A stretch of 64,000 nt of DNA from Mobula hypostoma (lineage: Eukaryota): assembly GCF_963921235.1 (NCBI RefSeq), contig NC_086107.1, positions 99,760,001-99,824,000 of the forward strand, in the 5' to 3' direction. Below the pieces are notes generated by a model. It saw only the letters and a list, made by a program, of their open reading frames with translations, did not search any database and had not been told where the DNA came from. Position numbers and translations under genes: made by a program. Shown piece by piece: positions 1 through 64,000 of the stretch. The first letter of the stretch is position 1. Each line of letters begins with the position of its first letter.

Positions 1-1259
1 GCAGTAACGACAGCAGCGAACGGGCGTTTCAGAAATTTCTCCAGATGTTCCTCTGTGCTTTCACGTCCGTCTCCAACAAATCAGAATTTTCCACGGCCCC
101 TATGTAACGGATATGGTATCATTTTCACCGGAGGGCTGCGCACGCAGTCAATGAAATGTCAAATGGAAGTCTAAGCACTGAGTTACGATGGTAATCCATC
201 GTCATTGGATTTCGATGGACAACCGAAGATCAGGACGGAACAAACTGGGTAGAATCATGGGACATCAGTTGGGGAAAAGTGGATCAATTTTCATTGCTTA
301 GATGGTGGGGAGAATTTGCCATAATTGCCATAAACCAATTTCTGGCAGGATCAATAAAACATATCTGCTATGAATTTGCTATAATTTCTCCCTGAGGGGA
401 TGAAGGAGACGGGTCAAGATCTCCCCCCATCACGAGAGACAGAGGGAGTTCCCACCTTCTCCCCATCCCAAAAATTGCGTGATTTATAAATTGGTAGCAG
501 AGCAAGATCTTAAACTTGTACCACACTCTGTTCTAATCGGCCTTCCGTCTTTTACCTCCAGATGATTGAACATTATTGCCCAGAATAAATCCTACTTTTT
601 ATATAGTTGACGTGAAGTATCTCATGACTTGTTTCTCATTACGTAAAAATCATTCAGTTTAATTGATATTATCCATTTCCAAAACTGTTTGCTCATTTCA
701 ACATTTGCATATTTCCAGCAATTCACCAATCATTGAGTGAAAACGGAAAAGGCTTTGAATGGCTTATTCTATTGCCAATTTACACGCAAGTAGCATCACC
801 GATATTTAATGGGACACTAACCTCACCTTTTTTGTGATTGTCTTCTGGTGACAGCTCTGACCAGCTGAATGGCGAGACCCTGTGGTGTGCGGATCAGCTG
901 ATGTCAAATGTTGCTGAGCTAGTTAAGCAATACACTAAACTTTAGACCCCAACCCGCGTTCCGTGGACCCCTTGCTTAATGGTATTGGCCCATGGCTTTA
1001 GAAAGGTTGGGAACCCCTGCGAGCGCAGGCGAACTGATGTCTTGCTGTCATTCGGAAACTCCTTGCCGAGTTTCGGCAGCGATTGTAGGTCCACTCTCGC
1101 CTAAGCTGGGCAGGAGTAGACCACCCGGTCACTCAAGTGGGCTCAACCATTGACTATGATCATCTCAGCTCGTCTTCTGTGTCAGTTTCCATAACCCTCA
1201 ATTGCCTAAAACAAAACTTCAGTGACTGACTCTCCATTGTCTGGAGTACTGTATAGGAT

Positions 1260-1497
1260 TACAATAGACAATAGGTGCAGGAGTAGGCCATTCAGCCCTT
1301 CGAGCCAGCACCGCCATTCACTGTGATCATGGCTGATCATCCACAATCAGTACCCTTTTCCTGCCTTCTCCCCATATCCCTTCACTCTGCTATCTTTAAG
1401 AGCTCTATCTCTTTTTTGAAAAAATCCAGAGAATTGGCCTCCACTGCCTTCTGGGGCAGAGCATTCCACAGAACCACAACCCTCTGTGTGAAAAAGT
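1260..1497 (-). mobile_element. CR1 3' end
   Basis: FFTQRVVVLWNALPQKAVEANSL on the minus strand. (ctattgt)n tail. Confidence 0.75.
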
Positions 1498-2724
1498 GAT
1501 TACGGTGATTTCCCACCGGCCGTAGGAAGAAGTTGTTAAGTACCTCATATTGTAAATAGCCGGCTGCTAGTGTAGTGCCAGGCGCACCGGCGAGTGGGAG
1601 CGGTCCCGGGTTTGAATCCCGCCGGCTCCCTGCACGCTTTCCACACGCACTAGGTTCCGCGTCGAGCTACAGACAACAGGCAAAGGAAACGGCGCGGGTA
1701 GGACCACCACAAATAATCATTTGTAAATAACCGCCTCCTCACCTTGTAACTAAATCCCATCACATTCAAAGAGCACTTTGACAGCAGAACATATAGTAAC
1801 ATTTTTATTTTTTAAGAAAATACAAATTCACAGAAGCAACGTATTGATTTAAAAAAAAAGCAGTAAGATTTTTTTTGCTGAAGAAGACATCTTTCAGCAC
1901 CCAATCAATCACCATACATATTTAATTCTTCCGCCACCCTCACAGCACGGCAGTTTTACTGTGGCGTGAACAACAATCTCAGTGCCTTAGTAAGTGTTTT
2001 AAAAGTGCAATTTAACAAATGAACATGTCTCAGCTGCTGATTGTGTGAAATTTGGGATTAAAGATAATTTGACAACAGGAAAGGAAAGAAGATCAAAAGG
2101 CAATGAAAACTCACGGTCAGTTATTACAGTTGGATTTACATTCACTGAAATGGCGGCGGAGGCGGACTTGCAAAAGGGAACTGAACAAATAATGGAATTG
2201 GAACAATGTGCACATATCTACCTGTAGTCAACCAGGAGACTAGCTCTGTCACATAGCCACCATGAACACATTGCCCTTGCAGATGCTGTGACAGTGCAGG
2301 ATGGATGAGTTATAACAGCAGTGATGCCCCCACTGAATGAGAACCACCACCCTTTAACTGAAGAGAGAAACTCTCCTTGTGCTACCACACCACTACCTTT
2401 AAAGGTCTTTGACCCGAGGAGGTACTTCAGGACCAAGCACACTGATAGCTCTTCAGTTGCATGTAAACCAAACCAGGTAAGGACTAGATAGGTTTCCTCC
2501 CCAAATGCTCATTAGTGAATCTGAAGGATTAAATGACAATTCAATAGTTTTATGGCCATCATGACTAATTCCAAACATCTGTTTGAGTTTTCCTTAATTA
2601 CTGTTTATTTCTTACTTGAAGTTTTCAGTGGCCACTGTGAAATTGGATCTTGCACGATTGGCTGAAGAGCCTGATTCTATACACCTGGATCAATAGTCCA
2701 AGCCCCCAGTCGCTAATCTGGTAA

Positions 2725-3075
2725 CATGGACAGAGTGGATGTGGCAAAGTTGTTTCCCATGATGGGGGAGTCTAGTATGAGAGGGCATGGCTTAAGGATT
2801 CAAGGGCGCCCATTCAGAACAGAAATGCAAAGAAAATTTTTTAGTCAGAGGGTGGTGAGTCTATGGAATTTGTTGCCACGGGCAGCAGTGGAGGCCAAGT
2901 CACTGGGTGTATTTAAGGCAGAGATTGATAGGTATCTGAGTAGCCAGGGCATCAAAGGTTATGGTGAGAAGGCGGGGGAGTGGGACTAAATAGGAGAATG
3001 GATCAGCTCATGATAAAATGGCAGAGCAGACTCGATGGGCCAAATGGCCTACTTCTGCTCCTTTGTCTTATGGTC
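2725..3075 (+). mobile_element. CR1 3' end
   Basis: RGHGLRIQGRPFRTEMQRKFFSQRVVSLWNLLP. tcttatgg tail. Confidence 0.85.
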
Positions 3076-5914
3076 ACTACGTTAACTACCGAGAGCAGGT
3101 GGCGATCACTCAGGCCCCAGCTGACTGCCACTTAGTACAATCACAGCTGAACTTCCGCAATATTTTCCTCACCGAACCCCTCCATTCTTTGAAAGTCTCA
3201 CAGTCCGTCAACAGCAGCCTTAAATATTTTCAATAACTGAGACATCTGCAGTTCCCCAAGGTTAAAAAAAATCCAAAGTTCTTTCAGTAAATGTATTTCT
3301 CAGCTCATTCAAGAAGGTTCAAGGTTCACAAAATCCCAAAGATTGGCACCACTTCTCGACTGTCCAACAGATGAATCAATATCATGCAGTTACTGTTCAA
3401 ATTCCTGGACTAGCAGCCAAGGTCTGGAACTTTGATCTAGAGACTCCAGTTAGAATCCAACCACATTAGCTGGGGAGGGAAGGGAAGGGTTTAAACTGTC
3501 ATTAAATAAATGGGGAATTAAAATGGCTAGTTTCTGTAGTGGGAATGTGAAATAACCAGAGTGGTATAAAACCCTAGCCTACATGTGACCTCAGACTACC
3601 AAAACAATTGACCTCAGGCCTTAGTTCAGGGGTATTGACGGTTGGATAATTCCCAGTATTGCCAATGCTGTGAACAAGTTAAAAAGAAAAGCCCTCTCTG
3701 AACATTACATTGCACTAAATTGCCTTTGCTTCATGGGTATGCAAGTTCAATCCTCCCTCCATCAGCAGCCCTTTCCCATGGAAATCAAGGAGCTTGGATT
3801 CACTTGTGTAATGCTAAGTGTTGATGTCCTTGGGAATGACGACCATAACCAAAATGGTGGCTCCAGCACAGTCTCACCAATGCGATGTAGCCTAGCTCCT
3901 ACCACAATAAATACTGAAGAGGAAAAGCTGTAGCTAAACCCAAGATAAAATGACATGGATGAATGGGGGATGGGGGGAGGCGTCTAATAAGCTGTCAATT
4001 TTAATGTGGAGCAGAGATTTCCCAAATCTTTAGTGCACCATTGGACCAATACGCTGTTCCCAACTCGGTGAGAATACCAGATGGGAATCATGCACACACT
4101 CAGTGAAGATCTCCAACTCCCCATTGCAGCAGTGTAGATTTCCAGAACCTACGTTAAGGCCTGGGGGTGGAATGCCCCCGGCCAGAGCTGCTCTCTGAAT
4201 ACAACACGAATACCATGGGGAGCTATTGCAAATAAAAAGATAGCAACAAATCCCAAATCCTGGAGCACAGTCCCAACCACTAGGTTGAAGTGGATAGAGG
4301 GGCACAGGAGGACATACAGGAATAAAAAAAAATAACAAGGAAAATGGCAGCTCAACTGAGAGCCTACAACTAGTATCGTAGACCAAGTTCGTGGCCAACT
4401 TCTCTGGCAAAGATAAACTAAGGTGAGACATAATATTTGTAAGTATGCAGGTCTCAGAGGCAGACATTGGAAGATGAATCCAAAATTGATGGTTATAAAC
4501 ACCAAAAATAAAATGAGGAACTGAGAAGGAACGAAACTTCCCCAGACAGAAGTGGAGTGGTGGAACTTGAAAGTACGTGGGCAGGGAGTAATGAAGACCT
4601 TGCGTTTAACAGCAACCAGAATTACATGAATGAAGTGAAGGTTTTGCGCACAGTGTTAAAAGAGTTCGAGTGGGAGGTACCGTACCCGGTGGTGACTCTG
4701 CCTCCAGCAAGACTAGCTGTTCCTGTGCTGAGAATGCTCACCCAGAGTATTCAAGGGCTGGAGTGCTTCACTCTGCCACATTTTAACTATTAGAAATGCA
4801 AACTTCTCGGTTTTTATCGATTTGTTCCAGGAGTGTGGATGTGTGGAAACACAGCACCATTTATTACCCATCACCAAGTGCTCCTGAACCGAGGGGTTAT
4901 GAGTTAACCACTTAGGTGTCACGCTCCGGCTGTGCCGGGTAAGAAGAGCAGATTTCCTCTCTGGACATCACTAATGTACCAGGTGGGTTTGTATAACAGC
5001 TCAGTGGCATTACCGTCACTGTCAATGATATTAATTCAAAAACCAATGGATCCTGATGAAAGACCTCAGCTTGAAAAGTCAACTCCATAGATACTGCCTA
5101 ACCCCTCTGAGTTCCTCCAGTATTTTGTGCGTATTGTTCTGATTTCCAGCATCTGCAGAATCTCTTATGGTAAAAATCAATATTTATTTATTTTGTTGAA
5201 CTTAAGTTCCCAAGCTGCCACCGTAGGATATGAACTCGTAGCTCAAGCTCAATGTTGCAGAGGTCTGGCTGCCAATCCAGTAATTTGACCATGAGGCTAC
5301 TGTCCTCTGGAATCTATTACCAAGTTTAGTTTCACTACTCGAGGGGCTTAGTTTTTCAAAGGTACAGTCCTGTTGACACAGGCTGACTATAATATTCCAG
5401 TGGAATCAGGATATCTGGTTTTGAGTGATCAGAAGATCCTTGTTAATAAATTGCATGCTGTTAAAGAACAAATATCATTCCATCCCAATTTTAACATGTT
5501 AAATGCTTCACCTACCATCCAGGATGAAGGATGAAGCAGCCTGCTTGATAAGAGCCCTATTATAGGTCTATGTCTGGAGACCGATCCATGTTGGGCTGAA
5601 CAGCCTGCAACAGTGCTGCACACTTTTACCTGAGAGAATGGACAGTCAATGGCCAAGACATCCACACTGACTGTTTAACCCCTAGAGTACCAGAAACACC
5701 ATAATTGAAGGAAAACTACATTAAAAAATAGACCATCAAGAGCCAACAGGATAAGTAATCCCTTCAGAATTTCCCACCTAAGCATAAAATATGCCCAATT
5801 TTCAATGAAATGCACAAAGAGTTAAAGACCAGATCCTCAACAGCGGTTAATGCTGTTTCATGGCGGCCAAGTACAGGCCTTGGGCCTCCTGTTGCCATGG
5901 TGATGGAGGCTCCT

Positions 5915-6073
5915 TCACAGCAGTAGTGGGTAGTCTCTGGGCCTTCTGTTTGGTTTGAACTGGTCTTCTGGATACACGTAGAGCATTACCACTCCGCTTG
6001 GGTTGATAGTGACAGTGAACTTGGTGTCAAGCTGCAGGCCGTGCTGGACGCGACCTGTGTACACGTCCTGTGC
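5915..6073 (-). CDS. NAGA: NAGA last coding exon
   Basis: [56 protein letters not shown] and INPSGVVM are GH27 C-terminal motifs. Acceptor tag. Joined CDS is 1263 nt = 420 aa + stop with no frameshift. Confidence 0.94.
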
Positions 6074-6437
6074 CTAAACATGGAGGAGACAAAACACGAC
6101 AGATCAGGGCAACACAAACTGGAGGCGGTGCTTAAAGCTGTTCATTAGGCCCTGCTGAGGGAAAGAAATGTTTTCTAAAAACAGAAATAAAGTCTTGCAT
6201 CAGTATTTTTAATCAAATGTCCCAAAGCAGCAGAGATACCCAGGTTCGATCCTGACCTCTGGCACAGTCTGTCTGGAGTTTACACAATCACCCTGGGTTC
6301 CCCTAGGTGCTATGGTTTTATCCCACACCCCAAAGATGTGAGGGTTGATAAGGTAATCAGCCACTGTAAGCTGCCCCGTGTGTAGGTGAGGGGAAGAATC
6401 TGGGGGAATGTGAGGAGCAGACAGGGCTAGTGCAAGT

Positions 6438-6517
6438 CAGGGGTTCCCAACTTTTTTTAATGCCATGGAGGCTTACTGTTAATGGAGAAGTCCATGGTCC
6501 CCAGGCTGGGAATCACA
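6438..6517. mobile_element. Short (~80 bp) hAT-like MITE
   Basis: caggggttcccaac-type ends. Related copies at ~948-1019, ~22365-22417 and ~60742-60805. Confidence 0.55.
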
Positions 6518-6759
6518 TGTAAATGGTGATTGATAGTGGGCCACAAGGCCTGTTTCCAGCCATTCAATGACAGGTTAAGATTGATGAAGTATTTAAGAAT
6601 GTAGTGAATGAATCTAACAAGATCAATGACTTGGAACATTTTATTAATCAATGCCTTCCTTACCACCAACTCAAACTACAAGTTAACCTTTCGGAAATCC
6701 TGCACTAGGGCCCCCAAATACCCTGCACCTCTGAATTTTAAATTCACTCCCCTTTTAGA

Positions 6760-7920
6760 AATAGTTTATGCCTTTATTCCTTCATTCGAAGTGCTGGACC
6801 ATACACTTCCCCACTCTGTATTTGATCTGCCAAGTCTACGCCCATTTTCCTTATCTATCCAAGTTCCTCCGTAACCGTTTCCTCAATACTACCTGCCAAT
6901 CACTGAAGTCAAGCTAACTGGCTTATAATTTTCTGTTTTTGCCTCCCTCCCAGAGTGGAGTGACATTTGGCATTCCTCCAGAATCATTTTACAATCTAGT
7001 GATTCTTGAATGATCAGTACTAATGCTGCCACAATCTCTTCAGCTACCTCAGTGGGGTGTAGTACATCTGGTTCAGGTGACATATCTACTGTCAGACCTT
7101 TCAGCTTTCCAAGCACTTTCTTCTTAGTAACAGTACCTACACTCACTTCTGACTCCTGACATTCTTGAATTTCTGACATGCTACTGGTGTCTTTCGCATT
7201 GCAGACTGATGCAAAATACTTAATTCAGCTCATCCACCATTTCTTTGTCCCTCATCGCTGTCTCTCCAGCAACATCTTCCAATGGTCCAATGTCCATTCT
7301 TGTGTCTCTTTCACTTATCAGAGAAAAAAAACTTTTGGTATCATCTTTTATATTTGGCTAGCTTACCTTTACCTTTCACCTGTTTTCATCATTTCTCTCC
7401 TTATTGCTTTTTAGCTGTTTTCTGCTGGTTTTAAAATGCTTCCCAATCTTATATCTTCCTAGTTGTATCATATGCTACACGCACAACACGCTGGAGGAGC
7501 TCAGCAGTTCGGGCAGCATCCGTGGAAACGCATAGTCAATGGTTCGGGCTGAGACGTTGACTGTTCATTTCCACGGATGCTGCCCGACCTGCTGAGTTCC
7601 TCCAGCGTGTTGCTTTGACCCCAGCATCTGCAGAATGTTTTGTGTTTATGTATCATATGCTCTCTCTTTTGCTTCTGTGCTGTCTTGTCAGCCACGTTTG
7701 TCTCATGTTCTCTTTAGAATGCTAATTCTTTGGGAAGAACTGATCCTCTGTCTTCTAAATTACTCCCGGAAACTCCAGCCATCGCTGCTATACTGTCATT
7801 CCTGTCAAGTGTCCCCTTCCAATCAACTTTGGCCGGCTCCTCTCTCATGCTTCTGTGCTTCCCTTTACTCTACTGTCAGACCAATACATCTGATTTTAGC
7901 TTCTCCCTCTCAAACCGTTG
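6760..7920 (-). mobile_element. Decayed CR1 ORF2 fragments
   Basis: VLGKLKGLTVDMSPEPD, NYKPVSLTSV. Similar to 34700-35280. Confidence 0.7.
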
Positions 7921-8246
7921 AGTGAATTCCCAAACAAACTTCATCCCATTCTTGAGCACCGGAGGTGGTGTGGTACAGCATCCAAGCTGGTGTCGGTGCT
8001 GCCCCCCGGTGTTCATGTGGCAGAAGACTGCAGATTTCTGCAGTGTTCATAGATTCAGGGTCTCAGGCTATATATATTTTTCGTGTGGCTGCATTTTACT
8101 GATATTTTATGTATCTTATATGTGCTATACGTGTCTTAGGCTGTGTGTGACTGTTACTGTGTTTTGTACCTTGGCCCTGGAGTAAATTGTTTTGTTTGGC
8201 TGCATTCATGGGTATTCATGTATGGTTGAGTGACTATTAAACTTGA

Positions 8247-9094
8247 CTGTCTATATATTTCAGGTTAATAAAAAGGATTTAGAAAAGGTCAAGCTACATC
8301 ATATGAAAGTGTTGAATAAATGGCCTCCAAGTCTCTTCAAATTTAACCAAAGGATCAAAAGTGACACTTCTGATTTTTTCTAAATTTAAACAAGATATAG
8401 TTTGGGAAAACCATTGAAATATAGTAGGGGGATTGATCTCTTTCCACTGCAATAAAATGGATCTTCTAGCCATTAATGTAACAAATGCAATCATCCAACG
8501 AGCTGAAGAGGTTAATTAACTATGTTCCGTCATTGGTAAACCAAAAATTGTGGTAATAGGATGAGGTTGTAAATCAATACACAAAATTGTTGAAATAATA
8601 TCAAAGATATCTTTCCAAAATTTTTTCAAAAGAGGGCAAGACCAAAGCATATGAGTCAAAGAAGCTAATTCAGAATGATATCTGACACAAACAGGATTTA
8701 TATGAGAGTAAAAACGAGCTGGTTTATCTTTAGACACGTGGGCCCTCTGTACCACCTTTTCCGAATCCCTTTTATTAACCTAAAATATATGGACAGAGGA
8801 GCGGAGTTAATGACATTAATGATTGTATTCAATGTAATATAATACATTTGCTTTGTTTAGTTCGGTTTTTGGTTCAGTTTAGTTTAGTTTCTTTTATTTT
8901 GGGTTTTTTTTCTTGATATTTTTTCATTTTTCTTTTTATCATGTTTAATTATATTAAGAGTTTGGGAGGCCCAATATACTTGTATTATCTGTAATTTTTA
9001 CTTGCATATGTCAATTACCAATAATGTAACCCCAATCTCTTTGTATTAGTATTGTTGCTATGTTTATGAATTTGAAAATTAATAAAAAGATTAA
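8247..9094. mobile_element. 5'-inverted, truncated L1-clade LINE whose tail is split by the CR1
   Basis: 8283-8756 antisense ORF2 end (THMLWSCP...FIQHFHMM*). 8757-9092 sense T-rich 3' UTR ending aataaaaagatt. Remaining A-tail at 18056-18062. 15-bp TSD gactattaaacttga at 8232-8246 and 18063-18077. Confidence 0.75.
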
Positions 9095-10770
9095 CAGAGT
9101 GGGTGACGTAGTAGCGGACGACAGAGTAGGGAGGCTTTGGCTCGAGAGGCTTCGGCGAGCAGAGGCTGAGGACGAGCCTGCTCCCAGTGAGGCAAGGCCA
9201 GGTAAGTTCTTTTATTTACTCTAATTAACTTAGGGAAGGAGGGAAAAGAGGAGAGCAGTAGTGATAGGGGATTCGATAGTTAGGGGGACAGATAAGAGGT
9301 TCTGTGGGAGAGATCAAGAATCCCGGATAGTCTGTTGCCTCCCTGGTGCCAGGGTCCGTGATATCTCAGATCAGGTTCTCAGTATTCTCAGGAAGGAGGG
9401 TGAGCAGCCAGATGTCGTGGTCCATGTGGGGACCAATGACATGGATAGGAAGAAGGAGGAGGTCCTGCAAAGAGAATTTAGGGAGTTAGGTGCAAAGTTG
9501 AAGGACAGGACCTCCAGGGTTGCAATCTCAGGATTGCTACCCATGCCACGTGCTAGTGAGGCTAGAAATAGGAAGATAATGCAGCTAAATATGTGGCTAA
9601 GGAGTTGGTGCAGGAGGGAGGGCTTCATTTTCTGGACAATTGGGCCTTGTTCCAGGGAAGGTGGGACCTGTTCCAACGGGACGGGTTGCACCTGAACTGG
9701 AGGGGGACTAACATCCTTGCGGGAAAGTTTCCTAGTGCTGCTCCGAGGGGTTTAAACTAGATTTGCAGGGGGAGGGGAACCAGAGTGTTAGAGCAGATAG
9801 TGAGATGGAGGAGGATAAAGGTCATGAGAGAACTGCAAGTATAGTGCATGGAGTAAAGCCAGATCTAACATATAAAGAGGCTTTGAGGAAAGGGAAACAG
9901 AATAAAGGGTGTAAAGGTAGTAAGGTAGAAGGGCTAGAGTGCGTGTACTTCAATGCAAGAAGCATCAAGAACAAGGTGATGAACTGAGAGCTTGGATACA
10001 TACATGGAATTATGATGTAGTGGCCATTACAGAGACTTGGCTGACACCAGGGCAGGAATGGATTCACAATATTCCTGGATTTCAGTGCTTTAAAAGGGAT
10101 AGAGAGGGAGGAAAAAGGGGAGGAGGGGTGGCATTACTGGTCAGGGATACTATTACAGCTACAGAAAGGGTGGGTAATGTAGCAGGATCCTCTTTTGAGT
10201 CAGTATGGGTGGAAGTCAGGAACAGGAAGGGAGCAGTTACTCTATTGGGAGTATTCTATAGGCACCCTGGTAGCAGCAGAGATACAGAGGAGCAGATTGG
10301 AAGGCAGATTTTGGAAAAGTGCAAAAATAACAGGGTTGTTATCATGAGTGACTTTAACTTCCCTAATATTGATTGGCACCTGATTAGTTCCAATGGTTTA
10401 GACGGGACAGAGTTTGTTAAGTGTGTCCAGGACGGATTCCTGTCACAGTATGTTGACAGGAAAACTAGCAGGAATGCCATACTAGATCTAGTATTAGGTA
10501 ACGAACCAGGTCAGGTCACAGATCTCTCAGTGGGTGAGCATCTGGGGACAGTGACCACCGCTCCCTGGCCTTTTCCATTAACATGGAAAAGGACAGAGTC
10601 AGAGAGGACGGGACAATTTTTAATTGGGGAAGGGCAAATTATGAGGCTGTAAGGCTAGAACTTGCAGGTGTGAATTGGGACAATGTTTTTGCAGGGAAAT
10701 GTATTAAGGACATGTGGTCGATGTTTAGGGATCTCTTGCAGGATGTTAGGGATAAATTTGTCCTGGTGAA

Positions 10771-11147
10771 TGTAGCCTCCACGGCCACCCTCAGGGTCGC
10801 TCGGCTTGCTGTCGTCTAGGGAAACAGCCTCGGCCCCGGCAAACTGGGTAATTCGTTTGTGTGGATGCTGTGGGAGGTACCCACCCTGCCCAGCACCTCG
10901 TCCATCCTCTGTCTCACTCTCCCGCCTTCTGCTCCAAAACCCCGCGCATACAGTATCTTCAAATACACCAAAACCATAACTATCCCAATTGGTTAATAGC
11001 ACTCTTATCACACTCAAACAAAAACAAGCCGCTAGTGCAAACTTTCACAACGTTTAACACAACAAAGCCGCATTCCCCAGATTAACATAACAAAGACGCC
11101 ATTTTAATTAGCCTCCGCAGTAACATAAAAGTCGAAACCCCCTTACA
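10771..11147 (-). repeat. 3' LTR (377 bp)
   Basis: Direct repeat of 13855-14238. Preceded on the minus strand by the purine tract GGGGGGAGAG (11148-11157). Confidence 0.93.
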
Positions 11148-11418
11148 CTCTCCCCCCACCAAATAAAGTCATGTCCCTCATGACTTCTAAGTAACTCGCC
11201 AACCAGTCCCGCAGACACACAACACACACATACACAGATACACACAGTGACAGTGCTCCCCAAACAGTGGACCTTACTCCCGTCCCATGGGCGCTACATA
11301 GGCCAACCTATCTGGGAGCTTCTTAACCCTCCGAGACCTCCGTGCCCCCTCACCTAAACCCAAAAGGCTCAGACACTACTAGGGATACCTCGGGCCTGCT
11401 TGCCAATTCCTCTCTCAC

Positions 11419-12834
11419 TCAGGCCACCACTACAGCTCGGAGCCCCCTGTTCCGTGTCCAGGGCCCCGCTTCTCCTCCTTCCTGATCCTGCCGTAACTCA
11501 GACTGCCCACAGCTAGCCCTCCCCACTACACCTGACTCAGTGGGAGAAGGGCCAAAGGTCTCTTCCCCAATCATGGAGAAGTTAGCAAAAGGCAGCATGT
11601 ACCACATGTGCAGCACATCATCCTTTGAATCCATATCCTTCCTCATTCCCTCGATTGGTAGCTGCTGTTTGAGTTTCTCCAAACTGAAACATTTAGCCGG
11701 GGCTACCCCTTTAGCCTCCTGTAGTCGAGACGTCAGCTTCTTCAGGGACTCCTTCAACTCTCGCCACAGTCTCAGCAGTTCTGACTCACGCTTCTTGGTC
11801 ATCTCAATCTGGGACACAGTTACCCCACCAGCTTCTTCCACCCTGACCTGAAAAGCAGCAGTTAAAGAATGTTCAGCCTCCGGTTGTTTCTTCCTGAGGG
11901 CATCTCCCAGGTCAACTTTCAGTTTTTCCATTTCATTTAAACTTGCAATAGTCACCTTCAGGTTCCTTTCAAACATCCGCCTCCCTTTTCCCAGATCTGT
12001 CCTCCATTTCTTTACCTCCTCGGGAGTGTAGTCAAACTCCCCTCCCTGGGCTCTCGGTTTTCTGTTGATCTTAGTCAGAACACTTCCTTGATCTTCCCCA
12101 ACTTGCAAGTCTTCCAATCTGTTCTGAATCGACGTCTTGAGTTTCTGTTGATCCCTTCGAAGGTGGGTCATTGTTTCTTCTCGCTGGATTAATTCATCAG
12201 TACATGACCGCAGTGCGGTGCAAATCCCCTCTCTTCCCTGTGTCTCATTCAGGTTGATGACCTGGGTTTCCATCCCCAGGTCCACCACCATCTGTCCCAA
12301 CACCAGGAAGTTCAACTGGTATGTCAGGTCATTTTCCTCACATTGCACCAAACTCCTCCGGCCAAAAACTCCTCCACATTTGACACTTCGCTTCAGTCGC
12401 CCGGGCTCAGCCACTCGCCTCGCCTCATAGTCCCCCCAGGCGAATCCAAGCTCTAGGCGGTCATCCACATACGTCAAAACTCCACACACCTTCACTTCCC
12501 CCATGGTCTTCCTCATGCCCCGCGGGAAGGATGCAGGGGCTCCGGATATGCCCTTGGGCATCTTTTCGGATCGGAAGAATCCTAGGGAACTAGTAACGGC
12601 CATCTTCAGCTCAACAGCTGCACTCCTCGGGATCTGGCAACATCCACCCCTCAGATGCAGCACATTAAACCACATCGCATAATCCACACACACGCTGCCT
12701 TCATCTTCCACGCCGCTAGGGTCCAGTTGCCGCGACCTCTCTCTCACTGAGGTGTCTTCAGCGGTCAACTCCCCTCCCTCGTGGTAGTTCGGAGCATCTA
12801 CTAAGAGGGTCTCACCCTCAGCTACTTTCCCCAA
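11419..12834 (-). CDS. 471-codon chimeric ORF: degenerate RT + myosin-rod-like coiled coil + Gypsy pol tail
   Basis: aa ~46-150 are RT-like (CVDY, WFNVLHLRGG..QIP, LGFF...MPKGISGAPASF, YVDD at 12460-12471). aa ~161-395 are myosin-tail-like (RVEEAGGVTVSQIEMTKKRESELLRL, AKCFSLEKLKQQL). Expression unknown; the start codon is TTG. Confidence 0.75.
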   Translation of the reverse strand: MGKVAEGETLLVDAPNYHEGGELTAEDTSVRERSRQLDPSGVEDEGSVCVDYAMWFNVLHLRGGCCQIPRSAAVELKMAVTSSLGFFRSEKMPKGISGAPASFPRGMRKTMGEVKVCGVLTYVDDRLELGFAWGDYEARRVAEPGRLKRSVKCGGVFGRRSLVQCEENDLTYQLNFLVLGQMVVDLGMETQVINLNETQGREGICTALRSCTDELIQREETMTHLRRDQQKLKTSIQNRLEDLQVGEDQGSVLTKINRKPRAQGGEFDYTPEEVKKWRTDLGKGRRMFERNLKVTIASLNEMEKLKVDLGDALRKKQPEAEHSLTAAFQVRVEEAGGVTVSQIEMTKKRESELLRLWRELKESLKKLTSRLQEAKGVAPAKCFSLEKLKQQLPIEGMRKDMDSKDDVLHMWYMLPFANFSMIGEETFGPSPTESGVVGRASCGQSELRQDQEGGEAGPWTRNRGLRAVVVA

Positions 12835-12837
12835 GCC

Positions 12838-13368
12838 CTACCACCGCTGGGTCTCGTTTAAATTCGGTACCGGCTCAAGGCTGCTACACACGTCCTCAGA
12901 AGCAACTCGACAGGCTGGGTGCCCAGACGATGCCCCCATGAACTCCAGGGTCATTAACCAATCATCGTCTTCTGGATAACTACTGCCACTAGTACCCAAA
13001 GTCTCCGGTGCCTTTGCGGTTGTCAAGGATAAATGCTTCAGACACCGGTTGTAAAACGAACTGTACAACAACTTGATCTGTGCCCCGGGGTCAAGGATAG
13101 CTTTAGCATCGCTTCCCTCTATCCATAACGACACCCTGGGGCGTGGCCCCTCTAAGCCTTCAGGAATAGAGTCTTCTTTCGGAAGTACATTGGTACATTG
13201 CTGGGAACGTGCTTCCCCAGAGACCCCAAGCCGTTCCCCCACTGGGCCTCCACTAAGTTTCCTGACACCTCTCTGATCAGCTGAACCACTGAAGGAGGGG
13301 CTGATCCCCTGAAATGATCCCCCTGGCACTGCAAGCAATTTAGCCGCCCTCCTAGCCAGAGAAGACAC
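12838..13368 (-). pseudogene. Degenerate retroviral-type aspartic protease
   Basis: GLEGPRPRVSLWIEGSDAKAILDPGAQIKLLYSSFY. The D(T/S)G motif is altered to DPG. Confidence 0.7.
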
Positions 13369-13389
13369 ACTGAAAACTTTCCCCCCTCT

Positions 13390-13700
13390 TTCAAATAACT
13401 GACAGCTGTCACTACGGTGTAAGTGAACCTGACAGCTCTAACACTGTCACCAGCCTGCCTACTCAAACCTTCAACCAATCCCTGTCGCTCTCCCTCAACT
13501 GAGCCTGCCACTCATCTAACAACTGAAAGATCCGCTCCACCCACGTCTCGCACGTCTCCACCCCTCTTGGGGTGGACACTATCCCAAGTGCCAGGCGGAG
13601 CCTGCCAGAGCTAGAACATTTATTCGCAGACCCTACCTCCAAATCAGACCACTCTTCCCTCTCTCTCCCAACCGCATGGGCAGCCCCAAGTGCCACCTCC
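13390..13700 (-). pseudogene. Degenerate Gypsy gag (PNMA/MOAP1-like capsid region), frameshifted
   Basis: RLRLALGIVSTPRGVETCETWVERIFQLLDEWQ, then after a frameshift ERQGLVEGLSRQAGDSVRAV. Resembles the recalled PNMA-type RLRxFSG..P.GEE.FE.W......EW..SE.EKRRRL.ESLRGPA pattern. Confidence 0.65.
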
Positions 13701-13833
13701 AACTCGTCAATGCCAGCCTGAACTCGAACAAAGACCTCACCCACCACGCATACAGCAATCACCAGCAAATAACCCACAGAGACACACATTACAGATTTAA
13801 ACAGGGCACCCACACAGCATACCAGCAGACTCA

Positions 13834-13851
13834 ATCCCGGACGAGCCCCCA
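13834..13851 (-). other. Primer-binding site complementary to the tRNA-Pro 3' end
   Basis: Minus strand reads TGGGGGCTCGTCCGGGAT, the 18-nt tRNA-Pro PBS known from MLV, 3 nt downstream of the 5' LTR. Confidence 0.9.
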
Positions 13852-13854
13852 CAA

Positions 13855-14238
13855 TGTAGACCCCCTGGCCACCCTCAGGGTCGCTCGGCTTGCTGTCGTT
13901 AGGGAAACAGCCTCAGCCCCGGCAAACTGGGTAATTCGTTTGTGTGGATGCTGTGTGAGGTACCCCACCCCGCCCAGCACCTCGTCCATCCTCTGTCTCG
14001 CTCCCCCGCCTTCTGCCCCAAAACCCCGCACATACAGTATCTTCAAATACACCAAAACCATAACAACTATCCCAATTGGTTAATAGCACTCTCTTATCAC
14101 ACTCTAAAGCAAAAACAAGCTCCTAGCGCAAACTTTCTCAGCGTTTAACACAACAAAGCCGCATTCCCCAGATTAACATAACAAAGACGTCATTTTAATT
14201 AGCTTCCGCAGTAACATAAAAGTCGAAACCCCCTTACA
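13855..14238 (-). repeat. 5' LTR (384 bp)
   Basis: Direct repeat of 10771-11147 with TGTA...TACA ends. Followed on the minus strand by the PBS. Confidence 0.93.
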
Positions 14239-15424
14239 TGAGGAAGATGAGGAATGGTAGGGTGACAAGTGCGGTGGAGAATCTAGTCAGGTGGAAGAAG
14301 GCAGCATACATGAGGATTAGTGAGCAAGGATCAGATGGGTCTATTGAGGAATATAGGGTAGCAAGAAAGAAGCTTAAGAAGGGGCTGAGAAGAGCAAGAA
14401 GGGGGCATGAGAAAGCCTTGGCGAGTAGGGTAAAGGAAAATCCCAAGGCATTCTTCAATTATGTGAAGAACAAAAGGATGACAGGAGTGAAGATAGGGCT
14501 GTTTAGAGATAAAGATGGGAAGATGTGCCTGGAGGCTGGAAGTGAGCGAGGTCCTCAATGAATACTTCTCTTCGGTATTCACCAATCAGAGGGAACTTGA
14601 TGATGGTGAGGACAATATGAGTGAAGTTGATGTTCTGGAACATGTTGATTTTAAGGGAGAGGAGGTGTTGGAGTTGTTAAAATATATTAGAACAGATAAG
14701 TCCCCGGGGCCTGACGGAATATTCCCCAGGCTGCTCCACGAGGTGAGGGAAGAGATTGCTGAGCCTCTGGCTAGGATCTTTATGTCCTTGTTGTCCATGG
14801 GAATGGTACCGGAGAATTGTAGGGAGGCGAATGTTGTCCCTTTGTTCAAAAAAGGTAGTAGGGATAGTCCGGGTAATTATAGATCAGTGAGCCTTACATC
14901 TGTGGTGGGAAAGCTGTTGGAAAAGATTCTTAGAGATAGGATCTATAGGCATTTAGAGAATCATGGTCTGATCAGGGATAGTCAGCATGGCTTTATGAAG
15001 GGCAGATCATGTCTAACAAGCCTGATAGAGTTCTTTGAGGAGGTGACCAGGCATATAGATGTGGGTAGTGCAATGGATGTGATCGACATGGATTTTAGTA
15101 AGGCATTTGACAAGGTTCCACACGGTAGGCTTATTCAGAAAGTCAGAAGGCATGGGATCCAGGGAAGTTTGACCAGGTGGATTCATAATTGGCTTGCCTG
15201 CAGAAGGCAGAGGGTCATGGTGGATGGAGTACATTCAGATTGGAGGGATGTGACTAGTGGTGTCCCACAGGGATCGGTTCTGGGACCTCTACTTTTCATG
15301 ATTTTTATTAACGACCTGGATGTGGGGTAGAAGGGTGGGTTGGCAAGTTTGCAGATGACACAGAGGTTGGTGGTGTTGTGGATAGAGTAGAGGATTGCAG
15401 AAGAGACATTGATATGATGCAGAA

Positions 15425-17234
15425 ATACCTAACAGTTCAGCATCCAATATGTAAAGAAAATTACGTAAATATTTTTGTAAGAAATATCTAAGTTGGAGAT
15501 ATTGTAAAAAGTGTGAGTATGAAAGAGAATATCTATCAACTAATTGTTCAAAGGACATCAGTCTACCTTCTTTAAATAAATCCAAAAAAGAATTAATACC
15601 TTTATTTTTCCAAAGTAAAAAAATTGGATCACTCAAAGAAGGCTTTAAAAAGTAGTTTCGATAAATTAAACTACAAAGCTTAAACTTTTTAGGATTAAAA
15701 AAATTGCAGAACGGAAGCCAAGTTTGTAAAGAATGCTTAATCACAGGATACAAGTTTAAATTAGCAACTTTAGTTAATTGTATAGGCAAAGCAGCTCCCA
15801 ATAAAAAAGGCATCCGTTAGTCCTGAGAGACCATGGATCTGCGCCTGGAAAGTCTTCACTCTCCAGGGCGCAGGCCTGGGCAAGGTTGTATGGAAGACCA
15901 GCAGTTGCCCATGCTGCAAGTCTCCCCTCTCCATGACACCAATGTTGTCCAAGGGAAGGGCATTAGGACCCATACAGCTTGGCACCATGTCATCGCAGAG
16001 CAATGTGTGATTAAGTGCCTTGCTCAAGGACACAACACGTTCCCTCGGCTGGGGCTCGAACTCACAACCTTCAGGTCACTAGTCTAATGCCTTAGCTACT
16101 TGGCCACGTGACGAAGTTAAATAAAGCTGTTTCACAGCTTTCAATTCCAAATCTACCCAGATAGGCCGATCCTTCTTATCAACCCAATATAACCAAAAGG
16201 ACATGTATCACACATTAACAGCCCAGTAATACATTCTTAAATTAGGCAAAGCGAGACCTCCATCCTTTTTCAATTTTTGTAAATGACATTTACTAATTCT
16301 TGGTCTTTTATTTTTCCAGATAAAAGATAAAATAATAGAATCAATCCGGTCAAAAAACTTCTTAGTCAAAAAAACAGGGATATTCTGAAATAGATATTTA
16401 CAACAGAAGATTGGACGCGGATTCTGAAGCTGGTTAATTCTTCTTCTGTCTGTGCTAGTCATTCACTGATTCAATTTAAAATTGTATATCGTTACCATTT
16501 GACGAAGGAGAGATTGTCTAAAATATTTCCTAATGTTGATAGTTATTGTGATAGATGTAAAACTGAGACAGCTACACTGACACACATGTTTTGGTCTTGC
16601 TCTATACTGGAACAGTTCTGGAAGTCAGTTTTTTCGACAATTTCTAAAGCACTTAAAATTAATTTACAACCTAACAAATTTACTGTGTTTTTTGAATAAT
16701 TCCTCACAATATCCATGGTATCTCTGTGTCTGACCAACATGTTATTGCATTTGTTACATTGATAGCTAGGAGGGCCATTTTGTTGAAGTGGAAGGATACA
16801 TCAGCTCCCACTTTGTCACAATGGTTCTCTCAAGTGATGCTATGTCTTAGTTTGGAGAAAATTAAAAGTCGAACCTTTGAACCTATGTTTGATTTTGAGA
16901 AAAGACGGGGTTCATTTGCTCATTATTATCATTTGAGTTAATTGATGGATTCTCCACGATCTAATTGTAAATTTTTTTTGGTACTGTTTTTTTGCTGGCA
17001 GTTTGATGTTTATCTTTAGAAGCTTTATGTACGACGCATGGCTCTGGGGTTGAACACCTAATGGGATTTTTCTTTTTCCCCCACTTTTCTTGCTTAGTAG
17101 GGTTTTTTTCCCCATCACAAAATTTTTTCAATCTTTATATAATGTTTTCTTTTCTTGAGACATTGTAAGTGTTGTTTACTTCGATGTACTCGTGTTTATT
17201 TTGGAAAAAAATAAGAAGATTTGAAAAGAAAGAA
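15425..17234. mobile_element. 5'-inverted, truncated L1-clade LINE
   Basis: 15425-16400 antisense ORF2 (GGLALPNL..YYWA). 16401-17234 sense ORF2 end (CDRC...THMFWSC cysteine-rich motif) + 3' UTR + A-rich tail. TSD gatatgatgcagaa (15411-15424) / gataagatgcagaa (17235-17248). Confidence 0.85.
15809..16110 (-). mobile_element. tRNA-derived SINE with a CORE-like segment, inserted in the L1
   Basis: A box tggccaagtag, B box gttcgag, gtgtccttgagcaaggcacttaa. Near-identical copy at 23144-23441. Confidence 0.8.
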
Positions 17235-18766
17235 GATAAGATGCAGAAGTGGGCTGAGAAGTGGCAGTTGGAGTTCAACCTGGAGAAGTGTGAGGTCGTA
17301 AACTTTGGAAGGACAAACTCCAAGGCAGAGTACAAAGTAAATGGCAGGATACTTGGAAGTGTGGAGGAGCAGAGGGATCTGGGGGTACATGTCCACAGAT
17401 CCCTGAAAGTTGCCTCACAGGTGGATATGGTAGTTAAGAAAGCTTATGGGGTGTTAGCTTTCATAAGTCGAGGGATAGAGTTTAAGAATCGCGAGGTAAT
17501 GTTGCAGCTCTATAAAACTCTGGTTAGGCCAATTTGGAGTACTGTGTCCAGTTCTGGTCGCCTCACTATAGGAAGGATGTGGAAGCATTGGAAAGGGTAC
17601 AGAGGAGATTTACCAGGATGCTGTCTGGTTTAGAGAGTATGGATTATGATCAGAGATTAAGGGAGCTAGGGCTTTACTCTTTGGAGAGAAGGAGGAGAAA
17701 GGAGACATGATAGAGGTATACCAGATATTAAGAGGAATAGATAAGAGTAGATAGCCAGCGCCTCTTCCCCAGGGCACCACTGCTCAATACAAGAGGACAT
17801 GGCTTTAAGGTAAGGGGTATGAAGTTCAAGGGGGATATTAGAGGAAGGTTTTTTACTCAGAGAGTGGTTGGTGCGTGGAATGCACTGCCTGCGTCAGTGG
17901 TGGAGGCAGATACATTAGTGAAATTTAAGAGAGTACTAGACAGGTATATAGAGGAATTTAAGGTGGGGGGGTTATATGGAAGGCAGGGTTTAAGGGTCGG
18001 CACAACATTGTGGGCCAAAGGGCCTGTACTGTGCTGTACTATTCTATGTTCTATTAAAAAAAGACTATTAAACTTGAACCTCCCATTCCTTTCTCCCTTA
18101 CATTTATCCAGCTTCCCCTTTCATGTACCAATTGCACTCTGTCTCAATTAATTCACATGCTAGAAAGACTCAAATGGGGAAGGAAAAAAATGGGGAATTT
18201 CACCAGAATTCCCCATTGGATTTAATAGTTTAGTAGTTCCAGTTAATATTGGAGAATGTATACAATAAATAACCTGAAATTCTTGTTCTTCGCAGACATC
18301 CACAAAAAACAGAAGAGTACCCCCCAAAGAATGACAATAAGTTAGAACCCCAAAGTCCTCCTTCTCTCCCGTCCCACGCACAAGCAGCAGCAAAGTATTG
18401 ACCCTCTCTCCCCCCCAATTCAGCAAAAAGCATCAGCATCCTCCACCCACCAAGCAAACAAAAGCACAGCCCCCAAGAAAGACCATGATTTGCAGTTCAA
18501 CTAAAGCTAATCGTTCAGCCAGCAATTTGACAAGCCACAGGCCATCTTCAGTTATCAACTCTAGTTTTGGACTATTCCGTACATCACACCAATCAAATTT
18601 TCAGAAAGCATTAAGTCACCTCAGCCCCCTCTTTCTGGAAAGTGCTCCTGTTTGTGGGATCTTCCACAGCACCCCCTCGAATGTGAGCTGACCATTTGAA
18701 CTTTAATTTGCACCTATCTCCTTCGCCGAATCATTTTCAGCCTACAGAGAGGTAGCCCCCACTCAC

Positions 18767-18910
18767 CGAGAACACCTTTGGGGCCGTGACGTTGAGCTGG
18801 ATCAGAGACGTGGTATACCGGTAAGGCATGTCAGTGCGCTGGCTGAAGAAAGCGAACGCCATGGTTGAGGAGGACAACACTCGCATCCAGACTTGAATAC
18901 TATTCTTCTC
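18767..18910 (-). CDS. NAGA: NAGA coding exon 7
   Basis: EKNSIQVWMRVLSSSTMAFAFFSQRTDMPYRYTTSLIQLNVTAPKVFS. Boundaries cag/gtgagt, 144 nt. Confidence 0.94.
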
Positions 18911-20449
18911 CTGGCGCAGAAAGTGTGGGAAATATAACACAGACATTAAAAACACAGCAAGTTGATACTTGCTGAAATAGACAGACATGCTAATGATACA
19001 TTATTAGCCAAATCAACTTCAGGCTGATTACAAAACTCACTTATTGTTGGATGTCAAGCCAACCCTTTCTTAGTTTCACATAAACTGTGTCTCCTCTTCC
19101 CTCAGTCTGCCCAATAGTTACAGAAGTTTCTGGATTTCCACATCAATTCACCACAAGGCTTTGAATAGGGCAAATAACCAATCTTGTATGGTAATTGTTA
19201 CTGCAGAGAGGTTATCTTCCCTGACCCAAAAAAAAGATAATCATTGAAGCAGCAGAGTTCCCTAACTTTAGGCTGACTGTCTCAACAGAGTTTTAAATAT
19301 GGAAGTGAGAGGGGCCCTTCTCATCAAATCCTTCCTGTATAGTCAGAGTCTCTCCCAACACATGCAGCCTTTGAGGAAATGAATATCCAGCTCGTTGTGG
19401 ACTTGTGTTTGCGAAGGTCTGGAAAAGGTTCGCAAGGGTTGTCAAAGTTTACCCTGAGCAGCTGCGTAACAGGGGACTCTGTGATCCAAGGTGGGGGATG
19501 TTTCCTGAGGCAAACATCAAAAGTGCTGCTGGAAACTCAGTGAAAGACACATTTTGGTCTGCTCTAAGCTTGCTGGTCTTCCAGTGCAAACTGATACTGC
19601 CGACTGGCACAAACCAGGGAGCAGGAGTGTGTGCTGAGGGACACAGTGAAGCTCGCTGCAGTCACCATCGAGGCTCTGTGAAGGAGCACCTACAGTCACT
19701 GGTCACTGAGGGGCCAGGCCCTGCATTTACCGTACATATTCTTGAAGAAAAATGTTCACTATTGTTTTAGGTTTGGCTCATACTCAATGGATGAATTTAT
19801 CAAAACATATGAAATTGTGGAAGGAAGTTGGTAAAGTAGATGTTGACAGAATTTCTCCCCTGATAAGGATAGTGGACAGACTGTATGCCAAGCTCTTGCA
19901 CCTATTTCTTTTAAGTTTATGCAAGAATAGAGCAATGGCCGGAAGTTTATTTAGTTGTAGTGAGAAAAGATTCAAGCAATTTGAGTTTCCTCAGCAGGTT
20001 CATAAAGCCGTTGGAGATGAAAGTCATCCCAACAAGTTATTGTAATCGTGCAAAACCCACAAACCCACTGTCCTGTGACGCACATAAACATGATCACATG
20101 ATGTACAAACACATGCCCCTCATTACAAACACAGGCCTCCACCCCCTACCCTTGCTGCAGCACACACACACTTCCACAGCCTCTAACCAATCACAGACAT
20201 TGACCTGTGATTTTTCAATCCATGTAGTTTAATAGCACCTGGACTTCACATATTTTGGTTGCCTGGAGGGCCCCAATCTTACATTGTCTACTTTGGTACT
20301 GAGTCCAAACCCCACTACCCTTCGTATGTTCATATTTCCTTGCAAAGACCATTGAATCAACGTCAGCTCGCATTCCCCCACTAACCTCTCCATTAACTAT
20401 TTTCTCTCCTATGCCTGTCACCAGTCTTACCCTTTACTCCATTGATTAC

Positions 20450-20647
20450 CTGCATTATCATACGGCCCTGAATTCCCAGTGGATCTTGACTAATCTTGAT
20501 CAGCAGCTTGTTCTGTAGGATCTCAACATCTGACCTGGAGATTGTCCGCAGGTCATTAGACATGAAGAGGGGAGCTGCAAGAATGGCCCAAAGGGCCATC
20601 TGTGACTTGGACTCCTCAATGCTCAGGCCAAAGTCGCCAATGATTAA
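20450..20647 (-). CDS. NAGA: NAGA coding exon 6
   Basis: [37 protein letters not shown]...[13 protein letters not shown]. Boundaries cag/gtaatc, 198 nt. Confidence 0.97.
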
Positions 20648-21129
20648 CTGGAGAGAGGATTAAATAAAACAAGAGGATGAGATTAGTGCACTACTATGAC
20701 AATCAACCTGCATTCTTTTAAATAGGCTTTACTTGTCACCTGTACATCGAAATATCAAAGCATTCAGTGAAAGTGTCATTTGTGTCAATGACCAACAAAG
20801 TCCAATAATAAAATCTTCCCATGATGCTGCCCAAAATATATGGACTCAGGCAATCCCAATATGCAGAAGGTAAAATATTTCAAAAGGGGTAGAAAGAAAT
20901 AGGGAGTTTTGCAGAGGAAATCTCAATTGGTGTCCAGACAGTTCACCAATTATGGGAGATGGAAAAGCCTGAGCTGGAAGAACACAGAAATATCAGGAAG
21001 GGATGAGAGAGGTAGCAAGGGAAAGGTCAAGGAGGGATCTGAAAACAAGAATGAGAATTTAAATTTAAGTTGCTGAGGGACTGCGAAACGGGTACATTGG
21101 TAACTGCAGGAATGATAGGCAATAGGGAC

Positions 21130-21598
21130 AGTTGCAGGAAAGCAACATCCATCAACAGGGGCCCCCACCACCCAGGTCATGCTCTCTTCTCGCTGCTGCC
21201 ATCAGGAAGGTGTGCAGGAGCCTCAGGAACCTCACCACAAGGTTCAGGAACAGTTATTACCTCTCAACCATCAGGCTCTTGAACCAAAGGGGATAACTTC
21301 ACTTGCCCCATCATTGAACTGTTCCCATATCCTATGGACTCACTTTCAAGGACTCCTCATCTCATGTTCTAATATTTACTACTTGCTTATTTATTATTAT
21401 TCCTTTCTTTTTGTATTTGCACGGTTTGATGTCTTGTGCACACTGGCTGAATGCCCAAGCTGGTGCGGTCTTTCATTGATTCTGTTATGGTTATTATTCT
21501 ATTGTGGATTTATTGAATAGGCCCACAAGAAAATGAATCTCAAGATTGTATATGGTGACATATATGTACTGTGATAATAAATTTACTTTGAACTTTGA
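21130..21598 (+). mobile_element. Rex1/Babar-like LINE 3' end
   Basis: HHPGHALFSLLPSGR. aataaatttactttgaactttga tail shared with the 62295 copy. Confidence 0.7.
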
Positions 21599-22826
21599 TA
21601 GGACACAAGTTTTGATTTAGCTCAACTGAAAGGACACTATAAATTGGAAGATCAATGAGTTCATTGGAATAACCAACACCAGAGTAACAAGAAAAGTTTC
21701 AGAAGTTGGGCTTGAGCAGAGACTATGCTAGAATATTTCATAGAAAATGCTGGGATCTTTTTGATCAATAGAATACACGGTCAGGAGCTTTGCATAGAGT
21801 CCGAGACTCTGCAGCAAAGTCAGAACAGTTTGGCTCAGACTCGGGCTATGATATCAGAAGGAGACCAAGGGTGTGATTGGGACCAAATGAACATTTACTG
21901 ATTGAACGTTCCTTGAGATACCCCATGCAAGAAAGCACAAAAGACAATAGTCCAAATGAATAATGTTTCTGTTAGAAATGTTGCCCCGTTGATGTTTCAT
22001 CTTATTAGTCAAGTTTCCCAGATTCCTTGGGGAAACGTCTTAACCTCCTGCTGACGTTCAGAAGAACCAGCAAGGAGATTTTCAATATTTCCACTGTGTG
22101 TTCCATTAATTATTAGCCCCCTGCTACCCCCTCCGCCATGTCTCACCTGTACTCACTTCTCCTATTTCATATCCAAAATTTGCTTTTAGATGCTAGTGGG
22201 ACTTGGTCAATTTTGGCTCATCTACCCATATCAGGCCTTGAAGGTGGTGCTGAGTTGCCATAGAGAACTACTGAAGTGACAGATGCTGCAGAAACGGAAT
22301 CCCATCACCTGCTGGCTATAGGACTATGTAGTCAACAGCTGGCACATGCATGTCGGTATAAGGCAGCAGTTCCCAATACCATTAACGGGTCTATGGACCC
22401 CAAGTTAGGAACCCCTGGTATAAGGGCACAAAGAAGCTCATGCTAAGGCAAAGTGTACTTCTTAAAATCTAATTTCACAACTTCAAGACAACTCTAGGAA
22501 GCCTATCGTCTCAACTTCGAAACTGCAGCAATGAGATACCGCATAATACAACAGCCAAGCACTTGATTTACTGCCCCTCATACAAGCCATATTCCTGGCA
22601 ACGCAACACTGCCTTAGAACTGGAATGAGACGTCAGCCCACAATTTTGTGAAGGGAAGTCAGCAGTTCCCATTAAAGTTATGGATTCAGAACTGTCCAAG
22701 GAAAATATAACAAAGGGTGTGGAAACTGTAAAGTGCCTGTAGCCCATAAACCTGAATCTTTTAATCTGAAGGGCAGATTGGCCCCATGAGGGGAAGGCGC
22801 AGAGCGATGAAGCAGTGTCCACATAC

Positions 22827-22988
22827 CATGTCTGGGTCGTTCCATCTCCCTGGGCCGGCCGCCGGCTGCAGGACATCTTGGTGCTTCCCGTACCAGTTGA
22901 TGATGCTCTGAACGCTCTCCCATGAATCGCTGATGTCGTAATAGTTCCTCCAGAGATTGCAGATCTCCCCCAGCAGAGTGTAGTTCAC
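22827..22988 (-). CDS. NAGA: NAGA coding exon 5 (acid/base Asp in WRNYYDI)
   Basis: [26 protein letters not shown]...[10 protein letters not shown]. Boundaries cag/gtatgt, 162 nt. Confidence 0.97.
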
Positions 22989-23143
22989 CTGCAGGAAACC
23001 GATTCGGATAAAGAGTCAGAAGTGAAGTCCCAGCCGCCAGTGACAGCTCTTCATTCTACAGAAATAGATCCACTAAAACCTGAATCATAGTGCAAAATGG
23101 TGGTGGGGGGGCGGTCGGAGTATACAGAAAGGATTTTATATAA

Positions 23144-23441
23144 GCATCCGTTACTCTCGTGAGACCATGGATTTGCACCTTGGAAGGTTTCCAGGGCGCA
23201 GGCCTGGGCAAGGTTGTATGGAAGACCGGCAGTTGCCCATGCTGCAAGTCTCCCCTCTCCACGCCACCGATGTTGTCCAAGGGAAGGGCACTAGGGCCAA
23301 TACAGCTTGGCACCGGTGTCATCGCAGAGCAATGTGTGGTTAAGTGCCTTGCTCAAGGACACAACACGCTGCCTCAGCCAAGGCTCGAACTAGTGACCTT
23401 CAGATCACTAGACAAATGCCTTAACCACTTGGCCATGCGCC
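23144..23441 (-). mobile_element. tRNA-derived SINE (same family as 15809-16110)
   Basis: Repeated within the window. Pol III A and B boxes at the 5' end. Confidence 0.8.
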
Positions 23442-25681
23442 AACACGTGAAGAAAGGATATGACAACAGTAAAAAGGAGCACAAGTGTGCATTGTGTATT
23501 TAATATTTAAGTAATAGTTGAGTAACCTTGTAAAAATATTGTTCAAGCATTCTTGTTCACTTAAATAATTTATTACAGATTATATCTACAAATACGTGAA
23601 TTGCATATGCCATCAGGCTACCACATGATACGTGCGCTTGAAGTAAACTCGAAGTTAGACCCGTAACTCGGACCCCCGTGTCTTCCTTTGAATTAGTTTA
23701 ATGTTTTGAAGTTAGCAAACATAACAGTGCACAGTGTCGTTCAGAATATGCCAAAGTGCTTTTAAGCCCCAGATGTGCCTCTTGAAGGGTTATCAAACCA
23801 GACTCCCGTCCATGGACTCTGTCTGCGCTTCTTGCTGCCACCTTCAGGGAGGGTGGGGTCCTTAACTAATCAAGCACCTCACCCATCCCAGACACTGTCT
23901 TCCCCAAACCCCCCACCCCATCGGCCAAAAGATACAAAAGTCTGTCAATGCATGCTACCATGCACAAGGAAAGTTTCTATCCCGTTGTTATAATACTATT
24001 GAATAGCCACTTAGTACAATAGGATGGACTCGTGACCTCACAGCCTGCCTCCGCGTGGACTTGTATTTTATTGTCTGCCTACATAGCACTTAGCTTTTCT
24101 GAAATGGACTCTTCCTACCTTAGACCATGAACTTATCAATCACCCCTCGTAAATCCTTTAATATAACGAGCAACAACAGAGCAGTGCTATCATTTCCATT
24201 CTTTATTTACCTGGAGCACTGCAAATTATTCTCTCCCACACTACCCTTCAATTTCCCTTTGATTCTTTTTGCATTTAACTACACCAAGGAATAATTTACA
24301 ATACCTAATTAACCTACCAGCACATCTTTGGGTTTTAGGAAGAAACATGTACAATCACAGTGCGAATAATAATGATGAACTGGTAAAAATTGGCAAAATA
24401 GTGGCAGGTAGGTAGAATTTAATCCTGAAAAAATGGGAGGCGTTACATTTAGGAAAGAGACTAGGATATACACAATAGTAGGACCCTAGAACTACTGAGA
24501 ACCCTGTTGTCCATGTCCAAGGGAGGCAGCAGCACAGGTGGATAAGGCAGTTAAGAAGGCACATGGGACGGTTGCCTTCTTTAAGCCAAGGCAGAGAATA
24601 AATGATCAAATGAACAATATATAAAACATCTGGAATACTGGCTGTTCTGGCTGGCACACCACAAAAGCATGTTCAAAGTAAATTTATTATCAGAGTACAT
24701 ATACTGTGTGTAACCATATACAACCCTGAGATTCATTTTCAATAAGAGTAATAACCATAACAAAATCAATGAAAGACCAAACTAACTTGGGCATTCAACC
24801 ACTGTGCAAAAGACAAAAAACTGTGCAAACACAAAAATAAAGAAGTAATAAATAATAATAAATAAACAACAATTATCGAGAGCATGAGATTAAGAGTCCT
24901 TGAAAGTGAGTCCATAGATTATAGGAATATTTCAATGATGGAGCAAGTGAAGTTATCCCTTTTGGTTCAAGAGCTTAATGGTTGAGGATTAATAACTGTT
25001 CCTGAACCTGGTGGTGAGAATCCTGAGGATCCTGTACTTTCTTCCCGAGGGCAACAGTGAGAACAGAGCATGTAACACCTCTCACTTTTCAGGATTAAAT
25101 TCTATCTGTTACTGCTTTGCCAATTTATCCCTGATGAATGGATACTGCTTTCCTCAGGGTGCAGAGGAGACTCAGCATGTTGTTGTTTGGGAATGGTGCA
25201 TTTGAATTATGAAGTAAGATGGGACAGGTTCGGTGTGTTTTTCTTGGAACGGAGAAGGTCAAGGTGGAATCTGATTGTGTTACACAAACTTGGGTGTGGC
25301 GTAGATAGGGTAGATAGTAAGAAACTTTTCCCCTTAGCAGAAGTAGCAGTAGATTTAAGGTATGGGATAGGAGATTTAGAGAGTATTTGAAGTAAGATTC
25401 TTTCACCTAGGGGGTGACTGAAATCTGGAACATATTGCTTGAAGGGGGCAGAGGAGGCAGAATACTCCAGTAAAATGTGTGCAGACACTAGCCTGCAGAG
25501 TGAGGTTGAACACATAAGAAAATAGTAGACAACCAGGCCCCTCAAGCCTGCCCTGCAGACAGTAGGCATTCAGTCCAACTGAATTCTCTTCCCCTTAATT
25601 GCATAAACCCGGAACCTACCAGCCTTCTCCTTCCCACCCTCTCCCCACCTTCCTTATAGGGCCTCTGCCCCTTCCCTCTAC

Positions 25682-25717
25682 AGTCCTGACGAAGGGTTCC
25701 GGCCCGAAACGTCGACT
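25682..25717 (+). ncRNA. Minimal type I hammerhead ribozyme motif (Penelope-associated)
   Basis: agtc-CTGACGA-a-ggg-ttccgg-ccc-GAAA-c-GTC-gact: stem I agtc/gact, intact core boxes, stem II, GUC cleavage triplet. Confidence 0.7.
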
Positions 25718-26720
25718 CATCGTTTCCTCGGATGCTGCCCGACCTGCTGAGTTCCTCCAGTATGTTGTGAGTGTTGCTTAAACTAAACCACTCTACAGAT
25801 TTTAAACCACAGCCCAGGCTTCCTATTGGGGTTGGCTTCCATTTATTCATTTTCAGGTTGGGGGTGTCACTGGTAACATCAGCATTTACACCCCATTCCC
25901 AGGTGCTCTTGAGAAGGGTGAGGTGAGTCACTTTCTTGCATGCCTTCTGCTCCCACAATGCTTTTGGGTAGGGAGCTTCAGGATTTAGACTCAGTGATGA
26001 AGAAGGAACAGTGAGATATTTTCAAGGCAGAGGGGATTAAGAACAGATGCAATAGAGGTACATTAAATTATAAGGGTATAGCTAGGGTAGATTGCAGGAA
26101 CATTTCCCATATCAGAGGGAGATGAAACTGGAGGATGTAAGTTTAGGGTACGGATGAAAAGATTGAGAGAGGTTTTGAGGGATCCTTCTTAAATCAGAGA
26201 GTGTGAATATTTGGAACGCACTGCCTGAGGAACCGGTTGAAACTGAATCATTGACAGCATTTAAGTGTTTACCTGAATTGCTGAGTGATGGAATAAATGT
26301 GGAAGTGATTATTCAGTCCATACTGTCAGCACGGACAATTGGACCAAATGGCCTGTTTCCATGTTGTACAATTCTATGAAAATAGCAGAGTAGCAGAACC
26401 ATCAATCTCTCAGGTAAGAGAATCTTATTGCTGTCATTGTCAAATTTTGCACCCTGCAGCGACATTCTACCAAAGGCTACTTTCGTGTCACATCTGCAAG
26501 TCACTCAAGGCTGCTTAAAGTTAGAAAATAACTACAGAATCTCATTGAGCATTGACGTTTGGACCCTGACAGTATACATATTCAGGCTTAACATGCAAGT
26601 CTCTTCTCCCTACAGGACAAGAGGTTAAGGAGCAATGTAAAGGAGCACTTGAAAATTACAAGAGGGAAAATTAAAGAAACATTTCCACTTATGGCTGATC
26701 CAAAACAAGAGATCACAAGG

Positions 26721-26975
26721 GATGGTAGCACAACACTTTATAGTACAGGCAAACAGGGTCCAATTCCCGCCGCTGCTTGCAAGGAGTTTGTACGTTCCCC
26801 CCGTGACCGCGTGGGTTTCCTCCGGGTGCTCTGGTCTCCTCCCACAGTCCAAAGACGTACTGGTTGGTAGGTTAGTTGGTCGTTGTAAATTGTCCCATGA
26901 TTAGGCTAGGATTAAAATGGGGGATTGCTGGGCATTGTGGCTCAAAGGGCCTATTCTACACTCTATCGCAATTAA
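26721..26975 (+). mobile_element. V-SINE-like tRNA SINE
   Basis: gtgggtttcctccgggtgctctggtctcctcccacagtccaaagacgt is the V-domain-type core. Related copies at 52689-52850 (minus), ~6225-6575 and ~28130-28300. Confidence 0.72.
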
Positions 26976-27252
26976 AAAATAATACAAGAGGGGAAAATTG
27001 TCCAGTTCACAAAGAGTATCCCATCAGTCTCAACCTCTAAAAATGTCACTGAATAGGGGTGGGTGATAAACACCAAAGGGTTAGGTTGAGGGAACTGGAT
27101 GGAAGGAGGAGTATAAATGCCAGCCAGGACAAATGGTCATATTCTCTGTGATAAACTCTTTGGCCACAAGAATCAAGATATCTGTTGAACCACTCATCTT
27201 GAATTTCTGTTCTTTTTCTATCCCAAGTGAGCTGAGGATGCTGTGACATTAC

Positions 27253-27347
27253 CCGAGGTGGTAAACCTCCTTCGTACGCTGGCCAGCTACAGGAGAAGGC
27301 AATCGGACGCCCTGTGGCATTCAGCGCCTTTGACATCAGTGGGTAAC
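27253..27347 (-). CDS. NAGA: NAGA coding exon 4
   Basis: [37 protein letters not shown] carries the Ser/Ala pair that distinguishes NAGA from GLA (SCEWPL). Boundaries tag/gtaatg, 95 nt. Confidence 0.97.
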
Positions 27348-28309
27348 CTAGAAAAGGAAGAGCGACAGAATTTTAAAAAGGAATCATCCCTCATCCTTCT
27401 CCATTCCTTCAGCTCCTCTAAACACTCCTGATTCCCAATTGCTGACACAAGTAGCAGGACGCAGATTGTCATCACCATTGCTTTGAGAACTGGGTCTTTG
27501 GTGTAGTTCATGTTATGTGTGTTTCTGGTCACTCCCTTTTTATTTGCTACTTTGTGCCATTTTGATTAGGGTGTACTGGTTCTGTAGCCTGCAGTCAATG
27601 AATAACACAGCACTAAATTGAAATTGACTGAACTAAACAACATTCCTAGGCTGTTTCAATGACTCTGTGTTTGACATTTAATATTCTGTTTTTCGCTCTT
27701 TCTTTTGTTGTTTGCTCGATTTGTTCTTTTTTTGCGCATTGAGTGTTTGTTGTTTCTTTTGAAAAGGTTCTCAGTGTTTCTTTGTTTAGTGGCTGTCTGT
27801 GGGAAGATGAAACTCAGGGCTGTATACTGCGTAAGTCGATAATAAATGTACTTTGAACTTTGGCCTGGACAGGGAATCCATAAAAGCTCATTAACTGCCT
27901 GCCTCTGCGTGTGGAGGGATCTCATCTTGAATCGCATCAGGGTTTATTAATCAGCACTACTGCAGCACCTTCACAATTTCAGCCAATGAATACTTTGGAA
28001 ATGTAGTCATTGTTGTTAAAGAAGGAAGTGCAACAGTGATTCAATCCCACTAGCCACAACTCTGAAAGTAACTAGGTATTGTATTTTTGGCAATTCTGGC
28101 CAAGGGGTAAACACGACAGGACACCAGAGACAACACTACTATTATTGTGTCAGAAACCTGGATTCAATCCTAACCTCCTGTGCTTTGTGTGGTGTTTGCA
28201 CATTCTTTGTGACTGTATAGATTTCTTCCAGGTGATCTTGTTGCTTCCCACAATCCAAACACTGGCCACTGTAAATTTCCTTTAGCTTGTAGGTGAGTGA
28301 TACCATGTG

Positions 28310-29010
28310 GGAGAAGCTGCTGAGGATGCAGGGGGAAGGAGAAGATGGCGGCATGACGCAGCGCGCGCGGCCTCTCCGGTGATGAATATCTGTAATCTAT
28401 CAAGTAGGAGGCTGTGCACAATTCTGATTTGATGGAGGCCGACGTAAGGGCACAGAGGAATACCTGGTGAAATTTCTGAAATGCCTGCTTTGCTGCCGCT
28501 GCTACTGTGTGATCCGAAATCTCCGGAGGGGAAGACCCTGAGACCTCGGCTTTGTCTGTTGCTCGGCGGCCGGGACAGGGTCAAAGCGCTCGGCAGAGAT
28601 GGTGCTCGGTGCTCGGTGTCGGAGGGCTGGACAGAGGCTCCAAGTTTTCGGACAGACTGAGAGTCGGACTGTGGTCGGGTGCTTCCAGGATGCTGCATCG
28701 GCAAGTTTGCGGCGCTGGAAGCTCACGGCAGGGAGAGTTTCTTCCTTCTACCATCTGCGTGAGATGTTGGGGCTATCAGGACTTTGAGACTTTTTTTTTT
28801 ACCATGCCCATGGTCTGCTCTTTATCAAATTACGGTATTGCTTTGCACTGTTGTAACTATAGCTTATAATTATGTGGTTTTTGTCAGTTTTAGTCTTGGT
28901 CTGTCTTGTGTTTCTGTGATATCATACCGGAAGAACATTGTATCATTTTATAATGCATGCATTTCTAAACGACAATAAATGAGGACTGAGTGTCCTCATA
29001 ATCTAATCTA
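28310..29010 (+). repeat. Unclassified CpG-rich interspersed repeat
   Basis: 28410-28507 recurs in reverse complement at 1-105. Ends with aataaa and a (taatc)n tail. Sits inside a V-SINE-like copy. Confidence 0.6.
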
Positions 29011-29589
29011 AAATAAAAAGTGGACTAACACAGGATTAATGGAAATGGGTGGTGCTAGTTGTTGGCTGCTGGAAACCCAGTGAGCCAAAGGACCTATTTC
29101 CGTGCTGTATCTCTCCAAGACTCTACAATTCCCTTCCGAACACAGAGCTACAGACATTGGCATGCTGGAGCTGACCAATCAATACCTTTCCTAAGAACAG
29201 CTTAAATATCCATCATACATTGGCTTACAAATCAAGTGCGAGTCAGACAGTTAGATTTCTGATGCTTGGAGAACATTTCATTGAAACTCTCAAGAAAATA
29301 AATGAGTTGCAGACTGGTTATTCATAAATAATGATGGAAGTAGTAAAGAAAAAGCAACTGTTTCTAGTGATACGAGAGTCAAAGGGAAAAGGGTAATGAG
29401 AAAATGGGAAAAAAAATGAGGGAAGAAACAGGCAATGAGTAAGAACCCAGGTGAAGAAATGGGAATTATTTTATACTGTGAGTTAATGTGATCAAGAATG
29501 TACTTTGCAGTACAGAAAGGAGCAGATTCATGAACAGCTTTTTTCCTACAGCCATCAGATTCTTGGAATGTCCAGTACTATTAAGATCT

Positions 29590-29935
29590 TAAGAGCAGAG
29601 TTAGCTATTTGGGCCATCATGTCTGCTCCACCATTCCATTATGGCTGATTTTTCTCCCCCCTCAAGCCCATTCTCCTGCCTTCCTTCTGTAACACCTACC
29701 TCCTTACTCATCAAGAACCTATCAATTTCTGCCTTAAATACTCCCAGTGACTTGGCCTCCACAGCCTTCTGTGGCAAAGAATTCCACAGGTTCCCCACCC
29801 TCTGGCTGAAGAAATTGCTCCGTATCTCAGATTTGAAGGAATATCTCCTCACTGAGGCTGTGCTCTCAGACCCTAGGCGCTCCTATGAATGTAAATATTC
29901 TCTCCACATCCACTCTATTTGGACCTTTCAATATT
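29590..29935 (-). mobile_element. CR1 3' end
   Basis: NFFSQRVGNLWNSLPQKAVEAKSLGVFKAEIDRFL. Confidence 0.82.
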
Positions 29936-30124
29936 AAGTAGTTTTAGGCTGGGGTATCTACCTCCACAACAGAACACTACGACAACTTCTTGCATTACAC
30001 TGGACATGTTTTTGATTATGTCTATTCCTGCACTAATGGTTTGCTTTGCAGATTTATATCACATCATTGAAGTACAATTTATAGGAGTATACAATTAGAA
30101 GGTATACAATTTATACCTTATGTT

Positions 30125-30566
30125 TCATCTGGGTAACCTCCAATCTGATGGTATTAATATCAATTTCTCCTTCTGGTGAACAAATTCAAGCCCCCCTTCC
30201 TCTAATCCCCACTCTGACCTTTCACTTCTCACCTGTCTATTACATCCTGTCAGGTCCCCTCCTCCTTCCCTTTCTCTTATTATCCACTCTCCTCTCCTAC
30301 CAAATTCTTTCTTCTCCAGCCTTTGACCTATCCCACCCACCTGTCCTCACCTATCACCTTCCAGCTAGCCTCTTTCCCCTCCCCCAACCTTTTCACTGAG
30401 GCATCTTCCATCTTCCCCCCGCCCCCCTTCTCAGTCCTGAAGAAGGGTCTCGGCCCGAAACGTTGATTCTTTACTCTTTTCCATAGACACTGCCTGACCT
30501 GCTGAGTTCCTCCAGCATTTTGTGTGAGTTGCTCTGGATTTCCGGCATCTGCAGACCTTCTCGTGT
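30125..30566 (+). mobile_element. Penelope-like 3' fragment
   Basis: Same family sequence. Hammerhead-like motif at 30433-30468. Confidence 0.75.
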
Positions 30567-30732
30567 TTGTTATATTGTGTGTTGTTCGGACCTTTGTGCC
30601 AGTGATGATACTGCAAGTTCTTCATCGTGCACATGACATTAAACTTGACTGAACTTGACTTGAACTTTCAAAGAGGTATCGGCAAATACTTAGAGGAAAA
30701 TATTTGCAGGGAAAGAGTAGAAAAATGGGTTC

Positions 30733-31543
30733 ACACGAGGAAATCTGCAGATGCTGGAAATTCAAGCAACACACATCAAAGTTCCTGGTGAATGCAGCAG
30801 GCCAGGCAGCATCTCTAGGAAGAGGTACAGTCGACGTTTTGGGCCGAGACCCTTCGTCAGGACTAAATGAAAGAAGAGCTAGTAAGAGATTTGAAAGTGG
30901 GAGGGGGGAGGGGGAGATCCAAAATGATAGAAGACAGGAGGGGGAGGGATGGAGCCAAGAGCTGGACAGTTGATTGGCAAAAGGGATATGAGAGGATCAT
31001 GGGACAGGAGGCCCAGGGAGAAGGAAAAGGGGGGGGGGGAACCCAGAGGATGGGCAAGGGGTATAGTGAGAGGGACAGAGGGAGAAAAAGGAAAGAAAGA
31101 GAGAAAGAATGTGTGTATATAAATAAATAAATAACAAATGGGGTACGAGGGGGAGGTGGGGCACTAGCAAAAGTTTGAGAAGTCAATGTTCATGCCATCA
31201 GGCTGGAGGCTACCCAGACGGAATATAAGGTGTTGTTCCTCCAACCTGAGTGTGGCTTCATCTTTACAGTAGAGGAGGCCGTGGATAGACATATCAGAAT
31301 GGGAATGGGATGTGGAATTAAAATGTGTGGCCACTGGGAGATCCTGCTTTCTCTGGCAGACAGAGCATAGGTGTTCAGCGAAACGATCTCCCAGTCTGCG
31401 TTGGGTCTCGTTAATATATAGAAGGCCACATCGGGAGCACCGGACACAGTATATCACCCCAGCCGACTCACAGGTGAAGTGTCGCCTTACCTGGAAGGAC
31501 TGTCTGGGGCCCTGAATGGTGGTAAGGGAGGAAGTGTAAGGGC
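30733..31543 (-). mobile_element. Penelope-like element 3' fragment with GIY-YIG endonuclease
   Basis: VIYCVRCSRCGLLYINETQRRLGDRFAEH...VATHFN...RLEEQHLIFRLGSLQPDGMN (31164-31457), CT-rich 3' region, hammerhead-like motif. Possible TSD atgggttc. Confidence 0.88.
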
Positions 31544-32170
31544 ATGGGTTCTATTGTTTTGTTTTACAAAGAGCCAGTACAAGTTCTAGTCATACTGTCA
31601 ATCACCAGTTTTATAATCACATACATCCAGTTGGGAAATACAACTTCCAAACTAAACAGTCTTGCTGGGCCTTGTCACTTCCCTCAGAGAAGCCGCTGGG
31701 TCCCGATGCTCTCAGAGGTGTTATCGAAATTCTGAGATTTATGGATAGTACTGTAGTCCACATTGGCCTCTTTCAGTTTAATGTTTTTTATTCGTGTTCT
31801 CACCCATTCCTTCTTGACGCCAATTGGCTGGCTGGGGGTCTGGGTGATCTGTTAGTTCTTGTGCAAGGGAGGGGTTGGGGGTGTTTTTATTTCTTTTTCT
31901 TTTCATGCGGGGGGGGGGATTGATGTCTTTCTTTCAACTACGTCTGTGGTTTTCTGTATTCTGTGGCTATCTGGAGAAGACACATCTCAGAGTTGTATTC
32001 TGTATACATACTTTAATAAAAAGAACCTTTGAACCTTTAATTCCTCAGTTGATTGAATCAATGGCCTCTTTGAGGTCAGGATGGAAATTCAGTGAATTCT
32101 ATAGCTTTGAATATTCATTCTCTTCACCAAACAAAGCAGCAAGCAGCCAACCAGCTGCTCCAAGCCTTAC

Positions 32171-32348
32171 CCACAGCCTTGTCGGAAGAGTTTGAGTAGC
32201 AGCCGTCCAGCTTCAGCATGTCCACTCCCCAGGAGGCAAAGGTATGGGCATCCAACTCAACCTTGTCCACTGTGGTGCCTGGGTAGCCACCACACGTGTA
32301 CTTGCCTAGGTCCGCGTAAATGCCAAGTTTCAGACCTTTAGAATGGAC
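32171..32348 (-). CDS. NAGA: NAGA coding exon 3 (catalytic nucleophile KLDGC)
   Basis: [26 protein letters not shown]...[13 protein letters not shown]. Boundaries aag/gtaagg, 178 nt. Confidence 0.97.
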
Positions 32349-33559
32349 CTTTAACAAGACAAATGCTTGATTTATTTTAAGACATCTAAAAACTGCCGAA
32401 ATCTAAAATTAAAAAACAGAAAATGTTGGAAACACTTCACAGGTCTTCAACCTCCTCTGCTATTCCAATAAGGCTAGACAGCAGCTCATGAGACACACTT
32501 TGTCTTCCAACCAGGCAGATCACAACCTTCCACACTCAATACCAAATGTCCTGTCTTTTGTTGGTGCAGACTCTGTGGGCTAAAAGGCCTGTGTCCATGC
32601 TACACCTCTCTCTGACTCTAAATTGCTGATTTATTTTCAAGCAACCACCCATGATTTCAGATGGTCCACGAGATGCAACAGCCTCTCCAGACCCACCCCT
32701 CAGGACCCTTACACATTTCAATCAAGTCCACTCTTTATAAAATCCTGCAGATACACGCCCAGCCTGTTCCATCCTCTCCTCATAAGCCCACCTGCCCTTT
32801 TCAAGCAAGTATTAATTCAACAAATCCTCTCTGAATAACTTCTAATACTAATGTCTGGCAACAGACTCCAGGAAGAATGTCAAACACTTGGAGAGGGTAC
32901 CTCAAAATGAAACCAGGGATGAGTGGCATCTAGACTAGAGTGGTTGGGGATGATCTTATTATAGTTGAGTATGTTGTGGAGGCGGGCGGGGGGGGGGAGG
33001 TCCTTACTTAAATATATTGTATTGAACTGACAACATAAAATCAGCAAAACAACAAGATGAAAAGAATCTCATAGAATCAAATTAGTCAGTTGGCCTATCG
33101 GGTTTATGCCTTGGAGGAGCAATCCTGTCAGTCTCATTTCTCCATGGCTCTGCAAATTATCCTTCGTCTTTCCAATTTCCTTTCGAAGTTCTGATTTATC
33201 CTTTCCACTACATTTAGGCAACAAATTCCAGGATTCATATTCTTTACATCACAGGAGGCAGCCAGTTGCCCATGAACCCAATGCTGGCTCTCAGACTTAC
33301 TTACTGTCCATTATGACACTGATGTTTAGGGCAGCAATGAAGTCCTCCATCTCCATTTCTTCACTGTAGTCGCAGCTTCCACTTTCCTCAGTTTTCACTA
33401 CTCTTGGTCATGCAAGTCCTGGGTGGAAACTCAGGAATACCGTCACATTCAAATGTACAAGGATTCTTCATTGCCGTTTCCGTAACAATTTTGTTTTGCC
33501 AGTCAATGTTGTTAGCCCTGAGCTGAACCCCCAAATCTGGAGGACCAGTGGCTACCTTT

Positions 33560-35280
33560 AGACTGTCCTCTATCCTTTGATTTGTCTGGCTAAAGAAATT
33601 TCTTATCTCTGTTCTAAAAGAACGCCTCTCTATTCTGAGACTGTCCTCTGGTCTTAGACTCTGCCACCATAAGAAACATCTTCTCCACATCCACTCTATC
33701 AAGGCCTTTCACCATTCGATAGGTTTCAATTAGGTCACCCCTCATTCTTCTGAATTCCAGTGAATACAAGCCCAGACCCATCAAACACTCTTCATATGAC
33801 AAACCATTCAATCCTGGGATCATTTTCGTGAACCTTTGTTGAACCCTCTCCAGTTTCAGCACATCCTTTCTAAGATAAGGGGCTCAAAACTGCTCACAAT
33901 ACTCCAAGTGAGGCCTCACCAGTGCTTTATGAAATCTCAACATTACATCCTTGCTTTTATATTCTAGTCCTCTTGAAAGGAATGCTAACATCGTATCTGC
34001 CATCCTCACCACAGACTCAACCTGCACATTAACCTTTAGGGAATCCTACACAAGAACTCCCAAGTCCCTCCGTGCCTCAGATTTTCATATTTTCTCTCCA
34101 TTTAGAAAATAGTCAACCCATTCATTTCTTCTACCAATATGCATGACCATACACTTTCTGACACTGTATTCCATCTGCCACTTGTTTGTCCCTTCTCCTA
34201 ATCTAGGTCCTTCTGTAGCCTCTCTACTTCCTCAAAACTACCTGCCCGTCCACGTATCTTCATATCATCTGCAAACATTACAACAAAGCCACCATTCTAA
34301 CATCCAAATCATTGACACATAACATAAAAAGAATCGGTCCCAACACAGACCCCTGTGGAACACCAGCCGTCACTGGCAGCCAACCAGAAAAGGCTCCCTT
34401 TATTCCCACTCTTTGCCTCCTGCCAGTAAGCCACTACTTTATCCATGCTAAAATCTTTTCTGTAATACCATGAGCTCGTAACTTGTTAAGCAACCCCACG
34501 TGTGGTACGTTGTCAAAGGCCTTCTGAAAATCCAAATATACAACATCAACCGATTCTGCTTTGTCTATCCTGCTTGTTGTTATTTCTTCAAAGAATTCCA
34601 ATTGTCAGGCAAGATTTTCCCCTGAGGAAACCATGCTAACTATGGCTTATTTTATCATGTGCCCCCAAGTACACCGAGGCCACACTCTTAACAATCAACT
34701 CCAACATCTTCTCAACCACTGAGGTCAGACTAACTACCTATAATTTTCTTTCTACTGCCCCTCTCCCTTCTTGAAAAGTGGAGTAACATTTGCAATTTTT
34801 CAGTTTTCAGGAACCATTCCAGAATCTAGTGATTCTTGAAAGATCACTACTAATGCCTCCACAATCCTTCAACCACCCCTTCCAGAACCATGGGGTGTAC
34901 ACCATCTGGTCCATGTGACTTAACCTCCTTCAGACCCTTCAGTTTCCCAAGAACCTTCTCTCTAGTAATGGTAACTTCACACACTTCATGACCCCTGACA
35001 CCTGGAACTTCCACCATACTGCTCATATCTTCCACAGTGAAGACTGACGCAAAATACTTATTTAGTTCATCTGACATTTCCTTGTCTCCCATTACTACTT
35101 CACCAGCATCATTTTCCAGCAGTCAGTATCCATTCTTGCCTTCCTTTTACACTTCATGTATCTAAAGAAACGTTTGCTATCCTCTTTAATATTTTTGGGT
35201 AACTGACTTCTGTATTCCATTTTTACCTTCTTAATGACTTTTTTTTAATTGCCTTCTGTTGGTATTTTAAAGCTTCCCCA
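33560..35280 (-). mobile_element. CR1 ORF2 fragment
   Basis: LNKYFASVFT, KS.GPDGVHP, LERVQQRFTKMIPGL. Confidence 0.85.
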
Positions 35281-36195
35281 ACCTTGTTGTAGTTTGGAGA
35301 CTTCCGTGCCTCAATGACCCGGAGGGCTATGTTGTCTGGAGTCAGGGCTTTACGCTTTGGCTCTTGGTAGGGTCACCCATGCCAAACAGGTCAAAGGGTA
35401 GAGGACAGACTCAAGAGTAGCCCCCAGATCTCCAGTTTCTGGGGTTCAGCTCAGGACCAACAGCCCTGACTGGTCAAACAAAATTGTTACAGAAACAGCA
35501 ATGTTCTCAGTCCAACATCTGAGTGTTACAGTGTTCCTGAGTCCACAACTGGGACTTGCATGAGAGCCAGGAGTGACAACCAGGAGAAAGCTACTGACAT
35601 GATGAAGGAAGCTCTGAACACCACCAGTGATGGAAGACCTTCATCGCTGCCCTAAATGCCAGGGGCGTAACAGAAAGTGGCGAATATACAATTTGAACTT
35701 GATATTCTAGTCTCAGTAGCAGTGGTCTTGAAGACACCAGACTGCTGCAAAATCTCCTCTGGTTCACTAACAATTGTCAGGGGGAAAAAAATCTGCCACA
35801 CTTACTCAAGATTATCCTCTACGTGACTTCCAAGTACCGATTTGGTTGCCTTTTATCTGTCTGGTTAAGAGCAACAAAAGAAGTTCTAACCAGCACTGCC
35901 CATAATACAGCAACAGATGCAGAAGGAATCCTACTTCTGCAGAAACCAGAACCTGACACTGCAGAAGGAAATCAACACTGCGACCAATTCCCACCGCATT
36001 CTGACTCATTCACCACACAAATCAGTCATGGGGCTAGTAGTTACACGACCAAGCACAACTGCAACACTATGCTTACCGTCTTGCAACACCCCCCTGCACA
36101 AACCCTCACCTCTTCAGGGTTTGACCGGTATAGTCATTGCCACATACGGCACTGGAGAATCAGGATAGAAAGAAGGAGTTAACATATAGACTCAC

Positions 36196-36370
36196 GTATT
36201 GTGCCAAAGCTTTAATTCCACTGGGGAATCGATCAGGATCAGGAACCAGCCGTCCCTGAGAGTCCCTCTTCTTTGCCGCCCAGCAATCATCGATGTTCAC
36301 GTACTCGTAGCCAAGCTCCTTCCAGCCATCTTCTGCCAACCGATCGGCCATGTCCATGAACAAGCTCTCA
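36196..36370 (-). CDS. NAGA: NAGA coding exon 2
   Basis: [30 protein letters not shown]...[12 protein letters not shown] with the GH27 IDDCW motif. Boundaries cag/gtgagt, 175 nt, phase consistent. Confidence 0.97.
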
Positions 36371-37635
36371 CTGTTCACAGAGGGCACAGGGTTAAAACTT
36401 AGAATACTGTGTACTGATCTGGTCTTAGAAGGAGTTCAACAAAGGTTCTACAGATTGATTTCTGGAATGGAGGAGGGGAGGGAGATGAGTCCCATAAGGA
36501 GAGAGTAAACAAACGAAGCCTATTCTCTGGAGAGATGAAGAATGAAAGGTGATATCATTGATATAGTAGGTGATCTTTTTTTAATGTATTGCACTGCCCT
36601 GCTGCTGCAAAACAACAAATTTCATGATATACTGTATAAACCTGATTCTGAAAGGTGCACAGTTCTTATAGAACTTGATAGGATAGATACAACCCCGTTT
36701 GGATGGTTATAATTGGGGTTCATGTTTGAGCAAGGAATCTCTAGAATCAAGAACATTGGGAACATTTGAAATAAGGTCAACTTAAGTGCCATACAAATTA
36801 GAATGGATTGATGGGAAAAAAGGCCAATAACACTAATGAAATGTCATGGCCCAAAACGCTGATTGTCCAAAAATGCTGCCTGGCCTGTTGAGTTCCTCCA
36901 GCATTTTGTACGTGTTGCAGTGGAACAGAAACAGGCTACTATTAAGAGCAGGGAAATGTTTTGATTAAAAGGCATAGCTGGCTGGATCAGAGATAAATAA
37001 ATGGGAGGCTGGAATATATCTTAATTAAAGGAGACAAGCCAAGACACCATAAAAGGGCAAAAAGGGCAAGACCATAAATCACAGCACCTTGTGGGGGGGG
37101 GGAGGAGGGAGGCACAGTTGCTGTTTGGCAAAGGAACTTCCATTTGTCAAACAGTTAAGTGACAACCCCTGAAGAAATGAAACAAAGATCAAATAGCACA
37201 AATTAAAGTGGGTTACTGATGAGATTGTAAATTCTGTATGAAACTATTGTAACACAAATACTATAAATTGTTGGAATTTTTTTTTAAGAATCAGTATTGA
37301 ACTCTCACTAGAAGAGCTCCCCAGTATACACTGTAATCGGGTCTGAATAAATTTGTTTGAGAAACTCAACGCTGTTTTACAAGAGATTTCCTTTGTGTGC
37401 TGTCCTGATCTAAGCTGTAATTAAGAGGCAACTGGGCACCGTGTGAAAGTCAGATTCAGGGTCAAGGTTTAGTTGAGATGGGAAGAAACCACCTTACCGT
37501 AAGGATGGTGAGTCTTAGGAATTCTTTACAAAGTGGGCTGCGGTGGCTCAGTCATTGAATACTCTCAAAACACAGGTCTAAGTTTTTTGAGTATTAAAGG
37601 AATAAAGACATATAGGATCAGTGCAGGACAGTGGT

Positions 37636-38060
37636 GCTGGGTGACATCAGATGGCAGGTGCGACATGGACATCAAAAGAAGAATAGGGATGGCAAAAGAC
37701 ACCTTTACGAGAATGTGGTTTTTGAGGAGGATGCAAAGAATATCATGAACGAAACGAATATCTAATGAAGACGTCATGAGCAGAGCAAACACAAAAAGAG
37801 AAATAAAGTATGAGATCATGAAAAGGCAACGTAACTTCATTGGACATGTGATTAGGAAAGAGGAGTTAGAATGCACAGTAATTATGGGAAAGATTGAAGG
37901 GAAGAAAGCAAGAGGAAGACAAAGACAAATGATGATGAAGACAGCAGCCAGAGAACTGGAAATGAATACCAATGAATTGATCCACTTGACCCGAAACAGG
38001 AGTGTGTGGGCCATGGCAGTCAAAGCCATGGGCACGGCACCTGATGATGATGATGATGAT
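37636..38060 (+). mobile_element. RTE-clade 3' fragment
   Basis: DIKRRIGMAK, FIGHVIRKEELE, GKIEGKKARGRQR. (gat)n tail. Confidence 0.8.
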
Positions 38061-38618
38061 TCAAATGGCCCAGTCCTGCCTCTGTTTCAGAAGCTCTTTT
38101 CTTCTTAAGTTACCAAGTTTCATCAGAGCATGACCTCAGAAGCTCTGAGGTCACAAAATCCATTCCCCAACACGAGTCAATGCCACTGGGAATAGGACCC
38201 TGAGAAGAGCCAAGGATCCACCCACCATCAGGAACCTGGCGAGAGATAATATCCACACACACAAAAAAAAGGTCCCTTTGTGAAAGGGAATGTCAGCAAG
38301 TAAGGATGCGGCTGACTGTCAGTGCTCCAGTGCTCCAGACCAGGAGAGCTTGGTGAGCACTCACCTCCCTGGAGATGGGAGTTTGGCAACAGCTGGCATC
38401 ACCAACAAAGGGATCTTGACTACAGTCAGCACCCTCAGTGAACTGTCCATCCACCAGGACCCCACAGGCATCTATTCTCCTGGTAATGGGACGGTGTACA
38501 AGACCTTGTCATGAACCTCAGTGGTGAAGAATTTCCACATTCATCCAGCGAATCCTACTCAACTCCTCACTGAGATTTCCTGTGACACGTCTCAGTGCCT
38601 GGGAGTAACTGGCCTCAC

Positions 38619-38770
38619 CTGATGCAGTTTTTGGGGTCCGTGGCGCAGTCAATGTTGCAGCGAAACCGTTCCCATGCCAGCCAGCCCATGGGAGGGGTCC
38701 TCATGAGGCCATTGTCCAGGGATAGAGCGAAATGGGCAAGCAGCACAAGAGGGAAAACCAGCAGCTCCAT
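38619..38770 (-). CDS. NAGA: NAGA first coding exon (signal peptide + [25 protein letters not shown]...)
   Basis: Translates [50 protein letters not shown](S), the GH27 N-terminus. Acceptor cag before 38790, in-frame TGA two codons upstream of the ATG, donor gtgagg after 38619. 152 coding nt. Confidence 0.96.
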
Positions 38771-39074
38771 CACTCACAGCCTTCAGCAACCTGTATAGTT
38801 AACAGAAAGAGAATGATGTAGCAGTGAGGCACGGAGCTCTGTCCCTCAGCTAACTCTGATGAGGACCTTTGCAAACTAGTCCTATGTGTCTGCAACTCAT
38901 CTCCCATCTTCCCTATCCAATTTCCTTTTGAAAGTTTTTATTGCATCTTTCCTCCCCCAATGTTCTTTTAGACAGCCCACTTCAGAACGCACCTCCCTGC
39001 ACAAAACCTTTCTCAGCTCAGCCCTGGTTCATATACCAACTGTCCAAAATCAGTCCCTACTTATTACTAACTGT

Positions 39075-39570
39075 CAGTCCATGGCCTCCTCTACTGCCGC
39101 GATGAGGCCACATTCAGGTTGGAGGAGCAACACTTTATATTCCGTCTGGGTATCCTCCAACCTGATGGCATGAACATTGACTTCTCAATCTTCCGGTAAT
39201 GCGCCCCCACCCCCCACTTCACCATTCCCCATTCCTGTTTCCCTATCTCGCCTCATCTGGTACTCCTCCTCCTTCCTTATTTCTCCACAGTCTTCTGTCC
39301 TCTCCTATCAGACTCCCCCTTCTCCAGTCCTGTATCTCTTTCACCAATCAACTTCCCAGCTCTTTACTTCACCCCTCCCCCTCTCCCAGTTTCACCTCTC
39401 ACCTTGGACTTTTTCTTCCTCTTCCCCCCCTCCCCCACCTTCTTACTCTGACTCCTCTTCTTTTTTTCCCAGTCCTGAAGAAGGGTCTCAGCCAGAAATG
39501 TCGATTGTTTACTCTTTTCCACAGATGCTGCCTGGCCTGCTGAGTTGCTCCAGCTTTTTTGTGCGTCCTG
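39075..39570 (+). mobile_element. Penelope-like 3' fragment
   Basis: Homologous to 30733-31543 (GIY-YIG end, pyrimidine tract, cctgaagaagggtctc...gaaa motif). Confidence 0.8.
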
Positions 39571-41422
39571 CTAGTGAAACAGTTTCTCCTCATTTACTTC
39601 ACATAAAGCACTCAAAATCTCAGGTACAAAATTGAGGAGGATTGCTGTTATGAAACAGCTGCGTTACAAGAAACGATTGAGCATACACTCTCTGAAGAGT
39701 TTAAGAATGGACGATGATCACACCGAAATATTCAGGACCCTGCGTCTGGAGGGCTTAGGAGACAGGGGCAGAGGATGGTGATCCACAGGGTGGGTGCTAT
39801 GAGGATGTCTACCTTGGTAAGTGAGCATAAGGGGTCAATTGATAACGAGGAGGAGTTTGTCCTCTCCAAACAAAAAGAAGCAAAACTTTGGAATTCTCTG
39901 CAAGTAAATGCAGATAATTAAAGGCCCTCAACCCTAATGCCAGGTAGAAAAAGCCAAACTATAGGTTGCATTTCAAACTTTTTGGGAAGCAATCAGAGTT
40001 CCCCTCCCCACACCATCCTTTCCATCCGGCCTATTGTACTTCCTGATCGCCAGTTCCTAAAATCAACCCAACAGGAAATAGCCTTACTTGTTGGAAGAAG
40101 GAAGATGAAACTGGGCTATATCCCTACTCCTACTCCTCAGATAGGTACATTTACCCATTCCTCAGATCGAGATCCACAACATTCTTCAGTGGGAGGGAGA
40201 GCAGCCAGAGGTCACGGTCCACGCTCATGCCAATGACCTGAATAAGGTGGGTGGTAGGTCCTGGAAAGTGAGTTCAGGGAGTTAGGTGCTAAGTTAAAGG
40301 ACAGGACCACCAGGGTTGTGATCTCAGCTTTGCTACTTGTGCCACGTGCCACTGAGACCAGAAATAGGAAGATTATACAGTTGAACACATGGATAATGAG
40401 TTGGTGCAGGAGGGAGGGCTTCAGATTTTTGGATCATTGAGGTCTCTTTCAGGGAAGGTGATAACTGTGCAGAAAGGACGACTAGCACCAGAACTGGAGG
40501 GGGGACTAATATTCTATTTGGAAGGTTTGCTACTGCTGCACTGGGGGTGGGGGGGGGGGGGCTCATTTAAATCAGAGTTACAGGAGGATGGGAACAGAGC
40601 ACCAGAACAGGTAGTGGACTGGTTGTGGAGAAAGATGTTGTTAAGCCTACCTAAAGTTGAGCAGATATTCTGAGCTCTGTATATTTCAATGCAATGTAAG
40701 AAAGGCAGACAAGCTTAGGGCATGGATCAGCATGTAGAATTATGACAACGATTGTAGCCGTTAGTGAGACCTGGTTACAGAAGGGGCAGGACTGGCAGCT
40801 CAACATTCCGGGGTTCTGTCAGGACAGACTGGAGAGCTTGAATAGTGACGCTTTAAGGGCAGAACTGAGGAATAAGAAAGGTATGACCACGTTAATGTGA
40901 TTATATTATAGACCACCCAACAGTCCACGGGACTTAGAGGAGCAAATTTGTAGAGAGATCGCAGACTGTTGCAAGAACTATACGTTATGTTAGTAGGTGA
41001 TTTTAACTTTCCACATAATGACTGGGACTCCCAATCTGTAAAAGAGCTGGATAGGAAAGAATTTGTCGAATGTATTCAGAAAAGTTTCCTTAATCTGTAT
41101 AGAAGTCCCAACTAGAAAGAATGCAATACTAGATCTCCTATTAGGAAATGAGACGGGGCAGGTGGTAGAAGTTTGTGTAGGAGAACACTTTGCACCTAGT
41201 AATCAAAATGTCGTTAGTTCCAAGGTAATTTTGGAAAAGGATTGGACTGGTCCATGGGTTGGCATTCTAAATTGGAGAAAGGCCAATTTTGATGTTATCA
41301 GAAAGAATCTGGTGAGTATGAATTGGGACAGGCTGTGTTCTGGCAAAGGTATACTTGGTAAGTGGGAGGCCTTCAAGTGAAATTTTGAGAGTACGGAGCT
41401 TATATGTTCTGGTCAAAGTAAA

Positions 41423-42561
41423 TTTCATGCTACAGATGATCTGTGAACGAACCATCCAGGTACAAAAAGACATCTACCTATGTTTCATTGACTATACAAA
41501 GGCTTTTGACACTGTCAGACAGCAAGATCTTCTGGAAATGCTTCAAGACCTTGACATGGATGGGAAAGATATACGTTTCTTAAGAAACTTGTACTGGGAC
41601 CAGACAGCATCCATCAGAATAGAAGGAGAAGTGAGTGAGTATGTGAATATCATGAGAGGAGTCAGGCAAGGTTGTGTCTTTTCGCCAGACTTATTCAACC
41701 TGTAGAGTGAAAATATCTTGAGAAGTATCAAAGATATCAAAGAATTTGCAATTGGAGGCCGTAATATACATAACATCAGATATGCTGATGACATCGTACT
41801 AATAGCTGACTCAGAAACAAAACTTCAAGAACTACTCACTATAGTGGCAGCAGAAAGTAATCGCAGAAGCCTCTCAATCAACACCAAGACGACAGAAAGC
41901 ATGGTCATCTCCAGAAAGACAAACATCCCACAAAGTGTGATCAAGATCGGAAATACAAACATCAAACAAGTCAACAAATTCAAATATCTTGGCAGCCTGA
42001 TAACAAGTGACGGCAGGTGCAACACAGATATCAAATACAGAATAGCAATGGCGAAAGAAGCTTTCCAAAAAATGAAGATCATATTAACAGACAGAAAGAT
42101 GAGCACGTACACTAAAAACAGAATACTGCAGTGCTACATTTATTCTATCCTGACTTATGGAAGTGAATGCTGGACCATTTCTCCAGCAATGGAAAAGAGA
42201 CAAGAAACAGCTGAATTATGGTTCAATAGGAGAATGTTAAAAATATCATGGACCACACACACATCAAATGAAGAAGTTCTCAGAAGAACCCAAGCAGTTC
42301 GATCACTCATACCAACAATAAGAGAAAGACAACTCAGATTCCTAGGATACATCATGCGGAAAGATGAACTAGAAAATCTCATACTCTCTGGAAAGATTGA
42401 GGGGAGCAAACCTAGAGGAAGACCTCGGCTTATGTACGTCAAAAGCCTAGCCAGGTGGCTACACATCGAGGAAATGGAAGTCATCCAAAAAACGAAGGAT
42501 AGATCTATATGGAAAACCATGGTCAACAAAGTCCGCATCGGACACGGTACCTAGACAGACA
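41423..42561 (+). mobile_element. 5'-truncated RTE-clade LINE
   Basis: FIDYTKAFD, RGVRQGCVFSPDLFNL, IRYADD, FKYLGS, GKIEGSKPRGRPR. (agac)n tail. TSD gtcaaagtaaa at 41412-41422 and 42562-42572. Confidence 0.9.
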
Positions 42562-42790
42562 GTCAAAGTAAAAGTCAAGAATAACAGATTTATGAAACCT
42601 TGGTTTTCAAGAGAGATTGAGGCCCTGGTTATGAAAGGAGAGGTGCATTGCAGTGAGAGGCAGGCAGAAACAAATGAGGTATTTGAGTATAAAAATGCAA
42701 GAGGACACATCAGAAGGAAATCAGGAGGGCTAAAAGAGGTTGCTCTAGCAGTCAAACTGTAGAAGAATCCCAAAGGCTTCTACCAATATA

Positions 42791-43571
42791 CAATTGGCCC
42801 TCCTTATCCGCGGGTTCCGCATGCGCAGATTCAACCAACCGCGGATCGGGAAAACCCGGAAGTTTTCTCTCCAGCACTCGTTGTTTGAGCACATACAGAC
42901 TATTTTTTCTTGTCATTATTCCCTAAACAACATCGTATAACAACTATTTACATAGCATTTACATCGTATTAGGTATAAGTAATCTAGAGATGATTTAAAA
43001 GTACAGGCAGTCCCCGGGTTATGAACGAGTTCCATTCCTGAGTCCGCCTTTAAGTCAGAACAGGTACATCCGGTATTATTTAGCATGAGTTAGTCAAATG
43101 TTTGCCTAAGTATATAGTATATATTTTACCTTTCTATGCATATAAAACACTTAAGAAACGTACGTATTTCAATAATTAAACCACAGCGTTGCTTAGTAAT
43201 AATTGTAGCTTTCATCGGGCAGGGCCTTTCACATGTGCCATTAAAATTGTTCCGATCGTTGACCGACTGTAGCCTAACGCTTTTCCAATGACCGATGGCG
43301 TTTCACCTCTTTCCGATCGCTTTATTATTTCCACTTTATTTTCAATCGTGATCGTGATTATTTTCGTGAACAGAAACACTGCGGATTCAGAGCTCCGCCG
43401 CCGGGTCCTAATGTCCACCGCACCAAGACTGGTTAAATAAGGTCCAAGGTTCTGCTGGGTCCTAAAGACCACCGCACTGGGCAGGTTGAATAAGGGACTT
43501 GAGCATCCGCGTTTTTTGGTATCCGCGAGGGGTCCCAGAACCAATCCCCCGCGGATAAGGAGGGCCGACTG
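42791..43571 (-). mobile_element. Tigger/pogo-family non-autonomous DNA transposon (MER2-like ends, HTH remnant)
   Basis: TA flanks. TIRs caattggccctccttatccgcggg / cccgcggataaggagggccgactg. Internal CENP-B-type HTH remnant ITIENKVEIIKRSERGETPSVIGKALGYSRSTIGTIL. Confidence 0.85.
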
Positions 43572-44166
43572 TATTAAGCGCAAAAGGATTGCAAAGGACA
43601 AAATTAGTCCTCCAGAAGATCAGATTGGTAATCTATGCATGGAGCCAAAAGAGATGGGGGAGATCTTAAAACTGATTTTTTTTTTGCATCTGTATTTACT
43701 CAGGAGACGGACACAGAGTCTATAGATGCGAGGCAATGCAGCAGCAAGGACATGGACCCTGTACAGATTACAGAGGAGGAGGTGTTTGCTGTCTTGAGGC
43801 AAATTACGATAGATAAATCCCCAGGAGCTGACAAGGTGTTCCCTCGGACCTTATTGGGGGGGGGGGGAGAAGGCTAGTGCACAAATTGCAGGGGCTTTGG
43901 CAAAGATATTTAAAACATCACTAGTCATGGGTGAGACACCATAGGATTGGAGGATGGATAATGTTGTTCCATTGTTTAAGAGAGGCTCTAAGAATAAGCC
44001 AGGAAATTATAGGCCGGTGAATTTGACAGCAGTAGTGGGAAAGTATTCTAAGGGACAGGATATATATAAGTATCTGGATAGACAGGGACTGATTAGAGAT
44101 AGTGAAAAACATGGCTTTGTGCATGGTAATTTGTGTCTAACCAACCTTATAGAGTTTTTCAAGGAA

Positions 44167-44403
44167 AACGTGGCCAAGTGGTTAAGGCATTCATCTAGTG
44201 ATCTGAAGGTTGCTAGTTCGAGCCTCAGCTGTGGCAGCATGTTTGTGTCCTTGAGCAAGGCACTTAACCACACATTGCTCTAGTGTGTGTGTGTGAGGAG
44301 TGGCGCCCCACACAGACTTCCAATCTGCGCCTTGTAAGGCACGAAAATTTCCGACACAGGCCTCTCATGGTCTGAGTTGACGTTCCCCTCCCCGCCCCCC
44401 CCC
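44167..44403 (+). mobile_element. tRNA-derived SINE (same head, different 3' part) inserted in a CR1
   Basis: tggccaagtggttaagg...gttcgag head. TSD caaggaa at 44160-44166 and 44404-44410. Confidence 0.75.
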
Positions 44404-46102
44404 CAAGGAAGATACCAGGAAAGCTGATGAAGGCAAAGCAGTGGATGTTGTCTACATGGACTTTAGGAAGGACTTTGACAAGGTCCCACATGGGAGGTTA
44501 GTCAAAAAGGTTCAATCTCTTGACATTCAAGATGAGGTAGTAAATTGGATTAGACAATGGCTTCAAGAGAGCTAGAAAGTGGTTGTAGTTGGTTGCCTCT
44601 GTGAGTGGAGGCCTGTGACTAGTGGTGTGCTGCAGGGATCGGAGCTGGATATGTTGTTGTTTGTCATCTATATCAATGATCTGGATAATAACGTGGTAAA
44701 CTGGATCAGCAAATCGATGATTGAGGGGTATAGTGGACAGTGAGGAAGACTGTCAAAGCTCGCAGAGGGTTCTGGACCAGCTCAAAAAATGGGCAGATGG
44801 AATTTAATGCCGACAAATTTTGCACTTTGGGAGGACCAACCAGGGTAGGTCTTCCACAGTGAGTGGTAGGCCACTGAGGAATGTGGTAGAGCAGAGGGAT
44901 CTGGGAATACAGACCAATAATTCATTGAAAGTGGCGTCACAAGTAGATAGGATCGTAAAGAAAGCTTTTGGAACATTGACCTTCATAAATCAATGTGCTG
45001 AGTACAGGAGTTGGGATGTTATGTCGAAGTTGCATAAGACATTGGTGAGGTCAAAGTTGGTCACCTGCCTACAGAAAAGATGTAAGTAAGATTGAAAGAG
45101 TGCAGAGAAAATTTACAAGGATGCTGCCGGGACTTGAGGACCTGAGTTATAGGGAACAGCTGAATAGGTTAGTACTTTATTCCCTAGAACATAGTAGAAG
45201 ATTGAGGGCAGATTTGATAGAGACATACAAAATTATGAGGGGTACAGACAGGGTAAATGCAAGCAGGCTTTTTCCACTGAGGTTGGGTGAGACTAGAACT
45301 AGAGGTCATAGGTTAAGGGTAAAAGGTGAAATGTTTAAGGGGAACATGAGGGGAAACGTCTTCACTCAGAGTGTGGAATGAGCTGCCATTGCAAGTGGTG
45401 GATGTGAGGTCAGCTTCAACATTTAAGAGAAGTTTGGATAGGTACATGGATGGGAGGGGTATGGAGGGGTCCAGGTGCAAGTTGATAGGACTAGGCAGAT
45501 TAATGGTTCGGCATGGACTCGACGGACCGAATGACCTGTTTCTGTGCTGTCATGTTCTATGACTATATTTCATATCATACCTAGTCTCCCTGACCCTCGC
45601 CCCACTTACCAAGCTGGCCATACAATAGCTGGCAATGGGCTACACACGCCTCACCGTCACCCCAGCTGAGAGAAATTTATTTTCCTTCTTCCCAAACACC
45701 CCCATAGCCCGTCCACCAAAGCAACCGAGTTCCAAAGCTCAAACGAGCTCATACACTGTTCTAACCCAAACACACATCACAGCCACTGGCAAGAAGTTCT
45801 GCTATTGTTGCTAACGCTTCTTTGCCTTCCCGTTTGCCCATCTCTGCCACCATTCACTAACACTTAGTATCTATCTCTCTCTCCATCGCGATGTGCATGA
45901 TCGTTCTACCGCCGCCCCCTTCCAATATTCTCTCCATTTCCCACCCTGCCTCCCTCTCTCCCATTGCTCGTGCTTCATTCATCATCCTCTCTTCCTCTGC
46001 CAACGATCCCTTCCTCCACTACCTCCTTTCCCCACCCCTCCTGTTTCCCTCTGCCACTTTTAGCAATCTCCCTCCCTCTTGCCCCCGTTGCCACTTACTT
46101 AC

Positions 46103-46480
46103 CCACCACCGATCCTTGCTCAGTTGCAGTCCAGGAGTTAGAGTTGAAACCCCAGGATCAGCTGACTCGTGTCACCTGACAACAAACCTCAACCTTCGTT
46201 CGCACCTCCCATGTCACAGGCGCGCTCCCGGTAGTTCGCGCCAAGGTCGAGAGCGAGAGCAGCCAAAGCTCCCGCGACACTGCCACCTGCAGTTCGCCTC
46301 TGGCGTAACCTCTTCCGTGCCACATCGACTGCCCCCACACCCAGTCCGGGCCTTGTTTAAGTATAAATTCGATATTTTATATATTCATCGTTTACATTAC
46401 AGGAGGTGCAGTGCCGACCTAACGAGTGATTGCGATTCCCATCTCCCATGGATACGTAGGCACGAAATAGAAACGTGAAC
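46103..46480 (-). promoter_or_regulatory. NAGA: Candidate NAGA promoter / non-coding first exon (CpG-rich)
   Basis: The ATG exon has a splice acceptor, so an upstream exon is needed. CpG-rich non-repeat stretch, strong minus-strand donor tgg|gtaagt at 46103/46102, CLEAR/E-box-like palindromes at 46157-46166 and 46171-46180. The exact TSS is unknown. Confidence 0.55.
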
Positions 46481-47432
46481 ATTTATGAAGGGAAATTACT
46501 TAATTTACAAATAATGAGAAAAATGGATCATTTTAAAGCAAGGATTGAAAACTGTCGTGCATCTGCGTTCGATTACCCATATCCTTAGTTTTGACTCATG
46601 CAATGTCATTCATAATTCAAATAATTTCAGATCAGAAATAACTTAGAATCATCGAATTAAAGTGCTAGGAGTCATTCTGGCCATCGATGTCATATAAAAC
46701 CCTGTAATACAGATCATTTATTCCCAATCCCACGTTCATTTCCTCAAGTACCTTTCCAATTCTCATGTGAAAGCATTGCTTCAATGATTTCAGCAACATT
46801 ATAGGCAGCAAGTATTAGATTATTACCGAACAAAAGATTTGTCCTGAGGAAGGGTCTCGGCCCAAAACCTCAGATGCACTCCTTGCCATATACAAACAAC
46901 AAAAAACCTGCAGATGCTGGAAATCCAGCAGTTTGTATGTCTTGCTACTTTCCATAGATGCTGCCTGGCCTGCAGAGTTCCTCCAGCATTGTGTGCGTGC
47001 GTGCGTGTGTGTTGCAAAAGATTTCCTCTTGCATTGCATCTGCTTCTTTTGCCCTTCAGTTTGAATCCGTGCTCCTTGCCTTTGAATCATTTGTTAATTA
47101 GACCACTTTCCTTCTGATTACCTCTCTTTCTGTCACCCTCCTCCCTTCGTCTGATTTTCCAGCCTAACAGTCCCGGAGCTATTCCAATAAATCTCAAAAG
47201 AATTTGCAACTAATTAAGTCTTTTTTAAAGTGTAATCAGTGACAATAGGGTTTGTGTGCAATCCATCTGTTGTGGGAGTAAACCACTTGGCCCTTCGATT
47301 TAGATCTTAACACTATCGTTCACTTTTGTTCTACACATTCCAGTTGCCTTTTTAAGTAAATATCGATCACCAACTATTACCGACCCTTTAACGCAGTTTG
47401 GTTTGGAGGTCCCTACTGTGTTGATTCCGGCG

Positions 47433-47545
47433 CCATAGCAACCAGTTGCCATGAGAACCCAGTCAAAGGCGGGGAGATGCCTTTAAAAAATGCGTGACGT
47501 CAGCAGTGAGCAACGTCCGCTTTCCTTCCACAGACATGGCGGCTT
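47433..47545 (+). promoter_or_regulatory. SMDT1: SMDT1 proximal promoter motifs
   Basis: RFX X-box-like GTTGCCATGAGAAC (47445-47458), GC box (~47467-47474), full CRE TGACGTCA (47495-47502), YY1-like ACATGGCGGC overlapping the ATG. Confidence 0.55.
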
Positions 47546-47697
47546 TTGGGCGGTCTCTGTTCGGTCTCAGAAACACCCTAAGGGTCGGGGTAACCCGGGG
47601 CTTGTTGAACCCCCAGATCAAACCTGGGAGGCAGCTGGATTCGGCCCGAAACATGCTGGTGACAAAATCGGGAGCCATTTTACCCAAACCTGAAAAG
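47536..47697 (+). CDS. SMDT1: SMDT1/EMRE exon 1 (mitochondrial targeting peptide)
   Basis: MAAFGRSLFGLRNTLRVGVTRG...LVTKSGAILPKPEK then gtaagg. Arg-rich presequence plus the conserved TxSGAILPKP motif. Confidence 0.95.
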
Positions 47698-48540
47698 GTA
47701 AGGTCGGCTCTTAGGCCGGTGAATGGCAGACATTTTATTGACGGCGCTCTGCACCAATCAGCGGGCAGAGTGCGATGATTGACATGTGCCTTGCCCATTG
47801 ACGAACAAGGAGGGCAGACACGGAATGCTGGAATCTATGGAGGGGCATAAACTGTGAACGTGTCGGGCCGAGTATGCTGCCCGACCCGCTGAGTGTTCCA
47901 GCATTTTCTGTTCATATTTTATTTCAGTATTTCAATGAATGACTGCTGGCTTTGAAGACCGATTTAATTATCCTGTTCTGATCCATATTTTAAGTTGTCA
48001 GCTTCATGGGAACATGGAGTCAGGATTTGGCTGTGCGCTTCCTGGGACTGTTGGGTGCATTCAGCGAAATCAGGGCTGACCCGATCTCCTCTTCTTCTCC
48101 CGTGTCCTATCTGCTTTTAAAGCTTTTTTTAAAAAACTCCCAACAATACTCTCAGCTTGCCTTTCAACAAATGCTGCCTAACCCGCTGAGTGGTTCCAGA
48201 AGTTTCTATTTTTATTTGAGATGTTCACCAACTGCAGGTCTTATTTTCTTATCTGTTTTCCATTACCCTTGACTCCGTTTATAGTCCAGAAATCCATCCT
48301 TTATCTTGAATCTACTTAATGACATTTATTTCTTCATGGGATGTGAATGCTGTGTTTCCTGGGAGGGTGTGATATGATGCTGTGGCTTTCTGAGACCAGA
48401 TATGGCTGGCTGTGTGAACATCAGATGAGGGAGACTGTGCAGGTTTGGGTCGTGAACATCACCTCGCGGGCTGATGCTGGCATGCAGAGCTGGTAGAAGT
48501 GGATGAATATTAAAATAAAGTTTTACTTTCCTTCCTGCAG

Positions 48541-48678
48541 ATTTCCTTTGGTCTTTTGAAAGTCTTCATTGTGGTTATTCCTTTTCTATACATGGGCACG
48601 TTGATCAGCAAGAACTTTGCCTCGCTGCTGGAGGAACATGATATCTTTGTCCCAGCTGATGACGACGATGATGATTGA
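48541..48678 (+). CDS. SMDT1: SMDT1/EMRE exon 2 (TM helix + poly-Asp tail)
   Basis: ISFGLLKVFIVVIPFLYMGTLISKNFASLLEEHDIFVPADDDDDD*. Acceptor ttcctgcag. Total 99 aa. Donor gtaaag at 48685, 6 nt after the stop. Confidence 0.97.
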   Translation: MSFGLLKVFIVVIPFLYMGTLISKNFASLLEEHDIFVPADDDDDD

Positions 48679-50706
48679 CTCAGGGTAAAGGAGCATGCAA
48701 GTACATATGTGTCACCACACATGACAGAAGTGTTCAAAATCATTAAGGTCTAAAGTAAGGTGAATGCCAGCTGCTACTTCAAAATTAATCCATCTATGAG
48801 GACACAGGGCCATAGGTGGAGATCAGTTTCAGGAAACATTTCTTTACGCAGCCAGTTGTGGACACATGGAACAATCTACCTATTTTTGTAGTTAAGAGTA
48901 GTACCTTAGAGACTTCTAAATCTAAACTCCATATAACCATATAACAATTACAGCATGGAAACAGACCATCTTGGCCCTTCTAGTCCGTGCCGAACACTTA
49001 CTCTCTCCTAGTCCCACCGACCTGCACTCAGCTCATAACCCTCCATTCCTTTCTTGTCCATATAACTATCCAATTTTTTTAACTTAATAGTTATTTCAAC
49101 ACACTATGTGAGTAGGAACTTTGCAAGTTTTGATGGGCCAAATGGCTTGTTCTTGTCAAAAACTTCCTGATGTTCGAGTTAAATATATGTCCCTGAGGTT
49201 CATTTTCTAGCAGGCATTCACAGTAAATACAAAGAAACACAATGGAATCAATGAAAAACCACACACAAGACAGACAACTAATGTGCAAATACAAAAAGAA
49301 AATAATAATTAATAAATATCGATCATATTAGACAAAGAGACCTTGAAAGTGAGTCCATAGGTTATGGAAACAGTTGAGTGATGGGGTGAGTGCAGTTACC
49401 CTCTTTGTTTCAAGAGCCTGATGGTTGAGGGGGAGTAACTGTTCCTGAACCTGGTGGTGGGGCAAGTGTTCGGTCTGCAGCTGAGTAGTGTATTCTGGAT
49501 CCCACTGATACGGAGACATTTCATGGCTGCTTCTGTGAAGCCTCTTGAGATGTTCTTGTGTGTGACTGGTATAAAGATCCACACCATGGCCTCTCCTGAT
49601 TGTAGGTGTTGACAGGAAACAGGAGTGAACTGTAGTATCTCAAAGTTACTCCAGGCACCCACGCTGGAGAATAAAGGCTGACTGGCAGCTCACTGCTAGG
49701 GAGTTTTGTAACTCTTGTCCACGTGGAATCCAGCTGTCATGAGGATGACTTGCAGGGCTATCTAAAGAAAGAACTGCTGTCCTTGAAAACTGTTCCCTGT
49801 CACTGCCGGGAGGGAGCCACCAATGTGGAAAGGCAAAATTTTACCATGTATCTTGGCAAATTGAAGTTACCGGCTCAGTGGGTAGTGCTCCTGCCTCTAA
49901 ATCAGAAGGTGGTGGGTTCAAATCCCACTCATTATTTCCTGTCAGTGCTGACGAGTTACGCACAAAACTTTTAAACCATGGTTCGGCCTGACCGCGATGG
50001 AAAACGTTTCATGACCTATGTGAAGAGAAGCAAGAACATTTTTCTCCCTGAAGCACTAGCTAATATTTATCTAGTATCACTAGATTTTAAAAATAAGTTT
50101 ATTATTTGGGATTTGTGGGAGTTTGCTGTGCAGATCCAATTGGAACTGTTGTTCCTCTGGGTTCTGAGAGCATACTTTAGTAGATATAGTGCAAGACCAA
50201 ATTGTTTGCCATTTTGGAAGGTGGGTGGGGGTAGAGCTGCACAGGGGACACACTGATTAAGAACATCAAGTCTTCTTCCCTTCCTGACGAAGGGTTCCGG
50301 CCCGAAACATTGACTGATCGTTTCCACGGATGCTGCCCGACCTGCTGAGTTCCTCCAGCGTGTTGTGAGAGTTGCTTTGACCCCAGCATCTGCAGAGTAT
50401 TTTGTGTTTATAAGTCTTCTTCCCTGAATAGCATTAATGAGCAAGTTGGATTTTACAACCCATCTGCCTTCCAATTCTAAATCTGCTCCTGATTCTGGGT
50501 GGTTCTTCCGGGGATGATCTTGGTTCTGAATAGAGGGATGTGAACACAACGTCAGTGTGTTTGGTGACTGATAACAATCGGCTGCAGATGCTCCAGTATT
50601 AGTCTGCTCCCAAACCTCCATGCCCCTAAGACTGCAGGGGGAATTAAACACTCAGCAGAAAGAGGCAGTGAAGATGGTGTCATCTTTCTCCCTTCTTGTT
50701 TTTCAG

Positions 50707-51760
50707 GTTTCAGTTCTGTGCACAAGCTGGTCTCGTTTGATTGAAATCCATGGGAGCCATTAGCTGTACATATTGTTCCTGTAACTAAATCGATCGCCCA
50801 AATCTCTCGGACTGAAGAGACAACTTCGCTGAAGAGAGGAGCAATCAAACATGACCATATTTTGCATGTGTTGCACATAGTATGTGTGTGGGGTGGGGTT
50901 TGGATCAAGTGGGTATAGGGGAGACAATTAACACTCATTAGAATTCGGATCACTCTCAGAAAACTTAGTTAGATTAACACTTATTTAGACAAGGACTTCT
51001 TATGTTTGAATTGTATTTCTACTTCCAACAGTACAAAACCCAGGCTGGACTTCAGCATATGTAAATGTCCTGTTGCACTAAAACTGTTGGTTTTGCTTCA
51101 GAACTAGAATTGGATGGTGTTGGTGCTCTGTGGATGCCTTTGAATTATAGTTTCACCATAAATAGGAAGGCATGCTAAATGCCTGCTATATGTTGGTTGA
51201 AGTAACCCAACAGTTGTCAGCAGTGGGTCAGGGATTAAACACATCTTACTGGTTGTTCAAACTTATAATTTGCAGTTTGGAATCAGCAACAGGGCCATTG
51301 GTGGTTTGGAACAGAGGGCTTGAACTCTATATTGGTTAAGGGATGTATAATTTCCACAACTAATCAAACAAGAAAAGGTACTTCCTTGAAACAAGTAACT
51401 GAAATTTAGAAACATAGAGCAGAGTGAAACATGATCAGTAGTGAATTATTTGGCCCAGAACTAAGATCATTGCGACCAGTAACACAGAGAAATTAATGTA
51501 AAGGAAAATGGAACGAGATTCAGGCTGGTTGTGTGCATCTGGACTTTCGCATTGGTTGGGAATGTGTGATATGCTGCCGGTGGGTGTGCACATCTGGTGT
51601 GTAACTGGCTGCCTGCTGTTTGCTTTATTTTGTGCATGATGTGTGGGATTAAATGCTTCAGCCACATTACCTCTGGTTTAAAGATTTGCCGGTGTCTTTG
51701 ATGGAATGTGTTTCTGTCACCCACAGCAATAAAACTGGTTAAATCTGACCAAACAACTTG
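50707..51760 (+). other. SMDT1: Probable SMDT1 non-coding 3' UTR exon
   Basis: Long polypyrimidine tract + tttcag acceptor ending at 50706 (alternative at 50713). Repeat-free sequence. AATAAA at 51728-51733 followed by a GT/T-rich tract. Confidence 0.65.
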
Positions 51761-53949
51761 TGTTTTTCTGCATATTACTGGGTGAGCTTCATTTTGACAA
51801 ATGGTTTAGCAGATTTATATATTGTGTGGCCTTAATATCTATTTCTCCCAACGCTAGGACGTTGAGCTCGATACAGGCTAACATGAATGCTTATTGTGAA
51901 CGTTGGCGCACTCTCCCAAATACAGCAGGCTTTTGTTTGTGGTTTTTTTACCTGTGCAGGTTCCTCCATTCATCTTGTTAAATCCCATTTTTCTTTCTCA
52001 ATACCAGTCCTATGATCTGTGTGAGTAGGTAGCTGATTCTGAAAACTTGCTTGGACAGTAGATTTGTCCACAAAATTGCTCAGAAACATCCCTTTCCATT
52101 GTTACCAAGAGCTTTTTTATTCTTTCCCACTCTGCCCCTGCCCCCTTTAATACTGTCAAATGTGGACCTTCCCTCTATAGATGCTTTATTCAGGAACTGA
52201 AGAGTTTGTATAATACAGAGTCATCGAAAGCTACACCACAGAAGCAGGCCCTTCATCCCATCCAGTCCGTGCTGAACCACTTAAACTGCCTAGTCCCACT
52301 GACTTTACACGCAGACCACAGCCTTCCATACCACTCCCATCCATGTACTTATCCAAACTTACTTTTTGTTATATACAGCATGCTATAGGCCCTTCCAGCT
52401 CTTTGAGCCACGCAACCCAGCAAAACCCCCGATTCAATCCAAGCCTAACCACGGGACAATTTACAATGATAGATAGATAGACATACTTTATTGATCCTGA
52501 GGGAAATTGGGTTTCATTACAGTTGCACCAACCAAGAATAGAGTATAAATATAACAATATAAAACCATAAATAATTAAATAATAATATGTAAATTGTGCC
52601 AGATGGAAATAAGTCCAGGAGCAGCCTATTGGCTCAGGGTGTCTGACCCTCCAAGGGAGGGGTTGTAAAGTTTGATGGCCACAGGACAATTAACCTACCA
52701 ACCAGTACATCTTTGGACTGTGGGAGGAAACTGGAGCACCCGGAGGAAACCCATGTGGTCACGGGGAGAACATACCAACTCCTTACAGGTAGTGGTGGGA
52801 ATTAAACCCAGGTCACCTGTACTGTAAAGCGTTGTGCTAACCACTATACAGTAGTAAATCAAAATTGCATCCTGCACTTGTGCTGGCAGTCCGTACCACA
52901 CTCTGAGTGAAGAAGTTTCCTCTCGTATCGAGAAGTAGCTGAGAACACAGGATACAGCAATGGTTACAGGAGCAGACAACTTCCCATCCGTACCACTGAA
53001 GACCTGAACACCACAAATACTCATGCCTGTTCCAGTGCAGTTACAGGTTTCTGTCAGATAATTGTCCCACAATCTCGTGGACACAAGCTGTCGGACAAAT
53101 CCAATAATGACTGCCCAAACAGTCAAAATCATTAAAGCGATGGAAGCCAGTTGTAAACACAAAATACTCTGCAGCTGCTGGGGTCAAAGCAACACTCACA
53201 ACACACTGGAGGAACTCAGCAGGTTGGGCAGCATCCGTGGAAATGATCAGTCAACATTTTTGTCCGGACTGAAGAGGGAAGGGGCAGAGGCCCTATAAAG
53301 GTGGGGGGAGGTTCCGCCTCCTTCTACTACCCATTGTGTTTTCCCCTATTCCTTCTTCACCTTTCCTGCCTATCACCTCCCCCACCCCTTTATCTTTCCC
53401 CTTACTGGTTTTTCACCTGGAACCTACCAGCCTTCTCCTTCCCACCCTCCCCCCACCTTCTTTATAGGGCCTCTGCCCCTTCCCTCTACAGTCCTGGCAA
53501 AGGGTTCCGGCCCAAAACGTTGACTGCTGGTTTCCACGGAAGCTGTCCGACCTGCCGAGTTGCTCCAGCGTGTTGTGGGTGTAGCATGGAAGCCAGTTAA
53601 CAGTGCTCTCACATGCCACTTAGGCAATGGCCAGATTAGGTTTGGTTTAATATTATTACTGTCACACGTACTGCGGTAGAGTGAAAAGCTTTCATCTATG
53701 TACCATCCTTACGGAACACATTACACTGAGGTAGTAAAGGAGAAGCGATGCAGAATATAGTGTGCAGTTAGAAAGAGCAGTGCAGCCAGGCAAGGTGATG
53801 GTGAGCTAGATTGGAAGATCAAGAGTTCATCCTTTAGCATGTGAGAGGACAATTCAAGAATCATAACAGCAGGAGAGAAGCTGTCCTTGAGTCTGATGGT
53901 TTGTGATCTCAGGCTTCTGTATCTTCTGCCCGACACACCAGTCCTCAGA

Positions 53950-54612
53950 GGAGGAAAGAGTGAGCAGCTTCAAGTTCCTGGGTGTCAATATCTCTGAGGA
54001 TCTAACCTGGACCCAACATATTGATGCAGCTACAAAGAAGACACAACAGTGGCTATATTTCATCAGGAATTTGAGCAGATTTGGTATGTCGCCTGAAACA
54101 CACAAATTTCTGCAGATGTAGCGTAGAGAGCATTGTAACTGGTTGTATTACCATCTGGTTCGGGGATGGGGGCGGGGGCTACTGCACAGGATCAAATTAA
54201 GCTACAGAGAGTTGTAAACGTAAAAAGCTCCATCATGGGCACTATCCTACATAGTAACCAGGACGTGTTCAAGGAGCGATGCCTCAGAAAGGCGGCATCC
54301 ATCATTAAGGACCCTCTTCACCTAGGGGATGCCTTCTTCTCATTGCTATCACCGGGAAGGAGGTGTAGAAGCCTGAAGGCATAAACCCAACAATTAATCA
54401 TTCAGCTTTTTCCCTTCTGCCATCCGATTTCTGAATGAACATTAAACTCATGAACACTACCTCACTACTTATTTATTTCTATTTTTGCACTATTTAATAT
54501 ATATACTTACTGTAGTTCAGTATTTTTCCCTGTTAGTATGCCTTGCATTATACTGCTGTCGCAAAGTTAACAAATCTCACGACATATGCCGGTAATATTA
54601 GACCCTGATTCT
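53950..54612 (+). mobile_element. Rex1/Babar-like LINE 3' fragment
   Basis: ERVSSFKFLGVNISEDLTWTQHIDAATKKTQQWLYFIR...KAASIIKDPLH. Confidence 0.72.
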
Positions 54613-54764
54613 GACAGGAGAGAGGAGAGGAGAGAATGACTGGGGTGAGAGGGGGTCCTTGATCCAACTGGCTGTTTTCTCGAGGCAGTGGGAAGTGTAG
54701 ACGGAGTCAAGAGGGAAGGTTTGTTTGTATGGTGGTCTAGCCTGCGTCCACTACTCTGCATTTC

Positions 54765-55190
54765 TCAAAGTTGCTGGTGAACGCAGCAGGCCAAGCAGCA
54801 TCTATAGGAAGAGGCGCAGTCGACGTTTCAGGCCGAGACCCTTCGTCAGGACTAACTGAAGGAAGAGTGAGTAAGGGATTTGAAAGCTGGAGGGGGAGGG
54901 GGAGATGCAAAATGATAGGAGAAGACAGGAGGGGGAGGGATAGAGCCGAGAGCTGGACAGGTGATAGGCAAAAGGGGATATGAGAGGATCATGGGACAGG
55001 AGGTCCGGGAAGAAAGACGGTGGGGGGGAGGGGGTGACCCAGAGGATGGGCAAGAGGTATATTCAGAGGGACAGAGGGAGAAAAAGGAGAGTGAGAGAAA
55101 GAATGTGTGCATAAAAATGAGTCACAGCTGGGGTACGAGGGGGAGGTGGGGCCTAGCGGAAGTTAGAGAAGTCAATGTTCATGCCATCAG
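54765..55190 (-). mobile_element. Penelope-like 3' fragment abutting a CR1 3' end
   Basis: Near-identical to 30780-31200. Confidence 0.8.
54818..54853 (-). ncRNA. Minimal type I hammerhead ribozyme motif (Penelope-associated)
   Basis: Minus strand agtc-CTGACGA-agggtctcggcct-GAAA-c-GTC-gact. Confidence 0.68.
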
Positions 55191-55781
55191 GTCTATAGTC
55201 GAGGGATAGAGTTTAAGAGTCGCAAGGTAATGATGCAGCTCTATAAAACTCTGGTTAGGCCACACTTGGAGTACTGTGTCCAGTTCTGGTCGCTTCACTA
55301 TAGGAAGGATGTGGAAGCATTGGAAAGGGTACAGAGGAGATTTACCAGGATGCTGCCTGGTTTAGAGAGTATGCATTATGATCAGAGATTAAGGGATCTA
55401 GGGCTTTACTCTTTGGAGAGGTGGATGAGAGGAGGCATGATAGAGGTACACAAGATATTCAGAGGAATAGAGTGGATAGCCAGTGCCTCTTCCCCACAGC
55501 ACCACTGCTCAATACAAGAGGACATGGCTTTAAGGTAAAGGGTGGGAAGTTCAAGGGCGATATTAGAGGAAGGATTTTTATTCAAGAGAGTGGTTGGTAT
55601 GTGGAATGCACTGCCTGAGTCAGTGGTGGAGGCAGATACGCTAGTGAAATTTAAGACACTACTGGACAGGTATATGAAGGAATTTGAGGTGGGGGGGTAT
55701 ATGGGAGGCAGGGTTTGAGGGTCGGCACAACATTGTGGGCCGAAGGGTCTGTACCGTGATGTACTATTCTATGTTCTATGT
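55191..55781 (+). mobile_element. CR1 3' end (same subfamily as 17460-18054)
   Basis: LYKTLVRPHLEYCVQFWS...LERVQRRFTRMLPGL. (ttctatg)n tail. Confidence 0.88.
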
Positions 55782-57180
55782 TAATTGTCGTTTAAGCATC
55801 AGAATTAGGTTTATGTAGTGAAACTTGTTTCATGCTGGCAGTACAGCACAAGACAATGAAATTACTGTAAGTTGCAACAAGAAATAAAATATAAAGAAGG
55901 AATAGTGAGATCATGTTCATGGGCCATTCAGAAATCTGATGGTGGAGGGGAAAAAACTGTCTTTGAAGTACTGAGTATGCATCTTCAGGCTACTGTACCT
56001 CTTCCCTGATGACGGTTAAAAGAAGGACATGTCCTGGATGGTGAGGGTCCTTTGTGATTGATACCATCTCTCTGAGACAGTGCCTCTTGAAGATGTGCTC
56101 GCTGATAGGAAGGCTTGTGCCTGAGATGGACCTGTCTGAGTCTACAACTCTCTTTCGATGATCTGCATTTACCCTCCAGAGTTTAATTTCAAGATCAAGG
56201 GTCTCCCATTTCAGAATGGGGTGAGGAGGGTTGTGAATACTTGGAATATTCTACTCCTGAGAGCCATGGGAATAGAGTCACTGAGTATATTGAAGGCAGA
56301 GATCGATTTTGGGGCTAAATGGTGGTGAAAACGAAGAGTGAAGCTGACACTAAAGATCAGATCAGCCGTGGGCTTACTGAAGGCAGGGCTATCTAAGTGC
56401 ACTTGTAATGTGAACAAGGCACTGGAGAGACAAGCTAGTGGATATAGAAATTTATTCAGCACAACAAGCAGCTATTTGAGACACTCTCAGAAGAGGAGGA
56501 CTGCTTGACACAATATTAAATTACATTTTATATGCTAAAGATCAAAGGTAACAGGACAATTCTACCGTTAAAATGTATCTACAATGCTTCCTTTGAACTA
56601 CATATAGTTTTCAAACACATCCTCCTTCATACTCACACTGACACCCAAAATGAATGTTAATCCCCACTGACATCAAGTGAATGGGTAGTTTGTAATCAAC
56701 CCCAATCTGCAGCACCAGGGAGGCTCTTGTTCAGAGCTGCATTTTAAATTCAATCTATGATCCACATTCAAATCTGAAGATTGGTTGCTACCGAAATTAA
56801 TACCAGCTATATACCCTTACTCCAGAATACACCCTAACAGGGCAGAGTCCTGCTCTTATGAAATATGTCCTTGTGAGAAAAACAGATGTTTGAGGGACAA
56901 CAGATGCAGCAGGTTTAAAATGAGATTAGGAATGGAGAGAAGAGTTGATCTAAGATACTCTGGTGTGAAGTACCACGAAATTGTGAACCAACCTTTTGGA
57001 AGCCAGACTCAGACCCAGATTAATGGGGAATTACCTGGGGATACATGAGCTCACTGGCTGGAAAACAATGAATTTGTGTCCAAATAACAACATGAGACAC
57101 CTCTAGGGAAAGAGACTAAACCCATCAGATTTATTACTTTTGAATATCTTTATTTTACAATAGACACACTGCCTCATTAT

Positions 57181-57312
57181 TTACACATCGTGGCCCGCAT
57201 AGAATCTAGATAGGAAATCGGTAGGTCGAGGAGTCTCTGTCTCATGGAAGTAACGCATGATGTGTGTCCGCTGCTTCCAAACTTTTATCGTTTCTTCAAG
57301 ATCCATTTTACC
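57181..57312 (-). CDS. NDUFA6: NDUFA6 last exon
   Basis: [43 protein letters not shown]. Acceptor cag. Minus-strand AATAAA at 57149-57154 and 57130-57135. Confidence 0.96.
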
Positions 57313-57959
57313 CTGGAAATGGAAAAACCAACAGGGCAAGAAATTAGGGGAGTATGAACGACCAAAGATGGGGTGATAAAGTAAATGGAACTGTGACTAA
57401 ATCAGAAGTGTGGACAATGCAAAAGTCACTTGCAAGTTCTGATACAACAGCAGAAAACTCTGAAAATATTTAGGTCAGGCAAAGGAAAAAGCAGAGTCAG
57501 CATTTTAGGTTGCTAACCTCTCTTCAAAACTGACAGGAGTTAGAAATCAAACATGTTTAACCTCCAGAGAATTTGGAGAGGATATGGGGAACGTCTGTGA
57601 TCAAGCACAGATGGGAAACCCCTCAACCTGAAACATCAGCTGTTTCTTTTTCCACAGATTCTGCCTGAGCTGCACTTTGTTGTTATTTCTATAGAAGTTT
57701 AACTTACCTGCTTCAGAATTCTGTTATTCCAGCTATAAATTCCACTGCTTGGTTTCTGTTTACTATTAACCTACAGTTTTACTTTTAATGATATATGAAT
57801 CTACCCTAAAGGTCTCTATGGGATTTTGCTTCATTATCTCATTTTCCACTTTATTGGCATGCATATTTATAAAAGAAATAAGCCTCACAAAACCATATTA
57901 ATTTATTCACAATCTCGGCAAAATATTGGCTGATTAGCTAATTGGACAGCAGCTGCTAA

Positions 57960-60900
57960 TAAAAGGAAGGCGAGTGCAAGTGGGATGGCTGAGTGTAGGG
58001 GTGGGATTTTAAGGCTCTGGCTTGAGAGGCTTCGGCAAGAAGCCTTTTTAAACTACTCAGATGGACTAATTGCTGAGTAATTGAGACTTAAGCAAGGTTA
58101 CTGAAAACGTGGCTGACAATAAAACTACAACTAATTAAATAAAGTAAGGATGCAGTTGAGGTTGCACGTGGGAGCTGGTGGACCCCAATGTAGTTCCTGT
58201 TTACAATGTCTACAGCTTGAGGAACTCAAGCTCTAAATTGATCACCTGGAATCTGAGCTTCAAACACTGTGACACACCATGGAAGGGTAGAGTTACCTGG
58301 ATACTGTGTTTCAGGGGGCAGTCATACTGTGTATGTTTCAAATTCTGACTAAGGTCAACATCAAGAGGGTGTGACTGTGAGTGAGGCAGGTAGGGGAATT
58401 CAAGAGGTAGTACTGGAGGAGCCTCAGCCCTTGAGCTAGACTAACAGGATTCTTACTTCCTGTGTGGGTGAGAGCGGGGGCTACAGGAAGGATGAGCAAC
58501 CTAATGGTAGCCTGTGATTCAGGGAGCCATTTGAAAGGGGAGAGAGAAGAGAAATATAGTTGTACTTGGGTATCATATCGTCAAGGTAATTGTCTATTGC
58601 AAGGATCAAGAATCCTGACAACTGTGCTGTCTGCCTGGTGTCCATCTGCAGCAGATCTCACATGAATCTGACCTACAGAGGAATTTCCAGTGGGAGGAGA
58701 ATGAGCCAGTTGTCATGGTTTATGTGGGTACCAGGAAGAACAAGCAAAGAGGTTCTGCTAATGAAATTTGAACAGCCATGGACTATGTTAAAAAGCAGAA
58801 CCAAAGAGATACTAATCTCTAGATTGCTACCCGAGCCATGTGGTTCATTTAGATTAGAGAGTTAAATGTGGTGGCTCAAAGACTGGTGTGGGAGAAGTGG
58901 ATTTGAACTCATGAGACATTGGCACCACTACTGGGAGAGGGAACTGTTCCGATAAGGTGGGCTCCACCTGAACCAGGGTCCTGGCAGAATCACAATACTA
59001 GGGCCGTGAATAGGGTTTTAAACTAAATAGTAGGGGAGTGGATTCAACAGATTGGAAATTATGGATAAACTAAAAGGGAAGGAGAGCATAGGAGAGGTTA
59101 TTAAAGTCTCCAGAATAAAAAATAGTTTAGAATGGGTTAAGAACTATCAGGCAACTTGGAGAAGAGGGGAGTTGAATACAGGACAGAAGGTGTTGTATTT
59201 GAATGCACGCTGTATATGAAACAAGATGCAAGAGCTTATAGCACAGTTAGAAATTAGCAGATACAACATTGTGGGCATCACAGTCACAGCTGAAAGAAGA
59301 TCACAGTTGGGAGCTAAACATCCAAGGATACGTATCCTAACAACAAGACAGACGGGGGCCGATGGGATGGGGTGGGGTAGCCTTGTTGGTTAAAGAATTA
59401 AATCAAAACAAATTCATAGCAAGAAGTGTCATAGGACCCAAAGAGCTAGGATCCTCGTAGGTAGAGTTAAGAAATCGCAAGAGTAACAAGAAGTAGAATA
59501 GGCATGTAAGAAAGGTATTGCTGCAGTGGTCATGGGGGCACTTCAATATACAGGTAGACTGGGAAGTTCAAGAGAAATAACTTGCAGAAGGTCTATCAGA
59601 ATGCTTTTTGGAGCAGCATGTGGTGGATCCCATGAACAGAAAGGCAATTCTGGGTTTAATATTATGCTCTGAAACAAATTGATTAGGGAACTCAAGGTAA
59701 AGGAATCTTTAAGAGGCAGTGATCATAGCAGGATGAATTTCCTCCTGCAGTTTGAGAGGGAGAAGCTAAAATTGGTATTACAGTTGAGTAAAATGAACTA
59801 CAAAGGCATGAGAGAGGAGTTGGCCAAAGAAGATCCTAGCAAGAATGATGGTAGAGCAGCAATGCATGATAAGAGATTCTGGGAGTAATCTGGAAGACAA
59901 GATCATTTCATCACAAAGAAACAGCAGTGTTCTAAAGGGAGGATGAGGCAACCATGGCTGACAAGGAAAGTCACAGACAGCCTGAAAAAAGAGTGCATAC
60001 GATATTGCAAAAGTTAGTAGGAAGCATGAGGATTGGGAAGCTTTTAAAAACCAAAGAAGGTGACTAAAAAAGCAATGAAGGGAAAAAAGATGAAAAATGA
60101 AGATCAGCTAGTAACGAGGATACAAAAACTTTCTCAGGTATATAAAGAGTAAAAGAGAGACAAGTGGACATCGGACTACTGGAAAAGTAGTAACGGAGAA
60201 TAAAGAAATGGCAGTTAAACTGAATAAGCATTTTGCATCAGTCTTCACTGAGAAAGACACCAGCAACATGCCATAAATTTGAGAATATCAGGGGCAAAAG
60301 TGAGCGTAGTCGCTATCACTAAGTGGAAGGTGCTTTGGAAGTTAAGGTCTGAAGGTGAATAAGCCACCAGGACTGGACAGACTACACGTCAGGGTTCTGA
60401 AGAGATTGTGGAGACGTCAGTAGTGATCTTTCAATAATTATTTGAGTCAGGAAAATTACAAATGTACTCCATACTTTAAAAAGGGAAGGAGGCAAAAGCC
60501 AGGAAATTACAGATGATTTTTGAAATGAGGAGAGAATTCAGAAATCTGAGGTGCAGGACTAAAGGTTAACTTGCAGACCGAGTGAGTAGTAAGGAAGTCA
60601 AGTGCAATGTTAGCATTTATACTCTAGTTCTCTTGAAATTAAAGTAATATGGTAATGTTGTGGATTGATAATGATTGGTCAGACCACACTGGGATATAAC
60701 AAGCAGTTCTGGGCCCCATATCTGAGGAAGGATGGAAGGAAAGGGTTCCCAACCCTTTCTATCCCATGGACCCCTACCATTAACCGAAGGGTCCATGGAC
60801 CCCAGTCCAAAGGATGTTTTTGAGAATGATCCTGGGGATGAAAGGAGCTTTTGCTGTCTCTGGGCCTGTACTGAATGTAGTTTAGAAGGATGGCTGGTGG

Positions 60901-61285
60901 AGTGTGATGGACGGGGGTGGAATCTCATTGAAACCTACTAAATATTGAAAGGCATGAATATAATGGACATGGAGAGGATATTTCCAGTAGCAGAAAGGTA
61001 AAGGACAAGATAGCACAGCCTCAGAAAAAAGGCATGTGTCTTTACAACAAATGAGGAGCAATTTCTTTAGCTAGAGGATGGCAGACAGCCGTGGAGGCCA
61101 AGCCATTGGAGATATTTAAAGCAGAGGTTAATAGATCCTTGATTAGTAAAGGTGCTAAAGGTTACAGACAGAAAGCAGGAGAATGGGGCTGAGGGAAAAA
61201 TAAATCAGCCATGACTGAATGCCAGAGAATACTCGAAGGGCAGAATGGCCTATTTCTACCCCTAAGGCTATGTCTTATGGTCTTG
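57960..61285 (+). mobile_element. Old, heavily decayed near full-length CR1 filling NDUFA6 intron
   Basis: 5' ggcttgagaggcttcggc as at 9140, ORF1 and endonuclease remnants (GSDH), 3' end with tcttatgg tail. Confidence 0.75.
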
Positions 61286-61593
61286 TATTGTCTAAGTGTT
61301 CCTCAATATCAACATACACCCCAACTGAAATTTGTATTCTTATGCCAAATCCAAGTCACTATATGTAATTAGATCGTGTTAACCTCAGCACTGATCCCTG
61401 TGGGCATTGTTAACTATTTTAACCTTAAGCATAAAATGAGGAGTAAAGTAGTAGGCAAAACTAAAGGCGAGTGAGCATTTGTCTGACCTGAACCTGGACA
61501 GAAATAGTTCAGAGTGAAAAGCTAAAAACAGCGGAGCTTCATCTGACTCAAAAGAAATTGGTTGCTCTTCTATTAATCGCCAAATTCCTGTAC

Positions 61594-61709
61594 CTTAATC
61601 ACCAGAATGTCGATAACCCTGGGGTCGGTGACGTGGGCGTTTCTCATAAACATCTCCCGCACTTTATCGCGTCCTTGTTTGACTGTGATATCGAGATGGA
61701 ACTTCTGTA
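61594..61709 (-). CDS. NDUFA6: NDUFA6 penultimate exon (first exon lies beyond the window)
   Basis: [38 protein letters not shown]. Boundaries cag/gtacag, 116 nt, joins in frame to the last exon. Confidence 0.96.
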
Positions 61710-62294
61710 CTGCAGAGGAGACACAATACCAACCATCAAGCAGTGATCAAACGTTGCTGGGTTCCACCTCACTCTCACAAGGCACAGAAATGTCATTTGG
61801 CCCAACTGATTAAAGTCGGAATATACAGTTTTCAAAAGATTCTTCCTATCCTAACACAACCTGAACAGCTATTATCCTTTTTTCTGGGACTTGTGGCTTA
61901 ACATAACTCAGCATATTGAGCAACAGTTCCAGCTTGGTTATTGGTCAATCAGCTCATGACAACTGTAGAGAAAAAATGTCATCCCATGGTTCAAATGTGT
62001 CAGTACCAGGCTGTCCTCACACTTGCAAAGAGTATCTGGCTCTCTCTCCCCACAGATCTTGCTTTCAGACGTCAAGCACAGGCTGCCTCGAGAAAAAGCG
62101 TGCTAGGACTGCAGTTCCACTGTATTACAATTCTGCAAGAATATGTCACTGGATGCAAGATGATCTGAGACATTGTAAAACTCTGAAAACTGCAACAGAA
62201 ACCCCAATTAACATCAGCCAAAGCTCGGCAGGCAGCATTGCCAACCATCTTCGTACCGTTAAGTTTAGGATCTATCCCAGGGACTGAGGCACAC

Positions 62295-63150
62295 AATTCA
62301 AAGTTCAAGGTAAATTTATTATTCAAGTACATATGTCACCATATGCAACCCTGAGATTCATTTTCTTGCAGGCATACTCAATAAATCCATAAAATGATAC
62401 CCATAATAGAATCAATGAAAGACCACACCAACTTTGGCATTCTACCAGACTGCAAAAGACAACAAACTGTGCCAATGCGAAAGTAATAATAATAATAAGA
62501 AGAAGAAGAAGAAGAAGCAATAAATATCAAGAACATGAGATAAAGAGTTCTTGAAAGTGAGTCTATAGGTTGTGAGAACAGTTCAGTGATGAGGCAAGTG
62601 AAGTTGAGTGCTTATCCTCTTTAAGAGACTGACGGTTGAGAGGTCATAACAGTTCCTGAACCTGGTGGTGAGTCCTGAGGCTCCTGTACCTTCTTCCTGA
62701 TGGCAGCAAAGAGAGAGCATAGCCTGGGTAGTGGAGTCCCTGTTGATGGATGCTGCTTTCCTGCGACAACACTCCATGTAGATGTCCACAATGGTGGAGA
62801 GGGTTTTTACCTGTGATGGACTGGGCCGTATCCACTACTTTTTGTAGGATTTTCCTTTTAAGAGCATTAGCTGTGATGAAAACAGTCAATATACTCTCCA
62901 CCATACATCTACAGAAGTTTATCAAAGTTTTAGGTGTCATGCCAAATCTTTGCAAATTCCAAACATAGTAGAGGCGCAGCATGCTTTCTTCATAATTGCA
63001 CTTACATGCTGGACGCAGGACAGGTCCTGTAAAATAATGACAGAGGAATTATAGGACACCGACCCCCTCCACCTCTGATACTCCAATGAGGACCGGTTCA
63101 TGGACCTCCAGTTCCCTCCTCCTGAAGTCCATAATCATCTCCTTGGTCTT
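62295..63150 (-). mobile_element. Rex1/Babar-like LINE 3' fragment
   Basis: LQRFGMTPKTLINFCRCMVESILT...LQKVVDTAQSITG...LFSLLPSGRRYRS-type motif. tttgaact tail. Related copies at 21130-21598, 24672-25070, 49180-49460 and 53950-54612. Confidence 0.7.
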
Positions 63151-64000
63151 GGTCAAACTGACCCATCAGTAAATTAATGAGGAAGTGAGAGAGCCACATG
63201 TTAAACCAACAATCACCTTCCTTTCCAAGTGAATTCAAGATACACCGGGTCGAAGAACAAATGAGTTCAGACAAAGTCCTGGTTCCTCAGGCAACACCTT
63301 GCGCCAGATTATTTGGTGATTATATAATTGCTGTTTGAGATCTTGCTGTGCAAAAACTGGCCTCTACATTTTCTTCGTTAAGATGCAATACAAATGGAAA
63401 TGTGTAAGTGTGATATGAGAAGCAGGGGGAAGAAGAAGATTTCATGAAAATGTAATCTATCTGTGTGCCTGCAGCCCAAGAAAGGAAACCTCTGGATCTA
63501 ATCCTGGGCAACAAAGCAGGAAACTTAATGGAAACAACGATATTATCTGACATAAAGTGGAAAAGGAAATGGAAGCACAAATACACTCGACTGGGAGGGG
63601 GATCTGGCCAGACACTGGAATCAAAATATATTGTGCTTCAAGTATTAAACAGTGGAAGCTCAGCTGTTCTGAGGGGCAGAATAACCTCCTGCAGGGGGCT
63701 GAGGTAGATAAGATAAAATTAGTTTTATATGTCCCAGGTACATTAAAACATACAGTGAAATGCGTTGTTTGTGTCAAATCGAATCAGTAAGGATTGTCCT
63801 GGGCAGCCGCTTTGGGCGCCAAATAGCGTGCCAAGTACGTAGCATAGGGAGCTGCATCGATGTTTCCAGCGCTTTAGCTCTGGAATGACTGAAGATAGAG
63901 AATAAAATGATAAGAAAAAGGTTGATGGTAATTTGTTCCACGATAGTGCAGAAAGCCCCGAGGTTATCAGGCAGGGAAGTCAGATAGATCAGGGGTCCCC

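Follow-up and report, generated by a model that had tools for sequence, protein, structure and literature searches.

A MYH16-type myosin rod fragment in a multi-copy Ty3/Gypsy-type LTR element of rays

Acutely transforming retroviruses carry a spliced host cDNA in place of pol-region sequence, which makes them replication-defective and helper-dependent. The LTR element of Mobula hypostoma described here resembles them in the apparent replacement of pol-region sequence by a host cDNA, in being defective and in a probable dependence on helpers. It differs from them in its Ty3/Gypsy-type reverse transcriptase (RT), in its cargo, a structural rod without sign of function or selection, and in its long-term spread through the germ line.

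For animals, LTR-mediated retrocopies were described, for which two changes of template inside the virus-like particle were proposed (Tan et al., 2016, Genome Res 26:1663; PMC5131818). In this model, the retrocopy is internal, with discontinuous LTR-retrotransposon sequence on either side, and secondary retroposition is possible; microsimilarity at the fusion points is a defining feature (PMC5131818). The maize element Bs1 is treated there as an LTR retrotransposon with partial exons of three plant genes and 1–5 copies, for which secondary retroposition is concluded because all copies share their switch points (PMC5131818). Both the mechanism and this kind of chimera are already described in that source.

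Like these retrocopies, the ray element holds a partial, internal copy of a host mRNA in sense orientation with the parental frame kept, is non-autonomous and was recopied. A same-strand partial host mRNA in discontinuous LTR-element sequence was found. In the published cases, the retrocopies are young and occur once or in few copies (PMC5131818), whereas the ray family is many-copy, has subfamilies with differing secondary deletions and is common to two ray families. With Bs1, as outlined there, it shares the partial host exonic sequence and the same switch points in its copies; unlike Bs1, it draws on a single vertebrate gene (MYH16-type), and its copy number, though not quantified, is far higher. 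Among the titles and abstract openings searched, no description of a myosin-carrying LTR family was found. The family represents a clear transduction of a vertebrate host gene by an LTR retrotransposon, which was then amplified on a large scale and over a long time. The published model allows this step, which is documented mainly at one to five copies (PMC5131818).

Anatomy of the element and its insertion site

The window, i.e. the whole stretch of 64,000 nucleotides that was analyzed, contains a minus-strand LTR element of 3,468 bp (10771-14238), which is nested in a LINE. The 5′ LTR (13855-14238, minus strand) is 384 bp and the 3′ LTR (10771-11147, minus strand) 377 bp in length. TG..CA ends were read for both, and the direct repeat families D1-D4 are part of the evidence for the 5′ LTR. 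The identity of the pair is 92.8% over 387 aligned columns. A putative primer binding site (PBS) of 18 nt was read from the sequence 3 bases downstream of the 5′ LTR (13834-13851, minus strand); like that of murine leukaemia virus, it would pair with the 3′-end of tRNA-Pro. The putative polypurine tract (PPT; 11148-11160, minus strand) is a purine run which lies directly before the 3′ LTR and abuts it. In the window, ARAGORN found no tRNA genes and Rfam gave no matches at gathering thresholds.

The target site duplication (TSD) consists of TGAA on the left (10767-10770) and TGAG on the right (14239-14242), both identified from the sequence together with the empty-site joints. It is imperfect, with three of four bases identical. 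In all four runs examined (X1, X2, X10 and X19), contigs of paralogous LINE copies without the element join position 10766 to 14239 with 3 shared letters, which defines the limits of the insertion. The host LINE (9234-15330, plus strand) encodes a GDSL-esterase ORF1, an EEP endonuclease and an RT according to Pfam (Lipase_GDSL_2, 2.1e-9; Exo_endo_phos, 4.3e-13; RVT_1, 6.6e-26). The LTR pair, the TSD and the empty-site joints confirm the original prediction of a genuine LTR element. The copy in the window is old, with LTRs that are 7% diverged, and inactive.

The long reading frame and its myosin blocks

The long frame of the element (11419-12837, minus strand) comprises 472 codons from stop to stop, in which a truncated Ty3/Gypsy RT is followed by about 230 codons of myosin-II rod. 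The region 11650-12354, for which a captured myosin rod had been proposed, corresponds to residues 162-396 of this frame, and all peptide strings quoted are present in the frame. The RT remnant with its YVDD motif (12343-12699, minus strand) stops before the thumb and RNase H. For the window ORF, RVT_1 was matched below threshold (Pfam, E 0.075) and the Ty3 RT 4ol8 at E 0.029 (PDB). Its relative P0013 (268 residues) matches the Ty3 RT at E 2.9e-12, covering residues 114-227 of the 478-residue chain, and within the same protein Myosin-7 at E 3e-7. These matches in one ORF bear out that the truncated RT passes in frame into the myosin rod, as had been proposed. Using P0013 and P0007 in tblastn, the RT segment was located at 12406-12711, and the RT breaks off near Ty3 residue 255 of 478. 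Among the matches to P0013 at E ≤ 0.01, no retroviral RT was listed. By these similarities the RT belongs to the Ty3/Gypsy lineage (Metaviridae) and is most like the Ty3 type.

An upstream frame of 199 codons (12838-13437, minus strand) lies in the frame of the long ORF with one TAG between them. It may hold a protease remnant, with a motif LDPGAQ that was recognized by eye only. A programmed read-through stop was considered for the TAG and dropped, since a mutation is the simpler explanation given a protease-like motif upstream and a decayed copy. No Pfam or PDB match was obtained for the frames of the gag/protease region. After the myosin part, the ORF ends in an element-specific tail (11419-11643, minus strand), which is common to other copies in the alignment. 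This tail has no Pfam match and no myosin similarity, as 291 of 500 shuffles score as high. The string RSRRVKKLPDRLAY, which had been read as a pol-tail motif, sits in another frame (11274-11375).

Neither a gag nor an RNase H or integrase domain was detected in the frames searched of the window copy, and RNase H and the integrase core were not found in 15 related proteins either. The element is therefore non-autonomous, its RT being truncated as well. We infer that the RNase H and integrase core were replaced by the myosin insert. A word-seeded search of the RT part against long proteins, which is a weak negative, returned no autonomous partner.

The myosin part was compared with the MYH16-like protein of Callorhinchus milii (P0037, 1946 aa), with which the insert is collinear. 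Block A (ORF residues 209-330; 11848-12213, minus strand) corresponds to residues 969 to about 1100, and the subfamily of the window copy has a 9-residue deletion in it. Block B (ORF residues 332-362; 11752-11844, minus strand) corresponds to residues 1143-1173 and block C (ORF residues 360-393; 11659-11760, minus strand) to residues 1379-1415, and the two overlap by 3 residues at their junction. For each of these three blocks, none of 500 composition-preserving shuffles scored as high; in the controls, the RT part was matched by 210 and the tail, as stated above, by 291 of 500 shuffles. The blocks were thereby found in myosin order, in agreement with the original prediction, with large internal deletions. 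A further block 0 (ORF residues 167-175; 12313-12339, minus strand) reads ENDLTYQL, compared to ENNDLTIQL at residues 877-885. Its score of 34 was reached by 16 of 500 shuffles, so that its similarity to myosin is suggestive only, although its position is collinear.

The window ORF matched Myosin-7 at E 3.5e-6 (phmmer against PDB) and a MYH16-like protein at E 6e-23 (BLASTP with compositional adjustment). When the Callorhinchus MYH16-like protein was searched against the whole window by tblastn, the element was the sole match (E 1.4e-19). The coiled-coil part gave 12 matches in the PDB, i.e. 11 myosin II heavy chains and one MYH7-containing chimera, followed by another MYH7 chimera in thirteenth place at E 0.47. 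Among 1.84 billion proteins, 33 representatives were found at E ≤ 1e-3, 14 of them element-derived ORFs. Each of the remaining 19 matches Pfam Myosin_tail_1 at E ≤ 0.01, and 16 exceed the gathering score. For the window piece, this profile gave no match up to an E-value of 10, and none of 16 element-derived sequences (the window piece and 15 related proteins) matched it at E ≤ 0.01. Other Pfam matches of the window ORF and its 235-residue piece were limited to RVT_1 and generic coiled-coil families, all below threshold. Significant matches to myosin, as expected from the original prediction, were thus obtained with BLASTP and phmmer, and not with Myosin_tail_1. A word-seeded search of the window myosin part against long proteins, likewise a weak negative, found nothing.

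Relationship to MYH16 and copies in other rays

When the window ORF was compared to 21 full-length myosins, the top eight were exactly the eight MYH16-labelled vertebrate proteins (94.7-81.6 bits); the lungfish MYH7-like protein reached 75.9 bits. The nearest non-element relative is a 225-residue gene model of Narcine (P0017), which is labelled 'myosin-6-like', and its best 42 matches are almost all named myosin-16(-like). A tree was calculated from 31 rows and 174 columns. It was restricted to blocks A and B and excluded P0007 because MAFFT --addfragments misplaced block C and this sequence; P0006, P0009-P0012, P0014 and P0016, which have no block A or are chimeric, were also left out. One clade (98/92) unites the MYH16 proteins with the element copies and three MYH16-like fragments. 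The eight element copies are one clade (97/90) and sister to the Narcine model (100/99), with which they share a long stem of 0.41. The BLAST ranking and the clade agree with MYH16 as the nearest paralogue, which had been suggested before. The insert lies inside the MYH16 clade, and differs from MYH16 in that it has no motor domain and has lost about 60% of the rod which it spans. With roughly half of the invariant residues gone, prolines present and Myosin_tail_1 unmatched, its state is that of a gene fragment and not of a functional family member.

The Narcine model may represent a gene of the donor type, a pseudogene or a retrocopy in its own right. Among its best 120 matches no full-length MYH16 of a shark or ray was found, and a holocephalan one was present. 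In the searches run, the only elasmobranch members of the MYH16 clade were the Narcine gene model and the element copies. It is conceivable, although we consider it unlikely, that a batoid MYH16, already degenerating at capture, survives chiefly in these copies. If true, the lineage lost a jaw-muscle myosin of which a mobile element preserved one part as a fossil and multiplied it. The copies also provide a dated snapshot of the ancestral ray MYH16 sequence.

The same fusion is annotated in 15 RefSeq proteins from Mobula birostris, M. hypostoma, Hypanus sabinus and Hemitrygon akajei. The annotated copies of M. hypostoma lie on six different contigs of 67-256 Mb, so that the predicted multi-copy family spreading myosin fragments was recovered. 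The B/C junction is identical in 12 of the 12 copies covering it, from four species, which is the shared switch point of secondary retroposition. The A/B junction is the same in six copies and the myosin-to-tail junction in nine, and the alignment also revealed that different copies lack different large portions of the rod. Thousands of short contigs from three organisms map to the element plus its LINE flanks; two DNA runs alone gave 17,647 and 16,915 contigs on 10600-14400 (element and LINE flanks). The summed contig depths do not represent copy numbers. At the listed variable sites of the myosin part, 8-52 distinct contigs were found at each. Contigs on the element also occur in run X19, which is guessed to be RNA and is no proof of transcription. 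A fusion with the same internal breakpoints across species and contigs points to one old capture which has been amplified since. These shared breakpoints provide a rare-genomic-change marker for batoid phylogeny.

Origin of the fusion

The reading which we consider highly probable is that of a non-autonomous Ty3/Gypsy-type LTR family, here as a decayed copy, carrying a processed MYH16-type rod fragment acquired by template switching at the RNA level. The order of the chimera is 5′ LTR, PBS, leader with possible protease remnant, first part of the RT, MYH16-type rod, tail, PPT and 3′ LTR. The autonomous ancestor probably packaged a MYH16 mRNA along with element RNA, and inside the virus-like particle the RT would have moved from the element RNA onto this mRNA and returned. 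Further switches, or later deletions between similar heptad-repeat codons, would have eliminated the rod at about residues 1101-1142 and 1174-1378. The resulting pseudo-element would have retained the LTRs, PBS, PPT and packaging region, through which autonomous relatives could have copied it in trans many times. As copies from mobulid and dasyatid rays have the same breakpoints, the capture probably took place in an ancestor common to both families.

Sarcomeric MYH genes of vertebrates comprise about 40 exons, and no intron-sized interruption was found inside any myosin block. Intron positions were approached via gaps between MYH16 isoforms or models, and neither of the two gaps (801-841 and 1276-1283) lies in or at the edge of a retained block. 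The partial MYH6/MYH7 models of birds (P0019 and P0022) both break just before the homologues of the start of block A. P0007 crosses this point seamlessly, which is only a hint of intron absence. In the three-residue overlap of blocks B and C, both myosin regions read E-(L/V)-(K/E)-E, and an overlap of similar sequence fits a homology-guided switch. We infer an origin from spliced mRNA, template switching and mobilisation in trans.

An unlikely alternative is capture by read-through and splicing in the style of retroviral oncogenes, in which the element sat in a MYH16 intron, its transcript was spliced to downstream exons and one recombination restored the 3′-end. This would agree with an insert on the strand and in the frame of the element ORF, and with the strong homology of the window copy starting near the exon start of the bird models P0019 and P0022. 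However, P0007 extends upstream to residue 935 of the lungfish MYH7-like protein and block 0 to about residue 877; with myosin sequence further upstream in other copies, that exon start is not the site of the 5′ junction. The junction falls within the region coding for the RT, which is not known to contain a splice donor, and the published animal cases fit double template switching (PMC5131818).

Joining at the DNA level is less probable still. Here, the LTR element would have been united with a processed MYH16 pseudogene that was already present, such as the product of a LINE, through nested insertion, deletion or ectopic recombination, and stayed mobilisable. The genome is LINE-rich and the element itself lies inside a LINE, but the captured part is internal (about 877-1415 of 1946) and not the 3′-end with poly(A) which is expected of a LINE retrocopy. 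Neither a poly(A) nor a second TSD was found at the junction of myosin and tail, and the insert has the sense orientation and keeps the reading frame at either end.

A functional RT-myosin fusion ORF, either as a multimerising Gag-like protein for the element or through exaptation by the host, is very improbable. Its 472 codons are open across at least four junctions in the window copy, the internal deletions are in frame in all aligned copies and 15 ORFs were annotated by RefSeq. In-frame deletions are expected anyway, however, if they occur between similar in-frame heptad codons, and it is not improbable for a frame as long as this one to stay open when about 3.6% divergence has accumulated after insertion (an estimate, not a computed value). 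The large rod deletions differ between copies. Over the 174 columns, prolines are absent from 20 of 20 real myosins and number 0-5 in the copies. Proline and glycine together account for 4.0-9.1 per 100 residues in the copies compared to 1.1-3.4 in real myosins. Most copies carry prolines, which break helices, and extra glycines. At columns with at least 85% invariance in 20 myosins, the copies keep 53% of the hydrophobic and 51% of the other positions; the corresponding identity was 35/43 for the Narcine model (P0017) and 51/58 for a Logan MYH16-like fragment. The proline-free heptads and conserved hydrophobic core of a functional coiled coil were not found. Judged by these residue patterns, the myosin fragment is a neutrally decaying passenger and not a working coiled coil. 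In a bolder variant of the unlikely reading in which the copies preserve a lost batoid MYH16, the in-frame RT-rod fusion would once have been a multimerising protein for the element.

An artefact is practically negligible: coiled coils give spurious matches and Myosin_tail_1 remained unmatched, but all 12 PDB matches of the coiled-coil part are myosin II or contain MYH7, all 19 non-element matches are myosin tails, blocks A-C beat 500 of 500 shuffles and the fusion occurs in four independently assembled species as well as in contigs of three organisms, which rules out two of the objections foreseen with the original prediction, generic coiled-coil similarity and an assembly chimera.

Several element ORFs carry the RefSeq names 'myosin-16-like', 'myosin heavy chain, cardiac muscle isoform-like' or 'myosin-7B-like'. 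As transposon ORFs are named myosins, gene-family counts in rays and myosin phylogenies will be inflated unless the family is masked. In RefSeq, one isoform of succinate dehydrogenase assembly factor 3 ends in element sequence.

Anatomy and myosin content of the element

The LTR element was located on the minus strand at positions 10771-14238 (3,468 bp). Its LTRs are direct repeats of 377 and 384 bp with a mutual identity of 92.8%, both starting with TG and ending with CA. An 18 nt primer binding site, putatively of the tRNA-Pro type, is found three bases past the 5′ LTR (13834-13851, minus strand), and a purine run (11148-11160, minus strand) adjoins the 3′ LTR. The flanking sequences are TGAA on one side and TGAG on the other. 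The element interrupts a plus-strand LINE at 9234-15330 with domain matches to a GDSL-type esterase in ORF1 (2.1e-9), an EEP endonuclease (4.3e-13) and a reverse transcriptase (RT; 6.6e-26). Since this LINE is highly repeated, the empty site could be observed in contigs of other LINE copies: in four out of four public sequencing runs, contigs ran straight from position 10766 to 14239, sharing three letters at the joint. The insertion and its limits at 10771-14238 are therefore established beyond inference from the repeats alone, in agreement with the bona fide LTR element of the original prediction.

The summed contig depth of the LINE flanks was about 40 times that of the element interior, which ranks this LINE among the dominant repeats here; being totals over all contigs, these depths do not give copy numbers. 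Another RT-bearing ORF (41706-42554, plus strand), matching the C-terminal portion of RVT_1 (3.2e-8), presumably represents a further LINE copy. The LTR-end bins were 3-7 times deeper than the element interior. At 13974-13976 in the 5′ LTR and at the equivalent site of the 3′ LTR, 37-40 contigs per DNA run match the U5 side and then diverge. Either there are other LTR families that share the R-U5 end and carry another U3, possibly including an autonomous partner, or there are many solo or variant LTRs.

A stop-to-stop frame of 472 codons (11419-12837, minus strand) contains every peptide quoted in the original prediction. It is separated by a single TAG (12838-12840, minus strand) from an upstream 199-codon frame in the same reading frame. 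The base at 12838 differs from the window in 37 and 45 contigs of two runs (X1 and X2, respectively), so the TAG may be private to this copy.

Using phmmer against all PDB chains, 15 sequences were found at E ≤ 1, namely 11 myosin II heavy chains (best E 3.5e-6), two engineered chimeras with the MYH7 rod and two Ty3 RT/Gag-Pol chains, the latter over ORF residues 53-128. An exhaustive phmmer search with residues 160-400 against 1.84 billion representatives resulted in 33 proteins at E ≤ 1e-3. Fourteen are short ORFs of the element family itself, and all 19 others carry Pfam Myosin_tail_1 (E ≤ 0.01), with 16 exceeding the gathering score. Three rod blocks were aligned to the Callorhinchus myosin-16-like protein P0037 and compared with 500 shuffles each. 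Blocks A (ORF residues 209-320), B (332-362) and C (360-393) correspond to P0037 residues 969-1080, 1143-1173 and 1379-1415, respectively, in the predicted myosin order, and each outscored all 500 shuffles. For the RT part and the tail, which served as controls, there was no excess over chance (210 and 291 of 500 shuffles equally high). The short ENDLTYQL segment, also assigned to myosin earlier, has a collinear counterpart (ENNDLTIQL, P0037 residues 877-885), but an equal or better score was reached in 16 of 500 shuffles, which makes this match suggestive only. By tblastn with two full-length myosins, no second myosin-like place was found within the 64-kb window, which is therefore not a myosin locus. 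Neither the window piece nor any of 15 related element proteins matched Pfam Myosin_tail_1; this counts against the myosin reading and is attributed to divergence and deletions, but it still leaves them without a match to the profile of the protein family. Judged from these comparisons, the myosin similarity of the ORF is real and specific.

Source paralogue of the insert

Among 21 full-length myosins ranked against the window ORF, the top eight places are taken by the eight MYH16-labelled vertebrate proteins and no others. Element copies without block A gave a mixed order of paralogues; the paralogue can therefore not be told from blocks B and C. A maximum-likelihood tree was calculated from 31 rows and 174 columns of blocks A and B, leaving out P0007 as well as P0006, P0009-P0012, P0014 and P0016 (no block A or chimeric). 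A single clade (98/92) unites the MYH16 proteins with eight element copies and three MYH16-like fragments; the other sarcomeric myosins fall outside it (100/99). The eight copies are monophyletic (97/90). Their sister (100/99; long shared stem of 0.41) is P0017, a 225-residue Narcine bancroftii model that was also the closest non-element relative of the ORF (E 3e-20). Its best long matches are nearly all named myosin-16(-like), with Callorhinchus on top. By ranking and tree, the source paralogue is of the MYH16 type, as had been proposed.

The 120 best long matches of P0017 (scored from the 7,999 candidates with most shared words) include holocephalan MYH16 and no shark or ray MYH16, the sole elasmobranch row being a Stegostoma myosin-2-like protein. 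The P0017 model itself is a fragment with multiple isoforms. These observations hint weakly at a degenerate or poorly annotated MYH16 in elasmobranchs. In P0021, a hypothetical protein of the teleost Dallia pectoralis, an AbLIM anchor region (1.3e-21) is joined to an MYH16-like rod fragment; this protein has no relation to the ray element and probably results from a wrongly joined gene model.

Copies, shared junctions and origin of the fusion

All 15 related ORFs are annotated in RefSeq as proteins, from four species: nine from M. hypostoma (on six contigs of 67-256 Mb), three from Hypanus sabinus, two from Hemitrygon akajei and one from Mobula birostris (92% identity to the window piece). As in the window ORF, an RT-remnant start is followed by the rod in P0006, P0007, P0008 and P0013, the last matching both Ty3 RT (E 2.9e-12) and Myosin-7 (E 3e-7) within 268 residues. 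In a 16-sequence alignment, the position of the B/C junction is identical in all 12 copies covering it, that of the A/B junction in six and that of the rod-to-tail junction in nine. Subfamily deletions join early block A to B in four Mobula copies and A to C in two copies, and nine residues of block A are missing from the subfamily to which the window copy belongs. The predicted in-frame fusion and multi-copy spread of myosin fragments were thus both recovered. The shared junctions show a single origin of the family. In the tree, the dasyatid copies are nested among the Mobula subfamilies, so that capture and first diversification predate the mobulid/dasyatid split unless horizontal transfer occurred.

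On the 3.8-kb stretch comprising the element and its LINE flanks, 17,647 and 16,915 contigs of two DNA runs were placed. Within the rod part, every variable site listed was covered by 8-52 distinct contigs. The whole element is covered by contigs from three organisms. This coverage and the replication of the fusion across species exclude an assembly chimera.

The anatomy of the element is that of an LTR-mediated retrocopy. Such retrocopies, described by Tan et al. (PMC5131818) as partial sense host cDNAs inside LTR elements, the same kind as the ray element, arise by template switches between element RNA and co-packaged mRNA and can be copied anew as non-autonomous elements; maize Bs1, with 1-5 copies, is the classic amplified case (PMC5131818). 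Here, a partial, sense, in-frame host cDNA would have taken the place of the middle of pol, with both element ends kept. The reading as a retrocopy-carrying family is held with considerable confidence; within it, template switching is favoured to a lesser degree as the route. Capture through a read-through transcript and splicing is improbable, and DNA-level joining of an LTR element to a pre-existing retrocopy even more so. A word-seeded search of the RT part against long proteins, a weak negative, found no autonomous relative.

State of the rod and annotation effects

No role of the rod part was detectable from residue composition and conservation over the 174 aligned columns. Proline is absent from all 20 real myosins and reaches five residues in element copies, and glycine is two to three times commoner in the copies. 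At 83 columns at least 85% invariant across the 20 myosins, the copies retain 53% of the hydrophobic and 51% of the other residues, an equal loss of core and surface as neutral decay predicts; P0017 retains 35 of 43 and a Logan MYH16-like fragment 51 of 58 invariant residues. The rod thus seems to be decaying neutrally. Weak evidence to the contrary is that the open frame is long and that the deletions preserve it. Both are expected if deletions form between in-frame heptad codons of similar sequence, and the B/C junction does fall within a three-residue overlap of this kind.

By title and opening lines of abstracts, no published description of this family was found in the literature. Mechanism and kind are already known, and the family is a new member, notable for its age, copy number, vertebrate host and effect on annotation. 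In RefSeq, several copies bear myosin names. In P0012 (Hypanus sabinus, 'succinate dehydrogenase assembly factor 3, mitochondrial isoform X1'), a Complex1_LYR N-terminus (2e-12) is followed by rod blocks B and C and then the element tail, which reflects either exonisation of an element copy or a gene-model error. A further chimeric annotation to which the family gave rise is P0014 (Hemitrygon akajei, uncharacterized, 330 residues), in which blocks B and C are combined with N- and C-terminal sequence of no relation to them.
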